Shown here piece after piece: positions 1 to 64,000 of a stretch of DNA of 64,000 nt. The stretch covers positions 1,548 to 65,547 of the forward strand of contig DATDXI010000066.1 of assembly GCA_035289385.1 (NCBI GenBank). The letters run 5' to 3'. Source of the stretch: Candidatus Nanoarchaeia archaeon. Lineage in GTDB: Archaea > Nanobdellota > Nanobdellia > Woesearchaeales > GW2011-AR9. Numbering within the stretch: position 1 is the stretch's first letter; every line of letters begins with the position of its first letter. The notes under the pieces were generated by a model, which was given only the letters and a program-made list of their open reading frames with translations, made no database searches and had not been told where the DNA came from. The position numbers and the translations under genes were made by a program.

Positions 1-539
1 ACAACAGGCTTGTCCAGATTGCCGGAAACTTACCGATCCAACAGGCTTTTGCTGTAGCAAACGAGTTAGTTGCCACGATGATCAAGGGGATTGTAGAGAC
101 CATCGCTGTACCTAGCTTGGTAAACCTGGACTATGCTGACGTTAAGGCAATCATGTCCAATGGCGGAGTAGCTGCTATCGGTGTTGGTTCAAGTGATACC
201 AATAATAGAGTAGAAGAAGCGGTTAAAGGAGCTTTATCTAATCCACTATTGGATATCAGCTATGAAGGCTCAACAGGTGCTTTGATCCACATTACTGGCG
301 GTCCAGATATGACGCTGGATGAAGTATCGAAGATCGGTGAATTGGTTACCGAGAGCCTGCATGATGACGCGAACGTTATCTGGGGAGCAAGAGTTTCCGA
401 TGAGATGAAAGGAAAGTTGACGGTTATGACCATCATAACTGGGGTAAACTCACCTTGGATCCTTGGAAAAGTTGACCAGAAACATGCTCAGCATAAGGCT
501 CGGGTCTTGAGCCAAGAGTTGGGAATAGAATTAGTCTAA
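1..539 (+). CDS. ftsZ: Cell division GTPase FtsZ, C-terminal part; the gene starts upstream of the window and reads in frame from nt 3
   Basis: The translation from nt 3 (NRLVQIAGNLPIQQAFAVANELV...GIVETIAVPSLVNLDYADVKAIM...GGPDMTLDEVSKIGELV) matches the FtsZ T7-loop and C-terminal domain (LINVDFADV motif). The reading frame is open back to the window edge. Confidence 0.8.
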   Translation, partial: NRLVQIAGNLPIQQAFAVANELVATMIKGIVETIAVPSLVNLDYADVKAIMSNGGVAAIGVGSSDTNNRVEEAVKGALSNPLLDISYEGSTGALIHITGGPDMTLDEVSKIGELVTESLHDDANVIWGARVSDEMKGKLTVMTIITGVNSPWILGKVDQKHAQHKARVLSQELGIELV

Positions 540-728
540 TTCCCATCATGTTCAGAATCTTGCCTTTGTCTTTTTCTGAACACCACCCCCCCGTTCATGA
601 ATAAGGCAAGATTTTCCTTTTTTTTTCTTTTTTTATGATCCATTTTATTCTTCATCAGTTATTTCTTAAGCATTTCCTCTCTTAAGCATCATAAAACATA
701 TAAGGTGGTTGTTTGTTTTTAGACATTT

Positions 729-1274
729 ATGGGTGTCCATGAAGTTTCTTTGAGGAAGATAGGAGGTTTACGCCCTTCTTTATTTACAGACATTACTAAT
801 GCTGATGTTGTAGCTTTTTTTGAACATTATCTTGCTAGAGAAGGGAATGAAATAGCTAGAAGATCGCCTCCCTTAGCCAGAGAAGCTTTTCTCTATGGGA
901 TGGCTTATGTTCCTGGAGCTACGTATCAAGGTGCTGATTCTCTTCCAGCATATCTGGCTGATGCTCAAATAGTAGCCATGGTTTCTGCTGCTGGGCAAGC
1001 GTATCTTCGCCGAGGATTGCCGGATGGCCAGCCGCTTGCCGACATGCTGTCTTCTTTAGGGTATCAGCGAGCAGAAGAAGTTCGTTTTCCTGAATTAGAT
1101 GGTGAGGTAGCAGAAACAGTTGAAGGATTGTGGCTGGTTTCTGGGGAAATGCGGAAGGCAGTTGGTGAAAGAGCATATTCTCCCAGAGATCCTTCTTTGC
1201 CGGAGATTGTCATTTTAGATAGGATTGTCATTCCTGGAAGAAGAGATCAGACGTTAAGGATTGTTGATGGATAA
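729..1274 (+). CDS. Hypothetical protein; GC-richer than its surroundings
   Basis: Long ORF of 181 aa that is Ala/Arg/Leu-rich. No recognisable motif. The track start may be a non-ATG codon. Confidence 0.35.
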   Translation: MGVHEVSLRKIGGLRPSLFTDITNADVVAFFEHYLAREGNEIARRSPPLAREAFLYGMAYVPGATYQGADSLPAYLADAQIVAMVSAAGQAYLRRGLPDGQPLADMLSSLGYQRAEEVRFPELDGEVAETVEGLWLVSGEMRKAVGERAYSPRDPSLPEIVILDRIVIPGRRDQTLRIVDG

Positions 1275-1288
1275 ACTTTCCAATCATT

Positions 1289-1873
1289 TTAAAGAAGAAA
1301 TTTTATCCTTTCCTGAAATTTCTGTGGATAGCACTCCACGTATTTTTTAAGACGCTGTTGGTCAAGATGTTTCAGCCATCCTTTTACCTCAACCTTATCG
1401 ATATTTTTTCTGAAATATAGTCTATCTAATACCGTCTTTTCCTTGTCAGAATAGGGCAATATCATCTCTCCAATCGTGTGGTATTCAACACCAAAAAACA
1501 GCTCTCGTGGTATCATTCGAAGCAGCACGTTCGTTCCCATCACTTTTCTTAATCCTCTCCGAACATGACGGGTGGTAAAGATGACAGGAATGGTCTCCTG
1601 CTCCCATAAGTTATGTCTGCTGAGGGCATCTTCCCCGCCGAGGTATGCTGGCTGAAAGCAGAAGACTGCCAGTGATGGATCATTGTGTGAAGTATAATAT
1701 CCTTTCATTAATCGATGGATCTTTCCTTTTTTGACAAGATTCCGCAGCACATGGCGGTCGTATTGCTTTACTTTTTTCTTGCTCTTCAAGAGCCTGCTGA
1801 TAGAAGAGGCCTGCACAACAGGGCTTTTGGCAAATAATTGTTCTATCTCTTTAAGGTATTTTGTCTTTCCCAT
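1289..1873 (-). CDS. AbiEi-like (COG5340-type) winged-helix protein, putative partner of the adjacent nucleotidyltransferase
   Basis: The N-terminus (SSISRLLKSKKKVKQYDRHVLRNLVKKGKIHRLMKGYYT) fits the AbiEi N-terminal wHTH pattern (L.RLvk.Gkl.Rv.rGvY). It lies immediately downstream (1-nt gap) of the DUF1814 gene on the same strand. Confidence 0.45.
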   Translation of the reverse strand: MGKTKYLKEIEQLFAKSPVVQASSISRLLKSKKKVKQYDRHVLRNLVKKGKIHRLMKGYYTSHNDPSLAVFCFQPAYLGGEDALSRHNLWEQETIPVIFTTRHVRRGLRKVMGTNVLLRMIPRELFFGVEYHTIGEMILPYSDKEKTVLDRLYFRKNIDKVEVKGWLKHLDQQRLKKYVECYPQKFQERIKFLL

Positions 1874-1874
1874 A

Positions 1875-2525
1875 CTATCCCTCTCGACAATACCTTTCGA
1901 TATACTCTTTCATCTTTTGGACGGAAGGAACAACTCCTTCCAGGATAAGGACTTGAAGCTCTTCTTCATCTGCAGGGGCTGGAAAATCATCCAATAGTCT
2001 TTTAAGAAAAGAAAGCACTCCTTTTCGGTCTTGCACAAATCTCAATAAAAAGAAGATATCATAAAGATCACGGATTTTCTTTCTGTTAAGGTAAGCATTT
2101 ACTTTTTCTTCCACGAATTGCTCTGGGGTCAGCGTAAGGACAGTAAGGTAATTTCCACTGATGGTTTCATATTCTTTTAGGCAGTTGTCTTTCTTCAGGA
2201 AAAGAGCCTCAAAGCGAACTTTCTGCCGCTGCAGCTGCAACGTCGAATAAATACTGTTGGCAGTAACTTTTTTCTTCTCTAGGATAAACCCTCTCTCCTT
2301 CAGCTTTTCCCAATAGCTGGCTATTTTTTGCTCATCTCGGGGCAGATAGACATCCAAGTCTTCAGAGAATCTTCCTCCTCCATAGCACCTCCAGATAGCT
2401 GTTCCTCCATGAAGAATGGCCGTAGGGAAAGTTATGTATAATTCCTCCACCAGAATATCTTGAGCTAAAGCTATCTCTTGATGGATATGCTTCTTCAGCT
2501 TTTGCCCTAACGCTATTTTTACCAT
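1875..2525 (-). CDS. AbiEii / DUF1814-family nucleotidyltransferase (type IV toxin-antitoxin / abortive-infection toxin family)
   Basis: Contains the diagnostic motif ILHGGTAIWRCYGGGRFSEDLDVYL, equivalent to the GGTAL..YG..RFSEDLD nucleotidyltransferase signature of DUF1814/AbiEii. Confidence 0.65.
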   Translation of the reverse strand: MVKIALGQKLKKHIHQEIALAQDILVEELYITFPTAILHGGTAIWRCYGGGRFSEDLDVYLPRDEQKIASYWEKLKERGFILEKKKVTANSIYSTLQLQRQKVRFEALFLKKDNCLKEYETISGNYLTVLTLTPEQFVEEKVNAYLNRKKIRDLYDIFFLLRFVQDRKGVLSFLKRLLDDFPAPADEEELQVLILEGVVPSVQKMKEYIERYCREG

Positions 2526-2593
2526 AATGCTATTTTTACCATTGTTATGCTTATGTATAACATTGGTTATTTAAATGTTTCGCTGGAATTTAA

Positions 2594-2626
2594 GTACGTA
2601 TTTAGTTCGGTTAAAATAGTGGGCAG
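2594..2626. repeat. Solo terminal-inverted-repeat fragment of the MITE-like family (GTACGTATTTAGTTCGGTTAAAATAGTGGGCAG)
   Basis: About 33 nt that are nearly identical to the reverse complement of the right ends of the elements at 33990-34173 and 42393-42559. The body of the element is absent. Confidence 0.5.
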
Positions 2627-2773
2627 TGTTAATATTTGACGATAGAACTATGGTCTTGTCTTAACCAAATAATCTTAAAACAGTGGATAATATGAAAAGC
2701 ATCTCCGTCACTTATACCCACTGCTCAGAGTGTAGTAAAATATTTAATGGTGTTATTGTTTTGGTAATAAAAA

Positions 2774-3091
2774 GTGGCAGAAACAAGAATCATTAAAGAG
2801 GTAAGTTACTTGGAATATAAAGAGCTTATTGACAAATTCAAAGGTAAGATTAAAGTTAATTCCCATACCTGCTTTAGATTAAATGAACAGCAATGAAAAG
2901 TATATAAAGATGAGGCTCTTGTAGAACCATTAACTGGAGAAAAACCAGCATTTATTGGAATTCAGAAAAACCAAAATTATGCAACATTTTTCAGTAATAA
3001 ACAGGGTTATCTTCGGTTAATGTTTAAGGTGACCAACACAAATATTGAAATAGTAACATTTTACCTGATTGACAACATACCAAAAATCTAA
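2774..3091 (+). pseudogene. DUF4258-like (putative toxin-like) gene interrupted by an in-frame TGA at 2894-2896
   Basis: The single frame reads (V)AETRIIKEVSYLEYKELIDKFKGKIKVNSHTCFRLNEQQ*KVYKDEALVEPLTGEKPAFIGIQKNQNYATFFSNKQGYLRLMFKVTNTNIEIVTFYLIDNIPKI. The C-terminal ...IVTFY pattern is typical of DUF4258. It lies directly upstream of a DUF2283 gene, which is the usual partner. Confidence 0.4.
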
Positions 3092-3092
3092 A

Positions 3093-3476
3093 ATGAAAAT
3101 AAGACAGCTTGATGCAAAAGGGAAGGGGGAAATGGATTATGATTATGCAAATGATATTTTATTCTTTAAAGTTAAAGAAAGAGAATATGATCATTCCATT
3201 GAATTAGAAGATGTTATTTTAGATATTGATAAAGAAAGATACATTACAGGAATCCAAATTTTTGGAGCATCAAAGATGTTTAATGTTGAGAAAGACGCTT
3301 TACGGAATGTTAAAAAATGGGAGTTTAAAGTGAGAACAGAAGGTAAGGTTGTCTATGTTCAGTTAATGTTTGAAATGTTACGAAGAAATCAAGTAGTAGA
3401 ACGTGGTCAAAACTTGGTGAGAGAAGCTTCATCTTTATTGACTGATTCTGAAGTTATGTGTGCAGCAACAGCATGA
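3093..3476 (+). CDS. DUF2283-family small protein; the track ORF starts at a TTG at 3069, but ATG 3093 is the probable start
   Basis: MKIRQLDAKGKGEMDYDYANDILFFKV...DIDKERYITGIQIFGAS matches the DUF2283 pattern (YD.e.D.l.i....G.I.GIEI..AS). Confidence 0.5.
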   Translation: MKIRQLDAKGKGEMDYDYANDILFFKVKEREYDHSIELEDVILDIDKERYITGIQIFGASKMFNVEKDALRNVKKWEFKVRTEGKVVYVQLMFEMLRRNQVVERGQNLVREASSLLTDSEVMCAATA

Positions 3477-3552
3477 TTTATTGCCTTCTTGGTCTATACC
3501 CATAGCTTGCTGCGACGGAGAGCTTAATTCCTTTCTGGAAGAAGAGATAAAA

Positions 3553-3921
3553 CTATTTCAAGTGTTGTGTTATATCTCCTACTACTTTATCAGAATCAAA
3601 TTCTCCTTTATCATAGAAACCATTTGCTCCATAACGAAGAGCATTCCTAACAACATCTGAACCTCCCGCGCTTACTAAATAGAATGGAACATTATTTCCT
3701 GATCCTCTAATTTTTTGGAGAGATTTTAATCCTGCACCTTTTTCTTCCATGTCATTATCACTGATAACTAAGGAATAATCCCCCTGTAAAACACGTTCTA
3801 CTAAGTCACTCCCAGTTTCAACTGCATCAACCTGCGCATCTGGAAAAGCATTTTTTACTAAACTAACATATGTTCCTCTCCAACTTGGATAGTCGTCAGC
3901 AACAATAACCTTCTTTACCAT
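3553..3921 (-). CDS. Stand-alone CheY-like response-regulator receiver domain protein
   Basis: Has the acidic pocket (VIVADDYPS ... LVISDNDMEE) plus a conserved downstream Lys/Ser pattern. The 122-aa length is typical of receiver domains. Confidence 0.65.
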   Translation of the reverse strand: MVKKVIVADDYPSWRGTYVSLVKNAFPDAQVDAVETGSDLVERVLQGDYSLVISDNDMEEKGAGLKSLQKIRGSGNNVPFYLVSAGGSDVVRNALRYGANGFYDKGEFDSDKVVGDITQHLK

Positions 3922-4026
3922 TTTCCATTGGATAAATAAGACTTATTTATATATCTTCCGCTTAATTGTAACTAAAAAGTAGTGTTTAATTTTCTAAGAT
4001 CTTACACAGGTTTCGTATTAGTCCCC

Positions 4027-4045
4027 CCGCAAAAACCTTTATATA
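4027..4045 (+). promoter_or_regulatory. Archaeal BRE/TATA-type promoter element CCGCAAAAACCTTTATATA upstream of proS
   Basis: The TTTATATA box ends about 23 nt before the proS ATG, consistent with a leaderless transcript. The identical 19-mer recurs before sppA at 60287-60305. Confidence 0.5.
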
Positions 4046-4067
4046 GGATAGTCCTATTCTTTATCTC

Positions 4068-5513
4068 ATGTCACAGAAGGACAATAAGGGGATAACCGTC
4101 AAGAAAGTGGATGATTTCTCTGAATGGTACACACAAGTTCTGCAGAAAGCAGAGCTGATCGATTATTCTCCTGTTTCTGGATGTTATATCTTAAGGCCTA
4201 GCGCTTACCACATCTGGGAGAATGTGCAGCAATTCTTTGACAAGCTGATCAAGGCTGATGGAGTGAAAAATGCCTATTTCCCGTTATTTATCCCTGAAAA
4301 TCTATTGACAAAAGAAAAACAGCACGTGGAAGGCTTTGCCCCAGAAGTAGCTTGGGTCACTCACGGTGGTAATACAGCATTGCAAGAACGATTAGCTGTC
4401 CGCCCTACCTCTGAAACGATCATGTATGACTCTTATGCCAAATGGATAAGGTCACACAAAGATTTGCCGTTACGCCTAAACCAATGGTGTAATGTGGTGA
4501 GATGGGAATTCAATCATCCCGTTCCTTTTCTGAGAAGCAGAGAATTTCTCTGGCAGGAAGGTCATACTTGTTTTGCCACACCGGAAGAAGCTCATGCTGA
4601 AGCAGAGAAGATATTAGGTTTCTACGAGCAAGTCTTTAGGGAATTGTATGCTATCCCTGTGTTAAAAGGTAAAAAATCCAATCAAGAAAAGTTTGCCGGG
4701 GCAGATTATACTTTGTCGGTAGAAGCATTCCTCCCTAACGGAAAAGCTATTCAAGGAGCAACATCCCATCACCTTGGCCAGAATTTCTCTAAAGCATTCA
4801 ATATCTCGTTTACCGATTCTCAAGGAAAAACAAGTTATGCTTACCAGAACTCTTGGGGTATCTCTACAAGGTCCATAGGAATAATGATTCTGATGCATGG
4901 GGATGATAAGGGTTTAGTGATTCCTCCAAGAATTGCCGAGAAGCAAGTGGTTATTGTTCCAATTTTATTTGATGACTCCAAGAAGAAAGTTCTGTCGGAA
5001 GTTCAAAAGATCAAAGATCATCTAGAAAAGCAAGGTCTTCGAGTTCATGTTGATGACCGCGAAGATTATTCTCCCGGCTGGAAGTTTAATGAGTGGGAAG
5101 TGAAAGGTGTTCCTATTAGAATTGAACTAGGTCCGAAAGATCTGGAGAAGAAGCAGGCTGTTGCTGTCCGAAGAGATACAGGAGAGAAGAAAGCGATTAG
5201 TCTTGCCAAGATCAGCAAGGATGTTCCATCTCTGCTGGATACTATCCAGAATGATCTGTTGCAAAAAGCAGAGAAGTTTTTGAAGAGTTCTATCGTTTCT
5301 GTTTCAACAGGAAAAGAAGCAGAGCTGGCATTCAAGCAGGGGAAACTTGTTTCTGCTTCATGGTGTGGTTCAAAAGAATGTGAAGAGTCGGTGAAGGAAA
5401 AGACTGGGGCAAAATCACTGAACAGCCCGCTGCTCCATGGAAAAGTTTCTGGAAATTGTTTTGCCTGCAAGAAGAAGGCTGTGGCACCGTTTTATCTTGG
5501 GAAGAGTTATTGA
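4068..5513 (+). CDS. proS: Prolyl-tRNA synthetase, archaeal/eukaryotic type
   Basis: Class II aaRS catalytic core (motifs around [60 protein letters not shown]) with the C-terminal zinc-binding domain characteristic of archaeal ProRS. Confidence 0.9.
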   Translation: [481 protein letters not shown]

Positions 5514-5538
5514 TTGTGGTCGGTGTTTATTCTTCTAC

Positions 5539-6513
5539 CTATTCTAATTCCCATTCTATGGCATTGGGCCAATACATCACTCCTTGAGCTCCCCACTCTG
5601 AATGATATGGATCTGCACCAAAAGCAAGATCACGAACAGTTTGCTGGCCATTGGCAATACTATCCTGGATATTGTCCTCAAGGGCAGTGATATTAAAATT
5701 AGCGGTTTCATAAGGTCCTCCCACACTTTCTGTACTTAAAATGCCGTGTACACTGACCAACTTTGTTTCTCCTTCTTCATCTAAGAGATGATTTGCATTG
5801 ACCTGAATTTCAGTTCCTTGCTCAGGGTTTCGCCAATAGGCGGCATGTCTCGCATAGCGGATCGCGCCTGCGGACATTTCCCGCCAGTCGTCGAAGTTAC
5901 AAGATAGGTGTTCAAGCGGAAAATTGGAAAAATAGATAGCATTTCCTGAAAAATCTCTCACATCAGATAAATTTCCCTCTTCCAGATATCTTTGTACCTG
6001 CTCTAGGTGATTGCCAGGGACGACTAAAAGGTCAGCATGATAACTTGGGCCTTCAGCGATCACTTCGTTCTGTTCTCCAAGTAACACATTGTTTTGTTGT
6101 CTATAATGTGCCAAAGCAGTTGCTTCCAGACTTCCACCGCCATTCAGGATATCAATTAAAGATACTTCACTTTGCAGACGTTCTGCCAATTGGGTTCCCA
6201 ATGTTTCGGCAGCGGTCACGAAATTACTGTAGCTTTCAGGACATTCCCCTGTGGAACGATCTTCTGGACAGAGGGCACGCAGCCGCTCAGCGGACTTCCC
6301 AAAAAATCCTAAACAGTCTTTAAGGGTGGAATTGACGCTCATCTGGGGATGGTTTAAGGGAGTGGGCGTGGAGATTTGGCGGTCGGAAGGTTGAGGGGCC
6401 GGGGCACTTGTCTCGGGCAAAGGAGGCGCATCATAACGATATAATTTGTCGTCACCACAGACGGCCAGGGCTAGGCCGATGAGTCCGACGTATATTTTGG
6501 TTCGAAGAGTCAT
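5539..6513 (-). CDS. Secreted or membrane-anchored hypothetical protein
   Basis: N-terminal hydrophobic segment (IYVGLIGLALAVCG) followed by a proline-rich linker. No catalytic motif recognised. Confidence 0.45.
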   Translation of the reverse strand: MTLRTKIYVGLIGLALAVCGDDKLYRYDAPPLPETSAPAPQPSDRQISTPTPLNHPQMSVNSTLKDCLGFFGKSAERLRALCPEDRSTGECPESYSNFVTAAETLGTQLAERLQSEVSLIDILNGGGSLEATALAHYRQQNNVLLGEQNEVIAEGPSYHADLLVVPGNHLEQVQRYLEEGNLSDVRDFSGNAIYFSNFPLEHLSCNFDDWREMSAGAIRYARHAAYWRNPEQGTEIQVNANHLLDEEGETKLVSVHGILSTESVGGPYETANFNITALEDNIQDSIANGQQTVRDLAFGADPYHSEWGAQGVMYWPNAIEWELE

Positions 6514-6652
6514 TGTTACTACTAATAGGTGGTTTATTTATAAATGTTTTGCTGCTTTTCAAGGAAAATGTTGCTTTTGATTGTTCGTATCGAGGGTTTA
6601 TCTCATTTGTCTAAAAGCAAATCTTATATAGCAGATTTTCTTCTGGGTAGGT

Positions 6653-7792
6653 ATGGTTGATAAAGAAATCATCGTCATCGGGGATATTGAGATAGGGGCA
6701 GGCAACCTTACGGATGATTTCATCAGTGACCAGGCCTTCTCTGATTTTATTCATACATTGACAAAGAGGGATCATCCTGTGGATGTTATTTTGAACGGGG
6801 ATACTTTTGATTTTCTGAAATGCCCTTATAAGGCTGGTGATTCGTATATCTATCCTCGCCATATCACTGTAGATATCTCGTTAAATAAACTAGGATTGAT
6901 GCATCATGCTCATAAAAAGTTCTTTGAGTCCTTAAAAAAATTTGTCAGAAAGCGGAATAATAATCTCTACTTTACCCTTGGTAATCATGATCAAGACTTA
7001 TTGTTTCATGAAGTTCGAGAAGATATCCGAAAACTGCTTGGCGGATCGAAACGGATCCATTTTCCTGGATTAAAATATCAGCAGCATGGGGTCTATGTGG
7101 AGCATGGGCATCAATATGATTTTCTGAGCAAGATCAATTTTCAGAAGCTTTTCTTGAATTATAAAGGGAAACCTATCTTGAATTTTCCCTGGACGGCATT
7201 TAGCTTAGTCAGCACGTTCATGGACATCAAAGAACAACATCCATTCATGGAGCGTATCACGCCCAGGCCGTTGCTGTTATCATTTAACAGCATGGTCTTA
7301 CGCAAGATCAGTTTTCGCTCTCTAGGCTATTTTTTAAAGACGGTCTTGTATTATCCGTTCCGCTATTATTCTGATCCTACCTACAACTTGCCGACAAAAC
7401 TGTTTGGCTTCTTTTATTATCGCGTGAAAAACAGACAATGGGATGAAGATGATATCATCAATGTCTTTAGGAGGAAGAAAAAAAAAGTGAAGCATCAAGT
7501 CTATGTTCTGGGCCATGTGCATAAGGTGCAGATGCTGGAGCAGAGGAAGAGAGTGATCATCCATCCAGGATCTTGGAGAGACGAATATGAATTGAATGCG
7601 GAGACGAGGATGCTCATGCCAAAAGATAAGTTTTATGTTCAAGTGTTGATTCATGATGATAGTCATTTAGAGTATAATCTCAACAGCTGGCCGATCAAGA
7701 GGAGCATCTTTTTGTTTGATGATGTTCGAAAGCATGAATTAGCGTATATCTATCTGGCTGCTCAGGAAGAAAAGTATGAGCCTCAATGGTGA
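6653..7792 (+). CDS. Calcineurin-like metallophosphoesterase
   Basis: Ordered metallophosphatase motifs GDIEIG...GDTFD...GNHD...GH.H...GH.H. Confidence 0.6.
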   Translation: MVDKEIIVIGDIEIGAGNLTDDFISDQAFSDFIHTLTKRDHPVDVILNGDTFDFLKCPYKAGDSYIYPRHITVDISLNKLGLMHHAHKKFFESLKKFVRKRNNNLYFTLGNHDQDLLFHEVREDIRKLLGGSKRIHFPGLKYQQHGVYVEHGHQYDFLSKINFQKLFLNYKGKPILNFPWTAFSLVSTFMDIKEQHPFMERITPRPLLLSFNSMVLRKISFRSLGYFLKTVLYYPFRYYSDPTYNLPTKLFGFFYYRVKNRQWDEDDIINVFRRKKKKVKHQVYVLGHVHKVQMLEQRKRVIIHPGSWRDEYELNAETRMLMPKDKFYVQVLIHDDSHLEYNLNSWPIKRSIFLFDDVRKHELAYIYLAAQEEKYEPQW

Positions 7793-7886
7793 GGTCTCTT
7801 TTATTTATATTCTGGATGTCGACCGTTGTACACTTATTTCTCATCAATAACATTTAAATATCTGTGCTTTCTCAACAAGTCAAGGG

Positions 7887-8594
7887 GTGTTATCTATTTT
7901 AAAAAAAGCCATGAAGAGGAAAGAGGAATCAGCGAAGACTACTTTTAAAGATACTCTTCTTCAAGACACTCCTCTTAAAAATACTTCTCTTCAAAATGTA
8001 ACTCCAGATGATCATTCCGGCATCGCCCTTGCCATCGCTGCCGTGCGGGAAAGTGATAGGAACAATCTAGAGCAACGAATTCATCTCTTTACGCTAGTGA
8101 AGGATAGTGTCCAAAAACCATCGGAACAGAAAGCTGATACTTCTCTTCCTAAACTCCCTAAACTAGCTGATGTTCTTGATGATGCAGATGATGCAGACTC
8201 TCTTCAAGATGATACCGATGATACTTTGGTGAATGTCCGCTATTCTTTCCATGATGAAGAATTGGCAAAGAATTTCTATAAGTCTGCTTCCATCGATTAT
8301 CTGAAGCTGTTTTACGGTGATACCGGAAAAGTTCCTCCACAATTTGCCCAGGACAATGACTATTTTACGGAATCGGTAGCAAGAGATACTGATTCAGAGA
8401 CGATCCAGACGCATGAGGCGGAGAAATCATTTATGTCCGTGCAATATGCCACGATGCTTGGCGCTCATACCGCTGTTCATTTTAAAGACAGGAATAAATT
8501 AGACATGTGGATCAAATTCAATAAGGACCTTTTTGGCATGTTTGAACATAGTGTTGCTTTAACAAGAGAAATTGATTATGCCAGGAGGGGTTGA
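7887..8594 (+). CDS. Hypothetical acidic protein
   Basis: ORF of 235 aa with a low-complexity D/T-rich middle. No family recognised. Confidence 0.35.
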   Translation: MLSILKKAMKRKEESAKTTFKDTLLQDTPLKNTSLQNVTPDDHSGIALAIAAVRESDRNNLEQRIHLFTLVKDSVQKPSEQKADTSLPKLPKLADVLDDADDADSLQDDTDDTLVNVRYSFHDEELAKNFYKSASIDYLKLFYGDTGKVPPQFAQDNDYFTESVARDTDSETIQTHEAEKSFMSVQYATMLGAHTAVHFKDRNKLDMWIKFNKDLFGMFEHSVALTREIDYARRG

Positions 8595-8677
8595 AAGGTG
8601 GCACAAAAGTATTTCTAAGAGTTTTCTTGCTGAAATGTCACCCATAACTTTTTATATCATTTAAGTATAACCTACTT

Positions 8678-11089
8678 ATGAAAAAAGAGGCTTTAATTCT
8701 AGCATCATCATTACTCCTCTTATCTCTTGCTGGCTGCTCCTTTCCACCATTTCAAGATAATAATGAAGGTGCTGGCTCTTCAGATCCATCTGTAGTAACT
8801 ATTGGCTATATCGGCTGTTCTAACACGAGAGAGACAGTAGAAGGCTATGCTCATCTTGGCGGCAAAAAGATGTGGGATTCTCAGCGAAGATATGGTTCCG
8901 GAACGATTTTAGATTGGTCGCAGAACGTAGAGGAAGGAAGCAAATATTGGGATGTTTTTGATGAGCTTTTAGAGAAATATCCTAACACCAATACTATCTG
9001 GTTTGAGCTTTGCATCATGGATGAAGATCGGGCAACAAGTTATGAGCACGCTGCTTTAATCCTTAGTGAAATTAGGAAACGGATTCCAGCAGTTACTATT
9101 TATGTCTCTCCATTAGCAGACTATACTGAGGGCATATGTGAAATAACGGGGACGTTTGGTTTAGAAAAAGGAAAAGAATTGGCTAAAGAGCTGGATGAAA
9201 AGAATGAAGATGTTCTTCCCGGACCAGTTTTAGGACCGATGACACCTAAAGATACGGCAAAAGATGGCTGTCATCTGAGCAGCCCTGATGGAAAAAGAAA
9301 ACTGGGAAATCAGATGCGGCTGTTCTTTGATGCAGAAGAATATTCTGCCGATGAAGCATCTATAGGCTATATCGGCTGTTCCAATACGATGCAGACTATT
9401 GCCGCTTACTGGTCGGGTGATTATGGAGGAAAAGGCGCTAATTCTGGTGATGATCTTCTGTGGACATTTTATGAGGATGAGATTCACGAATATGATAGTG
9501 GTGCCGTCGTGGATTGGTCAAGAGGAGCAGAAAATGGAAATACGTTTTGGGAAACATTTGATCGATATTTAGAAAATAACCCTAATACTAAAGCGATTTT
9601 CTGGCAGTTATGCGTTCGTAAAGAGGAACCAACACCTTATGAAGAAGCTCTTCCTGTCCTGGAAGCAATCCGGGAGAGGATACCGGGAGCTGTCATTTAT
9701 GTTTCTCCCTTGCCGCCGTATACGGATGGAGTATGTGAAATTACGGGTACGTTAGGCATTGAAAGGGCAGGCGCATTGGCAGAAGAGCTTATCGAGAGGA
9801 ATGAAGATGTTCTTCCTGGGCCAATGTTGGGGCCGATGACTCCTGAAGATACTGATGAAGATGGCTGTCATTTAAGTGAAGCGGGCATGCAAACCATCGG
9901 GAAGCAGATGCGAGATTTTTTTGGTGGACTGGAGAATAAGGCAATTAGTGACATAGAGAATGAAGTAGCAATTATAGTCGAAGAAGGCAGTGATGAGCAA
10001 AGCGATGAAGCTGTTCTTGAAGAACTGTCCCCTGAAGAGCAACTATGGAGTGATCGTATTGAAAAAGCCATGGCTGCTACCTCTTGTCCTGACGCGGCTC
10101 AACCAACATTTCCAGATTCTTATTATCTAGGTCCTTTAGTAGACACTCATCTCCATATCCCTTCGATTCCTGACTGGTCAGCCGAAGAGGATGTAGAAAT
10201 GCAAGGTCGAGTTCCGGAAGGCCGTTTTGGTGGTCCGCAAGCTCTTTTAGGATGGAACGTCAGGATGAGCGACATTGCCTGTACCTTAACATCTGAAGGA
10301 ACTCGCAACAATTTTGCCTTCTTTCCTGCCTATGAAGGAAAAATATTTCCTTATCAGCTAGAAATGTGGAACAGAACGATGGCGCAATATCCAGAGTTAT
10401 TCACACCATTCATCATGTCTTCCGGGGATGACAGCAATCCTCAGGGCTTTCCTACCGTTGATGCAGCAACATTGAGGGAAATGCTCTCTCTTTATCCAGG
10501 CTTATTTGAAGGGTATGGTGAGATAGGTCTTTATGCGCGAGAAAATGGCGGATCTCCAGAACTTCCTCCGGATTCTCTTATGCTGCAAGAGATCTATCCT
10601 CTCGTTCGGGAGAACAATCTTGTGGTCTATTTTCATCTAGGAGATGGGCATAAGGATACCTTTGAAAAAGTGCTGGAGCAGTATCCAGACATCACGTTTA
10701 TCTGGCATGGCGATCAGCTTTCTGTCGAAGAAGTTAAAGATGTTTTGCGGAAGCATCCTAATGCTAATTATGGAGTTGACGAATTTTTTGGCGGGGAACG
10801 AGAAATTTTTGAGCTGTATGTCGGGAAGAGCAAAGAAGAATATTTAGCATCTGCGAATAAGAATTTTGATAAGATCATCAATCAGGCCATAAATCATTGG
10901 GAATCCCTGATTGAGCAGTATCCTGATCAAGTCACCTGGGGCACGGACCGAGGAGATGCAGTATGGAATTATGATTCAGATGTTGGGCAGATGCAAGTGA
11001 AGATCGCCCGAGCATTCATCGGAAAACTGGATAAGGATGTTCAGGAAAAATTTGCGTATAAAAATGCGGAGCGCCTTGTTTCAGGCTAA
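8678..11089 (+). CDS. Lipoprotein with two tandem copies of an unknown ~190-aa domain fused to a C-terminal amidohydrolase-like (TIM-barrel metal hydrolase) domain
   Basis: Lipobox LSLAGCS. An internal duplication is visible directly: IGYIGCSNT...IYVSPL.DYTEGICEITGTFGLEKG...EDVLPGPVLGPMTPKDTAKDGCHLS is repeated as IGYIGCSNT...IYVSPLPPYTDGVCEITGTLGIERA...EDVLPGPMLGPMTPEDTDEDGCHLS. The C-terminal part has LVDTHLHIPS, GYGEIGLYARE, VVYFHLGDGH and WGTDRGD, reminiscent of amidohydrolase-fold metal ligands. Confidence 0.6.
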   Translation: MKKEALILASSLLLLSLAGCSFPPFQDNNEGAGSSDPSVVTIGYIGCSNTRETVEGYAHLGGKKMWDSQRRYGSGTILDWSQNVEEGSKYWDVFDELLEKYPNTNTIWFELCIMDEDRATSYEHAALILSEIRKRIPAVTIYVSPLADYTEGICEITGTFGLEKGKELAKELDEKNEDVLPGPVLGPMTPKDTAKDGCHLSSPDGKRKLGNQMRLFFDAEEYSADEASIGYIGCSNTMQTIAAYWSGDYGGKGANSGDDLLWTFYEDEIHEYDSGAVVDWSRGAENGNTFWETFDRYLENNPNTKAIFWQLCVRKEEPTPYEEALPVLEAIRERIPGAVIYVSPLPPYTDGVCEITGTLGIERAGALAEELIERNEDVLPGPMLGPMTPEDTDEDGCHLSEAGMQTIGKQMRDFFGGLENKAISDIENEVAIIVEEGSDEQSDEAVLEELSPEEQLWSDRIEKAMAATSCPDAAQPTFPDSYYLGPLVDTHLHIPSIPDWSAEEDVEMQGRVPEGRFGGPQALLGWNVRMSDIACTLTSEGTRNNFAFFPAYEGKIFPYQLEMWNRTMAQYPELFTPFIMSSGDDSNPQGFPTVDAATLREMLSLYPGLFEGYGEIGLYARENGGSPELPPDSLMLQEIYPLVRENNLVVYFHLGDGHKDTFEKVLEQYPDITFIWHGDQLSVEEVKDVLRKHPNANYGVDEFFGGEREIFELYVGKSKEEYLASANKNFDKIINQAINHWESLIEQYPDQVTWGTDRGDAVWNYDSDVGQMQVKIARAFIGKLDKDVQEKFAYKNAERLVSG

Positions 11090-11094
11090 GGTAG

Positions 11095-12099
11095 TTGTTG
11101 AGAATGAAAAATATCACTAAAAAAAAACAAGAACGTCCTCGTGCTTCTATTAAAGATCATCTCCTTCGAAGTGTTCCTATGGTTCAGCAGCAGGCTACGG
11201 TGAAGAGTGTTTTAAGCATGCTGGAGAAATTTGGCAAGAAGCATGACAGCGTTGATTGTATCTATGTTATAGACCCTTCCGGCTCATTCCTTGGTTTTTT
11301 TCATGTCAAAGAGTTGTTTCATCGCCCAAAAGATGCTCTTGTGTCATCATTTCTGACAAAAGGAACAGTTACTGCTCACTTGGAGATGGAGCTGGAGAAA
11401 GCTGCCCATCTGGCACTTCAGCATAACTTGATCCAAGTTCCTGTGGTGAAAGACAAGAAGTTGATAGGAGTTGTTTCTTCGCGGGAGATTTTGTCGACGA
11501 TCAACAGGTCACTTCGAAAAGATATCTTCCATTTTGCCGGTATCCACCATTCCCACCTTGATTTTCAGGACAGCATGGAGATCCCTTTTTTTAAATCAGT
11601 ACGGCATCGCCTGTCCTGGCTGATCGTCGGTTTTATCGGGGCGATGCTCATGGCAGTATACATAGGCTTGTTTGAAGAGACGCTCACTCATTATCTGATC
11701 ATCGCTTCTTTTGTCCCGGCTATCGTTTATATCAGTGATGCCCTGGGCACGCAATTCCAGACGATCTTTGTGAGGGACTTAGCGATTATGGGAAAAGAGC
11801 TGAATGTCCGGCTTTATTTCATTCGACATCTAGGGATAGGTTTGTTCATCGCTATGATCATTGGGCTGATCATGTTTTCTTCCATCTGGCTGATATGGAG
11901 ACAGCCAAGAATCGCATTTATTATCTCCTTAGCTGCTTTTATCACGCTGCTGATTACCAGCTTTACTTCATTGTTCGTTACCTTATTGATCCGGCGCTTC
12001 AAGTTTGATCCTGCTTTAGGCAGCGGTCCTATCGCTACGATCATCTCTGATATGACCTCCGTCATCATTTACTTTGTCATCGTGGTTTTGTTTATTTGA
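11095..12099 (+). CDS. mgtE: Mg2+ transporter MgtE-like (CBS pair plus C-terminal membrane domain)
   Basis: Has a CBS-pair region (IQVPVVKDKKLIGVVSSREIL) followed by five hydrophobic helices and an MgtE-like C-terminal tail. Confidence 0.65.
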   Translation: MLRMKNITKKKQERPRASIKDHLLRSVPMVQQQATVKSVLSMLEKFGKKHDSVDCIYVIDPSGSFLGFFHVKELFHRPKDALVSSFLTKGTVTAHLEMELEKAAHLALQHNLIQVPVVKDKKLIGVVSSREILSTINRSLRKDIFHFAGIHHSHLDFQDSMEIPFFKSVRHRLSWLIVGFIGAMLMAVYIGLFEETLTHYLIIASFVPAIVYISDALGTQFQTIFVRDLAIMGKELNVRLYFIRHLGIGLFIAMIIGLIMFSSIWLIWRQPRIAFIISLAAFITLLITSFTSLFVTLLIRRFKFDPALGSGPIATIISDMTSVIIYFVIVVLFI

Positions 12100-12183
12100 A
12101 AGAATGGGTTATATCTTGTCGTTTCGCTGTTTCTAAGGAGGAATGTTTTTAAGTTTGTGACTATTTACTTTCTTTGAAGAGGT

Positions 12184-12735
12184 ATGGAAGAGCAACGGCC
12201 AATGATAAAACCAGAAGAGATTAAAATAGAGATCATTAGTCCTAATTATAACATAGACACATTTCAGTCTTACGAAAAAGAACTGGTTGATTTCTTGAGA
12301 GAAGATGCGCTGGAAAACCAAAAACAAAGATTATCCATCACCTTTTTGTGGTTTTATAAAGATCAGTTAGTATCGTATATTTCTCTGCTGAATGATAAAG
12401 TAAACCTGGAAGGCGATTTGAAAGAATTCTTCAAAGAGAAGGGAATCCATTACAAATCTTTGCCTGCTTTGAAAATCGGCCGTCTTTGTGTTGATAACCG
12501 CTTTCTACAGAGAGGTTTAGGCAGATTAATGATACTTTTGGCAATCCAGATGGCAAATGAAATAAACCGGACAAAAGCGGGCTGTAGATTTATCACACTA
12601 GACGCCAAAAGAAATCCAGATCCTAAATTAGATTCTATCCATTTTTATAAGAAACAGGGATTCAAAGCGTTAAAAGAAAGGATAAAGGGAACAACACCAA
12701 TGTATGTCGATTTGAAACTCATCGAGGAAAGTTAA
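12184..12735 (+). CDS. GNAT-family N-acetyltransferase
   Basis: GNAT motif A region (LKIGRLCVDNRFLQRGLGRLMIL) and an acetyl-CoA-binding beta-bulge pattern. Confidence 0.65.
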   Translation: MEEQRPMIKPEEIKIEIISPNYNIDTFQSYEKELVDFLREDALENQKQRLSITFLWFYKDQLVSYISLLNDKVNLEGDLKEFFKEKGIHYKSLPALKIGRLCVDNRFLQRGLGRLMILLAIQMANEINRTKAGCRFITLDAKRNPDPKLDSIHFYKKQGFKALKERIKGTTPMYVDLKLIEES

Positions 12736-12942
12736 ATTTAACGTTCATGGCGTCATGCAGTAGCTTAATGCGTGCTTTGGACGGATTTCGCTGCTCTTCC
12801 AATACTTCTTGGATAAATCTTCGTGCATCTTCTCCTCTCAACGTAGGAGTTGCTCGGATTGGTTTTGCCATAGGGTTAGAAAAGGAGCCGTCTATTTAAA
12901 ATTAACTGGCTGTTTTTGATTTATTTGCATGGTGGTATGGTT

Positions 12943-13221
12943 TCACATATTTTTATGATATCTTCTAAATAAATAATGGATTATTCCTCCACCTATCGCA
13001 TATACTATTCCTTGAAGAAGAAAGGACAAGACCACACTTATTGATGGAAACAAAATAGACAAATAGGTGTAAATGGGAAAAAAAATGTAGAACAAAGTAC
13101 CAAAAAGAGGAATCCCTGTAAAAGCAAGAATAAACAGAAGCAGCCCGCCAAGAGATCCAACTAAAAAACCAATGAGCATCCCTTTAAGGTACTTCTGCCA
13201 GATATCTAAACTCCTCTTCAT
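12943..13221 (-). CDS. Small integral membrane protein
   Basis: 92 aa with three predicted TM helices. Function unknown. Confidence 0.4.
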   Translation of the reverse strand: MKRSLDIWQKYLKGMLIGFLVGSLGGLLLFILAFTGIPLFGTLFYIFFPIYTYLSILFPSISVVLSFLLQGIVYAIGGGIIHYLFRRYHKNM

Positions 13222-13368
13222 AAAGTTTAGTATCTTCTTTTCATTAATAAATGTTTGTTCGATGTAGCGCCACTAACTTCCCATCGCAAATTATTTAAAC
13301 CACCCTCTTCTTTGAAGGGAAAATAAGTAGTAAAGAATATTGAAAAGAAGTATTGAGGAGGGATATTT

Positions 13369-15375
13369 ATGATCGAAATCATTGCCATGGTTGTTAGTTT
13401 ATTAGCGTTAGCATACGCAGGTTATCTTTCTTGGACCATTTTAAAGGTAGAAACAGGTACTGAAAAGATGCAGGAAATCGCTGCAGCGATCAAGGAAGGG
13501 GCGATGGCGTTCATGGCCAGGCAATACAAAACGATCGCTATTTTTGCCGTGATCATTGCTGTCATCTTAGCCGTATTATTCCCTTGGCAGGTGGCTGCTG
13601 GATTTATCATCGGAGCGCTGCTCTCTGCGGCATCAGGATTTATCGGAATGAGCATCTCTGTTCGCGCAAATGTAAGAACGGCTCACATTGCCCGGAAAGG
13701 ATTGGCTGAAGCATTATCATTAGCATTCAAAGGCGGTTCTGTAACAGGAATGGCCGTTGTCGGTTTGGCTTTGCTTGCCGTAAGTGTTTCTTATGCTCTA
13801 TTTGATAAGAATCCTGCATTATTAGTTGGCCTAGGCTTTGGTGCTTCGTTAATATCTCTCTTTGCCAGAGTCGGTGGTGGCATTTACACCAAAGCTGCTG
13901 ACGTAGGCGCAGATCTTGTTGGTAAAGTAGAAGCTGGAATTCCTGAAGATGATCCTCGAAATCCGGCAACAATTGCAGATAATGTAGGAGATAACGTAGG
14001 AGATTGCGCGGGAATGGGTGCAGATTTATATGAAACGTATGTTGTTACCTTATTAGCGGCGATGCTTCTTGCTTTATTGCCTTCTGTTTCTTCAGCTTAC
14101 AACCAAGCGGTCGAATTTCCGTTGATGTTAGGTGCAGTGGCTATCATCAGTTCCATCATCGGCACGTTTTTTGTACGGCTAGGAAAGTCACAGAATATTA
14201 TGGCAGCATTGTATAAAGGCCTGATTGCTGCAGGAATCATTTCTGCTGCTGGTTTTCTGGCGGTAACTCTTTACACCAACAATCCTCTGAACCTTTTTTA
14301 TGCTACGCTTGTCGGATTATTTGTGACGTTAGGAATAAATGTCGTTACGGAATATTATACTAGCACAAAATATAAACCTGTCCAAAAGATTGCGGAAAGT
14401 TCGGTAACTGGAGCGGGGACAAACTTGATTTCCGGCTTAGCTTTCGGTTTACAGTCTACCATCATTCCTGTCCTTCTCATCTGTGCAGGTATTCTGGTAT
14501 CTTACTGGTTAGCGGGGATTTATGGAGTAGCTATTGCTGCCGTAGCCATGCTTTCTCTGACAGGCATGATCATCGCTTTAGATAGTTATGGGCCTATTAC
14601 CGATAATGCTGGGGGAATCGCAGAGATGTCTGATCTTCCTCATGATGTGCGAAAGACAACTGATGCGTTGGATGCGGTAGGAAATACGACGAAAGCAGTC
14701 ACAAAAGGATATGCTATCGGCTCTGCTGCCTTAGCTGCCTTAGCTTTATTTGCTGCCTTTATCCATGAAATTAATCTTGATGGGATGGCTGAACAGTTTA
14801 CCTTTTTGATTACTGATCCAGTAGTATTAATAGGATTGTTCATCGGCAGTTTGCTGCCGTTTGCCTTCTCTTCCCTCTGCATGACGGCAGTAGGAAGCGC
14901 TGCTCATGAGATAGTGGTAGAAGTACGGCGCCAGTTTAAGGAAATTAAGGGTTTGATGCAAGGCAAGGCAAAACCAGAATATGGGAAGTGTGTAGATATC
15001 GTCACTAAAGCAGCATTGCATCACATGATCTTGCCGGCTGTTATTGCCGTAGTTGCTCCTTTAGCTGTGGGTATGCTGCTGGGGATCAAAGCTCTAGGTG
15101 GCTTGCTCATTGGAGTTATTCTGTCAGGATTGTTATTGGCGCTGTTCATGTCCAATACGGGTGCTGCCTGGGATAATGCCAAGAAGTATATCGAGCAAGG
15201 CAATTTTGGCGGAAAAGGATCAGATGCGCATAAGGCAGCTGTTGTTGGGGATACGGTAGGGGATCCGTTCAAAGATACGGCCGGGCCAGCTCTGAATGCG
15301 CTGATCAAAGTTATCAATACCTTAGCTATCGTCTTTGCACCATTGTTTGTGGCGTATGGGCTGAGGTTGTTTTGA
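13369..15375 (+). CDS. hppA: Membrane-bound H+(or Na+)-translocating pyrophosphatase
   Basis: Multiple TM helices with H+-PPase signatures ([65 protein letters not shown]). Confidence 0.9.
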
Positions 15376-15603
15376 GTTATTTTTGAGAACGTTTTTTCTT
15401 CTCTTTTTTCGGTTAAACTTTTTTTGATGAAGAATAAGAAGCACTATTCCTATTTTTTGTAGCCGAAGATTTGATCATATTCTTTATGGTCGACGATGTT
15501 TAAGACAAAATCAATAATCTCAACTTCATTTGATTGGATCGTATAGATTAAGCGCCAATAATCGGAGAGATTTATACGCCAAAGATTAGTGATGCCATAC
15601 TTT

Positions 15604-15927
15604 TTAAGATGATAAAAATGCGTGAAACCGCTTTATTAACCACGTATTTTTAGCATGCAAAAATTTCGCCCTAAAGGGTGGGGTTTTACACCCAGCGAAA
15701 TTTTTTGCATAGTAATCAGGAATCAAACTCTTCTGGACCTGCTCTCCTGCGAAAGGATTTTGTTGAAGCCAGCCTTTCACTCGTTCAACAGAGCGAAAAA
15801 TAGATTGGTGAACAGAAGATGTCACTTCTCTTTGCAGCTCATCACCAACAATTCTATTTAACTCATCATATTCCTCTGCAGCTTCTTCAGACAGAATGAC
15901 TTTTATCTCTTTTCCTTTAAACTTCAT
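15604..15927 (-). CDS. RelE/ParE/YoeB-like toxin, apparently frameshifted near its 3' end
   Basis: N-terminal 75 aa are RelE-like (...NPFAGEQVQKSLIPDYYAK). The +1 frame downstream (15450-15640, no start codon) encodes a convincing RelE-fold C-terminus: YGITNLWRINLSDYWRLIYTIQSNEVEIIDFVLNIVDHKEY. Confidence 0.45.
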   Translation of the reverse strand: MKFKGKEIKVILSEEAAEEYDELNRIVGDELQREVTSSVHQSIFRSVERVKGWLQQNPFAGEQVQKSLIPDYYAKNFAGCKTPPFRAKFLHAKNTWLIKRFHAFLSS

Positions 15928-16181
15928 AATTCTGTTCCTCGAGCAATAGCTTCTCGCAGCTTTGGATGATCATTGTGAGTCCAAAGAATCCCCTTGTGCC
16001 CATCGATGATACATCCTTTTTCCTCAAGGTATTCTAGAATTACATTAAGAGTTTGGTGCATGACTTGGGTAGGAAGTCTCTTCTTTAGCTCTTCTCTACT
16101 TATCGTTGTTTCTGCTTCTTGGAGTATTTTCTCTACCATCAGCACTGTTTTCAGGTTTGGATAATGAAGTATTTGTTCCAT
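15924..16181 (-). CDS. Small protein upstream of the RelE-like gene and overlapping it by 4 bp; putative antitoxin
   Basis: 85 aa. The ATGA overlap with the downstream toxin-like gene indicates translational coupling. There is no strong family motif. Confidence 0.35.
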   Translation of the reverse strand: MEQILHYPNLKTVLMVEKILQEAETTISREELKKRLPTQVMHQTLNVILEYLEEKGCIIDGHKGILWTHNDHPKLREAIARGTEL

Positions 16182-16277
16182 TTTGTATAAACTTATCCTA
16201 TAAATAGTATAAGTATATATAAACCTTTTGTTGTTTTTCTGATGGTTTTTTGTTGGAATATTATGATTCTACTTTTT

Positions 16278-17231
16278 TTAATCCGGCACAATCGATAACG
16301 TCGGGAATTCCGTATAGCCAAAGTACTCGTATCCTTTGATTACATCACTAAATCTCTTTACTACTTCTTCCAAGACTTCCAATAAATGGCTCAAATCTCT
16401 TACAACAATCTCTGTCTCAAAATCTGCTCCGCCGATGGACTTATTGATCTGATAAAAATATTTGTGCTGCTTCAGATACTCAAATAACTCCTTATTTCTT
16501 TTCATGGAATTCAATAAAAAATCAACCCTATATCCTTGATAACCCATCTTTTGCAAGTTAGGATTTATTTTATAACCAACAATAATGTTTTCCTTTTCAA
16601 GCCGGATAATTCTTTTTCTTACTGTTTCAGATGAAACCTTCAATTGTTGGGCAATCTTTGTCAATGGTTTTCTGACGTCAATGGCATATAGCTGGATTAT
16701 TTGCTCATCCAATTCATCCACGTCAGCAAGTTGGCCGCTTCCATAAACTCTTTCAATAACTTCTGTCTTTCCGTCCATGAAAAATCTCTTGTTAAAATTA
16801 TGGACTGGCGCGTAGATGGCAATCTTACTCTCTGCAATTTTATCTTTATACCCTAACAGAACATCATTCCATAGTTGATGAAACTTATCTGTTGACTTTA
16901 CGCCCATAAAAAAAGCAAAATCCCATTTCCCATGAAGGACTGTTGTCGTCCAAACATTTTCTTTAATCTTTATTTTTTCATAAAATTCTTTTTTTTGTCC
17001 TTCCGTCATATTCTGCCATCTTAAGTACACACGAAAGGTAAAATACCCTAGCTTTGACATATCCACAATAGCACTACATCCCAGAATGATCTTCTCGTTT
17101 TCTAACCTATGGATGCGAAAATTAACAAACTCTTTTGATCGTTTAACCCTTTTGGCAATGGCTGAAACCGGTTGCGATGAATCTCGTTCCAGCTCAAAAA
17201 GGATCTTCTTATCAAATACATCTAGCTTCAT
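16278..17231 (-). CDS. Tandem-domain Lrp/AsnC-family transcriptional regulator (two HTH+RAM repeats)
   Basis: Two repeats, each with an N-terminal Lrp HTH (DVFDKKILFELERDSSQPVSAIAKRVKRSKEFVNFRIHRLENEKII; DELDEQIIQLYAIDVRKPLTKIAQQLKVSSETVRKRIIRLEKENIIV) followed by RAM-like domains. Confidence 0.75.
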   Translation of the reverse strand: MKLDVFDKKILFELERDSSQPVSAIAKRVKRSKEFVNFRIHRLENEKIILGCSAIVDMSKLGYFTFRVYLRWQNMTEGQKKEFYEKIKIKENVWTTTVLHGKWDFAFFMGVKSTDKFHQLWNDVLLGYKDKIAESKIAIYAPVHNFNKRFFMDGKTEVIERVYGSGQLADVDELDEQIIQLYAIDVRKPLTKIAQQLKVSSETVRKRIIRLEKENIIVGYKINPNLQKMGYQGYRVDFLLNSMKRNKELFEYLKQHKYFYQINKSIGGADFETEIVVRDLSHLLEVLEEVVKRFSDVIKGYEYFGYTEFPTLSIVPD

Positions 17232-17234
17232 TTA

Positions 17235-17726
17235 TTGCTTAAATCCAATAATATTTATAAATTTATTGTTAAAGATAAATATATTGGTAAAAATATTTAT
17301 ATATTGCTCTGTAGCTCCTGTGGAGTTATGACTAGCATCATTGATTACTTAACAACATTTGAATTAACAAATGATCGGGAGAGAGCTTTTTTTAGAACTA
17401 TTGCTTCTCTTCTTGCTTCAGCAGGAAGATCTGTTGTTGATGGTAGTGTAAACCTCTATCAAAAAACGCCGGCAACGGTAAAAGCTGGGATTGTTGCATC
17501 TGCGGTAACAGCAGGAGCTATTCTAGGATATCAAGCACTGACACAGACTACCTCTGATCGGGCTAAATCTGAGGGTACGACTATTTGTATAAATTATTCT
17601 GTCGAACGTGCTCCTCATGCAAGCCCTTTAGATGTTTCAGATTGTGTTACTCCGGAAAGATTAGCTGAGCTTTATCAAGATCCCTATGTAACAATTCGTA
17701 GTGGTAGGCATCCATTTGGTTTTTAA
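17235..17726 (+). CDS. Small hypothetical protein (possible start at ATG 17321)
   Basis: ORF only. Ala/Ser/Thr-rich and possibly secreted. Confidence 0.3.
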   Translation: MLKSNNIYKFIVKDKYIGKNIYILLCSSCGVMTSIIDYLTTFELTNDRERAFFRTIASLLASAGRSVVDGSVNLYQKTPATVKAGIVASAVTAGAILGYQALTQTTSDRAKSEGTTICINYSVERAPHASPLDVSDCVTPERLAELYQDPYVTIRSGRHPFGF

Positions 17727-17747
17727 TGAGGTACATCCAAAAATACT

Positions 17748-18107
17748 ATGATACAAAACAGCATGAGAAGATTAGGAATTGCAGCAATAGCGGCATTGTC
17801 ATTGTATGGTGCAGTCGACTTGGTTAGTACCGTTTATCGCCATCTAACTCCGTCTGAAGAAGCAAAGCCACAGGAGAGATACCAGCTCTTGTTAGGATAT
17901 TGCAATCCCGAATTAAATTCCTGTAGAAGTGCCATCCCCCAAATTACTCTGAGAAGAGAAAGTGATGCTCGAATGTTGTTGGATGTAACCTTTACCAATT
18001 ATTTTGGGAGTAATAGGCCTTATATTCATGCTGTATGGACTGATCCGGAATTATCTGACATGTTAGGTGGGGAATTATCTGTAGTTGTTACAGGAAGTCC
18101 GAGATGA
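17748..18107 (+). CDS. Small secreted hypothetical protein
   Basis: N-terminal signal-like segment (LGIAAIAALSLYGAV). 119 aa. Confidence 0.4.
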   Translation: MIQNSMRRLGIAAIAALSLYGAVDLVSTVYRHLTPSEEAKPQERYQLLLGYCNPELNSCRSAIPQITLRRESDARMLLDVTFTNYFGSNRPYIHAVWTDPELSDMLGGELSVVVTGSPR

Positions 18108-18145
18108 AGTATTGTAATCTTCCTTAATTTACGGAGAGACTATTT

Positions 18146-18300
18146 CTGCGCATTTTAGCATTAACTCATTTGATTAACCGCGCATTTTTACATTAGTTTA
18201 TTAAATATATTAAAATATGTAGGAATAAGCTTAAAATAGCTGAAAATTAACCGCGCATTTTGACATTTATACATTAAAAATAATGCGCATTTTGACAAAG
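18146..18300 (+). promoter_or_regulatory. Four direct copies of a GCGCATTTT(A/T/G)(A/G)CA motif upstream of the RelA/SpoT-domain gene
   Basis: The copies are ctGCGCATTTTAGCAtt (18146-18163), aaccGCGCATTTTTACAtt (18176-18194), aaccGCGCATTTTGACAtt (18249-18267) and aatGCGCATTTTGACAaa (18282-18299). They lie in a 220-bp AT-rich intergenic region ending 30 bp before the ATG. Confidence 0.5.
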
Positions 18301-18330
18301 TTTAAATAATAGATAGTTTTTTACTCACTT

Positions 18331-19398
18331 ATGAAAAAAGTTAATCCAAAAGTATTCTCAAAATCCCGGACAGATTTAGCTGGAGATATATTGTGTAATT
18401 CCCAGAGTTCAGAAGAGGAAAAAGATGAGGCTTTAGAGATATTGAGCAACTGGAGAGGTGCACATAGCTATCCCCTGCATGTTTTTAAACAGCGATTAAA
18501 AAATGTTTCTGAAAAAATAGATCCCTCTGCATTATCAGCACAGCGACTAAAACGTGTCCCTTCTATTATAAAGAAGCTTAACCGGGAATATGGCGGTAAA
18601 AAAGCCACGATGAAATTAACTCAAATGCAAGATATTGCTGGATGTAGGGCCGTTATGTCTAATGTATCATTGGCAAAAAAACTATATTTAGATCATTACA
18701 TAAAGGGTGATATAAAACATAAACGGGTAAATGAAAAAGATTATATCACTCATCCTAAGAAAGACGGGTATAGAAGTATTCATTTAATTTATAGATATCA
18801 TAGTGATAAAAAAGGAAGAATTAATTTCAATGGGTTATTGATTGAAGTCCAGATTAGATCTAAGTTGCAGCATATATGGGCTACAGCAATTGAAACTGTT
18901 GATTTTTTTACAAGACAAGCGATAAAATCAAATCAAGGTCAAGAAGATTGGGCAGATTTTTTTAGATTGGTAAGTTCTGCATTTGCTAAGTTTGAGGGGT
19001 GTCCAACAATACCAGAAACACCAACAGATGAAGAAGAACTCTACAAAATGATTAAGCAAAAAGAGATGGAGCTTCAGGTTAGAATAAAGATGAATCGTTG
19101 GGCAAAATCACTCAAGCTTTTTGATAATTTAAAAAATAAAAAGAATTTTCACTTTTTTCTATTGGAATTAGATACCATTCAAGAAAAACTAACTATCTCT
19201 GCATACTCCAAAAGACAAGAGCAAAAAGCTATCTTCGATTATGCAGCGGCTGAGAAAAAGATTTATGGCAGGGGAGAGTATGATGTTGTTCTAGTAGGTG
19301 CAGATACTGTTAAAGATTTGAAAAAAGCTTATCCCAATTACTTTCTTGATACTAAAGAATTCCTAATTAATCTTAATAAAGTTCTCAATAAACATTGA
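18331..19398 (+). CDS. RelA/SpoT-domain protein (small alarmone synthetase / toxSAS-like nucleotide pyrophosphokinase)
   Basis: Synthetase-domain signatures: MQDIAGCRAVMSNVSLAKKLY, KKDGYRSIHLIYRYHSD and LIEVQIRSKLQHIWATAIE, equivalent to the DIAG.R, GYRSLH and EVQIRT..QH.WA motifs of RelA/SpoT synthetase domains. The protein has about 155 extra C-terminal residues and no hydrolase domain. Confidence 0.75.
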   Translation: MKKVNPKVFSKSRTDLAGDILCNSQSSEEEKDEALEILSNWRGAHSYPLHVFKQRLKNVSEKIDPSALSAQRLKRVPSIIKKLNREYGGKKATMKLTQMQDIAGCRAVMSNVSLAKKLYLDHYIKGDIKHKRVNEKDYITHPKKDGYRSIHLIYRYHSDKKGRINFNGLLIEVQIRSKLQHIWATAIETVDFFTRQAIKSNQGQEDWADFFRLVSSAFAKFEGCPTIPETPTDEEELYKMIKQKEMELQVRIKMNRWAKSLKLFDNLKNKKNFHFFLLELDTIQEKLTISAYSKRQEQKAIFDYAAAEKKIYGRGEYDVVLVGADTVKDLKKAYPNYFLDTKEFLINLNKVLNKH

Positions 19399-19436
19399 GT
19401 TCTAATTATACTTATCTAATTAATCCCGTCGTAGAT

Positions 19437-20420
19437 TCATTTCCCAACTTTCAGCATCTCTTGATACGCCGGCATCCACGTTTCATAGATCATGATCAAG
19501 TGCTCGTAATTTCTTATGACGTGGGGAAAATGCATTCGGAGATCATTAATTATCTTGTTAAAATGCTGATAACTTTCTACGGCAAATTCAAATTCAACTT
19601 CCCAAGGGGCTAAGCTTCGGATGTAATAGAGGGAGTTAGGATGCCTTTTCATCCATTCAAATAATGCTCGTTCATCTTTCTCTGATAATGTCCTAAAATA
19701 AATAATAGCTTTAAAAAATTCTAATCCTAATTTATTTAAGTCAACTGCTATCCTATAGCTCAATATAATCTCTTTCTCCTCTAATTTTCTAATTCTTCCC
19801 CGAACTATCTCAATAGTTGAACTAACTTTTCGGGCTAATTCAGCAAGAGGAACTCTGGCATCATTGGCTAAGATGTTCAATATTTTAGAATCTACATCAT
19901 CTATAGTATTATGGACAACATCTCCTCCAAAAACAATATATTGGCCATCTTTTGAATCGGTGAAGAATTTTTTGGTATATTGTCTCGTATCTACCATCGT
20001 TCCAAGGATTTTACTTACAATAAGATGCTGCCATCTTGAAAGCAAATAATTTATTTTAGTGAAATAATCAGGTATATTTTTGGATAAAATAGCAAAAACA
20101 ACATCAAAAGCGCCGTCTGAAATCCCCATCCAATAAATGTCTGGATTTTTTTTTAGCTCTTCAAAGAACTTCTCTCGTTCTTCAGGAATATTTTCTAGCT
20201 TTAGATATACTTTAAACATGTAATATCCTAATTTGTTGGGGTTTATCGAGGTGATGAATTTCTCGATGATGCCTCTTTTTTGCAATTGTTGAATCCTATA
20301 TTTTACTGATTCTCGGGATTTATTTACTTTCTTGGCTAGGGCAATGTTGGAAATGCGGCAGTTCTTATCAAGTTCTGCCAATATTTTTCTATCCGTTAAA
20401 TCTAGGTTATATTTCTCCAT
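19437..20420 (-). CDS. Tandem-domain Lrp/AsnC-family transcriptional regulator, paralog of 16278-17231
   Basis: LTDRKILAELDKNCRISNIALAKKVNKSRESVKYRIQQLQKRGII plus RAM, then a second HTH DVDSKILNILANDARVPLAELARKVSSTIEIVRGRIRKLEEKEII plus RAM. Confidence 0.75.
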   Translation of the reverse strand: MEKYNLDLTDRKILAELDKNCRISNIALAKKVNKSRESVKYRIQQLQKRGIIEKFITSINPNKLGYYMFKVYLKLENIPEEREKFFEELKKNPDIYWMGISDGAFDVVFAILSKNIPDYFTKINYLLSRWQHLIVSKILGTMVDTRQYTKKFFTDSKDGQYIVFGGDVVHNTIDDVDSKILNILANDARVPLAELARKVSSTIEIVRGRIRKLEEKEIILSYRIAVDLNKLGLEFFKAIIYFRTLSEKDERALFEWMKRHPNSLYYIRSLAPWEVEFEFAVESYQHFNKIINDLRMHFPHVIRNYEHLIMIYETWMPAYQEMLKVGK

Positions 20421-20506
20421 TTTTGTCCAAAAGTTGTATTTTTATATAAATCTTTCTATAAAACGGTTAAAATTATAAAATAAGTTTATTATACTTGTAG
20501 TCACTA

Positions 20507-21904
20507 TTGGGTAGTATGAAAATTGATTTGATTCAGCCAAGACACAATTATGCACCCAAAGAAGGAATAGGGCATATCTATATGCCCACTTCTTTGTTAA
20601 CCGTAGGAGCAAGACTAGTCAATGCAGGAGTTGATGTCACATTTCATGATGAGAATATAACCCCTGCACAAATCTCCTCTGATTATGTTGGCTCTAATCT
20701 GTTGGGAGCGCCATATATTCCTGAAGTGATACAATTACAAGATCGGATTAGGAAGGAAGCTGGAGAAAAAACATTTTTTGTTGGTGGGCAAGTTGTTTCC
20801 GGATTAACTTCCGATCAATTGCAACGACTATTTGGAGATTCAACACATACGGGAAATGATGATTCTACATTAGCAAGAGTTCTGGGTATAGGTCAAAGAG
20901 CATTGGTTTCTCCAGAGAAAACTTCACTTATTCCTGCCTATGAACTGTTAGGAGATGCGGCAATGAAAGAATATCTTTCCAGAGAATTTTCTTTGTATGT
21001 TTCCCAAGGATGTGAAAAAGCCTGCAGTTTTTGCGGAGCGGACAGAACAACAAAAAATCCATTGACGGGGAAAACCAGGAAGGTCAGCGAGCGTTATAGA
21101 GATATTGGCATCATCCAGGATGATTTGAAGTATTTGGTAAATACGGCAGATTCATTTGGCATAGATCATTTAGATATGTATATGTCTAATTTAGATGTAT
21201 TCCAGACGCCTGGCCAATTGCTCCGATTCGCTTATGCTGTACAGGAAGTTCAGCAGGCTAATCCCAGTGTTAAGATCAATCTTCGTGGTTTAGCGACAGT
21301 GGAGCATTTCTTAAAAACGAGAAAAGGCATGCCAAAAAGTATTGAAGAGCTCGTCAAAGCCGGCTTCTATACTGTTGGCTTTGGTGTTGATGGCTGGGGC
21401 AAAGAGGAATGGGCTGCCTTGAGAAAAGGGCATAATACTGAAGAAGGCTGTTTGGAAGCAATCAGGTCTACAAGAGAGGATTTTGGCATCACTCCAGAAA
21501 TATTAATGGTATTTGGCAATCCCAGAACAACTAAAGAAAAGACCATCAGGGCAGCATTCGAAGTGACTGAAATGGTCGTTGAAGAGTATGGCGCAGTTCC
21601 AAGGCCGCATGTTTCTAAGGATTTTATTCCGGGAAATGAAGGCTGGATGGCTTTGGAATATGCTGCTGCCATAGAAGATTTACTGCAGCATCCGGAATCA
21701 TTTCAATCCCTTGATTTTACGGCGCTTCCTTCTCCGTCAACGCATCCTGATGAAACAGTGAGGGCATTAGCCACAGAATACTTTTTGAAGATGTGCGAAC
21801 TACCTGGGAACACAACGCTGCATGTCCAGCCAATAACTCCAGACATGACTCCTGAGCAAGTGGAAGCAGTGCGGCAATTTAACCAAGGAAGATATGACCG
21901 GTAG
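20507..21904 (+). CDS. Radical SAM protein with N-terminal B12-binding-like domain (class-B-like)
   Basis: The CX3CX2C motif SQGCEKACSFCGA lies about 170 aa into the protein. The N-terminal 150 aa are Rossmann-like. Confidence 0.65.
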   Translation: MGSMKIDLIQPRHNYAPKEGIGHIYMPTSLLTVGARLVNAGVDVTFHDENITPAQISSDYVGSNLLGAPYIPEVIQLQDRIRKEAGEKTFFVGGQVVSGLTSDQLQRLFGDSTHTGNDDSTLARVLGIGQRALVSPEKTSLIPAYELLGDAAMKEYLSREFSLYVSQGCEKACSFCGADRTTKNPLTGKTRKVSERYRDIGIIQDDLKYLVNTADSFGIDHLDMYMSNLDVFQTPGQLLRFAYAVQEVQQANPSVKINLRGLATVEHFLKTRKGMPKSIEELVKAGFYTVGFGVDGWGKEEWAALRKGHNTEEGCLEAIRSTREDFGITPEILMVFGNPRTTKEKTIRAAFEVTEMVVEEYGAVPRPHVSKDFIPGNEGWMALEYAAAIEDLLQHPESFQSLDFTALPSPSTHPDETVRALATEYFLKMCELPGNTTLHVQPITPDMTPEQVEAVRQFNQGRYDR

Positions 21905-22044
21905 TTTTCTTGCATCGAAAATGCTGTTACTGACATCTTTTTACTTTCTTGACCATTGATAATTCCCTGCGTAGCATATTATTTTTTGGAGAAGTTCCGT
22001 AGTTCAAGGTATGGAATTATTGAGGTAGATTTATAAGTTTCAGA

Positions 22045-22467
22045 TTGTTTCCTTTAGTCATGGAAAAAGAGATAAAATATCCTACTGTAGAGCAAATCAT
22101 AGAGTACAACGTCTTGGCTATTACATTGATAAAAGTAAAAAAAGCTGATTGTCCACAAGTCCTCAGCCATGCAAGGATAGAGCTCATTATTAAGAATTGT
22201 AAAGAGCTGGATGAAAATTTATATGATAAAGCAGTGTGCTTGTTGAAGGGAATAATTCAATTACACCCATTTGCGAGCGGAAACAGAAGAACGGCGTTTG
22301 TTGTTGCAAAGGAATTCTTGAAAGAAAACGGAGGAAAGTTTAATATAGACGATGACCCTAAACAAGCTAAGGTAATGTTAGGGATACGCGAAAAATATTA
22401 TACTGATAAGGAAATTAAGGAGTGGATTCAACATGGAAAAATCAAAGAGTTCAAAAGATTTGAATGA
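22045..22467 (+). CDS. Doc/Fic-family toxin-like protein
   Basis: The motif HPFASGNRRTAFVVAKEFL matches the Doc variant of the Fic motif (H.F.(D/N)(A/G)N(K/R)RTA). The 140-aa size is typical of Doc. Confidence 0.6.
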   Translation: MFPLVMEKEIKYPTVEQIIEYNVLAITLIKVKKADCPQVLSHARIELIIKNCKELDENLYDKAVCLLKGIIQLHPFASGNRRTAFVVAKEFLKENGGKFNIDDDPKQAKVMLGIREKYYTDKEIKEWIQHGKIKEFKRFE

Positions 22468-22717
22468 GAAACAAAAGTATAAGATTGTAGTAGAAGAAAT
22501 AAATAAGTTTAATGATCTTATCAAAGGGCATAGAAAAATTCTGGAAGCTATCGGTAGTTTGTAAATTATTTATCACTATAGGATTTTGATCTTTGCATCA
22601 CCCTGGTCGGTGCACAATCATCTTGTTGATCTATGTACTAAACTGTAAACTATTCCTGATGAACCATGTGTTTGTCTTTTAATGAGATGAGTAAATTTTT
22701 ATAATTTTGTTGTTCTT

Positions 22718-23173
22718 CTACTTCACATTCATAAACTCAAATTCAGAATAGCGATGAGGTTTAGCGATCTTATACCCTAATGCCAGCATCTTTGCTTCAT
22801 AGCCGTAAAATTTTCCTTCCTGAACTGCCGTGCAGCGTGGAGAAAGTTTCACTTCTTTTTTTTCTCGATCCAAGAAGATAGGATAATCCCCACAGACTTT
22901 TGGCCTGTTAGGATTCTTATAGATGGAACATTTCCAGTCTTTTAAAGAAGGGCAGGGCTTATCATGCTTTCCCATGAATAAGGAATATTGGTCATCTCCT
23001 ATTTTTGTCACTTCTGCCGTTTCTTTTCCTTTGGTGACTGCCTGGAGTTCAACTGTGTTTAGGGGAAGAAAGCCTTTATGGCAGCAAAGAGCATGGCATT
23101 CTTCATAGCAGAATCTGCTGATAGAATTTCTGGCTTCTGCGGTTAGTTTTATATCTTGATCTGCCTGGGACAT
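22718..23173 (-). CDS. YkgJ/UPF0153-like cysteine-cluster (CxxCxxxCC) protein
   Basis: CYEECHALCCHKGF and additional conserved Cys residues. A paralog sits at 47977-48624. Confidence 0.5.
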   Translation of the reverse strand: MSQADQDIKLTAEARNSISRFCYEECHALCCHKGFLPLNTVELQAVTKGKETAEVTKIGDDQYSLFMGKHDKPCPSLKDWKCSIYKNPNRPKVCGDYPIFLDREKKEVKLSPRCTAVQEGKFYGYEAKMLALGYKIAKPHRYSEFEFMNVK

Positions 23174-23263
23174 GATGATATACTCGCCCAGAGAAGAGTT
23201 AATAAACGTATCTGAAAGAAATGCCAGTATAGAAATCTATTTATAATCTAGCCAGCTTGAATA

Positions 23264-23818
23264 TTGAAGATGATTCTCTCTGATAGAACAATACAGGAAT
23301 TTATTGAAAGAGGAAAGATAAAAATCCTTCCTTCAGTAGATACAAAGAATATTCGGCCAACCGGCATTAGGCTGCATCTTGGTGATGAACTGTTGATTCC
23401 TTTACCTTCACAAACTATCGATCTCTCTGCTTCTCCTGAAATACAATACAACAAAATAAATATCCATAAAGAGTGGTATATCCTTCAACCGGGAGAATTT
23501 GTTCTAGGTACAACAAAAGAGAGCATTCATTTAGCAGAGGGCATTGTTGGAAAGCTTGATGGAAGAAGCACGTTTGCGAGACTGGGCTTACTGATCCATT
23601 GTTCATCTGATACTGTTGATGGGAACCATGAGCATCCCAGAGCCATCGTATTAGAAATGAAGAATATCGGGAATTTGAATCTCAAAGTGAAATCAGGTAT
23701 TCCCATCGCCATGATCCTCTTTCATACATTAACAGAACCAATCCAGCAAAAAAGCCAAGCGCAATATGCCCATCAGACGGGTGTTCAACCGGCAAATTTA
23801 AGTGGTCAACTCAAATAA
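23264..23818 (+). CDS. dcd: dCTP deaminase (dUTPase superfamily), housekeeping type
   Basis: MILSDRTIQEFIERGKIKILP ... VLGTTKESIHL ... GKLDGRSTFARLGLLIHCSSDTVD shows the dCTP deaminase/dUTPase fold motifs. Confidence 0.8.
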   Translation: MKMILSDRTIQEFIERGKIKILPSVDTKNIRPTGIRLHLGDELLIPLPSQTIDLSASPEIQYNKINIHKEWYILQPGEFVLGTTKESIHLAEGIVGKLDGRSTFARLGLLIHCSSDTVDGNHEHPRAIVLEMKNIGNLNLKVKSGIPIAMILFHTLTEPIQQKSQAQYAHQTGVQPANLSGQLK

Positions 23819-25040
23819 ATGCATCTCTTTTCAGATCCTTTTCATGAACATCCAACGCATAAAATACAAAGACATTGAACAGCTTCCTCAGTTTCTCGGT
23901 AAAGCCAATTTCAAACAGCACTTTCAAGGCTCTTCTCCTGCTCCGTTTATCGGCCGGTTTGGCTATCCTAAAGTGAATATCGGCTTTCTCTCTCCCCAAT
24001 TATCGGGAGATACATCCTATTACGATGCCCCCAAAGATTGGAGTCAACAAAACGCTTCCATCACCAATATCGCTTCCTTAAGATATGGCTTAGTTAATTC
24101 CAGAACGCAAAATAGCGTGAAAGATCTTTCCAACTCTAGCAGGTTTTTAGAGATCATCCAAGAAGTGGGCATGGCTTCAAAGCCAGTTGAATTAGAAGTC
24201 AGCTTGAACAAGGTGCCTCGGCTTGATGTAAAGATGGAAAAGGAAGTTGCTCCCTTTGGTCCTGCTTCAGGATTACAAAAAGCGAGAATTACGGCTAATG
24301 CCAAGGTAGATTCTCGTGTGGAGAGAGTTGTCTCTGATACGGACTTAAAAGCAGCTCCAGGAATCATTAGCTTATATCAAAAAGGATTTACGGAACATTT
24401 TCTGGCAAAATTGCTCTCTGTCGGCAATACAGGATTGAAGGAAAACCGAAAGTTAGTTCCGACGAGATGGTCAATAACAGCCGTTGATGATACGCTGGGG
24501 AAAACCATGATCAAGGAAATAAAAGATTATCCTCTTGGTGATTATCAAGCCTATTTTGGCGGATCATGGGGGAACTATTATCTTATCCTCTGTTTCCCTC
24601 AAGTTTGGGAATATGAATTGTTTGAGTCCTACGTTAACTATCAGATCAACCCTTGGAGCAAAAAAGGATATTTCTATTCTACGGACTATGAGAGTTATGA
24701 AGGAAGAAAAACATATGCTGAAGAGACGGCAGGGGGATATTATGCTAACCGTTTAGCCGTTGTAGAAAAATTGAAGGAGATCAAGCGCCAAAGTTCCGTT
24801 TTAACGCTACGTTTTATCACGTCCGAATATAACATTCCGTTGGGTGTATGGGTCTGTCGGGAAGCGAGCAGAAAATCGTTAGCAGAAAAGCCGCTCACGT
24901 TTTCTTCCCAAGAACTGATGCTGAGTTATGCTCAAGCCCTTATCCAGAAGAAGTTTGGCTTTGACCTTACCATATTATTGAAAGAATCAAAGCTGTTAAG
25001 GGAGAAGAAGGAACAGAAGAGGTTGGGAGAATATTGTTAA
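23802..25040 (+). CDS. Conserved hypothetical protein (possibly archaeal COG1602/Nre-like; family assignment unverified)
   Basis: Long ORF of 412 aa. The real start is probably M14 (MNIQRIKY...), overlapping the dcd stop. Confidence 0.45.
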   Translation: MVNSNKCISFQILFMNIQRIKYKDIEQLPQFLGKANFKQHFQGSSPAPFIGRFGYPKVNIGFLSPQLSGDTSYYDAPKDWSQQNASITNIASLRYGLVNSRTQNSVKDLSNSSRFLEIIQEVGMASKPVELEVSLNKVPRLDVKMEKEVAPFGPASGLQKARITANAKVDSRVERVVSDTDLKAAPGIISLYQKGFTEHFLAKLLSVGNTGLKENRKLVPTRWSITAVDDTLGKTMIKEIKDYPLGDYQAYFGGSWGNYYLILCFPQVWEYELFESYVNYQINPWSKKGYFYSTDYESYEGRKTYAEETAGGYYANRLAVVEKLKEIKRQSSVLTLRFITSEYNIPLGVWVCREASRKSLAEKPLTFSSQELMLSYAQALIQKKFGFDLTILLKESKLLREKKEQKRLGEYC

Positions 25041-25337
25041 GGATTTTCTAATGACTAAAATCCTTCTAAAACTTAAAATATCTAATCAGCGAATCGAATC
25101 ATGTTAGCAATTTTCATGGCCGGCAGTTACTATTTTTCCAGAATGAAGAAACTTTATATACTAAACTAGTTTATCACTTTTTGCTTTTATGGGGGTACCA
25201 TGGCAGCAGTGGGAGGTGGAGTTCAGATGAATATTGATAGGGAATTTGAGGATTTTGTGAGGAAGAATTATAAAAAACTTACTCAGGCTGAGCGAAAGAT
25301 TTGTGAGCAGTTAGGCTTAAGTGTTCCTTGTTAAGTG

Positions 25338-25652
25338 TTAATGGCTGTCATCGTGATCATGGTGTTGATCGTGATGGGCTTTGCTTTTTTCTTTTCCATC
25401 TTTTCTTTTAAAAATCCAGGCAGCGATGATGATAGCAGCTCCAAGAATAAGTGAAGGGATGATATAATTGCTGTCTTTAACGATAACTTGTTCAGGATAC
25501 TGATGGCATTCATTATCGCTGCCACAATAGCTATCGTCAGAGCAGTCTGCGTTTTTATTACATTCCCGTGAGGCAAGATTGACTAGAAATAATCCTAAGA
25601 GAATAATCACGAGGATGACGGCAATAAGCCCTATGCTTCCTTTTTTGTCCAT
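25338..25652 (-). CDS. Small membrane protein with Cys-rich ectodomain and His-rich tail
   Basis: TM helix (IGLIAVILVIILLGLFLVNL), then CNKNADCSDDSYCGSDNECH, a second TM helix, and a C-terminal HHDQHHDHDDSH. Confidence 0.45.
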   Translation of the reverse strand: MDKKGSIGLIAVILVIILLGLFLVNLASRECNKNADCSDDSYCGSDNECHQYPEQVIVKDSNYIIPSLILGAAIIIAAWIFKRKDGKEKSKAHHDQHHDHDDSH

Positions 25653-25781
25653 GAATTATGCTGGATAGGGGCTATTTTTAAATTTTCTGGAGTTTAAGCT
25701 CATTTATTGGTGCGGCTTACCTCTTAACTTAATACGCCCTAACCAGAAACATTTATATGTCCAAAGCTATTCATTCCAGGC

Positions 25782-26183
25782 ATGAAGAAGCTGTATGAGA
25801 TGTCCTGGTGGCAGAAGATCTTCAAAAAAGAGGTTAAGAAGAAAAGAGAGGATGCCTTAAGCAGTATTACTGCCGTCCGGGAATTCTTAGCTGAAGTGCC
25901 AGATCAGCTTAAAGCGATGAAGCCTTTACTCTTGCAGCTTGAGGAATTAGAAAAAGAGCGTCTTGTTGCCAAGCCCAGTATTGTTAAGCTGAATCTTGAA
26001 GCTCAAAGCGACGTCTTTGAGAAGTTGCTGGATAGGTATGAATTTTTCCAGGATGATGTGGATATCAATGGGTTAAGGATCAAGCAATTGTCTCGTGACT
26101 TTCTAGAGCATGCTAAGAAGGCTGGATTGAAAGAGCTCGTTCAGGAGAAACTTAAAACACAGAAATGGAAATGGGGATGGTAG
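25782..26183 (+). CDS. Hypothetical coiled-coil protein
   Basis: ORF only, 133 aa. Confidence 0.35.
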   Translation: MKKLYEMSWWQKIFKKEVKKKREDALSSITAVREFLAEVPDQLKAMKPLLLQLEELEKERLVAKPSIVKLNLEAQSDVFEKLLDRYEFFQDDVDINGLRIKQLSRDFLEHAKKAGLKELVQEKLKTQKWKWGW

Positions 26184-26205
26184 GAACATATTCTACCTTC
26201 ACATT

Positions 26206-26769
26206 CTACCCAATAAAAATCTTATGCTTATCTTTGCCTTCCAATTCTAGCAAGATTCTTTTAACGACAACCTGTTTGGGGTTGGGTAGTAATTTTACTC
26301 TGGTTTTCAAATCTTCAAAGCTCTCAAAGGGCTTCTCTTTTCTTGCTTCTAAGATTTCCCACATGTGCTTCTTCCCCAGTCCTGGAAGTAATTCTAGCTG
26401 GTGCATCCTCATAGTTAATGGCTGAGCTTTGTTAAAAAAATCGAGGAATCTCTGCTCATTCTTATCAATTTCGGTTTCCAAGGCATGGGGCAATTCGCTT
26501 CTAGCCGTAGAGGTCAGCTTATCTAAGGGTATCCTTCCTTTGATATGGTGGATCTCATCCCGCTTCCCTTCGCCGATATATACTTCAGCATATGGTTGAA
26601 GGTGCACTCCTTTCTTAGGAACCAATTCTAGCAGCGTGAGATGTGTTGTTCCTAAAGCTTGCGCTATCGACGTCTTCATGCTTCCCGTTTCAAAAGCATA
26701 GCCATGCTCTAAGTAATCGAGGATGATCGCTTGCTCTTCACGGACTTGCCTCTGCTGAAAGTGTTCCAT
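26206..26769 (-). CDS. COG1491/DUF655-type helix-hairpin-helix nucleic-acid-binding protein
   Basis: HhH motif LELLPGLGKKHMWEILEARKEKPFESFEDL. It sits in the position typical for this family next to rpoF and L21e in archaea. Confidence 0.55.
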   Translation of the reverse strand: MEHFQQRQVREEQAIILDYLEHGYAFETGSMKTSIAQALGTTHLTLLELVPKKGVHLQPYAEVYIGEGKRDEIHHIKGRIPLDKLTSTARSELPHALETEIDKNEQRFLDFFNKAQPLTMRMHQLELLPGLGKKHMWEILEARKEKPFESFEDLKTRVKLLPNPKQVVVKRILLELEGKDKHKIFIG

Positions 26770-26878
26770 TTTAGTGGATTAATAAGTTTAAGTTTATTAA
26801 GATTATGGTTGTTGAAGCGGAGAAGATTTGCTTTGGTGGAGAGAATTTGCTTTTGTGCTGTCTAAATCATAAAAAGAC

Positions 26879-27226
26879 TTAAGAAATTTTTGGCAAAGCA
26901 TCCATTACTTCTTGCAATCGTCGTTGATAATAATCGCTGCGAACGTGGCTGCCATAGGTGGTAATAACACTTAACGCGAGTGGAAGGTCTTGTCCTTTTA
27001 CCGCTAAGGCTGCGGCACTAACGATTAATGCTTGATAGAATTCGAGGTGACGCCGCTCAGGGGGATATGCTGCTAGGGCAGTTTTCTCCTTTTCCGCAGC
27101 TTGAGCATATAACTCTCGTGCAGCTCTGGGATTAGTATGAAGCTCTCGTTCTGCTCTCAGCGCTAAATCCTCGGATTCTTCATGATTCTTTCCCCATAAG
27201 CCCTGACTGTTTAATTGGCCAAACAT
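26879..27226 (-). CDS. Hypothetical protein
   Basis: ORF only, 115 aa. Confidence 0.35.
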   Translation of the reverse strand: MFGQLNSQGLWGKNHEESEDLALRAERELHTNPRAARELYAQAAEKEKTALAAYPPERRHLEFYQALIVSAAALAVKGQDLPLALSVITTYGSHVRSDYYQRRLQEVMDALPKIS

Positions 27227-27280
27227 AGTTCTTTCACCTCATCTTCATTCCTAACCTCGTAACAACCTCAGAAAAAAACG

Positions 27281-27625
27281 TTAAACAAAATCTTTAACTA
27301 CGCCTACAATTGCTTCCTGATCTTTCTTGGGCAAGCTTAAGGGGTATGCCTGTAAGACGATCTTTAAATCATTGGCAGTTGTGGGCAAGAAATTGATGAT
27401 ATTGGCGATATGCTCTCCTTTCAATCTTGTCAAGTCCAGAGCAACTAATTTTTTGTGTAAATCTTTCTGCTTGCTGGCAGATAAGGTTACAAATGCATCT
27501 AAGTATTCTTTTGCTTTGTTGGACAGAAAATTCATCTCTTTGTCACGCTGTTCGATATGTCCTATAGCTTCTTTTACTTCAACCAGCGATAACGTTTTCT
27601 CTTCAACGAATAGTGGATTTGCCAT
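27281..27625 (-). CDS. rpoF: DNA-directed RNA polymerase subunit F (Rpo4/Rpb4-like)
   Basis: Size, position immediately downstream of L21e, and the Rpb4-like HRDC pattern (LSLVEVKEAIGHIEQRDKEMNFLSNKAKEYLDAF). Confidence 0.65.
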   Translation of the reverse strand: MANPLFVEEKTLSLVEVKEAIGHIEQRDKEMNFLSNKAKEYLDAFVTLSASKQKDLHKKLVALDLTRLKGEHIANIINFLPTTANDLKIVLQAYPLSLPKKDQEAIVGVVKDFV

Positions 27626-27626
27626 A

Positions 27627-27917
27627 TTATAATCTCTTTAAGTGGATAGGATGGACACAGACCGTCTTTTGCTTGTCGCCATCTTTGATCTGCACTTCAT
27701 AACATTCGCCTTTCTTGCCTTTAACAACGCCAGACAAGCCATGAAACCGTGAATGGAAACGCCCTTTAGTGACTCTGGGGCTTATTTTTAAGCCAACAGT
27801 CTCTCCTGAATTGAACACCTGAAAATACTTGCTGAGAGAGAGCTTGCCTTTTTCCCGAAGGCTTAACTTGAACTTATATCGGGTTTTCCTCTGCGTCGTA
27901 CCGATTCTTTTTACCAT
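27627..27917 (-). CDS. rpl21e: Ribosomal protein L21e
   Basis: MVKRIGTTQRKTRYKFKLSLREKGKLSLSKYFQVFNSGETVGLKI...GKKGECYEVQIKDGDKQKTVCVHPIHLKRL is the canonical L21e. Confidence 0.85.
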   Translation of the reverse strand: MVKRIGTTQRKTRYKFKLSLREKGKLSLSKYFQVFNSGETVGLKISPRVTKGRFHSRFHGLSGVVKGKKGECYEVQIKDGDKQKTVCVHPIHLKRL

Positions 27918-27992
27918 ATTTACGCTTATGTTCAGCGATTGTTTATAAATCTTTTGGGGGTGTCTTTGGGTAGCTGCCTTATAGCTGTATCC

Positions 27993-28703
27993 CTAAAATT
28001 CAGCAAGGCTTTTCTGCCGTTTCTTGATGGATATTATTTCGCTTATCTTCAGAAAATCCTGTTTCATCTGCTCGAACAGCTCTGGATTTCGGCCAGAGTA
28101 TAAATACGATGCCGGATGAATGACTGGTATGACTTTACTACCATTCTGATAATCAAATACTTTTCCCCGGAGAGAGCTTATGCCTTTCTTTCCCAAGATA
28201 CGCTCGGTAGCAAAATTTCCGATGGTGACGATCACTTTTGGCTGCATGATTTTTAGTAATTGATCCAACCGCTCACGGCAGTTATTGACTTCTTCTGCTG
28301 TCGGATTGCGATTATCTTCCGGCCGGCAGAGAATAGTGTTGGTGATGAAGATGTCTTCTCGTGCCAAGTTGATGGTAGCGAGCAATTGGTCCAATATTTT
28401 TCCAGACATGCCGCAGAAGGGGATGCCTTTCTGGTCTTCTGATTTCCCTGGAGCTTCCCCTATCAGCAAGACATCTGCCTTTTCGTTGCCAACACCGAAA
28501 ACAACTTGTGTCCTTGACTTGCATAATTCTGGACAGCGCTGGCAATGAAGGTATTCTTGTTTCAATGCTGGAATAGATGGGGCGGCCATACCATGAAAAA
28601 ACAGACGGGATTTATTAAATTTGGGATGGTAAAAACAGAGGTTGATTTTAGGATGGTGAATAAGAGGAATTTCTCTGGCAAACAATTTTAAATAAACCCT
28701 CAA
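27993..28703 (-). CDS. Uracil-DNA glycosylase, family 4 (real start probably the internal Met at about 28589)
   Basis: CQRCPELCKSRTQVVFGVGNEKADVLLIGEAPG...GIPFCGMSGKILD...HPA shows the family-4 UDG motifs (GEAPG, Fe-S Cys). Confidence 0.8.
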   Translation of the reverse strand: MRVYLKLFAREIPLIHHPKINLCFYHPKFNKSRLFFHGMAAPSIPALKQEYLHCQRCPELCKSRTQVVFGVGNEKADVLLIGEAPGKSEDQKGIPFCGMSGKILDQLLATINLAREDIFITNTILCRPEDNRNPTAEEVNNCRERLDQLLKIMQPKVIVTIGNFATERILGKKGISSLRGKVFDYQNGSKVIPVIHPASYLYSGRNPELFEQMKQDFLKISEIISIKKRQKSLAEF

Positions 28704-28714
28704 ACAAGAGCATC

Positions 28715-29314
28715 ATGTGGCAAGAGATAAAAACTGGCAATGAACGAGTTATCGTTTATCAATTACAAGATTATTTTCCAGAAGGTGTATCTCGTGCAGG
28801 ATTTTCTTGTAGGATGTTTGGTTCTCGTGATGTTGATAATCAAACTCCAATTTGGATGCAAAGAAGCAATCCGGCAAAATTAGATGCCATCGTTGATCAT
28901 GAAGAAATAAAGTATAGGGTGGGAGTTGAGTTTTATCATAGAAATTTATTGGAGCGGGAAGCATTAGCTGAACAACAGAGGTTTCTTAGGCAGGGGTATG
29001 TTCTGGGAGAACGTCCTCCGGAAGATGATATATCCTTCACAGCTCGCAATCTGAGGGAGATCATTGACAACATCCAGCTGGCTCGTGATAGTTATTGGCT
29101 TCGCTTTCTGCCATGCCAGCGAACTCAAAGACGAGGTGCTAGAGAATCCAGAGCCGATCGCCCACTGGAGAATAAAGAGATAGAGCTTCTTCTTCCTTCC
29201 ATCAGAGCAATTATTAAAACTTTGGAAGGTGTTCCATTACGAGAGCCGTTTAGCTCTCCAGCGTATTATTTAGGATTAGTCACTTCTTTGATGGATAAGC
29301 ATGGGCTTGAATGA
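28715..29314 (+). CDS. Hypothetical protein
   Basis: ORF only, 199 aa. Confidence 0.35.
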   Translation: MWQEIKTGNERVIVYQLQDYFPEGVSRAGFSCRMFGSRDVDNQTPIWMQRSNPAKLDAIVDHEEIKYRVGVEFYHRNLLEREALAEQQRFLRQGYVLGERPPEDDISFTARNLREIIDNIQLARDSYWLRFLPCQRTQRRGARESRADRPLENKEIELLLPSIRAIIKTLEGVPLREPFSSPAYYLGLVTSLMDKHGLE

Positions 29315-29373
29315 AAGAAGCATCAGCTTTCAAGCATTAAATTGTCCTATACCTGATTTTTTAGGATTCTCTT

Positions 29374-30084
29374 TTATGATTTTCTTAAAGAATAATCAAC
29401 TGCGCATTGGACTATTATTTCCGTAGTATCAAATAATTTCACGTCGGTATGAGTCTGGTTGATGGCTAGTGGTATCTCTGTACAGCCCATGACGATGGCT
29501 TCCGCCCCTTGGTTCACATAATCTCTGGCAATATCTTTTAACAAAATAATATCTTCCGTTTTCTGATTCCCTCCCATAACCCGTTCAATAACATGATTTA
29601 ATATTTTTTGCTGTTCACTATTTGGTGAAATTAGTTTGAGATTAGAATCAGCAAAGCGCTTTTGATACAGCTTCAGCTTGTTGGTGCTTTCAGAGGAGAA
29701 AAGCCCCACTTTTTTATATCCATATTTCAGAACTCTTTTTTTTGTTTCCTCAATGATATTAAATATAGGAACGTTAACTGCTGACTGCATCTCTGGATAA
29801 TACGAATGAACAGTGTTACAGGCGATAATGATGAGATCAGACCCAGCTGATTCTAATTTTCTTACACCATCTATCAATTGCTTTTTAACAAGCTCTTCAT
29901 CGACTATCCCCGTTTCATCAAAACCAGCGAGAGGTAAGCTATAAATAATGATCGGTGGGTAATCCACATCTTGTACGGCACCATACTTCTGTTGGGCATA
30001 TTTTATTATTTTTGCATACAGATTAGATGACGCAACAGGGCCCATGCCACCTAATACTCCTATTGTTTTCTTTTTAGTAGCCAT
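29374..30084 (-). CDS. Aspartate/glutamate racemase family protein (likely aspartate racemase)
   Basis: IGVLGGMGPVASSNLY ... IACNTVH ... GCTEIPLA: the two catalytic-Cys regions of Asp/Glu racemases. Confidence 0.75.
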   Translation of the reverse strand: MATKKKTIGVLGGMGPVASSNLYAKIIKYAQQKYGAVQDVDYPPIIIYSLPLAGFDETGIVDEELVKKQLIDGVRKLESAGSDLIIIACNTVHSYYPEMQSAVNVPIFNIIEETKKRVLKYGYKKVGLFSSESTNKLKLYQKRFADSNLKLISPNSEQQKILNHVIERVMGGNQKTEDIILLKDIARDYVNQGAEAIVMGCTEIPLAINQTHTDVKLFDTTEIIVQCAVDYSLRKS

Positions 30085-30157
30085 ATTTCTGCTATATTGT
30101 AAAGAAATTTATAAATTATCTTCTCTTAAATAAGCAAGTTAGAATATACTTTATATC

Positions 30158-31060
30158 CTACACCTTCTTAAAAGTATAACACGTTTTCTTTTCTAAGTTC
30201 CACAGCTGTTTCCAGCCGGTATCACCAACTAAGAAATCGATCTCTTTAACTCCCAGAGAAAGCGCTTTCTTGATCATCTCTGCTACAAGAACTTTACCGA
30301 GATTTTTATGAGCAAGATTATAGCCGCTATTCATGACGTAACAGACGTTCTTGTAGACAGCAGAAAAGATAACACCTTCAACCATCCCATCGATCTCTAT
30401 ATTTAGTGTCACCAGCATCTTCTTCTGATGAAGATATTTAGCAAGATTACTTACTCGCTCCCGGAAAACAGGGTCGTGGTAATCTGACTCTGTGCCGAAA
30501 CGCTCAACATTGAAGTCAAACAGCTTTTCCAGATGGTCGAGCGGTGAAAAAGAGATCTGATACTTCAGGTCCAGCATCTTTTTTAAGTCATATAATAAGT
30601 TCTTCCTATGTTTCTTGGAAAAGCCCTGCAGGTGCTGGTGGAAGTCTGTTGTCAAAAGAACGTATCGAAAATCCTGTTCAGGAAAATATTTTTTAGCTTC
30701 CGGATACATCATCAGCACTTTCTCGACAGTATCGCCGTTGAGGTCATAGAGCATCGTTCCCTGTGGAATCTTTTCAAGGAATAATGGAAATTCTTCTAAA
30801 GGGAACCAGAAGGAAAAATTTTCTACAAAGGTGCTGCCAAAAAAAGTATATCTTTTTTCATGAGGCTCATAGCTTAACGGCAGGAAGCCATTGCTGCTGT
30901 AGATAAAATAAGGCTGCGCATCTTTCTCTTGAAGGAGCAGGGCAACATCCCATAGTTCCCAAAGTTTTCCCCCTGGAGAATATTTTTTCCACAGCTTTTT
31001 TCCCAGAGCTAAGCTTTTGCTTACTTTTATCGTGTCTGCTGTTTTGGCAACCATCTTCAC
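30158..31060 (-). CDS. FemAB-like / BioF2-like GNAT-fold (Acetyltransf_6) protein
   Basis: C-terminal region LGVKEIDFLVGDTGWKQLWNLEKKTCY fits the BioF2-like acetyltransferase (FemAB-related) family end motif (G..YK..W). Confidence 0.5.
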   Translation of the reverse strand: MKMVAKTADTIKVSKSLALGKKLWKKYSPGGKLWELWDVALLLQEKDAQPYFIYSSNGFLPLSYEPHEKRYTFFGSTFVENFSFWFPLEEFPLFLEKIPQGTMLYDLNGDTVEKVLMMYPEAKKYFPEQDFRYVLLTTDFHQHLQGFSKKHRKNLLYDLKKMLDLKYQISFSPLDHLEKLFDFNVERFGTESDYHDPVFRERVSNLAKYLHQKKMLVTLNIEIDGMVEGVIFSAVYKNVCYVMNSGYNLAHKNLGKVLVAEMIKKALSLGVKEIDFLVGDTGWKQLWNLEKKTCYTFKKV

Positions 31061-31113
31061 CTATTGATCATCCGCTTAGAATTATCTTCGAGAATCACAC
31101 TTCTATTCCTTTT

Positions 31114-32469
31114 TCAATTCTCTCGTAGAAATCCCCACGTATGAAGCTTATCGCTGTCTTCAACCCAGCGCTCACCTATGTCATCCCTATAATACATGTG
31201 GGGGATATTGATGAGCTTGATGCGGTTATAGGCCTGCTGCCGAGCTTGAGCCATGGATTGACCACAGCCACAGACGACTAAGGCTACACCGGTGTTTCCC
31301 GTGATGATCCATTCGCCGTTCTGCAGCTTGATATCTTCAAAGTGCACTCCTTCAACCGGCTTTTTGAAATAGACGATAGAATCTTTAGACTTTACTTCAA
31401 ATGTTTCCGGGTCGTTGAAGGGGTAGGGTGGAACAACAATCCTTATTCCTACCTGAAACCCTGCTTTGACTTTCAGCTGAGGTTTTTTTCCTTGCGCTAA
31501 TTCCCATAAGAAATCTCCCATAGGCGTGATCATCCCTTCCTGCTGGATAAATACACAGGGGTAGCCGAACCTGCTCGTAAATTCTAAGGGGTAGATGCCT
31601 TTGCTGTTGACGATGCAGTTTAAGTCAATATAACCACAGTAGCCTTCCGTCGCTAGTGTCGCTTCCATCTTTTTTAGCGTCTGGTTGAATAACCTGTTGG
31701 GCTCTGACCAAAACATCGATGTTCCCATCTCTCCGGTAGAAGGCCCTAAATTTCCGGGAAGAAGTTTTTTGTGCTCAAAGTTGATGTTGATAGGGGAAAT
31801 GAACTCTTTTCCGTTAAAGAAAACTCCTACGGCTATTTCGACACCAGAAATCTTTTTCTGCAGCTGGAACTCGGGAATCTTTTTTGACCAGGCTTTGCGG
31901 TAATCGTTCATGACTTGGATGACATCACGGCCATCCTCCTCTTCGCCAATGAATAACAAGCCTTTCAAGTTTGCTGCTTCACCACATGGCTTTAAGACGT
32001 ATTTTCCAGGATGCTCCTGCACAAAAGCAATGGCTTCTTCAAAATTGTCAAATGTTTTTGAGGGCAAGATGGGTATGCCATGGCGTTTCAATTCCTGCTG
32101 GCCAAAGTCTCGGTCATCTTCCAGCCGATCAGTATATGGAGACCCTCCCACGACTAATTTTCCGGCCTTCCTCAGCTTTTCAGCTTTTTCTCCCATCCCT
32201 AAAGTATCATCAAAGACAATGACATCAGCCCAGTCTACTTCTGCTTCCCAGTCATCGATGATATCTAAGAAGCCTTGTCCAACTTCCTTCCTTTCCGGGC
32301 TTTTGATGTAGAACTTTACTTCATGGCCTTCTAATTTTATCCGCCAGGCCGTATCAGGGATAAGGCTGTCATAGGTGACAAAAAGAAATTTTTTAGGGTC
32401 TTTGGTGGTTTCGTGGTGGATATCTTCTATCACCACTTTTGCCTTTCCGTTTGTTTGCGATTCAACCAT
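31114..32469 (-). CDS. PurD-like ATP-grasp ligase (phosphoribosylamine-glycine ligase homolog, divergent)
   Basis: Three-domain PurD layout with LGPSTGEMGTSMF (compare the PurD signature GPNTGGMGAY) and C-terminal YYRDDIG (PurD YRxDIG). Confidence 0.6.
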   Translation of the reverse strand: MVESQTNGKAKVVIEDIHHETTKDPKKFLFVTYDSLIPDTAWRIKLEGHEVKFYIKSPERKEVGQGFLDIIDDWEAEVDWADVIVFDDTLGMGEKAEKLRKAGKLVVGGSPYTDRLEDDRDFGQQELKRHGIPILPSKTFDNFEEAIAFVQEHPGKYVLKPCGEAANLKGLLFIGEEEDGRDVIQVMNDYRKAWSKKIPEFQLQKKISGVEIAVGVFFNGKEFISPININFEHKKLLPGNLGPSTGEMGTSMFWSEPNRLFNQTLKKMEATLATEGYCGYIDLNCIVNSKGIYPLEFTSRFGYPCVFIQQEGMITPMGDFLWELAQGKKPQLKVKAGFQVGIRIVVPPYPFNDPETFEVKSKDSIVYFKKPVEGVHFEDIKLQNGEWIITGNTGVALVVCGCGQSMAQARQQAYNRIKLINIPHMYYRDDIGERWVEDSDKLHTWGFLREN

Positions 32470-32563
32470 TCGATCGTTCAGTGTTGGAGTAAAGAGCTAC
32501 CATTTAAACTTTTCTAGTTCTGGAGGCGTAGTTACTTTTAGCCTTTTGAAAAATTTTCGTTGT

Positions 32564-32785
32564 TTATCTCCCTCGGCTGGTCATCTCGACGTACTTACAC
32601 TTGCCGCAGACAAACCTGTTGCTATGGTTTGCTAAGAACATTCCTGGCCCGCATTTTGGGCACGTCCTGTTTTTCCGCTGGATAGATTCCCCGGAAATAG
32701 AATATAACTGATGCAATTGCTTACTTGGTTTTTTAGATGGTGCTGCCCCCTTTTTTCCTTTATCATCTTTTTTAACTGCTGCCAT
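32564..32785 (-). CDS. rps27ae: Ribosomal protein S27ae (ubiquitin-less, C4 zinc ribbon)
   Basis: Lys-rich N-terminus then CPKCGPGMFLANHSNRFVCGKCKY. Confidence 0.8.
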   Translation of the reverse strand: MAAVKKDDKGKKGAAPSKKPSKQLHQLYSISGESIQRKNRTCPKCGPGMFLANHSNRFVCGKCKYVEMTSRGR

Positions 32786-32807
32786 TGTTTACTGATTCCT
32801 CCTTCTC

Positions 32808-33134
32808 TTAGCTGGAAGATGCTGCCGCTTTTTCCTCAGCTGCTTTCTTTGCCGCTTCTTCAGCTTGCTTGCGGATATGTTTTGTCGATACTTCTCCTTT
32901 CTTTCTAGCTTCTGGAGAATGATACGTATAGGCTAAAAAGGAAGCCCTTTGCTCGCTGAAATGGGTAGCGATCGTCTTGATCGCCACGACGGATGGATCA
33001 ACTTTCAGCTCTTTTGCCAATAAAGAAACAACATCATTGTTGGTGGGAGTCGACCCGTCGAATTCTAATGATCCTTCTACCTTTCTGCGGTCTAATAACG
33101 GATTTTCAACCTTGCTGGTAATCGTTAATTTCAT
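32808..33134 (-). CDS. rps24e: Ribosomal protein S24e
   Basis: MKLTITSKVENPLLDRRKVEGSLEFDGSTP...FLAYTYHSPEARKK is the canonical S24e. Confidence 0.85.
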   Translation of the reverse strand: MKLTITSKVENPLLDRRKVEGSLEFDGSTPTNNDVVSLLAKELKVDPSVVAIKTIATHFSEQRASFLAYTYHSPEARKKGEVSTKHIRKQAEEAAKKAAEEKAAASSS

Positions 33135-33168
33135 AGTGGTATAACCTCATTTTGCCTTTTGGAAGGCA

Positions 33169-33357
33169 CTATCTTACTTTTATGGCGTATTCCCCTTTCG
33201 TTTTAAGATTTACTTTTTCTGCAATCAGAGAATGTTGAGCATCATGGATGAATATTCTTCCCTGCCAGCTGGTGGAGAAGCTGTCGCTGCCACAGGAGGG
33301 GCAGGCTGGTCCTTCAACGAGCATCTTACAGCGTTTGCATGATTTTTTTTTAGCCAT
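33169..33357 (-). CDS. spt4: Transcription elongation factor Spt4 / RNA polymerase subunit E''
   Basis: Zn ribbon CKRCKMLVEGPACPSCGS followed by the Spt4 NGN-binding tail. Confidence 0.8.
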   Translation of the reverse strand: MAKKKSCKRCKMLVEGPACPSCGSDSFSTSWQGRIFIHDAQHSLIAEKVNLKTKGEYAIKVR

Positions 33358-33376
33358 AGTAAATATTAATTATAAC

Positions 33377-33943
33377 CTATTCTGTTTTTTCCTCTTTCTT
33401 GCTTTCTTTTGGCTGCTGCTCTTCAAGCCATTCTAATTTTCCTAAGCCTTCCTGTCTCATCGTCAACCCGATACGAGGGTTATTCATATCTTTATAAGAT
33501 ACTGCGATGATCCTAGCTTTGCATTTGTCTCCTACTTTTATGCTTTGATTAGATTTTTTTCCTTGCAGCACTTTTTCTTTACTAAAGGAAACGAAATCAT
33601 CCATGCTCTGAGAGATATGAACCATCCCTTCGGTTCCGCCGATATCCATAAATGCTCCGAAATCAGTGATATCCTTGATCTTGCCGTACACTAATTCGTT
33701 GAGTTCCGGCTTGAAGGTCAATAGTTCAAATTCCGTCTCATAGAATCCTGCTCCATCCCCTGGCACGATGACTCCTTCTTTGACATCACCTACGTCAATA
33801 ACATTTACGACAAAACCCAGCTCTTTTGAGATGTACTGGTCGTAGGTAGACTTGATATTAGCGAGAACAGCTTCCTTTTTTGTCAGGTTGAACATATTAG
33901 GGGGTACACGGATAAAATCCTTGACTTTGACCTTGTAGAACAT
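33377..33943 (-). CDS. rpoE: DNA-directed RNA polymerase subunit E' (Rpo7) with S1 domain
   Basis: MFYKVKVKDFIRVPP...GFYETEFELLTFKPELNELVYGKIKDITDFGAFMDIG...GMVHISQ is the Rpb7/E' fold plus an S1 domain. Confidence 0.85.
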   Translation of the reverse strand: MFYKVKVKDFIRVPPNMFNLTKKEAVLANIKSTYDQYISKELGFVVNVIDVGDVKEGVIVPGDGAGFYETEFELLTFKPELNELVYGKIKDITDFGAFMDIGGTEGMVHISQSMDDFVSFSKEKVLQGKKSNQSIKVGDKCKARIIAVSYKDMNNPRIGLTMRQEGLGKLEWLEEQQPKESKKEEKTE

Positions 33944-33989
33944 TTTAAGCTTAATTTAAGCAGGGTATTTATAAATATTGCGGTTTGGA

Positions 33990-34173
33990 GTACGTATTTA
34001 GTTCAATAAAGAAAATAGTGGCAGGTCGGAAAATCTAGCCTGACTTTCTTGATAAGCAATGATTGAGCTTTGATTTTAAGCTAAAAGTCAGGCAACTAAA
34101 CAGGTCTTACGAAGCTCTCAATATATTTTCCCTCTTGACCTTGCCACTATTTTTAACCGAACTAAATACGTAC
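33990..34173. mobile_element. MITE-like element copy A (184 bp) with 15-bp TIR GTACGTATTTAGTTC and candidate 8-bp TSD GGTTTGGA
   Basis: The left end is GTACGTATTTAGTTCAATAAAGAAAATAGTGGCAGGTC. The right end is GACCTTGCCACTATTTTTAACCGAACTAAATACGTAC, which is its reverse complement apart from a few mismatches. The flanking GGTTTGGA occurs at 33982-33989 and 34174-34181. The interior contains the inverted repeat AGCCTGACTTT/AAAGTCAGGC. Confidence 0.6.
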
Positions 34174-34230
34174 GGTTTGGATCGCTGGGTTTCCCTTAAG
34201 CTATGGTCTTAGGAGTTATACTTGCCCGAT

Positions 34231-34752
34231 TTAACTGCTTCTTATCCCTCCCAGAATGATGCTCCTTACTATTCTCCACAGATAGTCTTGGTCTGTTTTG
34301 AGGGGATCAACATCCCAAGAGTTGAGATATTCTTCGAGATGTCTGATATGGCTTTCAAAGTTAGGGGTGGTATGGTGGGCATACTGTACTCCCATCAGCC
34401 CAGGCTTTTGCTGAAGCGCTCTTTCCATGATTGCAGGTGGGTATCTCAACCATTCTTTTTCAGTCTGTGGACGAATCCCCACCGGTTTAATATCTCCTCT
34501 TGCTAAATTATAGAATTGTGGGAGTTCATCGATCCAGTATCTCCTAAGAAATTTACCCATGGGTGTTATTCTTGGATCTGATAATGGATGCCCATGGGAA
34601 TCAAAACCATCAACTAATTCGACAAGCCTTTGGTCAGCATCTCTGTCCATCGTTCTAAATTTATAGATATCAATAGGTCTTCCATCTTCTCCTAAACATT
34701 TCTTTACATATATGATGTCCCCAACCATCGTATCGCCGTTCAGTTTCCGCAA
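34231..34752 (-). CDS. Bacterial sugar transferase (Bac_transf / polyprenyl-phosphate hexose-1-phosphate transferase) catalytic domain, no TM segment
   Basis: IDIYKFRTMDRDADQ and KFLRRYWIDELPQFYNLARGDIKPVGIRP match the Bac_transf signature (YKFRSM...LR.s.lDELPQl.NVl.G.MSlVGPRP). Confidence 0.6.
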   Translation of the reverse strand: MRKLNGDTMVGDIIYVKKCLGEDGRPIDIYKFRTMDRDADQRLVELVDGFDSHGHPLSDPRITPMGKFLRRYWIDELPQFYNLARGDIKPVGIRPQTEKEWLRYPPAIMERALQQKPGLMGVQYAHHTTPNFESHIRHLEEYLNSWDVDPLKTDQDYLWRIVRSIILGGIRSS

Positions 34753-34784
34753 TCTTTATAATTCATTCCCTTCTTGCCAAAAAA

Positions 34785-35120
34785 ATGAAGCATCTTCCAG
34801 AGAAATTGGCGCTGGCAACCCTCCTTTTAGATGATGATGTGGATAATTTGCCAGCTGCCCGGAGAAACTTTCGAAGATATGGTGTTTCTATCTCTCCTGA
34901 GGAGATGGGATCGATCTGCCAGGTGGCTGCTCCTTTGTTCTTTCAGATGAAAGGTCAGGATGACCCTCTTTCTACCAATTATCAGCTGATCTTTTTGGAT
35001 ATGGCCAGATCATACTTGCAGAGGGATATCTATCTTTTTCATACTGCCTGTGAGCACTATCTTGCTGCATTCTTTGAAGAAGCTTCTGGAGAGCAGCAAG
35101 AAACAATCCACTACCACTGA
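34785..35120 (+). CDS. Hypothetical protein
   Basis: ORF only, 111 aa. Weak. Confidence 0.25.
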   Translation: MKHLPEKLALATLLLDDDVDNLPAARRNFRRYGVSISPEEMGSICQVAAPLFFQMKGQDDPLSTNYQLIFLDMARSYLQRDIYLFHTACEHYLAAFFEEASGEQQETIHYH

Positions 35121-35172
35121 GAATTTATTGTTCTTTCGTCTATTCTTCTGTCGACTTCACTACAACTAAAAT

Positions 35173-36132
35173 TCATTCTGCTGTTGCTCTGCTTTTCAGC
35201 CGAATCTTATTCGTATTCCCGTAAGGAACTTTTTCGATGATGCCTTTAGCTTCCAGATTCCTCAATTTTCGGGATAATTTTACTTTGGAAATGCCTGTAT
35301 GCAGAACTAACTGTTTCTGCCAAAGTTCTCCTTTCTGCAAGAGGACTTCAACAATCGCTTTCTCTTCTTCAAATAGATTTCTGGTGACGTCAGAAACATT
35401 TGGAGCGTCTTTTTTCTGGTGGCGATATTCTTTTTTATCTTCATCCTCTTTATCTTTTGTATTGTCTTTATCGTCCGCTTTTCTTTTTTTTCGTTTACCA
35501 GTAAGATAAAAAATTCCCAGAATGATGATACCCACAGCCATCATTATTCCGATCGTTTTCCAATACTCGCCGATCTCTCTTGGCGTGTTGTAAATGACTA
35601 ACAATGCCTCGCCAGCAGATACGTTCTGCCACTCTATCGACAATGATTTTCCGTCCGTGGTTATTTCTCCATGAGGAATGACCGAGCGCTGGGGAGAATT
35701 TGTACTGTATTTCAATGTTGCAGATTCAGGAAGGTGAGCAGTGATGGTATTCTCTCGCGTATTGACGTTATAATTTACGATGAAAAAAGAATCTTTTGTT
35801 TTCTCTACATATGCCTTGGTGATATATTTTATGCTGACAGTATTAAATAATGGCCCGGAGATGATGACGTTCTTATATAGATTGAGGTCAATCACTTGGA
35901 ATTCTAAACCATTTACTTCGATGGCAGTGGCATCACTTGGTAGAACTAATGTTAATTCAGAGGTGAAATAGCCTAAGTCATACTTTTCCTCAACGATGAC
36001 TTTATCTGCAACGATAGTATATTCAGCGCTGTAGCTTTCTGCATCAAGGCTGAGAACACTTGGTGATAATATAATCAGCAGGATGATAACGAGAGGCAGC
36101 CTTCTATCCATGATTCTTCTTAAGAGTGACAA
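35173..36132 (-). CDS. Membrane-anchored transcriptional regulator: extracytoplasmic domain, one TM helix, cytoplasmic winged-helix (MarR/TrmB-like) domain
   Basis: Signal/TM at the N-terminus, TM helix IGIMMAVGIIILGIFYLTG, a K/D/E-rich linker, then LFEEEKAIVEVLLQKGELWQKQLVLHTGISKVKLSRKLRNLEAKGIIEKV (wHTH). Confidence 0.5.
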   Translation of the reverse strand: MSLLRRIMDRRLPLVIILLIILSPSVLSLDAESYSAEYTIVADKVIVEEKYDLGYFTSELTLVLPSDATAIEVNGLEFQVIDLNLYKNVIISGPLFNTVSIKYITKAYVEKTKDSFFIVNYNVNTRENTITAHLPESATLKYSTNSPQRSVIPHGEITTDGKSLSIEWQNVSAGEALLVIYNTPREIGEYWKTIGIMMAVGIIILGIFYLTGKRKKRKADDKDNTKDKEDEDKKEYRHQKKDAPNVSDVTRNLFEEEKAIVEVLLQKGELWQKQLVLHTGISKVKLSRKLRNLEAKGIIEKVPYGNTNKIRLKSRATAE

Positions 36133-36163
36133 ACTATATTAACTTTTTGGCGGTATTTTTCAT

Positions 36164-36754
36164 TCAAGCATCTTTGCTCTTGCTGATCTCTTCTTCAACA
36201 CTCTTCCGCACATCTTCTTCTGTAGGGAAAGCTTGTTCAGGATCGTTATAAGAGCGCAGCAGCATCTTTATTTTAGCTGTCAAATAAGCAGCATCTTCCA
36301 CCGCTTCGTTACGATAGCTTGCTTCTTGAGGAAAGACATACAGCAGCTTATTGATCGCTCCTTTCAAGAAAAAGATCACAGGACTCATGCCCCAACGGCC
36401 TTCCCATTCAGTCATAAACCAGGCATCCATAAAAATAAAAACATCTCCTTGCTGGAAGCGTTTTGGTCCTCCTGGAACTTGCCGGACAACATTTTTGACA
36501 TTTTTGAAATGGATCCTCAGCTTGATCATCAAGGTAACATAATTGGTTTTTTCCTTGTAGGGGCGCAGCTCGACGTAAACATCATACCCCTCATCAGTAA
36601 CTGTATCTTCTGCTCTCTTCTCGCGCTTATGGTATTTTTTATCCTGAAGAGCTTTGTTGATTAAGTGAAACACTTCCTCGATGACAAAGTAGCCGTGATG
36701 CTCGATCTCTCGGTTATTGACAACCAGATTTCGCTCATAGTGGGTTTCTAGCAT
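36164..36754 (-). CDS. Hypothetical protein, paralog of 36765-37277
   Basis: Shared blocks with the neighbour (ELRPYKEK vs IFRPWKSV; DAWFMTEWEGRWGMSPVIFFL vs DGYVLADRNNQWTKKPFTWFF). Confidence 0.45.
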   Translation of the reverse strand: MLETHYERNLVVNNREIEHHGYFVIEEVFHLINKALQDKKYHKREKRAEDTVTDEGYDVYVELRPYKEKTNYVTLMIKLRIHFKNVKNVVRQVPGGPKRFQQGDVFIFMDAWFMTEWEGRWGMSPVIFFLKGAINKLLYVFPQEASYRNEAVEDAAYLTAKIKMLLRSYNDPEQAFPTEEDVRKSVEEEISKSKDA

Positions 36755-36764
36755 TGTGCTTTCC

Positions 36765-37277
36765 TCAGGATTGGTAGGTGTACTTGAATGTATTGAGATA
36801 TGTTTTCAGCCGGCTATGGAGATCTTCCACATCTCCGGTGATCCAAGCTTCCATCTTCTGGTAATGGTCTTTGAAAAAATATTTATGGGCAACAATAGTA
36901 AAGAACCAGGTGAAGGGCTTCTTTGTCCATTGGTTATTCCTATCTGCCAAGACATAGCCGTCAAACAAGATGGTCAATTTGCCTTGGTTTAATCGTAACG
37001 TTTGCCCGTCATGCTCTACTTCCACATCTTTAACATCGATCATATTTACTTTAATGTGCATGATGATCTTATAATAGTCAGAAACACTTTTCCAGGGACG
37101 GAAGATCTGATGGATCTGCTTTCCTTCCGGGGTGACTCGCTCCATATTCATCTCTTCGTGCCAGTCCCAGTGCTTGGTGAAGAACCAGGAAGCGATGATG
37201 TTGTAGATCTCCGCAGCATTAAATAAGCCTTCATATCCCAGCTTCAAGTGGTCAACGACGAGGAATTTTTCGGACAT
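36765..37277 (-). CDS. Hypothetical protein, paralog of 36164-36754
   Basis: See the paralog at 36164-36754. A tandem duplication. Confidence 0.45.
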   Translation of the reverse strand: MSEKFLVVDHLKLGYEGLFNAAEIYNIIASWFFTKHWDWHEEMNMERVTPEGKQIHQIFRPWKSVSDYYKIIMHIKVNMIDVKDVEVEHDGQTLRLNQGKLTILFDGYVLADRNNQWTKKPFTWFFTIVAHKYFFKDHYQKMEAWITGDVEDLHSRLKTYLNTFKYTYQS

Positions 37278-37480
37278 CTTTTATTTCTCCCTTTTTTGCT
37301 GTGTTGTTTTCTCTGTGAATTTTAGTTGTCCCTTTTCTTGGGGATAGAGCTGCTGTTCAAACTTCTTTTTTCCGAAAAATATCCAATATAACGTCAAATT
37401 AGCGATGACTATCAAAAACAAGACTAATGCTGTTTCCATACGGAGAGATAGAGCAGAATTACTTATAAATTATTCGTTAC

Positions 37481-38746
37481 CTACCGGAGAAGGTGTGTTC
37501 TTCGTCCATACGTTTCTAGAATCGTTTTTTCTTGTTCGGGATCCATTTCATAACGGCCTTTCTCTACTTTTCTGACACCTATTCTCTGCATAAATCCAGT
37601 AAATGATCCTAAGGGGATGTCATATGTTGATGTGATTTCTGTGAACGTCCAGACTTTAGCAAGGGTGCCTGATCCGTTTCCTTCTGAAGATACATTATCT
37701 GCTAGGTTATCTGAGGGAGAGTTTTTCACTATTTTTTTTTTCCCCAGACCTAAGCGGTTGATCCTATCGTAAAGGCTCTTTTTGCTAATGCCAAGGCGCT
37801 TGGCGGCCATATTTTTATTCCCTTTGGTATTTGCCAAAGCGGTGAGAATACATGAACGCTCAGTCTCTTTCAAAATGTCGTAGATGGTTCTTTCCTGTCT
37901 TCTTTCGGTTGTTTCTGTAGTTTGAGATAAAGATGTCCAATCATAATTGATGTCCTCTGCCTGAATTTCACCTGCTCCTCGTAGGATGATAGCTCTCTCC
38001 ACGACATTCTCCAAATCTCTTACATTGCCACCCCAGTCATAGAGCTTCAGCTTTTCCTGTGCTGCTGGAGAGATGCCCGTTACTTCTATTCCATGATCCT
38101 GGGCATATCTTTCTATAATATATCTAGCTATCAGGGGGACATCATCAATCCTGGCGCGCAAGGGAGGAAGTTCTAGAGGAAAAGCATTGAGGCGATAAAA
38201 TAGGTCTTGCCGAAAAGTTCCTTTACTCATTTCGTCTTCAAGATTGCGGTTTGTCGCGGCGAGAATTCTTACATTGACAGGAACAGGGGTATTGCTTCCT
38301 ACCGGGAAAACTACGCGCTGCTGAATCACTTGAAGCAGCTTTGCCTGTAAATGGGGGGACATTTCTCCAATTTCATCAAGAAGGATAGTCCCTCCTTCAG
38401 CAGCTTGAAAATATCCCTTGTAGTCTTTTATTGCGCCAGTAAATGATCCTTTAGCGTGACCAAAAAGCTGAGATTCTAAAACTCCTTCCGCAATTCCTGG
38501 ACAATTTACGGTAAAGAATGGTTTTGCTCCACGGCCATTTCTGTTGTTGTAATGAAGAGCAGCAGCAACCAATCCTTTTCCCGTTCCTGTCTCACCGGTA
38601 ATCAAAACGTTGGTTGGCATGTCCACAAGGCGATTGATAAAACCATAGAGTTGCAGCATTTCAGGAGTTTGACCAACAATAGGCCCTTGGCCATGTTCTA
38701 TCATATATCGGCCAGTCTCTGGAGAATAATGTCTTATTTCTGCCAT
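37481..38746 (-). CDS. Sigma-54-interaction-domain AAA+ transcriptional activator (bacterial enhancer-binding-protein type) with Fis-type HTH and ~85-aa C-terminal extension; no N-terminal sensor domain
   Basis: Walker A GETGTGKGLVAAALH, the GAFTGA-equivalent loop GHAKGSFTGAIKD, Walker B GGTILLDEIGEM, an arginine-finger region RILAATNRNLEDEMSKGTFRQDLFYRLN, and an HTH block ILTALANTKGNKNMAAKRLGISKKSLYDRI. Confidence 0.75.
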   Translation of the reverse strand: MAEIRHYSPETGRYMIEHGQGPIVGQTPEMLQLYGFINRLVDMPTNVLITGETGTGKGLVAAALHYNNRNGRGAKPFFTVNCPGIAEGVLESQLFGHAKGSFTGAIKDYKGYFQAAEGGTILLDEIGEMSPHLQAKLLQVIQQRVVFPVGSNTPVPVNVRILAATNRNLEDEMSKGTFRQDLFYRLNAFPLELPPLRARIDDVPLIARYIIERYAQDHGIEVTGISPAAQEKLKLYDWGGNVRDLENVVERAIILRGAGEIQAEDINYDWTSLSQTTETTERRQERTIYDILKETERSCILTALANTKGNKNMAAKRLGISKKSLYDRINRLGLGKKKIVKNSPSDNLADNVSSEGNGSGTLAKVWTFTEITSTYDIPLGSFTGFMQRIGVRKVEKGRYEMDPEQEKTILETYGRRTHLLR

Positions 38747-38790
38747 CTTATAGCTAGAAAATCACTCATTTATAAATGTGATTGCAACAA

Positions 38791-39011
38791 GTATGTATTA
38801 AGTTCTACAACAAAAATAGTGGCAGGTCGGAAAATTCAGCGAGACTTAATGTAAGAAGTAGCTTGATGAGTGATAGTTTAAGCAAATGGTCTCGCAACTA
38901 GCCTTGTTTTACAAAGTTCTTAATGAATTTTCCCTCTTGACGTTGACCTGAGCGAGCAAGAAGCGAGCTCTTGCATTTCAGACCACTATTTTGACCGAAC
39001 TTAATACATAC
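38791..39011. mobile_element. MITE-like element copy B (221 bp) with perfect 15-bp TIR GTATGTATTAAGTTC and 8-bp TSD TGCAACAA
   Basis: The left end GTATGTATTAAGTTC (38791-38805) and the right end GAACTTAATACATAC (38997-39011) are exact reverse complements. TGCAACAA flanks the element at 38783-38790 and 39012-39019. The interior is homologous to copies A and C (AAAATAGTGGCAGGTCGGAAAAT ... GCAACTAGCCTTGTTTTACAAAG ... TTTTCCCTCTTGAC). Confidence 0.65.
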
Positions 39012-39157
39012 TGCAACAATCTTGTCGGAGAAGGAAATGAAGTTTGCATTCTCTTTTCATCACTAAAACATTAAGGATAATCCTACCTATTCTACCACCA
39101 AAAACTTTAATAAGCATTTGGCAATTACTGAGGTAGTATAGGGGGTCGGCATAAAAG

Positions 39158-39793
39158 ATGGTGAAAAACTTTTTCAAAGTTTTACTGAAGAAACTTTCTA
39201 TGAATCCTTTCGCTAAGAAAAGCCATGTTAAGCTAGGTCTCTATGGTCCGCCGAACGGGGGAAAAAGTACCTTAGCCAACCGGATCTGCCAGGACTGGCT
39301 GGGAGAAGAGATGTCCTCCGTTTCTCATGTTGCTCACGAAACGAGAGAAATAACGATCAAAGAGCAAGTGAACATCAAAAATAAGAAGGGCAAAGAATTG
39401 ACCTTTTCTGTCGTTGATACTCCAGGTATAGCTACAAAAATAGATTATGAAGAGTTCCTTAAGAAAGGGCTGAAAAAAGCGGATGCTAAAAAGCGGGCCA
39501 AGGAAGCTACCAAAGGAGTCATTGAATCTATCAAGTGGCTTGATGAGATGGATTCTGTCGTCGTTGTCCTTGATGCTACGAAAGACCCCTATTCCCAAGT
39601 CAATATCACCATCATCGGCAATTTACAGGCAAGAGATATTCCCGTATTGATCGCGGCAAATAAAGTGGATCTAAAAAAAGCAAATATCGAAGCGATCCAG
39701 GCAGCATTTCCCCAATATAAGATTGTGGGCATCTCCGCAAAGTATGGGAAAAACATCGAAGAGTTCTATGAACAGCTATTCCAGCTGAACTAG
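39158..39793 (+). CDS. Small P-loop GTPase (archaeal, TRAFAC class)
   Basis: G1 GLYGPPNGGKST, G3 VVDTPGIA, G4 ANKVDL. The likely start is M15 (MNPFAKK...). Confidence 0.7.
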   Translation: MVKNFFKVLLKKLSMNPFAKKSHVKLGLYGPPNGGKSTLANRICQDWLGEEMSSVSHVAHETREITIKEQVNIKNKKGKELTFSVVDTPGIATKIDYEEFLKKGLKKADAKKRAKEATKGVIESIKWLDEMDSVVVVLDATKDPYSQVNITIIGNLQARDIPVLIAANKVDLKKANIEAIQAAFPQYKIVGISAKYGKNIEEFYEQLFQLN

Positions 39794-39895
39794 AACTATC
39801 CTGCCTTGGCCATAAGAAAAGCTGCTAAAAAGGTGCAAGCGCAAAAACATTTAAAAACATAGAAACTATCCCTCAACCTAAAAAGAAGTGAAACC

Positions 39896-40300
39896 ATGGT
39901 TACTTTCCAATTTATACCGTATCAGGAAGTGGAAAATCTAGGTTCAGCTAAACGTGTCAATAAGCTGCTGAACATCGTCAAGGAAGATAAGATTGTCATC
40001 ATGGAAGGCCGGCTGACCAAGCAAGAAGAGGCAGATCTTATTGAAATAACGATGGAAGAGATTTCTCCCAAATTTAAGGGGATAGAATTAAGTGTTGTTT
40101 ACCCTGACAAGAAAGACCAACGCCCGATGCAGAAGATGAAAGGTGTTTTTGCCAATATGCTTCTGGGAGATAGGATGGGGCTGACCATCATCGGCCCGGC
40201 TTCTGTCGTCAAGAAGATCGAAAACAATCCCGATCGGATTGAGCTGTTTATGAACGAGGGGAACGCTCCTAGATTTAGAAAAAGAAGGCGTAACCATTAA
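39896..40300 (+). CDS. Conserved archaeal small protein (DUF2073-like; assignment tentative)
   Basis: 134 aa, immediately downstream of the GTPase. Confidence 0.35.
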   Translation: MVTFQFIPYQEVENLGSAKRVNKLLNIVKEDKIVIMEGRLTKQEEADLIEITMEEISPKFKGIELSVVYPDKKDQRPMQKMKGVFANMLLGDRMGLTIIGPASVVKKIENNPDRIELFMNEGNAPRFRKRRRNH

Positions 40301-40302
40301 CG

Positions 40303-40698
40303 ATGCCACACCAATGCGTGCGATGCAGTACTCTTTATCCCGATGGCTCACAGGAGATTCTGCGCGGCTGTACTTGTGGAGCAAGATTGTTTTTCTACAT
40401 CAAGAAGAAAGCTCTTGAGGAAGGGAAAGAGCTCATCAACAATTTGACGGATGAAGAGAAAAAGAATATTGAGAAAGATGTTGCAGAGATCGTCAACATC
40501 AAGCAGGAAGATCCTGATGCTCCCGTTATTCTGGATATTGAAGCCATTCGTGTCTTAAAGCCAGGGAAATATGAATTAGACCTAGTTCATCTGTTCAAGA
40601 AAGATCCCTTGATCATCAAGTTAGAGGAAGGGAAATATATCATTGACTTGCCGCAATTATTTAAGAAAGAAGATGATAAGGGCAAGAAAGGGAATTAG
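40303..40698 (+). CDS. Zn-ribbon protein (C4: CVRC...CTCG), DUF2072-like; tentative
   Basis: MPHQCVRCSTLYPDGSQEILRGCTCGARLFFY. Third gene of a GTPase triad. Confidence 0.4.
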   Translation: MPHQCVRCSTLYPDGSQEILRGCTCGARLFFYIKKKALEEGKELINNLTDEEKKNIEKDVAEIVNIKQEDPDAPVILDIEAIRVLKPGKYELDLVHLFKKDPLIIKLEEGKYIIDLPQLFKKEDDKGKKGN

Positions 40699-40739
40699 TC
40701 TTTACTGATTTTTTCGGTTGTTTTTTTTTGCTTCTCTGC

Positions 40740-41252
40740 TCACATCTTGCTTTTCTGTGCTTTATCGGAGATGATGGCAGAATGGCCGGAAGGGTCTTCG
40801 ATGATGATCTTTAATTTCTCCCTGCCAAGAATAACGTTATTTAATTTCTTGATCATGTTTTTTGCTTTTTTCTTTGCTGGCTCTTCATCTTCAGCGTCAG
40901 CGGCAGATTGAATTATCTTTTTTACTCGCTCAATCAACCCTTCAACGTTGGTGATGTATCCTTCGGAGACTGGGCCTGGCTCAATGGTGATAATATGAGG
41001 AATCTTTAATGTCGCTTCTCCCGATTTCACGATCTTGATGCTCATGTCTTCTTCAGCTTCAACTTCAAAGGTATATTTGCAGGGGTCTTTCGTCTCTGCC
41101 GGCTCGACGTCAGATCTTCTATAGCCGCAGCCTTCACATTCTGCGCATAAGACAAAAACTCGGCCAAAGTGAGGGATATCTACTTCTTCTTCTCGTAACG
41201 TCAGCTTCTTCTCTTCACAAAAAGCGCAAGGCTGGTTTTTTATTTCTGCCAT
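40740..41252 (-). CDS. ZPR1-like zinc-finger protein
   Basis: CAFCEEKKLTLREEEVDIPHFGRVFVLCAECEGCGYR shows the ZPR1-type C4 finger with its characteristic IP(H/F)F element. Confidence 0.55.
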   Translation of the reverse strand: MAEIKNQPCAFCEEKKLTLREEEVDIPHFGRVFVLCAECEGCGYRRSDVEPAETKDPCKYTFEVEAEEDMSIKIVKSGEATLKIPHIITIEPGPVSEGYITNVEGLIERVKKIIQSAADAEDEEPAKKKAKNMIKKLNNVILGREKLKIIIEDPSGHSAIISDKAQKSKM

Positions 41253-41377
41253 GGACCAGAAAAAGCGGAACTGATTTTTAAAGCTTTCTGAGCTTGAGGA
41301 TGCTGGAAAAAGAGCAGGCTAGAAGTTGCCGATAAAGAGGAAATTTTTATAAATGGTGGTCAAATAATCCTTGAAGT

Positions 41378-41485
41378 GCACCGGTAGTATAGTGGTTAGT
41401 ATGTCGGCCTTCCATATAGGAAGTGTCTTTTGAGGCTCTTCTGCGAAGGGAGCCGATCACCCGGGTTCGAATCCCGGCCGGTGCA
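41378..41485 (+). tRNA. tRNA-Gly (anticodon UCC) with a 36-nt intron after position 37/38
   Basis: Acceptor GCACCGG/CCGGTGC, D arm GTAT-AGTGGTTA-GTAT, anticodon stem TCGGC/GCCGA and loop CT-TCC-A, T arm CCGGG-TTCGAAT-CCCGG, discriminator A, no encoded CCA. The intron is 41415-41450 and contains GGAAG complementary to the anticodon-loop CTTCC (bulge-helix-bulge style). Confidence 0.7.
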
Positions 41486-41488
41486 TAG

Positions 41489-41505
41489 TTTCTTTTTTTC
41501 TTTTC
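41489..41505 (+). terminator. T-rich tract (archaeal-type terminator) after tRNA-Gly
   Basis: TTTCTTTTTTTCTTTTC lies immediately 3' of the tRNA. Confidence 0.35.
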
Positions 41506-41648
41506 AATAAATCTTTTATATTCGCAATAATTCCTTTTCTCATCCAACCATATTCGAAAGAAGAAGTTAGGCTTGTGAAATCCGCGTGGTTAGCGCTAAG
41601 CTGTAAAACTTGTCTCGAAAGTTTTGGTTGGAGGATTTTCTTACTTGG

Positions 41649-42311
41649 TCAAACCATCGATTCCTGCTGTCCCGGCGGCTTATATGCTAGAGCAGAATCC
41701 TTTTCCCAAGCGCGGCGCAGCACTTTATTATGGGTGAATAATCGCCAATACCTAAATCGCTCTAATTCCTGATGGCTGATCCTGTTCAAGTCTCCGAATC
41801 TTCGTACTTGCAACATCCTTTCGACGATAGAATGAGCGTGCTGTTCTGATAATAGACCAACAGATTCTTCATTTCCTGAAGAGTACTGTTCGCCAGATGA
41901 CGTATGCTGTTCCGAAGCTGATTGATGGGATTTTTCTAATGTCGTGCCATAGCCCCACATCTTTTGGTAGTCAATGGCCGATACCTGCTGAGCGTGCTGG
42001 AAATAAGCTATCTTTTCAATGAGACGGCTGTATTTCACACCTGCTTGTTCTTGCTCTTTCTTTTGCAGCGTTTCATCGGAAGCTGATAATAGAGATTTTT
42101 TCTTTTCGGGAGTTCTGGCTGTCAAAGGCTTTTCTTCCTTTAATTGCTGGATAGCCAGAAATAATTCTTCATTGAATGACGTGTAGCGCTGCAGATCTAA
42201 TCTGGTCCTCTCTTTGTCTGGAGAGCGGGAACTTTTTTGTTTTGCACCTTTTTTTTGGTGATAGAAGGTAGAAACATCCATCATCCCGGCAACGATCCTA
42301 TCCAATTCCAT
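41649..42311 (-). CDS. Hypothetical protein with Ser/Glu/Gln-rich low-complexity regions
   Basis: ORF only, 220 aa. Confidence 0.35.
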   Translation of the reverse strand: MELDRIVAGMMDVSTFYHQKKGAKQKSSRSPDKERTRLDLQRYTSFNEELFLAIQQLKEEKPLTARTPEKKKSLLSASDETLQKKEQEQAGVKYSRLIEKIAYFQHAQQVSAIDYQKMWGYGTTLEKSHQSASEQHTSSGEQYSSGNEESVGLLSEQHAHSIVERMLQVRRFGDLNRISHQELERFRYWRLFTHNKVLRRAWEKDSALAYKPPGQQESMV

Positions 42312-42392
42312 ATGAAGAGAGAAAGAAAAACTCCTTTTATATTTTGTGGGTCAAGGAATCAGACCAAGAATAAAAAAATATTTATTTTTTAT

Positions 42393-42559
42393 AACGAAAA
42401 TAGTGGCAGGTCGTAAAATCCAGCAAGGCTTACTCTGAAAGTGAATGTATTCCCATAAGTTTTAAGTGGAAAGCCTTGCAACTAGACTTGTCTTACGACG
42501 CTTTTAATGGATTTTACCTCTGGACCTTGCCACTATTTTTAACCGAACTAAATACGTAC
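42393..42559. mobile_element. MITE-like element copy C (left end truncated)
   Basis: GAAAATAGTGGCAGGTCGTAAAATCCAGCAAGGCTT ... GGAAAGCCTTGCAACTAGACTTGTCTTACGACG ... TTTTACCTCTGGACCTTGCCACTATTTTTAACCGAACTAAATACGTAC. The right TIR is intact. The outer 15 nt of the left TIR are missing. Confidence 0.55.
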
Positions 42560-42571
42560 ATAATAAAATTA

Positions 42572-42858
42572 TTAGGGGCATGCCCTCGGTCGAATATACT
42601 TGGCTACTGCAGCTGAACCCTAACGGCTTCTCGGACCTGCGCTCCTCTGAACATGGACAGTACAGGTTATGGCTGCTTTCTTCCGAATCTGACCAGATTC
42701 CCAGCATCGCCATCCCAAAGGACAGATCGTCAGCAAAGACGCCAGGACTGCAATAACCCCGTAAACCCTTCCTCAGGCTTCGGCTCCGTGTAAAGTCCGT
42801 TCACGGTGACAACGCAGGACTAGCGCGCCAGCCTAGCTTACCCTAATCTCTAGCTTGA
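42572..42858 (-). ncRNA. ffs: Signal recognition particle RNA (7S/SRP RNA); boundaries approximate
   Basis: GC-rich (about 55%) 290-bp non-coding stretch in a roughly 40% GC genome. The minus strand reads GGUCAGAUUCGGAAGAAAGCAGCCAUAACCUG. This matches the universally conserved SRP RNA helix-8 (domain IV) motif CAGGUCCGGAAGGAAGCAGCC, including the GGAA tetraloop and the AGCAGCC asymmetric loop. The 3' end has a GGGCAUGCCC hairpin. Confidence 0.65.
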
Positions 42859-42919
42859 TTCCTGCAAACTTATATAAAATTTTGGGTAAAAGTTGTTCTT
42901 TGTGGTTTTTTGTTTTTTT

Positions 42920-43570
42920 TCAGAATTGTTGTATCTTCTTGATCGTCAATTCTTTGAAATCACTTATGATCATGTCACAACGTGAAAGGTTTTGGTCATC
43001 ATTAAAGCCATTTCTGATCCCAATACATCTCATCCCGGCATTTTTGGCAGCAAGAACTCCGTTATGGGAATCTTCAATAGCTAAGCATTCTTTGGGATTT
43101 TTCTTTAATTTTTTTGCCGTGTAAAGATAAATCTCCGGGCTAGGCTTTCCTTTGCCGCCAGAATCTTCCGCGCTGATGATCAGCGTGAAAAATTTGCTGA
43201 TATCAATCCGTTCGAGCAGCCAATCAATCCAATGCCGTGGAGATGATGAAGCCATGGCAATGGTGTATTTTTCTTGGTTCAACCGCTGGAGAAGGTCGAT
43301 GCTGTTGGGTAATAGTTGTGTTTTCTTTTGGTAAATAGCAAGGGCTAATTGGTCATAGCCTTTCAAAAACTCTTTTTTGCTCACTTTCATCTTGAATTCT
43401 GAGACTAAATATTGGTAGAGGTTATCAACGTTCATCCCAATGATCTTTCTCTCGTGCTTGCTGTTCCAAGTGGGGATAAGCTTTTTTAAGAACGGCATTT
43501 CATCTTTCTGCCAGTACAATTCTGAATCTATCAAGACTCCGTCAAGGTCAAAGATGATGGTCGTTATCAT
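42920..43570 (-). CDS. HAD-superfamily hydrolase (beta-phosphoglucomutase/phosphatase-like); the track ORF is extended to 43705, but Met46 is the likely real start
   Basis: Motif I IIFDLDGVLIDSE, motif II SSSPR region, motif III/IV K...EDSHNGVLAAKNAGM. Confidence 0.65.
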   Translation of the reverse strand: MITTIIFDLDGVLIDSELYWQKDEMPFLKKLIPTWNSKHERKIIGMNVDNLYQYLVSEFKMKVSKKEFLKGYDQLALAIYQKKTQLLPNSIDLLQRLNQEKYTIAMASSSPRHWIDWLLERIDISKFFTLIISAEDSGGKGKPSPEIYLYTAKKLKKNPKECLAIEDSHNGVLAAKNAGMRCIGIRNGFNDDQNLSRCDMIISDFKELTIKKIQQF

Positions 43571-43688
43571 AGAGGTGATTACTTCTTTGAGGGATATAAA
43601 TGTTTTGAATTGTTGCTTTGCTTTGAAACATATTTCTGTCAAACCTCTGCCAAACATTTTTATAGAGTCCACAGAATTCTTCAAGAAC

Positions 43689-46028
43689 ATGGTGGAATTG
43701 ATCATTACCGAGAAACCTTCTTCAGCAAAAAAAGTAGCGGAAGCTTTAGCGGAAGGGAAGCTTGACCAGAAACGGTCAAAACAGTCTTCCTATTATGAGT
43801 TGACTCATGGGGGGAAAAAAATTATCGTCACCTCTGCCGTCGGGCATTTGTATGGATTGGTTGAAGATAAAAGAAATGGTTGGAATTATCCGGTGTTTGA
43901 CATCCGCTGGGAATCATCTGACAAGTCATCCAAGGATCTAAAGTATGTTAAAGATTATATTGATACCATTACTTCCTTAGCAAAAAAATGCGATGAGTTT
44001 ACGGTAGCGACGGACTATGATGTAGAGGGAGAAGTCATAGGGTTAAATGTCGTTCGCTATACGTGCAGCCAGAAAGATGCCAACAGGATGAAGTTTTCCA
44101 CTCTTACCAAGGGAGATCTCATTGAAGCTTATGACCAGAAAATGCATCATCTGGACTGGGGGCAGGCATTTGCCGGGGAGACAAGGCATAAATTAGATTG
44201 GTTTTATGGGATCAACTTAAGCCGTGCGTTAACTGCTTCCGTGAAAGCAGCAGGCAGCTTTAAAGTGATGTCTGCTGGAAGAGTGCAAGGGCCGGCATTA
44301 AAATTGTTGGTGGATAGAGAGCGGGAAATTCAAGCATTTACGCCGGAACCCTATTGGGAAATTTATCTTGATGGTGATTATAAAAATCACGCTGTGGAAG
44401 CGAAACACATCAGCGATAAGATTACAGATAAGACAGAAGCGGAACGCATTTTGCAAGTTGTCAAAGGGAAGAAAGAAGCGGCAGTTAGCAAGGTCAGCAG
44501 GACGATACGGAATCAAGCTCCTCCGTATCCTTTTGATTTAACCACCTTACAATCAGAATCATATGCCCAGTTTAAATTCACGCCAAAAGAGACATTAGAA
44601 ATTGCCCAAAGTTTGTATCTTGCGGGAGTCACTTCTTATCCCCGTACCAGCAGCCAGAAACTTGATCCAAAATTAGGCTTTAAAAAAATATTTACCGATT
44701 TAGCAAAACAGAGCATCTATGAAAAGATGTGCAAGGAATTGCTGAAACTTCCCAAACTTCAGCCGAATGATGGGAAAAAGACGGACCCGGCACATCCGGC
44801 CATCTATCCCACTGGCCTTATGCCACAAGCTCTTAAACCGAGAGAACAAAAGCTCTATGATCTTATCGTCAAGAGGTTTATGGCAACGTTTGCGGAGCCT
44901 GCTGTTCGGGAGACGATGGAAGTTATTCTTGCTGTCAATAAGGAAGAATTTATTGCTAAAGGGACGAGAACGATTAAAGAAAACTGGCATGTGTTCTATA
45001 AGCCCTATGTGAGGCTGGATGAAATAACATTGCCGGACATGAAGGAGGGCGAGCAAGTCACTGTTAAAGATATCCGGAAGGAAGACAAGGAGACGCAGCC
45101 TCCCAATCGCTTTAACCAGTCATCGATCATCAAAGAGCTTGAGAAAAGAAATCTGGGGACGAAAGCGACGAGGGCTGATATTCTTGATAGGCTATTCCAG
45201 CGAGGTTATATTGAAGGTGTGCAGATCAAAGTTATGAAGCTGGGGATGGAGACCATCGCCGTATTAGAGAAATATGCTCCGACTATCGTTGATGAGAAAC
45301 TTACTGCCGATATAGAAGGAGAGCTGGAGAAGATTAGAGAAGGGAAACAGAAGCCGGAAGCGGTCTTAGGAAGGGCTAAAGATATTTTGACCGACTTATT
45401 GCAAGACTTTAAGAAAAAAGAAAAAGTTATCGGGAAGGATATTCTCCAGTCCGTTCGTGAAACTCAGGATGAGCAGAACCATATCGGTGAATGCCCGAAA
45501 TGTAAAGGGAGATTGATGATCAAATTTGGGAAGTTTGGGAAATTTATCGCCTGTGACGGTTATCCTGCTTGTAAGGAGACATTTAAGATCCCTTCTACTG
45601 GGATGATCAAGAATTCTGAAAAAAAATGTGAAGCCTGTACGTATCCGATGATCAAGGTCATTCAGAAAGGGAAACGGCCACAGGAATTATGTATCAATCC
45701 TGCCTGTAAGAGCAAGATCCAGGCAACGAAAGCAGAAGCAAAATCGGACAAGAAATGCCCTAATTGCGGGAAGGAGATGCTCTTGCGAAAATCATTTTAT
45801 GGCCAGTTCTGGGGCTGTAGCGGCTTTCCCAAGTGTAAGACGATTGAGAACATCGCCTCATCAGGGATGGAAAAGAAGCCTGTGGAGAAGAGCGGGGATA
45901 CGTCGCTTGATAAGGCTGCTAATGTTGTATCTAAAGTTCCTGTTGATGATTCTTCTAAGGCTTTAGTGGATGATATTCAGAAGGTTTCTAAGAAAGCTGC
46001 TGGAAAGAAGAGTAGTTTGAAGAAGTAA
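43689..46028 (+). CDS. topA: DNA topoisomerase I (type IA) with C-terminal zinc-ribbon repeats; start placed at Met84 of the track ORF
   Basis: Toprim start MVELIITEKPSSAKKVAEAL, an active-site Tyr region (GVTSYPRTSSQKL) and C4 Zn ribbons (CPKCKGRL...CDGYPAC; CPNCGKEM...CSGFPKC). Confidence 0.85.
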   Translation: MVELIITEKPSSAKKVAEALAEGKLDQKRSKQSSYYELTHGGKKIIVTSAVGHLYGLVEDKRNGWNYPVFDIRWESSDKSSKDLKYVKDYIDTITSLAKKCDEFTVATDYDVEGEVIGLNVVRYTCSQKDANRMKFSTLTKGDLIEAYDQKMHHLDWGQAFAGETRHKLDWFYGINLSRALTASVKAAGSFKVMSAGRVQGPALKLLVDREREIQAFTPEPYWEIYLDGDYKNHAVEAKHISDKITDKTEAERILQVVKGKKEAAVSKVSRTIRNQAPPYPFDLTTLQSESYAQFKFTPKETLEIAQSLYLAGVTSYPRTSSQKLDPKLGFKKIFTDLAKQSIYEKMCKELLKLPKLQPNDGKKTDPAHPAIYPTGLMPQALKPREQKLYDLIVKRFMATFAEPAVRETMEVILAVNKEEFIAKGTRTIKENWHVFYKPYVRLDEITLPDMKEGEQVTVKDIRKEDKETQPPNRFNQSSIIKELEKRNLGTKATRADILDRLFQRGYIEGVQIKVMKLGMETIAVLEKYAPTIVDEKLTADIEGELEKIREGKQKPEAVLGRAKDILTDLLQDFKKKEKVIGKDILQSVRETQDEQNHIGECPKCKGRLMIKFGKFGKFIACDGYPACKETFKIPSTGMIKNSEKKCEACTYPMIKVIQKGKRPQELCINPACKSKIQATKAEAKSDKKCPNCGKEMLLRKSFYGQFWGCSGFPKCKTIENIASSGMEKKPVEKSGDTSLDKAANVVSKVPVDDSSKALVDDIQKVSKKAAGKKSSLKK

Positions 46029-46272
46029 TTTGTGAAGACGTAATTTTCTGAAGAAGTATTCTGTCCTTTATTCTGTGAAAATATGTACCTTATTCTGTAA
46101 AAAATCTGCCTTAAAGCATCTTCCTTTCATCTTGTTTCACCTTGTTTCAAGGATGAATTAAATATAACCCTCTCTTCTAGATCCTTAGAAGTTTGGCGGA
46201 TATCTGGTGAAGAGATTGCCGATTATCGTGAAGATATTATCCGGATATCAACAATAGCAATGCAGAGATGCG

Positions 46273-47466
46273 TTGGGAGGAACGACAATGAAAAAAATGA
46301 TAGGCTTGTTCATGGCCATGTTGGTGGTGATGAGTTTTCCGCTGGCATTCGCTGAAGAACAAGATGTGGATGCTGCCCTTGAGGCAGCTGTGAATGCAGA
46401 TGTAAGTGTAGATGGAGATGGAAGTGATAGTGGTGAAGAGACTGATGGCAGTACGGATGATCCGTCAACAGATGACGGGTCTGATGCAGGGTCTTCAGAT
46501 GGCTCCACTGGTGATGGAACGGCAGATGGAGAAGGAGATGAAACAGAAGATGGCAGCACTGATGGCGAAGATTCCAGTGACTCCGATGAGTCTACTGAGG
46601 ACGGATCTGCTGACAGTGATGATTCAGCGGATGATGCTGAAGATTCAGGAGCAGATGACGCAACTGATGATGGTGCAGCTTCTGATGACGGCAATGCTAC
46701 CGATGATGCCACAGAAGATGATGCTGGAGTGACGCCAGACAGTCCATTATGGGGAATCGAGCGAGCATTGGAAAGAATCGATTTGGCTTTAACCTTAAAT
46801 AAATCAAAAAAGGCCAAGAAAGGGTTAGCGCATGCTCGTGAAAGGTTAGCTGAAGTGCAGTTGATGATCGCTGCTAAGAAAGCTCAGCATGCCGAAAAAG
46901 CTCAGCAAGCCCATGATGAAGATTTAGCTGGTGTTGAAGAAGCTGTTGATGACTTGGAAAGCGACGGGAACTCTGATGTAGCCGAAGAAGCGCTGGGTGA
47001 AGTGTCTGAAATTAGGGCGAATCTTGCTGCCCATGCGGCAAAAGTTGCTGAAGTCAAAGATAGAATCCTTGCTAAGCAGAGAGCAAAGATGACCCCAGAG
47101 CAGATTGCTCATCTGGAAAAAGTCTTTGGAAAGATAAAAGCTAAGGCTGTAGAAAGTGAGCAGAAAGCTTCTGCAAAGCGCGAGAAGGTAAAAACGAAGC
47201 TCAAAGCTTTAGGCGAGCTGACAGATGAGCAAGTTGATGAGCTTGTCCAGAAGGTCGAGAAACGAACAAAATCCCAAAAGGACGGCAAAGAAGTTGAAGT
47301 CCGAGAGCGTTCCAAGGTTGATGTGAAAGATGGAAAAGCTGAAGTGAAGCAAGAGATCCGGGCAAAAGTAAAAGCTGACCTTGGTGAAGGGAAAGTAACG
47401 GGTAAAGCGACAGGCTCTGGCTCCGCTGGATCGAAAGGCGGGTCGGGAAAATCTGGCCGAGATTAA
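46273..47466 (+). CDS. Secreted highly acidic low-complexity protein (D/S/E/G/T-rich) with Lys/Glu-rich coiled-coil tail
   Basis: Signal peptide MKKMIGLFMAMLVVMSFPLAFA, about 130 aa of D/S/T/G repeats, then a helical K/E/A-rich region. Confidence 0.5.
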   Translation: MGGTTMKKMIGLFMAMLVVMSFPLAFAEEQDVDAALEAAVNADVSVDGDGSDSGEETDGSTDDPSTDDGSDAGSSDGSTGDGTADGEGDETEDGSTDGEDSSDSDESTEDGSADSDDSADDAEDSGADDATDDGAASDDGNATDDATEDDAGVTPDSPLWGIERALERIDLALTLNKSKKAKKGLAHARERLAEVQLMIAAKKAQHAEKAQQAHDEDLAGVEEAVDDLESDGNSDVAEEALGEVSEIRANLAAHAAKVAEVKDRILAKQRAKMTPEQIAHLEKVFGKIKAKAVESEQKASAKREKVKTKLKALGELTDEQVDELVQKVEKRTKSQKDGKEVEVRERSKVDVKDGKAEVKQEIRAKVKADLGEGKVTGKATGSGSAGSKGGSGKSGRD

Positions 47467-47475
47467 GCCAACACG

Positions 47476-47510
47476 TTTTTTTTCTTTTTTTTCATATTTT
47501 TTTTTGGTTG
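47476..47510 (+). terminator. Long T-tract after the acidic protein gene
   Basis: TTTTTTTTCTTTTTTTTCATATTTTTTTTTGG begins 10 nt after the stop. Confidence 0.35.
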
Positions 47511-47618
47511 TTCTCTCTGTTGTTCTCTGAGGTTGTCCAGTTAAATGGTTCTCTTTTTGTATTTGGCCTCTTTCCTGAAAAATGAGAGCATAATCTATTT
47601 AAATGGGTTAAGCTGTGA

Positions 47619-47969
47619 ATGGTTATGGATATTGAACTGCAAGAATTTGCTATGCCGGCTGTCAAGGTTGTCTTAACAGATAATGGGAAGGAAATCGGCC
47701 GGGGCTTTCTTTATATCATGAAAAATGAGCTTCATCAACAGCCGGGTAAGCAGTCTTTGGTGGGCTATATTGAAGATGTTTTTCTGGATGAGGAATATCG
47801 AAAGCAGCAATTAGGAAAAAAGATTGTTGAGAAAATCATTGATGAAGCAAAGAAAAGAGGCTGTTATAAGCTGATCGGAACATCACGGTATGGCCGGGAT
47901 AAATTACATGCCTATTATGAAAGCATGGGATTTAAGGATCACGGCAAGGAATTTAGGTTAGATCTGTAG
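47619..47969 (+). CDS. Small GNAT-family acetyltransferase
   Basis: VFLDEEYRKQQLGKKIVEKIIDEAKKRG is a GNAT motif A. Confidence 0.55.
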   Translation: MVMDIELQEFAMPAVKVVLTDNGKEIGRGFLYIMKNELHQQPGKQSLVGYIEDVFLDEEYRKQQLGKKIVEKIIDEAKKRGCYKLIGTSRYGRDKLHAYYESMGFKDHGKEFRLDL

Positions 47970-47976
47970 ATCATTT

Positions 47977-48624
47977 TTATTGAGATAATTTATCATTAGA
48001 CAATTTGTCAAAATCATGATATAATCTCTGCATGAATTCTTCTAGACTCTCCTCCTGATTCTCTTCGTTATTTCCCCTTTTATTTTCAAAATGGTAAAAG
48101 ACCTTCTTGAAGAGCTGCTGGAAGTTTTTTTCTGCTACTCTTGGATGCTCTTTTAACTTGATGATAAATGTATTCCAATCTTCTGTTAGTTGATTGAAGG
48201 GAGTGACTCCTTGCTCTTCCGCCCATTCGGCAAATGATTGTTTTTTATTGCTCTCAAACCCTGGGCTTGGGAAATTTGATAGTAAATAATGGATCTTTTC
48301 ATCATTATAGAATCTGCCTACTGGAAATAGCCGACATCGGATCGGCCGGAATTTATAGATGGTGCAGAGATTTTCCTTGTCTTTAAACTTGCAGCCAAAG
48401 CGGTTATGCAATAGGCAGCGGACGATATGGGTTTCGTCGATAGTAAAGAGGGAGTACTTCTGGTGAAATTCTTCGGTGGAGAGATGAAGATTGTCGCAGA
48501 TCAGCTTGATGTCAAAAGGATAAAGGCCGATCATCGTGCTGTCACAGCACTTTCCACATTTGGTGCATTTAAACTTGAATTTGTTATGTGCTTCCTTCGC
48601 TTCGAGAGGTAAGGGCAGTTCCAT
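47977..48624 (-). CDS. YkgJ/UPF0153-like cysteine-cluster protein
   Basis: CTKCGKCCDS...C..LH..C.F (the CxxCxxCC family). Confidence 0.55.
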   Translation of the reverse strand: MELPLPLEAKEAHNKFKFKCTKCGKCCDSTMIGLYPFDIKLICDNLHLSTEEFHQKYSLFTIDETHIVRCLLHNRFGCKFKDKENLCTIYKFRPIRCRLFPVGRFYNDEKIHYLLSNFPSPGFESNKKQSFAEWAEEQGVTPFNQLTEDWNTFIIKLKEHPRVAEKNFQQLFKKVFYHFENKRGNNEENQEESLEEFMQRLYHDFDKLSNDKLSQ

Positions 48625-48668
48625 GATGTGTTAAATATTCTTTTTTATTTTTTTTGTCGATATGAACT

Positions 48669-49439
48669 CTATTTTTTCTCTTTCTTCACTTTCCACAACT
48701 TTAGCATCTCCTCTTCCATGAAATGCATCTTGGCCGGGAAAATCAAGCAATAGGGTGGCTGACCAAAATCGATGGTTTTTATCTCTGCCAATTTTCCAAC
48801 TTTGATGATGTTATCACTGCCGATCCTAGCGCAGCCTACGACGAGAAGATTATCATGGATGACTCCTTCCTGTTTCACTTTTTCGATCTCTTCCAAACGT
48901 TCAATCGCTTCTTTTATCGTCATGAACTTATTTTTTTCTGGGTGAAGATCCAGCAGACAGAGCGTATGCATGTTCAGCAATGAATTTTCCCTCATGACCA
49001 TATAGGGCGTCTCCAGATGAGGCACATAATCTTTGAACGGAATAGATATTGTCTTGCCATATTTGTAGATCTCTAATCCTACCCTGCCCACAGCAGTGAT
49101 GATGGAAGCGTTGTTGATGATCTCTACATCCACGCCTTTTTCTTTTGCCAAGCGGAACAATTCTACGTGTGTCGTGGCAGAAAATGGATCGCCGATGACT
49201 AAGAAAGCAACATCTTTTTTTTGTGCTTCCTCAACAATCTTTTCTGCTCCCTGTTCGGCAGTTTCTCTGTTGGCGAGAGTTATCTTTTTGAGGTAGAACC
49301 GTTCCAGGTCTTCATAAGAGCATTGCAGTTTAGAAGTATAATTCTCCAGATAGATCTTGTCACATTTTCTGACAGCTTCCAGACCTTTGACGGTGATATC
49401 TTTTTCATTTCCTAAGCCGAGACCGATGATATAGAGCAT
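48669..49439 (-). CDS. dph5: Diphthine synthase (diphthamide biosynthesis methyltransferase)
   Basis: MLYIIGLGLGNEKDITVKGLEAVRKCDKIYLENYTS and a tetrapyrrole-methylase fold. Confidence 0.85.
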   Translation of the reverse strand: MLYIIGLGLGNEKDITVKGLEAVRKCDKIYLENYTSKLQCSYEDLERFYLKKITLANRETAEQGAEKIVEEAQKKDVAFLVIGDPFSATTHVELFRLAKEKGVDVEIINNASIITAVGRVGLEIYKYGKTISIPFKDYVPHLETPYMVMRENSLLNMHTLCLLDLHPEKNKFMTIKEAIERLEEIEKVKQEGVIHDNLLVVGCARIGSDNIIKVGKLAEIKTIDFGQPPYCLIFPAKMHFMEEEMLKLWKVKKEKK

Positions 49440-49528
49440 GATTCACTCTTTTATTCTTGTTCATATAAACCTTTGTGTACAGTAATGAGTTACCATCTGT
49501 AATGAATAGGGTTAAATCCCCTTAATCT

Positions 49529-51202
49529 TTAAATCACCTTGACCATATACGGTCCTTCTTTTTCATATCCCAGCTTTCTATAATATTCTTTGACGCCAAC
49601 ACCAGAAATGACAATCATCTTTTTCTTGCCCTGAGATAGAGCAATCTCTTCTGCTTTCTGCATCAGCTTCTTGCCCCAGCCTTTATGCTGCACTAAACCT
49701 TCTTCTCCTATAGCTGTTGCTGTGCCATAAACATGCAGTTCTCGGATCAAGGCAGAACCTTCCACTATTTCTGGACGGAGATATTCTTTAGGAAAGCGTA
49801 GCCGACAGAAGCCGATCAGCAGGTCTTGGCTCTTCTCTTCAGCAGAAATAAAAAATTCTTTTCCTCCGGAAGCAAGGTACTCTTGCACGCTGATAGTGAT
49901 GCTGTTCCATTGGATGTCTTTGCCTTTGGGTTCCCGGCAGCGGATACATCGACAATGGATCTTCTGTGTTTCAAACATATGTTGGCGTAAATTGGTTCTA
50001 TCAACACCAGCTTCCCAGTATTTGGTGGGAACATCTCTCTGGACTCTTTGAATTCGGCAATATTCTGGAACAGATTGTTTCCATTCTGCTATCCTTGATG
50101 ATGCTTCTTCGGTGGTGATAGGTACAAACAGCCCTTTCTTCCATTGGTGGTAGAGTGCCGTTCCCGGACCGACCATGCAGGGATACATCTTGATCATATC
50201 GGGCTTATATCCTTCGTCAGTAAACAACTCTTTCATGCCATGGAGATCCCTAGTTCTGTCTGTCAATGGCAAACCCGGCATGTAATGAATATTTATTTTC
50301 AATCCTAGATCTCTTAAAATTTGAATAGATCTTTTTGAATCAGCAGAATCATGGCCACGATGAACTTCTTTAAGGACATCATCATATACTGACTGGATGC
50401 CCAGCTCTACTCTGGTGCAGCCTTGACGCAACATCTCATTGCCATGCTCTAAGAAACCCCAGTCGGGCTTTGTCTCGATGCATAAGGCTACACATCGCAC
50501 ATTTGCCGTTTCATTCTTGAGCTGTTCCTGCTCTAATGTTGTCTGCGTGGCATGTTTTACCAGTAATGCTTTCTGCTTGATCTTTGTTTCCCTTTCTTGA
50601 TCATGCATCTCTCCGGGAAGCTCAAAAAATTCTTTGAATTTCAGATAATCAAAATCTCCTTGATGGAAGAAAAGATCAGAAAAATCATTCATCGCCTTGA
50701 ACGTATCGTAGATAAATTGCTCTTGGTATGTTTTCTCTGTTGCCGTAAATGTTCCCCCCATGACAATAATTTCCACTTTATCAAAGGCCTGGCCGAGCAA
50801 GACATATTGCTGCAGTCGGTTAAAAACTTGTAGGTAAGCATCATAATCATTTCGCATTCCCCTCATTGTTGCTGGTTCATGACCAGTATATGACTGAGGA
50901 ACATCTCCCCAGGGGCTATTTAATCCGCCGGGGCAGAAGGTACATTTTCCATGAGGGCATTTGTCTGGCTTGGTCATCAGCGCTACGGGGGCGACACCAG
51001 AGATGGTTCTTGTCGGTTTTGTAAGAAGTTTTTTTCGTAATACGGCCATCTCCTGCTCGGGAGCATGCATCAAGACATCGATGTTTGTAGGAATTCTCTT
51101 GAGCCTGTGCTTCAATGCAGCAGCTCTTTTTACTTTAGCCCATTCTTTTTCCTGATAGGTGTTCTGCCGTACTTCCTGCAAGAGCTCTTCATAAAATGCC
51201 AT
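49529..51202 (-). CDS. elp3: Elongator complex protein 3 homolog (radical SAM + GNAT tRNA modification enzyme)
   Basis: CPHGKCTFCPGG radical SAM cluster motif with a C-terminal GNAT (HKGWGKKLMQKAEEIA). Confidence 0.85.
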   Translation of the reverse strand: MAFYEELLQEVRQNTYQEKEWAKVKRAAALKHRLKRIPTNIDVLMHAPEQEMAVLRKKLLTKPTRTISGVAPVALMTKPDKCPHGKCTFCPGGLNSPWGDVPQSYTGHEPATMRGMRNDYDAYLQVFNRLQQYVLLGQAFDKVEIIVMGGTFTATEKTYQEQFIYDTFKAMNDFSDLFFHQGDFDYLKFKEFFELPGEMHDQERETKIKQKALLVKHATQTTLEQEQLKNETANVRCVALCIETKPDWGFLEHGNEMLRQGCTRVELGIQSVYDDVLKEVHRGHDSADSKRSIQILRDLGLKINIHYMPGLPLTDRTRDLHGMKELFTDEGYKPDMIKMYPCMVGPGTALYHQWKKGLFVPITTEEASSRIAEWKQSVPEYCRIQRVQRDVPTKYWEAGVDRTNLRQHMFETQKIHCRCIRCREPKGKDIQWNSITISVQEYLASGGKEFFISAEEKSQDLLIGFCRLRFPKEYLRPEIVEGSALIRELHVYGTATAIGEEGLVQHKGWGKKLMQKAEEIALSQGKKKMIVISGVGVKEYYRKLGYEKEGPYMVKVI

Positions 51203-51361
51203 ATCTTTGCCTATTTCAAGCCTCTTTTTTAAGACTTTCTTGAGAAATGTGATCGTTATTTTTGTCTTTGTAGTGATGGATAGCGCTCAATATCTGTATT
51301 TCCCTCTACCTCTCATTTTTTGCCGTAAGATTTATAAATACTTAACGATAGTTAATCTCTT

Positions 51362-51958
51362 ATGGTCATGGCAAAACAAGTATCAAAAACCGTTCAATTA
51401 AAGGAAGTTGAGCAAGCTATTACAGAAGAGACTACCATAGGAGATGTCGTCAAGAATTATCCAGAAGTAGTTGACACGTTGTTAAGCTTCGGCGTGCATT
51501 GCGTCGGCTGCCATGTTTCGGAATGGGAAGCTTTAGGTGATGGTTTACGCGGTCACGGCATGGAGGAAGAAGAAGTACAAAGTGCTATTGCAACCTTAAA
51601 TAAAGTAGTTGAAGAGCATAAGTCGGAGAGTAAGCAAGGGAATAATTTCACTTTTACCGGATTAGCATTACAAAAAATAAAAGAAGTGCTGAAGAAAGAG
51701 AAGAAAGCAGGGTTGAGGATAAAAGTGGAGCATGGTGGCTGTGCTGGATTTAGTTATGGGTTTAGCCTTACCAGCACTCCAAAAGAGGATGAGCAGGTCG
51801 TGGAAGAAGCTGGCGTGAAAGTCTTTGTCAGCCCGTTCTCGTTAGAGAAGATGAAAGGATCGACGATCGATTATGTTGATGGCTTGCAGGGTGCTGGATT
51901 TAAAGTAAGTAATCCTAATGCGAAGAGGAGCTGCGGCTGTGGCAATAGTTTCGGGTAG
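51362..51958 (+). CDS. Fusion of a DUF1858-type redox/disulfide domain with an IscA/HesB-type Fe-S cluster insertion domain
   Basis: N-terminal TIGDVVKNYPEVVDTLLSFGVHCVGCHVS (DUF1858). C-terminal LRIKVEHGGCAGFSYGF...CGCGNSF (A-type carrier signature). Confidence 0.6.
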   Translation: MVMAKQVSKTVQLKEVEQAITEETTIGDVVKNYPEVVDTLLSFGVHCVGCHVSEWEALGDGLRGHGMEEEEVQSAIATLNKVVEEHKSESKQGNNFTFTGLALQKIKEVLKKEKKAGLRIKVEHGGCAGFSYGFSLTSTPKEDEQVVEEAGVKVFVSPFSLEKMKGSTIDYVDGLQGAGFKVSNPNAKRSCGCGNSFG

Positions 51959-51973
51959 TGTTCTGGAGATTTC

Positions 51974-52633
51974 ATGCAAGATAAAGATTTAGATGCTATT
52001 GTTTTTTTAGTTGAACATGGTCATGAGCTTGCGTTAGAAGGAGATCTTCATGTCAAAGAACTGTTGGCATTATTGGATTATGGGCTGAATGGATCTGCTG
52101 ATGGCACTTCTGAAAAACTATCAATAGCTCTTCGCCAGCATGTCGTTATGAGCAGTTATCAGTATTCTCCGACACCATATGATCAAGAAGTAGCCCAGAT
52201 GCTTCTTCAACAAGCTGAGCCAGATCTTCAAGCATATCTTCGGCGTCTTCCTCCTGTTATTCGTGATGCTGAAGAGGTTTTTGGTGATACTATTGTGGAT
52301 AATGCCTTTCTGCATAGAGCTTATATGGGAATGGTAGAAGTGGTGATCGCGGAGACGCAAGAGGAGATTCTTCATTATCAGCGAAAGATCGCTGCAGCTG
52401 GAGATATTTTAGAAACAGACCTTTTAGATACACATAGAATTTATCGTCGTATGAAAGCAAGGGGAGAAGATCCTAATGCTCCAGAAGATCGGCCTTGGCA
52501 GGAAATCATGCAAGAATTTTTACAGGTTGAGGAAGAACGCTTGCCGGCGCTGCGTCTTTACCGTGAAGAATTGATGAAAGGATTAGATCGGGGAGAATAC
52601 GTTTTAAGGTTGCCGGCTGTACGAGGGGTTTAG
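51974..52633 (+). CDS. Hypothetical protein
   Basis: ORF only, 219 aa. Confidence 0.3.
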   Translation: MQDKDLDAIVFLVEHGHELALEGDLHVKELLALLDYGLNGSADGTSEKLSIALRQHVVMSSYQYSPTPYDQEVAQMLLQQAEPDLQAYLRRLPPVIRDAEEVFGDTIVDNAFLHRAYMGMVEVVIAETQEEILHYQRKIAAAGDILETDLLDTHRIYRRMKARGEDPNAPEDRPWQEIMQEFLQVEEERLPALRLYREELMKGLDRGEYVLRLPAVRGV

Positions 52634-52729
52634 GTGGTTAATCCTATTGCCTTTAGCAAGAGATGCATCAGCAACTTTTTTCTTTTCAAACCAAAAAATA
52701 TTTATACTTCTGAGTAGTTACTATATTTT

Positions 52730-53056
52730 ATGGGTCTTTACCATCATTTAAGGGCAGCTGCAGTTTATGCAGCACTAACTATTCCTATTTGGGTTCCTCT
52801 AGCAGTAGGTGGAGTAAAAGTAGCCCAGTCAGAAAGAATAGATGGATATAGTGTCCGTCAAGCGAATATTGGCCGTTGTGATGATGATGGATTGACTTGC
52901 ACCTATTGGAGTGATAGCAATGGTGATGGGCAGTTTGATACAAAACAAAGAGCAATATTAATGCCACCGGCAAGAAGCCCTTCACTTATTGTTGATGTGC
53001 CGTTTAGAGAAGAAGATAGAAGATTAACAGACAGTTTAGTTGCACGGTTGAAGTAA
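52730..53056 (+). CDS. Small secreted hypothetical protein
   Basis: N-terminal hydrophobic stretch. 108 aa. Confidence 0.3.
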   Translation: MGLYHHLRAAAVYAALTIPIWVPLAVGGVKVAQSERIDGYSVRQANIGRCDDDGLTCTYWSDSNGDGQFDTKQRAILMPPARSPSLIVDVPFREEDRRLTDSLVARLK

Positions 53057-53169
53057 ATTTTTCTTCTAGAATTTCTCTTTGCCTCATTTATGGCAGTATT
53101 ATCCTACTTAACTTTCTTTAGCCTCTTCCATCAAAATATATATAAAAGCAATAAGATTTTCTGCCTTAA

Positions 53170-54921
53170 ATGAAATATCATGACCTTAAACAGAAATACT
53201 TGGATTATTTTAAGAGAAAACAGCACGTCATCATCGAATCAGCTCCTTTAATCCCGGAGAATGATCCTACCGTCTTATTCACTACGGCAGGGATGCATCC
53301 TCTCGTTCCGTATTTAGTGGGGGAGAAGCATCCTCTCGGCAAACGATTAGTTGATGTTCAGAAATGTATCAGGACTGGAGACATCGATGAAGTTGGTGAT
53401 ACGACTCACCATACGTTCTTTGAGATGCTGGGAAATTGGAGTTTGGGTGATTATTTTAAAAAAGAAGCTATCCCATACACATTTGAATTTTTAACAAAAG
53501 TTCTTAAGCTTCCTATCGATAAGTTAGGTGTTTCCTGCTTTAAAGGAGATACATCTGCTCCGAAAGATGAAGAAGCAGCCAAGACCTGGCTGTCATTAGG
53601 CATCCCAAAAGAAAGGATAGCCTATTTAGGGAAAGAAGATAATTGGTGGGGGCCAGCCGGTGAAACTGGACCTTGCGGTCCTTGCACGGAAATTTATTTC
53701 TGGACTTCAGATGTGCCAGCGCCAAAAGCATTTGACGTGAATGACAAGAGATGGGTGGAAATTGGCAATGATGTATTGATGGAATATGAAAAGCATAAGG
53801 ATGGTACGTTTACCCCCTTGAAGCAGAAGAATATCGATTTTGGTGGGGGAGTAGAAAGGACGTTAGCTGTCTTGAATGGCTTGGATGATAATTACCTTAC
53901 TGAAGTCTTTTTGCCGATAATAAAAAGTATAGAAAAGATGACAAAACGAAAATATGCTGATAACAAGCGGCTGATGAGGATCGTTGCTGACCATATCAGG
54001 GCAGCAGTCTTTATCTTAGGCGATGAAAAAGGTGTTGTTCCTTCCAATCTTGACCAAGGATATATTTTACGAAGATTTATCCGAAGATCAATCAGGAATC
54101 TGAAGACGTTAGGACTGTCCATTGAGAATATTGATCTCACTCCTTTAGCAGATGTGGTGATCAAGATTTATAAGGATGATTATCCTCTGTTGGTAGAGAA
54201 ACAGCATTTTATCAAAGAAGAGCTGCATAAAGAGCAGGAAAAATTTAAGCTGACGTTAGAGAAAGGCTTGAAAGAATTTGCCAAGATGTCTGATAAAAAT
54301 ATCTCTGCCCCAGATGCTTTCTTATTATTCCAAAGTTATGGCTTCCCTTTAGAGATGACCCAAGAATTAGCGCAAGAGAAAGGCCTTACTGTTGATGCTG
54401 TCGGTTTCCGTCGAGAGTTTGAGAAGCATCAGGAATTATCCCGAGTAGGGGCGGAACAGAAATTTAAAGGCGGCTTGTCAGATGCGTCGGAAGAAACCAA
54501 GAGACTGCATACGGCAACTCATTTGTTGAATGAAGCGCTGCGAAAAGTCATCTCTCCTGATATTCGACAGAGGGGATCAAATATCACCCCGGAACGATTG
54601 AGGTTTGATTTTAATTTTGACAGGAAATTAACTCCTGAAGAAGTCAAGGCAGTGGAAGAGGAAGTGAATAGTGTTATTGCCAGAAAGCTGAATGTTATCC
54701 GAAAAGAAATGCTGTTAGAGGAAGCGGAAAAATTAGGCGCTCAGAAAGAGTTTGGGCATAAGTATCCTCCGAAAGTTTCCGTCTATTTTGTGGGTGATTA
54801 TTCAAAAGAGTTCTGTGGTGGCCCGCACGTTTCCAACACTTCAGAATTGGGGCATTTCAAGATCGTTAAAGAAGAGTCATCTGCTGCCGGAATTAGAAGG
54901 ATAAAGGCGGTGTTGGGGTAG
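53170..54921 (+). CDS. alaS: Alanyl-tRNA synthetase, bacterial-type catalytic core plus editing domain, lacking C-Ala domain (583 aa)
   Basis: LFTTAGMHPLVPYL and HHTFFEMLGNWSLGDYFK are the bacterial AlaRS motifs. The editing-site motifs HTATHLLNEAL and CGGPHV are present. The protein ends right after the editing domain. Confidence 0.8.
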   Translation: MKYHDLKQKYLDYFKRKQHVIIESAPLIPENDPTVLFTTAGMHPLVPYLVGEKHPLGKRLVDVQKCIRTGDIDEVGDTTHHTFFEMLGNWSLGDYFKKEAIPYTFEFLTKVLKLPIDKLGVSCFKGDTSAPKDEEAAKTWLSLGIPKERIAYLGKEDNWWGPAGETGPCGPCTEIYFWTSDVPAPKAFDVNDKRWVEIGNDVLMEYEKHKDGTFTPLKQKNIDFGGGVERTLAVLNGLDDNYLTEVFLPIIKSIEKMTKRKYADNKRLMRIVADHIRAAVFILGDEKGVVPSNLDQGYILRRFIRRSIRNLKTLGLSIENIDLTPLADVVIKIYKDDYPLLVEKQHFIKEELHKEQEKFKLTLEKGLKEFAKMSDKNISAPDAFLLFQSYGFPLEMTQELAQEKGLTVDAVGFRREFEKHQELSRVGAEQKFKGGLSDASEETKRLHTATHLLNEALRKVISPDIRQRGSNITPERLRFDFNFDRKLTPEEVKAVEEEVNSVIARKLNVIRKEMLLEEAEKLGAQKEFGHKYPPKVSVYFVGDYSKEFCGGPHVSNTSELGHFKIVKEESSAAGIRRIKAVLG

Positions 54922-54944
54922 AGAGAGTTTCTGAAAGTTTTTGA

Positions 54945-55859
54945 GTGAACCAGCAAAGGCTTAAAAAGGCTGAAATACTTCTTCTCTCTATGTTAAATGC
55001 AAGTCTTAAAAAAAGGTTGATAGCAGCTCAAGTGAGTGAAATTACGGAGCATTATATCTACAAGCGCTTATCGGAAAAGATCCATGACCCTCAGAATAAG
55101 AAAATTCTTCATGAAATTGCTGAAGATGAATTAAAACATTACAATCTCTGGAAGAAATATACTCAGCAAGAGCCCAAGCCAAACAGAAAGAAGATGTGGT
55201 GGTACTATCTTATGGCCAGGATCTTTGGCTTGACGTTTGGCGTAAAGCTGATGGAGAAAGGAGAGAGAAAAGCTCAGGTTCATTATAATCGATTGACGGG
55301 AATCCTTGCTGAAGCCAAGCTCGTCATCAAAGACGAAGAAAGGCATGAGCAGTCGCTGATCAATCTGTTAGAAGAAGAGAAATTGTCCTATATCGGCTCT
55401 GTCGTTTTGGGATTGAATGATGCTTTGGTTGAATTAACCGGCGCTTTAGCTGGATTTACTCTGGCTTTGCAAAACACTCAACTGATTGCAGTAGTTGGAT
55501 TGATCACAGGGTTTGCTGCTTCATTGTCGATGGCCGCTTCTGAGTATCTGTCGAAGAAAGCCGATGATGGAGGCAAACAACCGTTGACGTCATCGATCTA
55601 TACAGGAATTGCTTACATCTTTACCGTCTTATTATTAGTCTTCCCTTATTTTGTCCTTAGCAATGTTTATTATGCACTGAGCTGGACGATAGGGAATGCG
55701 ATAGTTATCATTTTCTTATTCACTTTTTATGTGTCTATCGCCAGAGGATATTCATTTCGCAAAAAATTTTGGGAGATGATCATCATCAGCTTAGGAGTTG
55801 CTGCACTAAGCTTTGGTATAGGGTATCTTATCAGGACATTTTTAGGGGTTGATGTTTAG
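54945..55859 (+). CDS. Ferritin/rubrerythrin-like domain fused to VIT1/CCC1-family Fe/Mn transporter
   Basis: N-terminal EITEHYIY...HEIAEDELKHY (diiron-like E/H ligands). C-terminal GSVVLGLNDALVELTGALAGF...SMAASEYLS is the VIT1 signature. Confidence 0.7.
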   Translation: MNQQRLKKAEILLLSMLNASLKKRLIAAQVSEITEHYIYKRLSEKIHDPQNKKILHEIAEDELKHYNLWKKYTQQEPKPNRKKMWWYYLMARIFGLTFGVKLMEKGERKAQVHYNRLTGILAEAKLVIKDEERHEQSLINLLEEEKLSYIGSVVLGLNDALVELTGALAGFTLALQNTQLIAVVGLITGFAASLSMAASEYLSKKADDGGKQPLTSSIYTGIAYIFTVLLLVFPYFVLSNVYYALSWTIGNAIVIIFLFTFYVSIARGYSFRKKFWEMIIISLGVAALSFGIGYLIRTFLGVDV

Positions 55860-55929
55860 ATAGATATGTTTTTTAATAGGGAAGAGGATAACTACTATAT
55901 TATGATTATATCATGATTGGAACTATACC

Positions 55930-56367
55930 ATGACAGGAAAACGAACATTTATCGATCATACTGCTGATATCCTATTTGAAGCGCAAGGCAGCACCATCGA
56001 AGAATTATTTGAGCAATGCGGCTTAGCCGTAGAGGAAACTCAGGTTGAGCTATCTACCGTCAAGCCGGCTATCAAGAAAGTCTTTCATCTGGAGAATGCA
56101 AAAGTAGATGCCTTATTGTTTGATTTTCTGGATGATCTGCTCTTTTACAAAGATGCGGAGCAATTACTTTTTTCCAAATTTGTATTGAAATTAGATAAGC
56201 CGCAAGGAAATTCTCCTAATTTTCGTTTAGAAGTGCAGGCTTACGGCCAGAAGATTGATGTGAAGAAGCATGGGCTGAAGGTTGATATCAAAGCCATCAC
56301 CATGCATATGTTTGAAGTTAAGAAAACTGCTAAGGGATGGAAAGCAAAAGTGTTGGTGGATATTTAA
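55930..56367 (+). CDS. Archease
   Basis: The FIDHTADILFEA start and 145-aa size are typical of archease. Confidence 0.8.
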   Translation: MTGKRTFIDHTADILFEAQGSTIEELFEQCGLAVEETQVELSTVKPAIKKVFHLENAKVDALLFDFLDDLLFYKDAEQLLFSKFVLKLDKPQGNSPNFRLEVQAYGQKIDVKKHGLKVDIKAITMHMFEVKKTAKGWKAKVLVDI

Positions 56368-56652
56368 TTGGGAATAGATTTTTATATTCTATAGTCCTTC
56401 TTTCCTTATGGTCTATTACAGTTCGTCAATGCCGAAGTATCAGGGTTCTGCAGGGGGAAGTTCAACGTATGCGGGATCTTCCGCCTATGTCGTAAAATCT
56501 AATTCTGTCTGCTGCGGGTCATTCAGTAGAGGACAGAGATGTAGGGGTTGTCCGGGAGGATGATTCTTATGTTAAAGAACTCGAGGATATAGTGTCACTC
56601 TCAAGTTGTAAAAAACAAAAGGTTTATAAATAGCAGTTCTTTATCATATCTT

Positions 56653-57624
56653 ATGACTATAGACCTGCGTTTTGACCCTGAGTATGGAAATCTGACTAGG
56701 GGTGTTAGTGAATTTCAGGAAGAGTTAGCAAGAAGGAACCATATTGGTCCTAGCTTGGTTAGGCCTACTAATGGCGCAACTGGTGCATTAAGTGCCATAT
56801 TTTCGGCAACAAGAATTCGGGATGCTCATCAGGGGAAAAAATCTGTTGCGCTCTTGGCTTCTCCAGAATATTTTGATGCATTTCGCATGCTGAAGATGTA
56901 TGGATTTGATATTACAACTGCCGCAAATGGGATGATGAGATATCCTACATCCGAGATCATTGAACAGCTAGGTAGCAAGAAGCCAACTCTATTCTACGTT
57001 TCTGTACCCAATAATCCTACGGGGATTCTTCTTTCCGATACGGAGTTAGATCAGATTATCAATGAAGCTCCAGTTGAAACACGGATGGTTTTGGATAGGA
57101 CTTTAGTCCATCCAGAGCAATATTGCGAGACTTCTTCTTTAAGAGAAAAATTTGGAGACCGAGATATTATTATTGTTGACTCATTTTCAAAATCGTTGGG
57201 GGTTGTAAGTGATAGAGTGGGTTATTTTGTTGGCTTTCAGCCAGAAACAGTAGAAGCTGTCCATCCTTACGCTCATGCGCCGAGCAGTTTAGCTATGGCG
57301 AAGGTGAGAGGTTTGTTAGACGATGATGGTATTGAGCAAGAAGTTGAGACAGTAGTTAAGAAAGTTAGAGAATCAGATACTATTTTAAGACAATGGAATA
57401 AAGAGCAGCCAAAAGCAACGTATCATCCATCACTTTCTAATTTTGCAGTTATTGAATTATCTGGAATAAGTGGAGATGAATGCAGAGAAAGATTAGAAGA
57501 GCAAGGAATCCTTGTGCGTTCAGGTAGCCAGTTGTATATGTCTGCTGATGTTATTAGAATAGACATGGGACAACCAAAAGTATTGCCTGAAGTTCTTGAA
57601 AAATTAGATAAGATTCTTGCATAA
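56653..57624 (+). CDS. Class I/II PLP-dependent aminotransferase family protein (short; HisC/CobD-like)
   Basis: PNNPTG and the SFSKSLG PLP-lysine motif. Confidence 0.55.
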   Translation: MTIDLRFDPEYGNLTRGVSEFQEELARRNHIGPSLVRPTNGATGALSAIFSATRIRDAHQGKKSVALLASPEYFDAFRMLKMYGFDITTAANGMMRYPTSEIIEQLGSKKPTLFYVSVPNNPTGILLSDTELDQIINEAPVETRMVLDRTLVHPEQYCETSSLREKFGDRDIIIVDSFSKSLGVVSDRVGYFVGFQPETVEAVHPYAHAPSSLAMAKVRGLLDDDGIEQEVETVVKKVRESDTILRQWNKEQPKATYHPSLSNFAVIELSGISGDECRERLEEQGILVRSGSQLYMSADVIRIDMGQPKVLPEVLEKLDKILA

Positions 57625-57678
57625 ATTGTTGTTGTCTTGCTTTGGAGATGAGTTTTGCTGTTAAAACTAGATTTGTAT

Positions 57679-58146
57679 CTAATACAATGGTCCTTGTTCT
57701 GGAGAATATTTTTGATGTTGTGGATTTCCAGGATGATAACCCCCAGATATATTTGGTGATACATAACTTCCACCGTTAGCTCTGGAATAAAGGCTGAGAG
57801 CATCCGTTGCAACGAAATAAGATACATTGTTTCTCCTTCCCGAACTGGTATAATCTCCCGTCAATAGTTCTAATGGGCTTCTGCCTGACGGACGGTAGAG
57901 ATCTTTCTGCTTGTCTAAACCATGAGCTTCTCTTGCTGCCTGATAGCCCGTCATTGCCGACAGCTGATGGGCATGATCCATGTAAAGAGGATGCATCTGT
58001 TTTCTTTCTTCCGGCATCGTTGGGCGTTTTGTTGCAAATTCTCTTCCTAATTGGAAAAAAATTGCTCTAGATGCATCAAATTCATGCTGTCCAAAAGAGC
58101 CTTCTGGGTGTTTAGCAATTCCTTGGTAGGGGTGTGTTTCGATCAT
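57679..58146 (-). CDS. Hypothetical protein
   Basis: ORF only, 155 aa. It overlaps the alternative ORF 57423-57827. Confidence 0.3.
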   Translation of the reverse strand: MIETHPYQGIAKHPEGSFGQHEFDASRAIFFQLGREFATKRPTMPEERKQMHPLYMDHAHQLSAMTGYQAAREAHGLDKQKDLYRPSGRSPLELLTGDYTSSGRRNNVSYFVATDALSLYSRANGGSYVSPNISGGYHPGNPQHQKYSPEQGPLY

Positions 58147-58304
58147 GGTAAATCTGCGACAGTTTTGTCAGTTGTTGAGATAGATGTTTTGCCAGGCTTT
58201 AACTGTTTTGTGGCAAAGTGAGACAAAAATGTCATGATTCTTAAAAACCACTTGTAAGTGACAAATAACAAAATATTTATAAACATACTGATTTTTCTTA
58301 GTAT

Positions 58305-59270
58305 ATGGTTCAAGAAGCGATTGCTCAGATAAGGGAACGGTATCAAGGGACTCCATTAGTGGCAGTCATAGGCGGTGCTTCTCAACATTCGGCAAGAGAA
58401 GCCTATGAGCTTGGCAGAGCAACAAGAGAAGCGATGGCTCATATTGGTGGGGTATCATTTACGGTCGGCTTTCCTTCCTGGTGTGTTGATTTTTATCGTG
58501 GTGTAAAAGATTACGCTCGAGATACCCTCAATAGGGCATTTGGTGAAGCTTTACGTGGAAAATTAACCCAGGGAGGAGATGGTAGGGATTTATTTTTCTT
58601 GCTCTTGCCTCAAGATTTTCAGGAGGCTCTTCGTGAACGAGTGTCTATTTACCGAGGCTTACATCACTTGAATGGTAATACTTCGCTGAGCTATGAGATT
58701 GCTGGAGCGACGATGAAGGAGACGATGGCTGCTGTTATTCCAGAAGTTGCTGATCTTGTCGTGCTTCATAATGGAAATGAAAGGTTAGCTGCCTACGCAT
58801 CTCGTCTGGTCGCTGCTGGGAGAAGGGTATTTCCTATCATTACCTCTGGTGGCTCGTCAGAATTACTGGCAAAGTATGCTAGAGATCAAGCAAATCCTCG
58901 GGAAGTGGCGGAGTTAGCAAGATCTGGCGTTATTCTTGATCCTGAACAGAAAGAGTTGGTTCATCCAGTCTACGATGCAGCCAGGCTTCGCTATGCTTTA
59001 GCGAATGCTTTGGGGCTAACACCTGCTGATGAACTTCTAGATTCAAGGTTACTTCCTCCGGAACTGCCTGGATCTTTGGAACAAGTTCCATCGAAGCTGG
59101 TGAAGGTAGATGAAGAGCAAGCTGCTACTACTTTGCCAAAGGAAGACGTTTCATTAAGAGATCTCATTGATAGAAGTATTGATGAAACGTTGTCTGATTC
59201 TGAATCTGCTGCTCTGGCAGAGGCAGTCATGCAGAGCATTATGAGACATGGTAAACGCGATCTGAAATAG
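58305..59270 (+). CDS. Hypothetical protein, GC-richer than neighbours (Rossmann-like N-terminus)
   Basis: VAVIGGASQHSAREAYELGRATREAMAHIGG ... PIITSGGSSELL. No confident family assignment. Confidence 0.4.
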   Translation: MVQEAIAQIRERYQGTPLVAVIGGASQHSAREAYELGRATREAMAHIGGVSFTVGFPSWCVDFYRGVKDYARDTLNRAFGEALRGKLTQGGDGRDLFFLLLPQDFQEALRERVSIYRGLHHLNGNTSLSYEIAGATMKETMAAVIPEVADLVVLHNGNERLAAYASRLVAAGRRVFPIITSGGSSELLAKYARDQANPREVAELARSGVILDPEQKELVHPVYDAARLRYALANALGLTPADELLDSRLLPPELPGSLEQVPSKLVKVDEEQAATTLPKEDVSLRDLIDRSIDETLSDSESAALAEAVMQSIMRHGKRDLK

Positions 59271-59289
59271 TTCTGATTGAAGAAAAAAA

Positions 59290-59521
59290 GTAGCGGAGGA
59301 TGGATTCCCCCGCCAGTTACCCTAGGCGAGTCGTATGTCTGAGGGATATTCTGCCGAAATCCCTCTTATTGGAAAGGAAATGTCTGCTGTTATTTCCTTC
59401 AATAATTCTGGAGAGTTTAATAAATGAATAATAAAAAATAGCGGAGGATGGATTCCCACGCCAGTTACACTAGGCAAGTCGTATGTCTGAGGGATATTCT
59501 GCTGAAATCCCTCTTATTAGA
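59290..59521. repeat. Two tandem ~85-bp direct repeats, each beginning with a copy of the 3'-terminal 17 nt of the adjacent initiator tRNA gene (att-like)
   Basis: GTAGCGGAGGATGGATTCCCCCGCCAGTTACCCTAGGCGAGTCGTATGTCTGAGGGATATTCTGCCGAAATCCCTCTTATTGG (59290-59373) and TAGCGGAGGATGGATTCCCACGCCAGTTACACTAGGCAAGTCGTATGTCTGAGGGATATTCTGCTGAAATCCCTCTTATTAG (59439-59521). A third GTAGCGGAGGATGGATT copy is the tRNA 3' end itself (59602-59618). Confidence 0.55.
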
Positions 59522-59602
59522 AATACAGAAACTAAATATTTTTAAGAAGAATACCTAGATTTTCAGAAGTATACCATTTTCAGGATGAATAGATAAAAAA
59601 AG

Positions 59603-59677
59603 TAGCGGAGGATGGATTTGAACCATCGATCTCAGGGTTATGAGCCCTGCGGGTACTCCTAGCTTCCCTACTCCGCT
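59603..59677 (-). tRNA. Initiator tRNA-Met (anticodon CAU)
   Basis: The minus-strand sequence reads AGCGGAG-UA-GGGAAGCUAGGAGUACCC-G-CAGGG-CUCAUAA-CCCUG-AGAUC-GAUGG-UUCAAAU-CCAUC-CUCCGCU-A. It has an A1:U72 pair and three consecutive G:C pairs in the anticodon stem, the archaeal/eukaryal initiator hallmarks. There is no encoded CCA. Confidence 0.7.
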
Positions 59678-59838
59678 ATGGTAATACTAAGAAAGATTAG
59701 CCCGTATTTAAAAACATTTGGTTTTATTCCCGTCTGGGTTAATACCCAACAGCTCTGCTGCGGTTGGGAGTTTCATTCTAGGACAACCGGCCCAGCTCAC
59801 TTTCTAAGTGATAGTCTCAAAATCACTCTCTTTTCGGA

Positions 59839-60183
59839 TTGTGCCGGACAACCACTATTTATTTAAAGTACAAATCACTTCTAAATAAAATGTCAGAACT
59901 TCAAAGTAATTCTACTCGAGAAAATTCAAGATTTAGGAATATTCCCCTTGGAATTTTTGAGCTTGTTGGGGGTTCTAGTTCAGTATTTGTTGGTGCATAT
60001 GTTGTAAATTTAGCGCGTAATGCTCCGATCCTAGAAAAATCATTTGAACCGGCACAATTGATTACTTATAGTATTGGCACTGCTGGTGTAATAGTTGCAG
60101 TAACTGGTCTTGTTGCAATTGTGAATGGAGTTAGAGATATAGTGGGTGAATATATTACCTCACAAAAATATCAAACAGATTAA
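59839..60183 (+). CDS. Small membrane protein
   Basis: Two hydrophobic helices. 114 aa. Confidence 0.3.
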   Translation: MCRTTTIYLKYKSLLNKMSELQSNSTRENSRFRNIPLGIFELVGGSSSVFVGAYVVNLARNAPILEKSFEPAQLITYSIGTAGVIVAVTGLVAIVNGVRDIVGEYITSQKYQTD

Positions 60184-60286
60184 GAAAAATCAAATACCCT
60201 TTAAGTCATGCGTTGTAAATACTATTAAAAATTTTCTGCCCCGATTTCTCAATTACTATTGAGAGTTTCCTAAACTTTATTCTCCA

Positions 60287-60305
60287 CCGCAAAAACCTTT
60301 ATATA
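60287..60305 (+). promoter_or_regulatory. BRE/TATA promoter element CCGCAAAAACCTTTATATA upstream of sppA (identical to the proS promoter 19-mer)
   Basis: Exact 19/19 match to 4027-4045. The TATA box ends 23 nt before the ATG. Confidence 0.45.
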
Positions 60306-60327
60306 CTTCTCTTCTTTCGTTGAATCC

Positions 60328-61242
60328 ATGAAAAAGGTGGTACTATCGAGGAGAACAGCTATTTTGCTCACCCTCGGAGCGGTGTTGTTCGTCTTGTTTT
60401 TCCTGCTGCCTATTTCCTTATCTCTGTTTTCCTCTAGCAGTTTTGGAAATGTTGCTTTGATCCCTATTGAAGGGGCTATCACTACAACAAGCGATACTTC
60501 ATTTGGGCAAACATCCGTCTCGTCAGCAGATATCGTTCAATTCATTGAAGATGCGGAAGCTGACCAAACTATTGATGCAATTGTGTTAGAGATCAATTCT
60601 CCCGGCGGTACTCCTGTTGCTTCTGATGAGATAGCACAAGCGGTCAAGAAAGCACAGAAGCCAGTCATCGCTGTCATAAAAGATATCGGCGCTTCAGGTG
60701 GCTATTGGGTAGCTTCTGCCACGGATTATATTTTTGCCAACCGCATGTCGATCACGGGAAGTATCGTTGTAATATCTTCCTATCTAGAATTCAGCGGCTT
60801 ATTGGACAAGTATGATGTTCGTTATGAGCGCCTTGTTTCCGGTGAGAATAAAGATATCGGCAGTCCCTTCAACAAATTAAATGAACAGCAGAGAGAACTG
60901 ATGCAGGGCAAGATTGATACTCTGCATGAGTTTTTTGTGGAGGAAGTCGCTCTGAATCGAGATATTCCATTAGAAGATGTTCGATCCATGGCTACAGGTG
61001 AAATATTTTTAGGATCGGAAGCATTGCAGCTTGGGCTGATCGATGAACTAGGAAATCTAGATGATGCCAAATCCTATCTTCAAGATACTTTTGGCTTAGC
61101 CTCTGTTGACTTCATCCCTTATGTCAAAGAAACTGGCTTTTTTGAATCATTGATGGGATTAGCGAGCAGCTTTTCCTTTACGATAGGTGAAGGCCTTGGT
61201 ACTATACTAGTAAAAAGAGATCAAAATCTATTTATGATATGA
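60328..61242 (+). CDS. sppA: Signal peptide peptidase SppA (peptidase S49)
   Basis: LEINSPGGTPVASDEI...IGASGGYWVASATDYIFAN...TGSIVV shows the S49 ClpP-fold serine/lysine dyad regions. There is an N-terminal TM anchor. Confidence 0.8.
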   Translation: MKKVVLSRRTAILLTLGAVLFVLFFLLPISLSLFSSSSFGNVALIPIEGAITTTSDTSFGQTSVSSADIVQFIEDAEADQTIDAIVLEINSPGGTPVASDEIAQAVKKAQKPVIAVIKDIGASGGYWVASATDYIFANRMSITGSIVVISSYLEFSGLLDKYDVRYERLVSGENKDIGSPFNKLNEQQRELMQGKIDTLHEFFVEEVALNRDIPLEDVRSMATGEIFLGSEALQLGLIDELGNLDDAKSYLQDTFGLASVDFIPYVKETGFFESLMGLASSFSFTIGEGLGTILVKRDQNLFMI

Positions 61243-61346
61243 CTCATGATACACCAATTACCATCCCCAAAAAAGTGAAATAAAGTAATGAAATAATAAA
61301 TCCAAATAATGAATCAAGATAATTCAATGAGGTTCCAATCACTACC

Positions 61347-64000
61347 ATGAAAACGAGAGGATTGATAGTACTGATGCTTATTGCAGTTCTTATTATCTCT
61401 ATGAGTTCCATCGCTGTCCTAGAGCAGACGAATGACCAAGGCAAGATCGAAGTTATTATCCTTCTTCATGATCATCCTGTCAAGAGCATTTCATCTGCTA
61501 CGGTAGCGTCAGATGATGGTCATGCGGAGAAACAAGAGCGCTTAGAGCATAGGAAAGAGATGGTCCAGGATGCGCAGGAACGTTTTATTGCCAAAAGCAT
61601 GAAGCAGGGAAAAGGAGCAAAGAAAGCAGATGCAAAAATATCAGAGCAAGATCTTCCTTCACTAGAAGTGGAGCAGCAATTTACCTATATCAATGGCTTG
61701 AGTGCAAAAGTAGCGGCAGATGATGTAGAAAGATTACGCAACGATCCAGAGGTGCGTGGTGTTTTCATCCCGATAGAATATCATATCCTACCAGAAGAGG
61801 TGCCTTCTGATACTCTTGGTGATGCTGCTGATGGCCCGATCAGTATTACTCTCTCCACCAGTGTTCCCAGCATTGGTGCGACGCAAGTGAAGAATACGTA
61901 TGGCCTTACTGGGCAGAATGTTACCGTAGCAGTCATCGATACAGGAATAGATTATACTCATGATGATTTAGGAAATTGTACTGCCGTTGGTGGAAGTTGC
62001 AGGATACAAGGTGGTTACGATTATGTGAATAGTGATACGGACCCGAAAGATGATCATGGCCACGGTACCCATGTAGCTGGAATCGTTGGAGCGAATGGTT
62101 CTCTGGTGGGAGTTGCTCCTGATGTTACCTTTTTAGCGTATAAAGTATGTAATTCAGCAGGCTCTTGTCCATCTGAAGCGAATATTATTGCAGCGGTTGA
62201 TGCTGCCATCGGCAATTCTAGTGATGTCATCAGCATGTCTATAGGTGGAGAGAAGAATCCTAACAATGGCTTAAGCGCGTTGAGTGCAGCGTTAAGCGAT
62301 GCCGTTGCTCAGGGAGTAGTGGTAGTAGTTGCTGCCGGCAACAATGGACCGAGTACAGGCTGTGTCTCTTCTCCCGGAGATGCTGTAGATATTATAACGG
62401 TTGGAAATTCTAATGATCAAGGCACGACGGATGTCTCTGATGATACGATTGTTTCCAGCAGCTGTTCCGGACCAAGCGCTTTTGGCAGATTAGATCCTGA
62501 TCTCGTTGCTCCAGGAAATTCTATCACCTCTACCTGGCTGAATGATGCAACGAATACTATCAGTGGAACATCCATGGCCACTCCTCATGTTTCAGGAGCT
62601 GCTGCGTTATTGTTGGAATATAATTCTACGTTAACTCCAGCTGTGGTCCGGGGAATGTTAATGCATACTGCTTCAACCATCAATGAGCATCTCTTTGAGC
62701 AAGGTTCTGGCATCGTTAATGTTACAAAAGCGATAGAATATAATTTGACGGTGAATGTTTCGGGGTCAGATAGATGGGAAACGACAGCTGCTAAAGGCGA
62801 GCTGCTTTCAAAGAATATAACGGTGAAGAATACAAATGATTTTGCGGTGAATATCACTATCTTTGCAGATGATCTTACCACTCTGGAAGGGGATTTCAGC
62901 ATGGGCAATTCTTCATATACGTTTCCTGCCATCATCGTTCCTGCAAATTCTGAAACAACTGTCCAGCTGAATTATTCTGTCCCAGCGAATGCCAACGCTT
63001 CTATTTATGGCTCTACCTTAGATATTCGCTCAAATAGGTCGCACTTCCTTCGGGTTCCCGTCGTTATTTCTGTTCAGCAATCGCTGAGCGGGACGATCCA
63101 GGGGATAGTGGATAAGAAACGGTCATCTTGCTCCAATAGCGCATGCGGCGACAAAGTGATGTATTATTTTTCTGTTGGAGGAACTAAACAAGTAAATCTG
63201 TCTTGGATAAGTACCAACAATGATCTGGATCTTTACATCTATAATTCCAGCGGGACACAGATAGCTGTTTCTGGGCAAGGGACGACGGAGATAGAAAATG
63301 TCACGCTCAATTCAACGTATAGCCAGTTCTGGGTCATGGTCCACTCCTTCACATTAGCTAGCGATAGCAGTGACTTTTTGTATAATCTTACCTTAGCAAC
63401 AACTCAGCAGGCTGCTACCATCACTCTTACTGCTCCCCAGAATAGCTCGTACCATCGCAGCAGTTTTAATCTGAACCTCAGCATTAGCGATGCCAATACC
63501 ATCTCTGAATCTAATTATACTATCACTAATTCTTCTGCAAGAGTCGTGCAGAGTGTGGTGAACGAGACGGTTTCTGCAACTTCGTTAACATGGACGGATC
63601 TGGTGAATGTTTCCAATTCTACGTTTACTGATGGGAATTATACGCTGACTGTTTTTGTCAATGATTCAGAGAATAATTATACGGAACAATCCTTCCTGTT
63701 CGTTGTTGATAAGACTGGGCCAGCACTTTCTGATATCCTTCTTGCACCAACAACCGTGTATAATAATAACACCGTTTCATTCCGGATTAACGTGACGGAC
63801 AGCTATCTGAACACTTCTGCAATCTTCCTTCAATCAAACTTTACTGGGTCGATGGTAAATTATTCTCTTGTCTTTGAATCCGGCGATAGGTACAATTATT
63901 CAGTGGGAGGAACAGCAAACTTCAGCAACCAGGAAAATGTTTCTTACCAAGTTTATGTTGTAGACCAGGCAGGAAACATCAATAGTTCTGGCACATTTTC
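61347..64000 (+). CDS. Secreted subtilisin-like serine protease (peptidase S8) with long C-terminal extension; 3' end beyond the window, so it is absent from the ORF track
   Basis: Open frame from ATG 61347 to the window end. Signal peptide MKTRGLIVLMLIAVLIISMSS. Catalytic triad motifs VAVIDTGID (Asp), DHGHGTHVAGIVGA (His) and GTSMATPHVSGAAALL (Ser). The antisense ORFs 62054-62266 and 62585-62935 are shadows. Confidence 0.85.
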   Translation, partial: MKTRGLIVLMLIAVLIISMSSIAVLEQTNDQGKIEVIILLHDHPVKSISSATVASDDGHAEKQERLEHRKEMVQDAQERFIAKSMKQGKGAKKADAKISEQDLPSLEVEQQFTYINGLSAKVAADDVERLRNDPEVRGVFIPIEYHILPEEVPSDTLGDAADGPISITLSTSVPSIGATQVKNTYGLTGQNVTVAVIDTGIDYTHDDLGNCTAVGGSCRIQGGYDYVNSDTDPKDDHGHGTHVAGIVGANGSLVGVAPDVTFLAYKVCNSAGSCPSEANIIAAVDAAIGNSSDVISMSIGGEKNPNNGLSALSAALSDAVAQGVVVVVAAGNNGPSTGCVSSPGDAVDIITVGNSNDQGTTDVSDDTIVSSSCSGPSAFGRLDPDLVAPGNSITSTWLNDATNTISGTSMATPHVSGAAALLLEYNSTLTPAVVRGMLMHTASTINEHLFEQGSGIVNVTKAIEYNLTVNVSGSDRWETTAAKGELLSKNITVKNTNDFAVNITIFADDLTTLEGDFSMGNSSYTFPAIIVPANSETTVQLNYSVPANANASIYGSTLDIRSNRSHFLRVPVVISVQQSLSGTIQGIVDKKRSSCSNSACGDKVMYYFSVGGTKQVNLSWISTNNDLDLYIYNSSGTQIAVSGQGTTEIENVTLNSTYSQFWVMVHSFTLASDSSDFLYNLTLATTQQAATITLTAPQNSSYHRSSFNLNLSISDANTISESNYTITNSSARVVQSVVNETVSATSLTWTDLVNVSNSTFTDGNYTLTVFVNDSENNYTEQSFLFVVDKTGPALSDILLAPTTVYNNNTVSFRINVTDSYLNTSAIFLQSNFTGSMVNYSLVFESGDRYNYSVGGTANFSNQENVSYQVYVVDQAGNINSSGTF

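Follow-up and report, generated by a model that had tools for sequence, protein, structure and literature searches.

A MITE family of Woesearchaeota-type DPANN archaea with promoter-edge insertion sites and a compensated fold: the copy upstream of the rpoE' operon

Background

The 64,000-nucleotide stretch of DNA from a Candidatus Nanoarchaeia archaeon analysed here (GCA_035289385.1, DATDXI010000066.1; hereafter the window) carries, directly upstream of the gene cluster rpoE'-spt4-S24e-S27ae, a sequence of 184 bp that is bounded by inverted repeats and can form a long hairpin. The question raised by this locus is whether such a sequence is a mobile element, a conserved structured RNA, or a part of the regulatory region of a core transcription and translation operon. 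The question is of more than local importance: DPANN genomes are tiny and gene-dense, and the persistence of mobile DNA in them is poorly understood. An earlier note on this DNA described the sequence as a MITE-like copy that could lend promoter or terminator activity to the operon. Our analysis shows that the element, here termed copy A, is a non-autonomous DNA transposon (MITE) of a previously uncharacterised family from Woesearchaeota-type DPANN archaea. The best overall explanation, which we hold to be probable, is that of a mobile MITE that inserts with base precision at the edge of promoters and whose fold has been kept by compensatory changes.

Anatomy and genomic context of copy A

Copy A spans positions 33990-34173 of the window (184 bp, nhmmer E = 1e-50) on the plus strand, which corresponds to the orientation of the family alignment. 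Its terminal inverted repeats are perfect (15/15 bp), with GTACGTATTTAGTTC on the left (33990-34004, plus strand, the 5' strand of helix P1) and the exact reverse complement GAACTAAATACGTAC on the right (34159-34173, plus strand), and they are flanked by a perfect (8/8) target-site duplication, GGTTTGGA, at 33982-33989 and 34174-34181. A repeat search returned this duplication as a direct repeat of 9 nt, CGGTTTGGA, instead of 8, since the element itself also ends in C. Read on the minus strand, the left duplication ends with its plus-strand first base, which also opens the BRE region. Within the window the terminal 15-mer has 7 matches at up to 3 mismatches, where 1.02 are expected, and 0/100 shuffles attain 7.

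The interior of the element, described here on the plus strand, begins with a left subterminal conserved block, AAAATAGTGGCAGGTC (34012-34027), which forms the 5' strand of helices P2/P3 and has its partner at 34137-34153. It is followed by the 5' strand of helix P4, GGAAAATCTA (34028-34037, partner 34122-34131), and by an off-centre inner hairpin P5 (34038-34093), whose arms GCCTGACTTT (34038-34047) and AAAGTCAGGC (34084-34093) are complementary at 10/10 positions and whose variable loop ends in a conserved TTTAAGC. Next comes an asymmetric conserved segment, AACTAAACAGGTCTTACGAAGCTCTCAA (34094-34121; family consensus GCAACTA..CTTATCTTACGAAG), which gives the element its polarity. The 3' strands of P4 (TATATTTTCC), P3 (GACC) and P2 (GCCACTATTTT) occupy 34122-34158, with a conserved unpaired CTCTT separating those of P4 and P3. 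Both strands fold far better than their shuffled versions, with energies of -63.9 kcal/mol (z = -8.05) for the plus strand and -68.2 kcal/mol (z = -8.94) for the minus strand. The copy has no credible coding capacity, the only ORF inside it being a 49-aa TTG ORF that runs out of the element. All of the anatomy given in the earlier note, i.e. the 184-bp extent, the inverted repeats, the 8-bp duplication and the long internal hairpin, is borne out by these data.

On one side of copy A lies rpoE' (33377-33943, minus strand), the first gene of the rpoE'-spt4-S24e-S27ae cluster, which encodes the RNA polymerase subunit E' (188 aa, with the SHS2_Rpb7-N and S1 domains) and is followed downstream by the genes for Spt4, S24e and S27. 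On the other side, a gene for a Bac_transf (sugar transferase) protein of 173 aa (34231-34752, minus strand) ends 57 nt from the element. Domain matches agree with the gene context proposed earlier, and the distance to the rpoE' start codon, previously estimated at about 45 bp, is 47 nt when measured from the left end of copy A to the A of the ATG (33943). Between the two lies the core promoter of the operon (33968-33981, minus strand), composed of the BRE-like GCAATA (33981-33976) and the TATA box TTTATAAA (33975-33968), which begins 6 nt past the duplication and 32 nt before the ATG. A matching layout of BRE, TATA and ATG is found upstream of rpoE' in element-free relatives with 83-88% RpoE' identity, and therefore the core promoter was not supplied by copy A. 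The idea of a promoter contribution by the element is not supported, as BRE and TATA are host DNA that lies outside the duplication and is unchanged in a lineage without the element. The rpoE' promoter, as predicted from sequence, is older than the insertion, and its BRE, TATA and leaderless start are intact; the core promoter of an essential cluster has come through the insertion unaltered. Homologues of RpoE' that bear a source name are assigned to Candidatus Woesearchaeota or Nanoarchaeota, and the window (G+C content 40.8%) holds an archaeal SRP RNA, which together indicate that the host is a Woesearchaeota-type DPANN archaeon.

Copies, target-site duplications and mobility

The inventory of the window by the nhmmer profile comprises three full copies (A, B and C) and one fragment (D). 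Copy B (38783-39019 with its duplication, plus strand; the element itself at 38791-39011) is 221 bp long, with an extra hairpin module, and its duplication, TGCAACAA, is perfect (8/8). Copy C (about 42375-42559, plus strand) has a decayed left terminal repeat and a duplication of ~7/8 in AT-rich sequence, and 15 nt separate its right end from the 3' terminus of the SRP RNA gene (42575-42843, minus strand). Fragment D (2594-2622, minus strand) is a solo right end of 29 nt, the remainder of the element being missing.

When one genome per prokaryotic species was scanned with an end pattern, a single MAG was matched, "Candidatus Woesearchaeota archaeon NC_groundwater_205", with 10 loci that each contain an element of 184-230 bp. 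The same pattern retrieved 98 stretches from metagenomes, mostly from the contig sets Ga0209541 and Ga0209542, the former being JGI 3300025317, a metagenome that also contains an identical copy of the window region (L015). Removal of duplicates left 78 distinct full-length relatives, with 2 others in the window, 10 in the Woesearchaeota MAG and the remainder in groundwater metagenome contigs. Their lengths define a class of 184-188 bp and longer variants of 207-294 bp, in which extra hairpin modules occur at few discrete positions, sometimes as mirror images on both arms. The duplication is perfect (8/8) in 49 of the 78 unique elements and matches at 6/8 positions or more in 65, and its sequence is different at every site.

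Comparison of orthologous contigs revealed three pairs of filled and empty sites, and in each of them the empty site has a single octamer. Contig L033 reads GCTTCTTC-element-GCTTCTTC-AAAACATTTAAATA, and L073 is empty at this position with a single GCTTCTTC; the same two contigs also form a reciprocal pair, in which L073 is filled (GGTGAAGC) and L033 is empty (GGTAGAGC). The third pair consists of L035, which contains the element, and L057, which has just one TTTCTTCA at the empty site.

Copy A itself is present in all six long contigs that encode an identical RpoE', with 100% identity over 584 nt; the six are samples of one and the same population from several datasets. In a sister lineage (L122-L126), with RpoE' 99% identical, the sequence upstream of rpoE' amounts to only 108 nt and contains no element. 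Homology with the window (92% identity) sets in exactly at 33989, where the duplication ends, and the unoccupied site reads TCAAAACC, then ACAATATTTATAAATACC. Around the junction the sister sequence is ...ATCAAAACC-ACAATA-TTTATAAATACC..., and that of the window is GTAC-TCCAAACC-GCAATA-TTTATAAATACC. The distal side is not a clean empty site: 84 nt in the sister lineage replace 754 nt of the window, and the Bac_transf gene is absent together with copy A, so that only the promoter-side junction is exact. Two haplotypes were found together in one sample (ERZ27254763): L012, which possesses copy A and lacks both copy B and the sigma-54-type gene, and L124, which possesses copy B (99.9% identical to the window) and lacks copy A. 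The comparison of orthologous regions that the earlier note had proposed has therefore revealed insertion polymorphism, in the form of three empty sites and a sister lineage without copy A. With terminal inverted repeats, a duplication of fixed length (8 bp) and dispersed copies, it upholds the assignment of copy A to the MITEs.

Search for an autonomous partner

None of the 20 window ORFs submitted to Pfam was identified as a transposase, and ~800 kb of related loci, picked by the MITE end pattern, yielded neither an autonomous element nor a transposase with these ends. Viral contigs gave 0 matches to the end pattern. An all-against-all BLASTP comparison of 414 ORFs from the loci yielded groups of syntenic orthologues only, with no multi-copy transposase-like family. 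Terminal repeats paired within 8 kb (up to 2 mismatches) correspond to pairs of MITE size, to chance pairs of neighbouring MITEs, and to one composite of 642 bp (L069, 82-723, duplication 8/8). We rejected the latter as an autonomous partner, as it carries an 82-aa coiled-coil ORF that is not a transposase. Solo ends with non-MITE interiors (in L025, L030, L054 and L057) were likewise rejected; they lie beside ordinary genes or beside proteins without a Pfam match. L054, whose contig prefix (Ga0206127) marks another metagenome, is a probable chance match; the ORF beside its end is, as we take it by eye, a restriction-modification-like methyltransferase. In the literature searched, the end sequence had coincidental matches only, in unrelated bacterial and phage papers.

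Position of the insertions relative to promoters

The analysis of flanks of unique sites, taken in element orientation, reveals that an outward-pointing TATA recurs at a fixed distance from the element. The strict motif TTTAWA starts exactly 6 nt past the duplication in 21/116 outward flanks (10 on the 3' side and 11 on the 5' side); elsewhere it was found 6 times at offset 8 and 0-1 times at each of the remaining offsets up to 44. With at least 7/8 matches to TTTAWAWA, the count at offset 6 is 34/119 flanks, against 9 at offset 8 and 0-3 at most other offsets. The background for this match at that offset is 1.1% of random intergenic positions in the same contigs, which corresponds to a 25-fold enrichment (binomial p about 2e-37). 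At the level of sites, a TATA with at least 6/8 matches stands at offset 6 in 45/61 cases, restricted to the 5' side in 24 of them and to the 3' side in 18, and present on both sides in 3; the 16/61 sites without it include copy C of the window.

The logo of aligned pre-insertion sites reads M, then R-M-A-A-N-M, then TTTAWAWA, and the remaining seven bases of the duplication carry no information. Such a one-sided, asymmetric determinant is compatible with an external landmark. In at least 22/48 flanks a long ORF starts 28-34 nt past the first T of the TATA, which indicates the spacing expected for leaderless archaeal genes, as predicted from these flanks. Given the fixed spacing, the duplication falls at about -45 to -38 from the start codon and the element abuts the BRE. 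The promoters are already contained in the orthologous empty sites. Copies A and B both follow the offset-6 rule, and the three filled/empty pairs show identical spacing. At copy B the promoter concerned is that of the gene for the sigma-54-type activator, and the sequence reads, as reverse complement, TTGTTGCA-ATCACA-TTTATAAA, followed by 30 nt to the ATG. Promoter proximity is thus a base-precise property of the whole family, with the TATA on either side and pointing away from the element.

A conserved, compensated fold

The fold was analysed in an alignment of 48 copies of the 184-188-bp class, with a median pairwise identity of 75%. RNAalifold predicted 41 pairs, 14 of them with compensatory changes. 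We also defined a structure of 52 pairs, which comprises P1 (the terminal repeats), P2/P3 (AAAATAGTGGC-A-GGTC paired with GACC-NN-GCCACTATTTT), P4, P5, and P7, a small stem in the asymmetric segment. In this structure 96.2% of cells pair, and 16 pairs, with 120 cells, are changed on both sides; 0/500 shuffles reach these values, and slid controls pair in 30-40% only. P1 is paired in 96.5% of cells. Compensatory changes occur across the family in 6/10 pairs of P4 and in 4/8 pairs of P5, an example from P5 being columns 56-111 (CG 24, GC 18, AU 5). Other compensatory pairs are columns 57-110 (UA 25, AU 21), 50-144 (UA 20, CG 19) and 44-150 (UA 30, GC 11). The motifs TTTAAGC, GCAACTA and CTCTT are conserved and unpaired, and the interior is asymmetric, so the element is not a simple palindrome. 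Mismatches of the G.T and A.C types are balanced in P1-P4 and occur at 13:1 in P5, which is a weak hint that one strand matters there. As a source of the covariation, gene conversion from arm to arm was rejected, as P5 is an off-centre local hairpin with arms of 8-10 bp and the variants of P4 and P5 combine differently.

Where these changes arose can be judged from the duplications, of which 63% are still perfect; this corresponds by calculation to roughly 3% decay per site since insertion, against a divergence of ~25% between copies. The contrast suggests that most of the divergence, and with it the compensatory changes, arose in active source lineages, and hence that the fold has been selected for propagation of the element, and not for a host function of the resident copies. 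The random orientation of the elements towards the adjacent promoter and the neighbouring genes agrees with this reading. The earlier note had reasoned that covarying base pairs in orthologous regions that lack target-site duplications would point to a conserved RNA element. Covariation is present indeed, but among mobile copies flanked by duplications and not at an RNA locus that stays fixed between orthologous regions. Mobility and structural constraint are thus combined in this element. A compensated fold is unusual in a DNA transposon with terminal inverted repeats and target-site duplications, and suggests that the life cycle passes through a structured single-stranded stage or includes an RNA.

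Alternative explanations

The alternative that fares best, although we consider it unlikely, is that copy A has been co-opted at rpoE' as a cis-regulatory or RNA element, i.e. as a terminator or insulator of the Bac_transf gene, as an upstream promoter element, or as a structured small RNA gene. Its location, with the Bac_transf 3' end on one side and the rpoE' promoter on the other, would suit such a role, as would the very stable hairpin on either strand, the conservation of the fold with covariation, and the G.T excess in P5 with its hint of strandedness. In addition, both strands end in CCACUAUUUU(U), and such a U-run could favour termination in archaea; this motif, CCACTATTTT(T), is the one terminator-like feature of the element. 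The perfect conservation in six contigs might also be quoted in favour of co-option, but as these contigs sample one population they carry little information on constraint. The integrity of the duplications places the structural constraint on the source lineages and not on the resident copies, and the core promoter is older than the element. Nor is there a BRE/TATA-like promoter inside it: we considered the conserved TTTAAG and the A-rich subterminal blocks as candidates and rejected both, as the former deviates from the local consensus at its most conserved A and the latter do not fit the local BRE/TATA logo. A search of the window against Rfam 15 at the gathering threshold returned the SRP RNA and tRNAs only, the best match over the element (E up to 10) being sR4 with 10.9 bits against a gathering score of 50. 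Orientation is unbiased with respect both to the promoter, as seen in the similar numbers of 5'-only and 3'-only sites, and to the neighbouring genes (tandem contexts 10 vs 12), for which reason a 3'-UTR element co-transcribed with the upstream gene was rejected too. Of the roles listed, that of a terminator or insulator is possible for copy A.

A second alternative concerns the origin of the promoter adjacency, which might result from selection alone, with near-random insertion into AT-rich DNA and survival only in the space that separates a gene's end from the following core promoter. We regard it as improbable. It would accord with the shortness of DPANN intergenic regions, where most other insertions are harmful, with duplicated octamers that are nearly devoid of sequence information, and with the fact that all copies studied are fixed or at high frequency. 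Selection of this kind would, however, spread the insertions over the upstream spacer, and what we see is the spike at offset 6, with its 25-fold enrichment over random intergenic positions and its recurrence in copies A and B and in the three filled/empty pairs. A spike at a single position is not expected from selection for a location "somewhere upstream", and we infer that the target is chosen by the integration machinery, with the reservation that the phasing data come from fixed insertions, in which targeting and selection are confounded and not fully separable. Selection probably acts as well, by removing insertions on the gene side of the TATA.

Finally, a non-mobile conserved structured RNA gene or a chance palindrome with a coincidental "duplication", for which the strong fold and the covariation in P4 and P5 could be cited, is practically refuted by the perfect 8-bp duplications of unrelated sequence in 49 relatives, the single octamers at three orthologous empty sites, the sister lineage without the element, and a number of terminal-repeat occurrences above that of every shuffle.

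Proposed mechanism

For a mobile MITE that inserts at the promoter edge, the anatomy of the element suggests the following scheme. The family would move by cut-and-paste or copy-and-paste with the help of a DDE-type transposase supplied in trans, which would make staggered target cuts of 8 bp and bind bipartite ends of roughly 40 bp, GTACGTATTTAGTTC-N4-7-AAAATAGTGGCAGGTC. The transpososome would pick its target from the BRE/TATA region, recognising either bare sequence or shape, or the bent promoter DNA bound by TBP and TFB. Purifying selection would then clear insertions that part the TATA from its gene. Sites at the promoter edge may in this way serve as "safe havens" in a gene-dense genome, with the family inserting at the outer edge of BRE/TATA and leaving both core promoter and gene intact; if so, copy A is probably close to neutral for rpoE' expression. 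Its insertion would have moved all sequence beyond -45 away by 192 bp, and transcription reading through from the Bac_transf gene may be blocked as a side effect. The fold would be needed for the element's own propagation, as a single-stranded DNA or RNA form.

A more specific version, which we offer tentatively and with a limited chance of being right, is that the transposase is led by TBP (through the TATA bend) and TFB (through the BRE) and integrates one helical turn upstream; the reaction would then depend on the covarying fold, as a single-stranded (DNA or RNA) intermediate or cofactor. The Brf/TFIIB and TBP factors on which the eukaryotic retrotransposons Ty3 and TRE5-A rely have homologues in archaeal TFB and TBP. 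Apart from mechanism, the elements mark dozens of real promoters in uncultured organisms, and their flanks provide a BRE/TATA logo together with a TATA-to-ATG spacing of 28-34 nt.

Comparison with known systems

Target duplications of 8 bp are made by members of IS6, IS66/ISBst12, ISL3, IS256, IS1595 and ISH6. The length of the duplication is the only compatible feature shared with these families, as there is no transposase by which to classify the element; its ends, starting with GTA, recall those of the IS66 type. Among prokaryotes, a likeness in target choice is offered by the IS1202 family, whose insertions lie 5 bp away from the dif XerC site (PMC10132070); here, too, a prokaryotic element with terminal inverted repeats keeps a short, fixed distance to a DNA site bound by protein. 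However, IS1202 is autonomous, 1.5 kb long, inserts in one orientation and targets recombination sites, whereas the copy A family consists of non-autonomous elements that insert both ways round and have transcription promoters as their targets.

With prokaryotic MITEs whose transcripts fold, such as the Correia elements of Neisseria, and with the archaeal MITEs of Sulfolobus and Haloquadratum listed in a review (PMC10969869), the family shares its small size, lack of coding capacity, AT-richness, terminal inverted repeats, duplications of fixed length, many intergenic copies, and strong hairpins, often beside genes. Correia elements target the dinucleotide TA and bring with them sigma-70 promoters of their own as well as an IHF site (PMC10969869); in contrast, the copy A family duplicates 8 bp of almost any sequence and has no recognisable internal promoter. 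It differs both from Correia elements and from the archaeal MITEs of that review, which are limited to Sulfolobus, haloarchaea and Desulfurococcus, in being phased base-precisely to BRE/TATA and in that its parent IS was not found. Neither in the review (PMC10969869) nor in the literature searched did we find a description of TATA-phased targeting by a prokaryotic MITE or IS. A high MITE load in the Woesearchaea lineage is already on record: a census of DPANN MITEs, in its accessible portion, counts a "Woesearchaea" genome, which has 105 MITEs per Mb, among the archaea richest in these elements (PMC11602168). That portion provides counts only, with no family anatomy, target-site rule or structural conservation, and the word "TATA" does not occur in it. 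As MITEs themselves are a known kind of element, what is added here is the family rule, i.e. insertion at the edge of the BRE, 6 nt from the TATA, and the fold supported by covariation.

The closest functional likeness is found outside prokaryotes. The retrotransposons Ty3 of yeast and TRE5-A of Dictyostelium use TFIIIB/TBP to integrate upstream of Pol III genes at fixed positions, which has been read as a safe-haven strategy in compact genomes (PMC8632968, PMC6101501, PMC5006619). They share with the copy A family a position-specific integration beside a promoter complex that contains TBP, with the gene left intact. The fixed position relative to a TBP-type promoter, seen in the offset-6 spike, is a likeness of function only: Ty3 and TRE5-A are retrotransposons whose tethering by integrase or ORF1 has been shown biochemically, whereas our element is non-coding and has terminal inverted repeats, and thus does not belong with them, and its tethering by TBP/TFB is a hypothesis. 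The family is accordingly a candidate system for distinguishing between an archaeal transposase that reads promoter sequence and one that recognises the TBP/TFB complex. The latter would parallel the Pol III-targeting retroelements of eukaryotes and, if true, would constitute an archaeal DNA-transposon counterpart of the targeting of Ty3 by TFIIIB.

Variation and possible recombination around copies A and B

Variability also extends to the small Bac_transf gene adjoining MITE copy A. This gene is missing from the sister lineage, whose members have a nearly identical RpoE' and lack copy A, so that 84 nt (L123 5871-5954) correspond there to the 754 nt of the copy A-Bac_transf region (window 33990-34744). 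The 111-aa ORF neighboring Bac_transf has a different N-terminus in that lineage, where it is 132 aa long. In more distant relatives, a similar Bac_transf-type gene is located downstream of S27ae (L020 5597-6100).

The region comprising copy B and a sigma-54-type gene (window 37481-39019) was compared with the related contigs L012, L014, L123 and L124. Both the gene and the MITE are missing from L012 and L123, in which 93 nt are found in place of approximately 1.6 kb, and the breakpoint does not coincide with the MITE end. In L014, an internal deletion of 145 nt between short repeats of TTCAG has reduced copy B to a mini-element of 76 bp.

Two of these contigs, L012 and L124, originate from the same sample (ERZ27254763), in which their haplotypes co-exist. 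Around copy B, L124 and the window share 99.9% identity, but the rpoE' of L124 is the sister-lineage allele (P0001), and both copy A and Bac_transf are absent from this contig; the rpoE' region of the sister lineage (measured on L123) is about 92% identical to that of the window. L012, on the other hand, is 100% identical to the window around copy A, but its identity falls to 88.6-91.5% in the segments that flank the missing copy B and sigma-54-type gene. L012 and L124 are mosaic haplotypes, the reverse of each other at the A and B regions, and this pattern suggests recombination between related strains.

Re-hit sites, remnants and composite forms

Comparison of L025 (1663-1960) and L010 (1328-1511) revealed an orthologous insertion site (TTTTTTCC | AAAAYMCTTATAAATCC) with 88.7% identity of the flanks. 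L010 possesses a full MITE copy at this site, whereas L025 retains a remnant of only 58 nt, and another complete copy has inserted 8 nt from the end of this remnant. The site is evidence for the old age of some MITE insertions and for repeated insertion at a site.

Fragment D (window 2594-2622) is a solo right end of 29 nt, the remainder of the MITE being missing. It lies on the upstream side of a gene for an AbiEii-type toxin (1875-2525, minus strand), and its TATA is at offset 10 instead of the usual offset 6 (6 nt beyond the target-site duplication). This phasing is not obeyed by copy C either (region including the SRP RNA gene, window 42375-42843), in which the left terminal repeat is decayed. 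On its right side, copy C ends within the T-rich terminator region of the archaeal SRP RNA gene (42575-42843, minus strand), 15 nt past the 3' end of that gene.

The composite element in L069 (82-723) spans 642 bp and is bordered by a perfect 8-bp duplication, CTTAAACC. It comprises a terminal repeat with two mismatches, a segment of about 400 bp with an ORF for an 82-aa coiled-coil protein, and a MITE body with a decayed inner end, and may represent a cargo-carrying derivative. The long MITE variants (L004, L005, L024, L033, L060, L073, L077, L088 and others) contain a few recurring GC-richer hairpin modules (e.g. GTGACYTGCAAGCAAACGAAGCAGATGAGTTTGCTTGTTTGCAYGTCAC), which are inserted at discrete positions, in some cases at mirror-image sites in either the left or the right arm, and replace one strand of the P4 helix. 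The modules may have arisen as nested mini-palindromes or as expansion segments.

Other genes in the window

A 108-nt span (41378-41485) matches the full Rfam tRNA model with 56.7 bits and is probably an intron-containing archaeal tRNA; ARAGORN reported no tRNA there. This DPANN genome also encodes a 355-aa RelA/SpoT-domain protein (18331-19398), whose gene is adjoined by those of two double-HTH AsnC-type regulators (16278-17231 and 19437-20420). Copy B is located at the promoter of the sigma-54-type gene, whose 421-aa product contains a sigma-54 interaction domain and a Fis-type HTH. This is the architecture of bacterial enhancer-binding proteins, which is odd in this host, since archaea, to our knowledge, have no sigma-54.

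Follow-up and report, generated by a model that had tools for sequence, protein, structure and literature searches.

The 64-kb window, by which is meant the whole stretch of DNA analysed here, encodes on its minus strand a 421-aa protein in which the AAA+ motor of bacterial enhancer-binding proteins (bEBPs) is joined to a Fis-type DNA-binding domain (Table 1). An identical protein, HLC91095.1, is listed by NCBI under Candidatus Nanoarchaeia archaeon (MAG, DPANN) and bears the automatic annotation 'sigma-54 dependent transcriptional regulator'. The source archaeon is a tiny DPANN symbiont. The gene sits between an OapA-like GTPase gene and a unit encoding a TM peptide and proteins of 170 and 196 aa, and it adjoins a MITE-like element. 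Archaeal genes for OapB, OapC, ZPR1, Rpb7, S24e, L21e, and Rpb4 as well as an archaeal SRP RNA are present in the window, in keeping with the archaeal setting assumed in the first-pass annotation.

Table 1. Features of the AAA+ locus and its surroundings (positions in the window).
Feature	Positions	Strand	Basis
Further MITE-like copy	about 33990-34173		
196-aa gene, Woesearchaeota-specific family	36164-36754	-	paralogy
170-aa gene, Woesearchaeota-specific family	36765-37277	-	paralogy
52-aa TM-peptide ORF, head of the 170-aa/196-aa unit	37281-37439	-	homologous peptide in relative
Promoter of downstream unit, TTTATAAG	37462-37469	-	
Gene for 421-aa sensor-less bEBP-type AAA+ protein	37481-38746	-	ORF list, Pfam, NCBIfam
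Stop codon TAG of AAA+ gene	37481-37483	-	
Orphan C-terminal tail, residues 336-421 (86 aa)	37484-37741	-	no family match
Fis-type HTH_8 DNA-binding domain, residues 292-331	37754-37873	-	PF02954, E 3.5e-9
AAA+ lid domain, residues 197-279, includes sensor II	37910-38158	-	AAA_lid_14, PF25601, E 8e-21
Sigma54_activat AAA+ core, residues 23-191	38174-38680	-	PF00158, E 1.9e-60, profile 1-167 of 168
Walker B LLDEIG, residues 122-127	38366-38383	-	sequence + alignment
L1 loop GSFTGA, residues 100-105	38432-38449	-	sequence reading
Walker A GETGTGKG, residues 51-58	38573-38596	-	sequence + alignment
N-terminal hairpin, residues 1-22, family-specific motif RHYSPETGRYMIEHGQGPIVG	38681-38746	-	motif comparison + AF2
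Inverted repeat AATCAC-N12-GTGATT flanking TATA box	38760-38783		sequence reading
Archaeal-type TATA box TTTATAAA, 22 nt upstream of ATG	38769-38776	-	sequence reading
MITE-like element, ~220 bp, long terminal inverted repeats	38791-39012	.	BLAST of intergenic region, alignment, repeat family D1
Further MITE-like copy	about 42376-42559		
Archaea_SRP RNA	42575-42843		

The protein is built from (i) an N-terminal hairpin, (ii) a Sigma54_activat AAA+ core, (iii) an AAA+ lid, (iv) a Fis-type HTH, and (v) a C-terminal tail. The sigma-54-activator domain and the Fis-type HTH read at first pass are both recovered by Pfam, the former over nearly the full profile. The Sigma54_activat clade of AAA+ proteins is marked by L1 and pre-sensor-I insertions, and the GAFTGA-type L1 loop is the motif with which bacterial bEBPs contact their partner, region I of sigma-54. 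Both bEBPs and this loop are regarded as exclusively bacterial and dedicated to sigma-54. In addition to the Walker and L1 motifs of Table 1, the sequence and its alignment reveal FRQDLFYRL at residues 178-186, with the arginine fingers intact, and an intact sensor II, GNVRDLE, at residues 240-246. As proposed earlier, the architecture is sensor-less, with just 22 residues before the AAA+ domain and no N-terminal sensor domain. In the AF2 model (pLDDT 84.6), these 22 residues form a β-hairpin packed on the AAA+ domain (pLDDT 93-98), and the HTH_8 helices span residues 288-306, 311-318, and 322-331 (pLDDT 92-97). The top Foldseek matches of the model are all bEBP AAA+ domains, with a TM normalised to target of 0.87-0.95 for AAA+-domain-only entries, and the model superposes on the AAA+ domains of ZraR, FlrC, FleQ, NtrC1, and PspF with an rmsd of 1.3-2.5 Å. 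Translation most likely starts at M1 rather than M15 because the N-terminal motif is shared with relatives and the hairpin is confidently predicted.

The tail, first described as about 85 extra residues, amounts to 86 aa without a family match. Its predicted structure consists of a disordered linker (residues ~340-378, pLDDT <50) followed by a small, low-confidence helix-strand-strand-helix module (residues 379-413, pLDDT 57-72). The tail has no match in Pfam (E up to 10), a PDB sequence search, or PHROGs, and no homolog among 5.8 billion proteins bar one identical fragment.

A chimeric origin of the locus, in which a bacterial gene was joined to an archaeal contig during assembly or binning, has next to no probability and is rejected for practical purposes; the annotation, which looks bacterial, is the one point in its favour. 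Gene and archaeal flanks recur together in independent assemblies (ENA ERZ27254763 and ERZ28563625, Logan SRR3989342, and the NCBI MAG), and the DNA of the gene, tail included, is identical in all four. Archaeal genes lie on both sides of the AAA+ gene within one contig, and six more members of the family described below reside in archaeal contexts on contigs of up to 306 kb. The GC content (43.4%) and GC3 (36%) of the gene are within the range of its neighbours. A protein-query scan of species-representative genome contigs, among which the source species is not included, returned only bacterial bEBPs with ≤45% identity.

The archaeal-type TATA box lies at a distance from the ATG that implies a leaderless mRNA, and the same 22-nt geometry is found at the next promoter. 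The MITE reported in the promoter region is indeed there, 14 nt upstream of the TATA box, with two more copies in the window. Downstream of the AAA+ gene, the TM-peptide ORF (52 codons) is conserved in a relative, and the two tandem genes that follow were rightly called paralogous, as their products share 22% identity (E 2e-15). Their family comprises 89 clusters, the named members of which are Woesearchaeota, Nanoarchaeota, or Nanoarchaeia. In L031/L032, the 170-aa gene comes after a homologous peptide of 47 aa and a nearly identical promoter, with no bEBP gene present, and in L033 the 170-198 pair directly adjoins the GTPase-OapB-OapC-ZPR1 block with no bEBP gene between. The downstream unit was considered as a regulon or functional partner of the AAA+ protein and rejected because it occurs in other genomes without the regulator. 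Judged by these comparisons, the peptide/170-aa/196-aa genes form an independent unit, conserved in Woesearchaeota and with a predicted promoter of its own. Since relatives have this unit without the regulator, the AAA+ gene, together with the MITE, seems to have been inserted at, or moved to, this site in this lineage.

An exhaustive profile search retrieves many sensor-less relatives that begin at residue 1. They form a family of about 52 clusters (50% identity) with a common N-terminal motif (NYxxPxYxI...IIG; in its longer form (F/I)xNYxxPxYxI...G.IIG) directly before the AAA+ domain, which is common to about 45 family sequences. The window protein has a subclade variant, Y-x-x-E-x-G-x-Y, in common with P0003, P0204, P0167, and P0175. 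An N-terminal HMM trained without this subclade gives the window protein an E of 0.038, ahead of every bacterial sequence. All seven inspected loci, the window included, are archaeal in context, and the five NCBI organism names available for family members are all Woesearchaeota or Nanoarchaeia. No gene is conserved beside family members in the seven contexts seen. Among 80 bEBP-like loci on viral contigs, the family motif is absent from all nine inspected, which include every match starting within about 12 residues of the N-terminus of the window protein.

A neighbor-joining (NJ) tree of the AAA+ core, built without the N-terminal motif from 234 sequences (182 of bacterial type), places all 38 motif-bearing sequences in one 53-member clade with the window protein inside. 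Twelve of the 15 extra members carry domain X, the C-terminal domain introduced below, and of the three others, P0167 and P0183 show the N-terminal motif on inspection. P0054, a bacterial-type response regulator, also falls inside the clade. The bootstrap for this clade is weak (51/100 under a relaxed criterion), and the AAA+ core of the window protein is nearly equidistant, with a mean identity of 47.3% to the family versus 46.9% to bacterial bEBPs; membership thus rests on the N-terminal motif, the host, and the tree topology. Family members are ~49% identical to one another.

Most family members have, in place of the Fis HTH, domain X, a confidently folded C-terminal domain of ~175 aa with the motif WYxxGVLPI...YLTP...FN...PF...W.P. 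It is found in 40 of the 52 members and in none of the 182 bacterial-type sequences. Domain X has no Pfam or PDB match, its partial BFVD matches are weak and concern small phage HTH or PrtN-like proteins, and a metagenome scan found three loci, too few for neighbourhood statistics. The window protein lacks domain X and belongs to an HTH_8 minority (8/52); hhalign and hmmsearch detect no relation between its tail and domain X. P0167 and P0175, both of the same subclade as the window protein, carry HTH_8 together with domain X, a combination that bridges the two family architectures. The position after the AAA+ domain is always occupied by HTH_8, HTH_3 (P0173), or domain X, and a DNA-binding C-terminus would appear to be a family rule.

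The first-pass annotation offered two explanations for the gene, recent bacterial acquisition or repurposing of the domain. The former is not supported: the protein is not a one-off recent transfer because it belongs to a diversified archaeal family distinguished by an N-terminal motif and, in most members, by a C-terminal domain of its own. All inspected family contexts and all available names are archaeal, the GC and GC3 match those of neighbouring genes, and the promoter has an archaeal TATA box. Repurposing appears to be the better of the two options. A 2025 survey in which 380 archaeal proteomes served as the negative control found no bEBP-type proteins (PMC12316311), and the literature searched holds no paper describing such proteins in archaea. 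Taken as a whole, the reading of the window gene as a native, intact member of a previously undescribed DPANN (Woesearchaeota/Nanoarchaeia) family, whose product is a DNA-tethered AAA+ remodeler of a non-sigma-54 partner, is evenly poised between right and wrong.

Across the 52 members, the L1 loop reads GAFTGA in 24, GSFTGA in 14, and a near variant in 14, with F or Y invariant at position 3 and T at position 4 in all but two. The exact GSFTGA variant also occurs in 90 of the 182 bacterial relatives, so the loop of the window protein is no departure from the bEBP norm. Non-canonical loops are more frequent in the family than among these relatives (14/52 vs 11/182, Fisher p about 1e-4). To our knowledge, sigma-54 is not known in these DPANN archaea, and the motor therefore probably acts on another partner.

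A canonical role would require that DPANN genomes hold an rpoN-like gene that came from bacteria along with the activator. All bEBP features are intact, L1 included, as such a role would predict. Woesearchaeota also carry other bacterial-type modules, namely sigma-70-like genes and GroEL/ES (Castelle et al. 2021, PMC8204110), and the family member P0175 has a gene with a Sigma70_r1_2 match 5 kb away. However, the L025 protein matches just 30 residues of region 1.2, and a bacterial sigma requires a bacterial core RNAP, whereas the loci show archaeal RNAP subunits. No RpoN box is present in 236 kb of DPANN sequence (the window and about 170 kb from relatives), and no Sigma54 domain is found among the called genes of the window and the inspected loci. 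The -24/-12 consensus (TGGCAC-N5-TTGCW) is not enriched in the window (27 matches at ≤2 mismatches vs 28.3 expected), and none of its matches is placed like a promoter. The literature searched likewise contains no paper linking DPANN to sigma-54, and a sigma-54-dependent activator is improbable here. A link of the family to sigma-70-like proteins was also considered and is not supported: the L025 neighbour matches region 1.2 only and has no homolog in the window.

A mechanism can be sketched for a remodeler with a non-sigma-54 partner. The AAA+ gene would be transcribed from its own TATA promoter as a leaderless mRNA, as the promoter geometry suggests. Its product would bind DNA via the Fis-type HTH, possibly aided by the small C-terminal module on its flexible linker, and would assemble into an ATP-dependent ring like those of NtrC1, PspF, or ZraR, in line with the 40-46% identity, intact catalytic motifs, and fold match to such proteins. 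The conserved GSFTGA loops may then grip and remodel a protein partner, which might most plausibly be sought elsewhere in the transcription-initiation apparatus (TFB, TFE, RNAP, or a sigma-like protein). With no cis sensor, control of activity might come from the level of expression, from an inhibitor working in trans (like PspA on PspF), or from the family-specific N-terminal hairpin. Extended to the family, this model has a DPANN bEBP-type ring that is held on DNA by a Fis-type, XRE-type, or domain-X module and remodels an archaeal initiation component or sigma-like factor through the GAFTGA loop, amounting to sigma-54-independent, ATP-dependent enhancer-type activation with domain X as a new DNA-binding fold. 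In this full form the model is tentative, and it is more apt to fail than to hold. L1 could also be conserved for structure or for coupling to the ATPase, and not for a target.

This last point bears on an alternative in which the protein is a DNA-binding regulator without remodeling activity, as in TyrR or R. capsulatus NtrC. ATP would just drive oligomerisation on DNA, the protein would repress or recruit at archaeal promoters (e.g., by TATA occlusion), and the GAFTGA loop would be kept by inertia or for structure. Such a reading gains from the DNA-binding domains that always follow the AAA+ domain in the family, from the somewhat relaxed L1, and from the sigma-54-independent bEBP relatives known in bacteria, but those relatives, according to the literature, have lost GAFTGA or catalytic residues, whereas the DPANN family keeps Walker B DE, the arginine fingers, sensor II, and the L1 F/T at ~49% identity. 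The arms of a 6-bp inverted repeat lie on either side of the TATA box of the gene, as those of an operator might, but the repeat occurs once in the window and is matched by 17 of 100 shuffles, which is not significant. A regulator of this type is unlikely, if still to be reckoned with. Far less credible is a functionless, decaying passenger of horizontal transfer: the lineage-specific position adjoining a MITE and the orphan tail would fit, but the full-length ORF, the intact catalytic motifs, the archaeal promoter, the native composition, and the dozens of relatives, just as intact, from related archaea all speak against decay.

The whole motor, down to the loop that contacts sigma-54 in bacteria, is retained in a diversified archaeal family. 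Either it has another target or some DPANN possess unrecognised sigma-54-like machinery, and either outcome would change the view of transcription in these symbionts with hybrid proteomes. If the motor is coupled to a different target, the family would offer a tractable system for learning what a bEBP ring can remodel. It also supplies a confidently folded 175-aa domain without known relatives.

In architecture, the window protein most resembles PspF and HrpR/HrpS, which share its minimal AAA+ domain, lid, and C-terminal HTH, lack a cis sensor, and have an intact GAFTGA-type L1. PspF 1-275 matches the model with a TM normalised to target of 0.89 and an rmsd of 2.3 Å, and the NCBIfam pspF models match the protein at E 9e-70 and 6e-58 without reaching their cut-offs. 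Unlike the archaeal window protein, with its orphan tail and a 22-aa N-terminal hairpin specific to its family, these proteins occur in bacteria, depend strictly on sigma-54, and are under the control of PspA or HrpV in trans; no PspA-like gene lies near the AAA+ gene. The AAA+ domains of NtrC1, ZraR, FlrC, and FleQ are 40-46% identical to that of the window protein, with the same Walker, R-finger, sensor II, and L1 motifs, and their best-matching chains reach a TM normalised to target of 0.91-0.95 at an rmsd of 1.3-1.8 Å. Unlike the sensor-less window protein, the proteins they belong to carry N-terminal regulatory domains (receiver or other) and work on the sigma-54 RNAP of bacteria. The best-scoring profile of any library is RtcR_PspF2 CARF_AAA_HTH (PADLOC PDLC01995), which matches from the AAA+ domain to the HTH (E 9e-98, positions 166-480 of 481), but the CARF domain that defines the RtcR type (profile positions 1-165) is absent, and no RtcB/RtcA or CRISPR genes lie near the AAA+ gene. 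The nearest functional precedent is provided by TyrR, R. capsulatus NtrC, Caulobacter NtrC, and VpsR, which combine a bEBP-type AAA+ domain and an HTH without sigma-54. Loss of GAFTGA and/or catalytic residues marks TyrR and R. capsulatus NtrC, and Caulobacter NtrC and VpsR have reportedly lost the motif or residues needed for sigma-54 binding. The window protein and most of its family, in contrast to these sigma-54-independent relatives, keep both the GAFTGA-type loop and the catalytic residues.

The 421-residue sensor-less AAA+ protein bears every structural detail that the first-pass annotation had ascribed to it: Pfam, motif and model evidence identify a bacterial enhancer-binding protein (bEBP)-type AAA+ domain with Walker A and B motifs, a GSFTGA L1 loop and a Fis-type HTH, and PF00158 is matched in full (Table). 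The L1 loop is the GAFTGA-type loop that contacts sigma-54 in bacterial bEBPs, and its GSFTGA form is not unusual, being present in 90 of 182 close bacterial relatives. An AlphaFold2 model, built from a 48-sequence alignment, has a mean pLDDT of 84.6, with values above 90 at residues 1-270 and 290-335.

The C-terminal extension, described at first pass as novel and of ~85 residues, spans residues 336-421 and indeed has no detectable relative: it has no match in Pfam (E up to 10), PDB sequences or PHROGs, and a search of 5.8 billion proteins returned an identical fragment alone. The structure prediction proposed for it yields, at low pLDDT, a linker followed by a helix-strand-strand-helix arrangement. 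This order of elements is like that of a small winged HTH or of one module of domain X, a ~175-residue C-terminal domain of most related archaeal proteins, in resemblance only; hhalign and hmmsearch give no link between the tail and domain X.

Coordinates of the main features (window positions unless a protein or contig is named; promoter elements are predictions)
Feature	Position	Strand	Description
AAA+ protein gene	37481-38746	-	ORF of 421 residues
Sigma54_activat	residues 23-191		Pfam, E 1.9e-60, whole profile covered
AAA_lid_14	residues 197-279		Pfam
HTH_8, Fis-type	residues 292-331		Pfam
Walker A	residues 51-58		GETGTGKG; sequence and alignments
L1 loop	residues 100-105		GSFTGA; sequence and alignments
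Walker B	residues 122-127		LLDEIG; sequence and alignments
Arginine-finger region	residues 178-186		FRQDLFYRL; sequence and alignments
Sensor II	residues 240-246		GNVRDLE; sequence and alignments
Tail linker, disordered	residues ~340-378		AlphaFold2 pLDDT <50
Tail folded part	helix 379-388, strands 391-395 and 398-401, helix 403-413		AlphaFold2 pLDDT 57-72
Domain X example	P0004 (family member) residues 297-471		~175 aa
TATA box TTTATAAA	38769-38776	-	22 nt upstream of AAA+ gene ATG
TATA box TTTATAAG	37462-37469	-	22 nt before ATG at 37439, next transcription unit
TM-peptide ORF	37281-37439	-	52 codons; conserved in L031/L032
Peptide/170-aa/paralog unit	36164-37469; contig L031 3050-4561; contig L033 6001-7106	- (window)	Conserved unit
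MITE-like element	38791-39012		Upstream of bEBP gene; terminal inverted repeats ~37 bp
Further MITE-like copies	~33990-34173, ~42376-42559		
Archaeal SRP RNA	42575-42843		

The archaeal (DPANN) context of the gene is confirmed by the SRP RNA, by genes for OapB, OapC, ZPR1, Rpb7, S24e, L21e and Rpb4, and by the organism name in GenBank, where the identical protein (HLC91095.1) is auto-annotated as 'sigma-54 dependent transcriptional regulator [Candidatus Nanoarchaeia archaeon]'. The proteins of the neighboring genes come from the same MAG, and a tRNA with an intron, ELP3, archease and further typical archaeal genes are also present. The gene (GC 43.4%, GC3 36%) lies inside the range of its neighbors, and its TATA-to-ATG geometry is exactly equal to that of the next transcription unit, a 22-nt spacing typical of leaderless archaeal mRNAs at what are predicted promoters. 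The genome also has bacterial-flavored genes, for a RelA/SpoT-domain protein, an H+-pyrophosphatase and a Fic-domain protein, placed at ~18331-19398 and ~13369-15375 from the Pfam annotation of the matching contig L030.

The protein is best assigned to a family of sensor-less bEBP-like proteins from DPANN archaea (52 representatives), of which no description was found in the literature searched. In a word-indexed search, the best score falls to 338-379 bits after a 99%-identical cluster, and the top relatives are sensor-less with a similar N-terminus; an exhaustive HMMER search (6-sequence profile, 1.84 billion representatives) recovers dozens of proteins matching from residue 1. Immediately N-terminal to the AAA+ domain lies a common motif, roughly (F/I)xNYxxPxYxIxxxxGxIIG, with the variant [NH][YF]xxExGxYxI in the window protein and the sequences most closely related to it (P0003, P0204, P0167 and P0175). 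When this motif is left out of a neighbor-joining tree of the AAA+ core (234 sequences), all 38 motif-bearing sequences fall in a single clade of 53; domain X occurs in 12 of the 15 extra members and the motif, by inspection, in two of the remaining three (P0167 and P0183). Domain X is absent from all 182 bacterial-type sequences. The clade has weak bootstrap support, recovered in 51 of 100 replicates even with a relaxed criterion, and a bacterial-type response regulator (P0054) is placed within it. The AAA+ core of the window protein is no closer to the family (47.3% identity) than to bacterial bEBPs (46.9%), and a motif HMM trained without its subclade matches it at a modest E of 0.038, better than every bacterial sequence.

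Archaeal markers (TFIIB and FtsZ; aEF1a and aEF2; Rpo11; RNA_pol_N and S9; TrmB; Cdc6) are found in 7/7 genomic contexts inspected, and all five organism names retrieved are Woesearchaeota or Nanoarchaeia. A recent bacterial acquisition, one of two readings offered at first pass, is thus unsupported, given a family with its own motif, mostly its own C-terminal domain and consistent hosts, whose ultimate origin is surely bacterial. Two different family members (P0189/P0295 and P0192) are each recorded on a JGI contig of identical length (355,075 bp), a hint that at least two paralogs coexist in some DPANN genomes. Many viral or proviral bEBP-type AAA+ proteins, some short and AAA+-only, occur on IMG/VR contigs (L037-L116) with 31-45% identity to the window protein; the DPANN motif is absent from the nine such loci inspected.

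Several C-terminal architectures occur in the family. A single domain X without HTH_8 is present in 36 of 52 and two copies, again without HTH_8, in 2; HTH_8 is combined with one or two domain X copies in 2 and stands without it in 6, and the remaining 6, some truncated, have neither. Domain X is thereby found in 40 members and HTH_8 in 8, with an additional XRE-type HTH_3 in P0173. Domain X is modeled at pLDDT 95.6 as two tandem strand-helix-helix-strand-strand-helix modules, with no Pfam family and no PDB match (best TM ~0.2). Its only hints of kinship are weak BFVD matches over part of its length (44-78 columns, probability ≤0.89) to small phage HTH, PrtN-like and antirepressor proteins. 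The simplest reading is that it binds DNA, because recognized HTH domains hold the equivalent position in other members, and it may represent a new DNA-binding fold.

The ATPase motifs are intact across the whole family. Of its L1 loops, 24 read GAFTGA and 14 read GSFTGA, the other 14 being near variants, with F/Y at position 3 in 52/52 and T at position 4 in 50/52. Non-canonical loops, in which G5 is usually replaced by D, S or N, are commoner than in bacterial relatives (14/52 vs 11/182; Fisher p ~1e-4, indicative only since the sequences are non-independent). Retention of F/T and the full ATPase machinery in a family ~49% identical internally suggests that L1 still engages something. The first-pass interpretation is partly supported, with a repurposed domain favored over recent acquisition. 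As a reading on which the balance is about even, the protein would be a ring tethered to DNA and driven by ATP, remodeling a partner other than sigma-54, probably in transcription initiation. A TyrR-like regulator, which oligomerizes without remodeling, is an unlikely alternative, and a decaying passenger of horizontal transfer is a very improbable one.

That the protein is a canonical activator whose rpoN went undetected is quite improbable. Matches to the -24/-12 consensus number 27 against 28.3 expected and so show no enrichment, a scan of 236 kb of DPANN sequence finds no RpoN box, and the genes called in the loci examined include no Sigma54 domain. Together these are a weak test of absence, covering ~64 kb of the window's own genome. 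In a 2025 survey, 380 archaeal proteomes yielded no sigma-54-specific EBPs, and its authors state that archaea lack sigma factors (PMC12316311); Castelle et al. (2021) describe Woesearchaeota as having sigma-70-like genes and are silent on sigma-54 and bEBPs (PMC8204110); and no paper in the literature searched relevantly joins DPANN and sigma-54. An assembly artefact is a negligible prospect: identical gene DNA and flanks occur in three further independent assemblies, which for practical purposes rules out chimerism. On DPANN contig L025, a 453-residue protein (4877-6238, +), whose gene lies upstream of that for family member P0175 at a distance of 5 kb, has a 30-residue Sigma70_r1_2 match (E 4e-9; region 1.2 only) and no homolog in the window; it may be one of the reported 'sigma-70-like' proteins.

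No gene is conserved beside family members across the seven contexts seen. The small TM-peptide ORF is real: in contigs L031/L032 a 47-residue homolog (MENGLLLFLLVIGNLTLYWVLYGQKKF...), with a promoter that is nearly the same (CGAATAATTTATAAGTAATT), stands ahead of an ortholog of the 170-residue gene, and the gene upstream there encodes DUF1003 and not a bEBP. The two tandem genes that follow are paralogous, as first proposed, and encode 170- and 196-residue proteins of a well-conserved Woesearchaeota/Nanoarchaeota family; its 36-94% identity across 89 clusters suggests that the 170-residue protein is probably important in these archaea. TATA promoter, 47-52-residue single-TM peptide, 170-residue protein and ~200-residue paralog form a conserved Woesearchaeota unit with no Pfam, PHROG or PADLOC match. 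It is independent of, and unrelated to, the AAA+ gene and not part of its operon. Immediately downstream of the pair, a 319-residue protein (35173-36132, -) resembles a transcription factor anchored in the membrane: a signal/TM region at its N-terminus and a second TM helix are combined with a DUF7343 winged HTH at the C-terminus; it has weak Csa3/CasR-like PADLOC matches and is conserved in contigs L001/L002.

A block encoding an OapA-like GTPase, OapB, OapC and ZPR1 (39158-41252) is syntenic with Woesearchaeota contig L033 (3715-5954), and a replication origin may lie nearby because the Oap genes are named as origin-associated. In L033 this block directly adjoins the 170/198 pair, whereas in the window block and pair are held apart by the bEBP gene together with a MITE and the promoter of the peptide. 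This places the regulator within an insertion or relocation specific to the lineage. The MITE reported in its promoter region is there, as one of three MITE-like copies (184-222 bp; inverted repeats GTACGTATTTAGTTC...AAAATAGTGGCAGGTC), and is interrupted internally by a 35-bp insertion. For two of the copies, the end lies ~14 nt upstream of a TTTATAAA TATA box that serves a gene on the minus strand, the bEBP gene in one case and rpoE/Rpb7 in the other. A separate 91-nt repeat (59285-59375 and 59433-59523; 93% identical, 148 nt apart), with no Rfam family at gathering score, lies just upstream of a tRNA gene (59603-59677, -).

Among known systems, NCBIfam models for NorR, AtoC, NifA, NtrC and PspF match the protein with E values of 1e-58 to 1e-89, all over the AAA+-to-HTH part only and under the equivalog cut-off. 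Characterized sigma-54-independent bEBP relatives, according to the literature, have lost GAFTGA or sigma-54-binding residues. The model superimposes on the AAA+ domains of ZraR, FlrC, FleQ, NtrC1 and PspF with target-normalized TM scores of 0.87-0.95 (rmsd 1.3-2.5 Å). All intrinsic features of the protein are those of a bEBP, but its context differs, with an archaeal in place of a bacterial host and no enrichment of sigma-54 promoters.

Follow-up and report, generated by a model that had tools for sequence, protein, structure and literature searches.

A MITE family clustered at the upstream edge of archaeal BRE/TATA promoters in groundwater metagenomes

The sequence at 38791-39011 of the window (the whole 64-kb stretch of DNA that was analysed) is a non-coding mobile element, a MITE. 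It belongs to a dispersed family whose copies have 15-nt TIRs, are flanked by 8-bp TSDs and cluster at one position beside BRE/TATA promoters. Read outward from one flank of most elements, the 8-bp TSD was followed by approximately 6 nt of A-rich BRE and then by a TTTAWAWA TATA box. The presence of MITEs in archaea is already known, and this target rule at the promoter edge, together with a covarying hairpin, is what the family adds.

MITEs have been described from Sulfolobus (SM1-SM4), haloarchaea and other archaea (PMC10969869), and a Woesearchaea genome was among the most MITE-dense archaeal genomes in a MITE census (PMC11602168). In a literature search, no description was found of this family, of its TIR or of BRE/TATA-adjacent targeting; the supplementary catalogue of PMC11602168 was outside this search. 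Like archaeal and bacterial MITEs, the element is small, non-coding, multicopy and intergenic, with TIRs, fixed-length TSDs and no transposase of its own. Unlike described MITEs, this family has its target at a defined BRE/TATA position and a hairpin that is kept by compensatory change.

Anatomy, copies and mobility of the family

The element at 38791-39011 is designated copy B. The initial annotation had given it perfect 15-bp TIRs and an 8-bp TSD. Both were present, and the arms (38790-38805 and 38997-39012) were 100% complementary over 16 nt, the 15-nt TIR plus one additional base. Across the family, the TIR consensus GTACGTATTTAGTTC was found with at most two mismatches at both ends of at least 50 complete elements from the window, one MAG and the metagenome matches listed; the 15-nt TIR alone is GTAYGTATTWAGTTC. 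A subterminal AAAATAGTGGC motif was found in both arms. The core form of the family was approximately 185 bp, and complete copies were 167-294 bp (mostly 184-187 bp), too small for a transposase-sized ORF. A 39-nt T1 insert makes copy B longer than the core form. A conserved segment of 28-30 nt, restricted to the 3' arm, gives the element a polarity. Coordinates are listed in Table 1.

With at most three mismatches allowed, the TIR pattern had six matches in the window where 2.04 were expected; a count of six was reached by 1 of 100 shuffles. All six matches (33990 and 34159-34173, copy A; 38791 and 38997, copy B; 42545-42559, copy C; 2594, a solo end) were at the ends that had been named in the initial annotation, and the three bodies aligned, as expected of the two further homologous copies and the solo end proposed there. 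Copy A had a perfect 8-bp TSD (GGTTTGGA) at 33982-33989 and 34174-34181. Copy C, which looks like an old copy, is separated by 15 nt from the archaeal SRP RNA gene, whose 3' end faces it. The 5' end of the copy was not at the customary 6 nt from a TATA box. The solo end adjoined a stretch of low GC content (2594-3950; 0.34 vs approximately 0.42) with only small ORFs and a receiver-like ORF of 122 aa; the MITE may have been truncated here by an insertion or rearrangement of later date.

Table 1. Features of the MITE copies, their targets and neighbouring genes in the window
Feature	Position	Strand	Details
Solo remnant	2594-2626	-	3'-arm-type end, reversed, truncated after approximately 33 nt
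Copy A target: TATA box (Rpb7-like gene)	33968-33975
Copy A target: BRE	33976-33981
Copy A target: TSD	33982-33989
MITE copy A	33990-34173	+	184 bp; 33982-34181 with TSDs
Sigma54_activat / AAA_lid_14 / HTH_8 protein gene	37481-38746	-	421 aa; Sigma54_activat E 1.9e-60
TATA box of sigma-54-type gene	38769-38776	-	TTTATAAA
BRE of sigma-54-type gene	38777-38782	-	ATCACA; abuts copy B TSD
Left TSD, copy B	38783-38790	.	TGCAACAA; direct repeat, 8 bp
MITE copy B	38791-39011	+	221 bp; T1-insert subfamily; profile match to model positions 1-185
Left TIR, copy B	38791-38805	+	GTATGTATTAAGTTC; 15 nt
5' strand of conserved covarying helices 2-4, copy B	38813-38845	+	AAAATAGTGGCAGGTCG-GAAAATTCAGC-GAGAC
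Unpaired conserved segment, copy B	38896-38925	+	3' arm only; family consensus CAACTA..CTTATCTTACGAAG..CTTAATG
Nested hairpin insert, type T1, copy B	38943-38981	+	39 nt; 3' arm
Right TIR, copy B	38997-39011	-	15 nt
Right TSD, copy B	39012-39019	.	TGCAACAA; direct repeat, 8 bp
GTPase gene, then OapB and OapC genes	39158-40698	+	Right of copy B
tRNA match	41378-41485	+	108 nt; Rfam 56.7 bits; missed by ARAGORN
MITE copy C	42374-42559	+	Profile match 42388-42559; 3' TIR (42545-42559) intact, 5' TIR decayed
Archaeal SRP RNA gene	42575-42843	-	117 bits

The copy set comprised the window, one Woesearchaeota MAG and groundwater metagenome loci. In species-representative genomes, 46 matches to a 17-mer of the conserved arm were listed, about the number expected by chance. 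The whole element could be aligned at only seven of these 46, all from JACOZM01 ('Candidatus Woesearchaeota archaeon NC_groundwater_205'), the one MAG with the family among the species-representative genome matches listed. All five full copies in this MAG had 8-bp flanking repeats (three perfect, two with 7/8). In metagenome contigs, the TIR-plus-subterminal pattern was found at 119 loci or more, mostly from samples Ga0209541 and Ga0209542, and a profile search returned at least 88 segments in 64 sources, some of these being two pieces of one copy around a nested insert. Numerous contigs terminated within copies, as is typical of a dispersed repeat; most apparent solo ends belonged to complete copies whose second TIR had diverged further, or lay at contig edges. 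Among the matches listed, the family was confined to the Woesearchaeota MAG and groundwater metagenomes. Genes identical to those of the window were present on contigs of samples ANAN16-1, JGI 3300025317 and JGI 3300002502, which from their names we take to be aquifer groundwater. The sharing of the repeat family suggests that its hosts are probably Woesearchaeota-like DPANN archaea.

Flanking repeats were assessed for 48 non-edge elements among the matches listed. The octamers were perfect repeats in 32 elements, had one mismatch in seven and two mismatches in three, and differed at four or more positions in six. Repeats with zero or one mismatch were thus present at 39 of the 48 copies, and the octamers all differed between copies. 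The copy A site was empty in a relative: in contig L166, whose strain shares 93-98% identity with the window, the two flanks adjoined each other around a single octamer (TCAAAACC vs TCCAAACC in the window); the downstream BRE/TATA was the same as in the window and the upstream flank was more diverged. Together, the TSDs and the empty site establish transposition with 8-bp staggered target cuts. A flank-to-flank search of the fetched loci for clean empty sites returned same-strain duplicates only, and copy B was occupied in all contigs that carried its neighbour genes.

All non-redundant full copies (n = 49) were intergenic. Their orientation relative to neighbouring genes had no bias (12 opposite/opposite, 9 same/same, 9 divergent, 7 convergent). 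The family therefore comprises short non-coding elements with TIRs, fixed-length TSDs of differing sequence and dispersed copies with presence/absence polymorphism. The MITE reading of the initial annotation is borne out by the distinct TSDs at copies elsewhere and by the empty site in a relative, both of which it had named as checks, and by the dispersal of the copies through intergenic sequence. Shorter derivatives were also recovered. In one population (L171:2780-2855; L169, ANAN16-1_SAMN03842431 scaffold_19629), copy B lacked 147 nt of its interior and 74 nt were left, which reflects either a genuine polymorphism for the deletion or a palindrome that collapsed during assembly. Other short derivatives were 92 bp (L101) and 154 bp (L157) in length.

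Several further features of the window were recorded. The protein encoded to the left of copy B is a bacterial-enhancer-binding-protein-like AAA+ ATPase without an N-terminal sensor domain, in which a GSFTGA loop replaces GAFTGA; to our knowledge, archaea are not known to have sigma-54. The window is archaeal, as seen from its SRP RNA gene and from the Rpb7-like, ribosomal protein S24e, ZPR1 and Oap proteins that it encodes, and a replication origin may lie near the OapB and OapC genes. The tRNA match is presumably an intron-containing tRNA, since its length of 108 nt implies an intron. The region 59274-59618 contained 91-nt direct repeats, 93% identical (59285-59375 and 59433-59523), and a third partial copy (59586-59618) overlapping the 3' end of a tRNA-Met gene (59602-59677, - strand), which was the only Rfam match in this region. 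An integration scar is one possible origin of these repeats; duplication of tRNA fragments is another. Two 37-nt direct repeats (18173-18209 and 18246-18282; 84% identical, 73 nt apart) were located just upstream of the ORF at 18331-19398 and may be a regulatory site.

Position of the copies relative to core promoters

Distances from the element end to the nearest start codon clustered at 44-48 nt. TATA-like 8-mers were called in the flanks at a threshold of 7/8 matches or better. Counted from the element end, such an 8-mer started at offset 14 in 27 flanks and at offsets 13, 15 and 16 in 4, 3 and 6 flanks, respectively; most other offsets between 0 and 51 had 0-3. A TATA-like box at offset 12-16 was found for 34 of 47 elements, at the 5' end in 17, at the 3' end in 15 and at both ends in two. 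The other 13 had no TATA box at the expected offset, and many of these were located between convergent gene ends. A fixed distance to the TATA box, with either element end facing the promoter, is the pattern of landmark targeting. In two copies (L103), the same spacing upstream of a TATA box was followed by tRNA-like sequence, as judged by eye.

In the host, the TTTAWAWA motif is the standard core promoter. Of 67 window ORFs, 21 had a TATA-like 8-mer positioned exactly at -30 from the ATG, and 45 hits fell within -33 to -28. Given this position at -30, most window genes appear to be leaderless. The TATA boxes of the window were preceded by an A-rich BRE, roughly RAAAnn. When 26 empty-site reconstructions were aligned, the BRE (nAAAnn) and TATA box were conserved, and the TSD and the far side had no consensus. 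The target is therefore asymmetric, with BRE and TATA conserved on one side alone.

Both intact copies in the window conform to this arrangement. The TATA box of the Rpb7-like gene was 6 nt from the TSD of copy A. The initial annotation had placed copy B just upstream of a sigma-54-type activator gene, and this assignment stood: the Sigma54_activat match was strong (Table 1) and the ATG was 44 nt from the element. It had further suggested two possible effects of the copy on the promoter of this gene, supply or disruption. The position upstream of the gene was upheld and the supply or disruption of its promoter was not, the BRE and TATA box being intact. The core promoter of the gene is intact and its upstream edge is the target of copy B.

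A covarying hairpin with nested inserts

Single-strand folding gave one long hairpin for each of the two copies folded, with energies of -74.2 kcal/mol for copy B (z -6.6) and -65.3 kcal/mol for copy A (z -8.4), z scores being relative to shuffles. For covariation, 36 distinct copies of core length were aligned (194 columns, 80% mean identity). RNAalifold gave four helices comprising 41 pairs. Standard pairs made up 97.6% of cells compared with 92.7% in shuffles, and 11 of the 41 pairs had changes on both sides (6.3 +/- 1.2 in shuffles). At the level of cells, changes on both sides numbered 74, compared with 30 in shuffles; the copies are related, so that covarying cell counts overstate independent events, which correspond to few subfamilies. 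None of 500 shuffles reached the observed pairing or covariation values. When partners were slid by 1-3 columns as a control, pairing fell to 32-44%. Covarying pairs included 54:110 (CG 19, GC 12, AU 4), 55:109 (UA 18, AU 15), 42:149 (UA 17, GC 12) and 48:143 (UA 17, CG 11).

These alignments suggest that the long hairpin is under some constraint in addition to mobility. Compensatory changes keep the pairing, which points to constraint on the folding of single-stranded DNA or RNA or on matched binding sites in the arms. Pairing would be kept by one of three things: a single-stranded DNA intermediate, a read-through RNA, or matched transposase-binding sites. On the oriented strand, G-T mismatches exceeded A-C mismatches (33 vs 17 cells; 19 vs 11 columns; p approximately 0.03, uncorrected for relatedness), a weak hint that the fold of one strand matters. 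It is speculation that transcription reading through towards the downstream promoter stops at the T-tracts located close to the two ends (CCACTATTTT(T), on either strand). An apical region resembling C/D boxes by eye was considered and rejected, the motifs not being common to the subfamilies.

Nested hairpin inserts of four types (about 33-39, 42, 49 and 110 nt) were seen at fixed positions within copies, namely in copy B and in L069, L103, L162, L152, L143, L048, L080, L101, L119, L078, L092, L147, L151, L059 and L115. The T1 insert of copy B was also present in L143 and, at the mirror-image position in the 5' arm, in four other copies. The possibility that the T1-T4 inserts are independent mobile hairpins was rejected: all insert matches were inside MITE copies, at fixed positions, and the inserts are therefore read as subfamily-specific hairpin expansions.

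Targeting, alternative explanations and meaning

The promoter-edge position was compared with a null model of uniform insertion over those parts of each spacer that lie outside ORFs and core promoters. Calling of ORFs and start codons was mechanical, and the distances and null-model figures are accordingly approximate; the single-position offset spike is independent of gene calls. With at least one flanking gene start (n = 30), 24 elements were promoter-adjacent vs 5.3 expected. Of the 21 elements whose spacer left 60 nt or more free, 17 were promoter-adjacent vs 0.75 expected, and none of 200,000 simulations reached 17. It is improbable that the pattern is due to purifying selection only, with random insertion and survivors that spare ORFs and core promoters. 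No copy was within an ORF and many spacers were short, the original spacer being barely larger than promoter plus TSD in L063, L069 and L154b, and such short spacers leave little choice of site, so that selection contributes to the pattern. It does not explain the position alone: copies in the roomy spacers were still BRE-adjacent, and the offsets formed a spike at one position rather than a plateau over the permissible space.

The covarying hairpin and the very low folding energies would also be expected if the copies were genes of a structured small RNA or a cis-acting RNA element instead of mobile DNA, and the G-T excess on the oriented strand points in the same direction. As a primary identity for the family this is very unlikely, given the distinct duplications at 39 of 48 copies, the empty site for copy A, the lack of orientation bias relative to genes, the lack of an Rfam match (E<=1) for either copy examined, and the lack, by eye, of a BRE/TATA-like promoter at a fixed place within the element. 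The initial annotation had raised a small RNA family as an alternative to the MITE. The covariation that it had named as favouring such a family was found (11 pairs) and the identity itself was not supported; an RNA role on top of mobility is possible. The same hairpin, with the same mismatch bias as a hint of single-strand pairing, could be put down to descent from a single-strand transposon of the IS200/IS605 type, as palindrome-associated derivatives, or to other foldback elements moved as hairpins. IS200/IS605-type elements have subterminal hairpins and are not known to have TIRs or target duplications, and both of the latter were consistently present in the family, which leaves this origin a slight chance only. 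Finally, the OapB, OapC and GTPase genes immediately to the right of copy B bring to mind ORB-like origin-recognition elements beside an oapA-like/oapB/oapC cluster. That the inverted repeats are such elements is scarcely credible and the reading was rejected, as the distribution of copies contradicts it: the element was found at dozens of unrelated loci, each with a duplication of its own, and was absent from one orthologous site.

The preferred reading is a single explanation that combines a MITE family, a transposase acting in trans, promoter-edge targeting and a constrained hairpin, and it is held with good confidence. The cognate transposase was absent from the window, as the initial annotation had reported, with no transposase or IS-like structure in the window region. 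When every ORF of 150 aa or longer in 64 family loci (452-480 kb among the matches listed) was clustered, no multi-copy protein emerged, and in approximately 480 kb no perfect 12-nt TIR pair was found 0.6-3.5 kb apart with a duplication of 4, 5, 8 or 9 bp. Viral contigs and plasmid and phage collections contained no family member. The metagenome scan depended on the subterminal motif, and an IS with the 15-nt TIR alone escapes it. Since no transposase was found in the window or in the approximately 480 kb of loci, the element is read as non-autonomous. The transposase, its family and a cut-and-paste chemistry are thus inferred from TIR/TSD anatomy alone.

IS66-family elements make 8-bp duplications and have ends starting 5'-GTAA. 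The present element is similar in its 8-bp TSD and in termini that start GTA (GTACG/GTATG), which makes IS66 a tentative lead. It differs in that neither a transposase of the IS66 type nor a corresponding full-length element turned up among the family loci. Duplications of 8 bp are also made by other families, such as IS256, IS6, ISL3, IS1595 and the ISH1 group.

A putative course of events is as follows. The trans-supplied transposase would bind the 15-bp TIRs and the subterminal motif of both arms and would integrate the element through 8-bp staggered cuts. The octamer duplicated in this way normally adjoins the upstream side of the 6-nt BRE, with the TATA box beyond it, and is at approximately -44 to -37 from a leaderless gene start. 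Either element end can face the promoter; the core promoter is thereby spared and no gene is hit. Insertion at the promoter edge would then amount to a 'safe site' strategy for a gene-dense genome. Because the target is asymmetric, a landmark would have to be read, which may be the BRE/TATA sequence or the bent TBP/TFB-promoter complex.

A more specific form of this mechanism is offered tentatively and is rather doubtful. The transposase would read no DNA sequence, but would dock on the bent core promoter bound by TBP/TFB and cut at its upstream border. The data agree equally well with a transposase that reads the BRE/TATA sequence directly. If docking occurs, the hairpin would serve a transposition intermediate or would insulate the promoter from upstream read-through. 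Brf1 of TFIIIB is a relative of TFB/TFIIB, and docking on TBP/TFB would parallel, for a DNA transposon of archaea, the docking of Ty3 integrase on TFIIIB. We know of no prokaryotic transposon for which guidance by the basal transcription machinery has yet been shown, and this family would be the first.

Site-directed elements of other kinds are known from prokaryotes, among them Tn7 at attTn7, IS1397/ISKpn1 in REP palindromes and class C group II introns after terminators. As in these systems, an asymmetric landmark lies by the insertion point and there is no palindromic target consensus. Unlike the Tn7-type landmark, that of the present family is a general core promoter, with hundreds of potential sites per genome in place of a single locus or repeat family. 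DPANN genomes are typically small. Retrotransposons of yeast (Ty3) and Dictyostelium (TRE/DGLT-A) target Pol III genes through TFIIIB, and integration of Ty3 and TRE at the TFIIIB edge has been read as a safe haven in compact genomes (PMC6101501, PMC5911963, PMC8632968). The MITE family shares with Ty3/TRE a near nucleotide-precise position at the edge of a promoter of the TBP plus TFIIB-family type, independence of orientation and a gene-dense genome. It differs from them in that Ty3/TRE are retroelements with integrases for which the TFIIIB protein contact has been demonstrated, whereas here the element is a DNA MITE and recognition of TBP/TFB is hypothetical.

The order TSD, 6-nt BRE and TATA box provides a direct prediction for identification of the transposase and for integration assays with TBP/TFB. 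Copies of the family mark promoters in uncultivated archaea and explain many contig breaks, and their presence or absence provides strain-level markers for population studies. Targeting of safe sites may extend beyond eukaryotes, in that an archaeal MITE family appears to use the BRE/TATA edge as Ty3/TRE use Pol III promoters.
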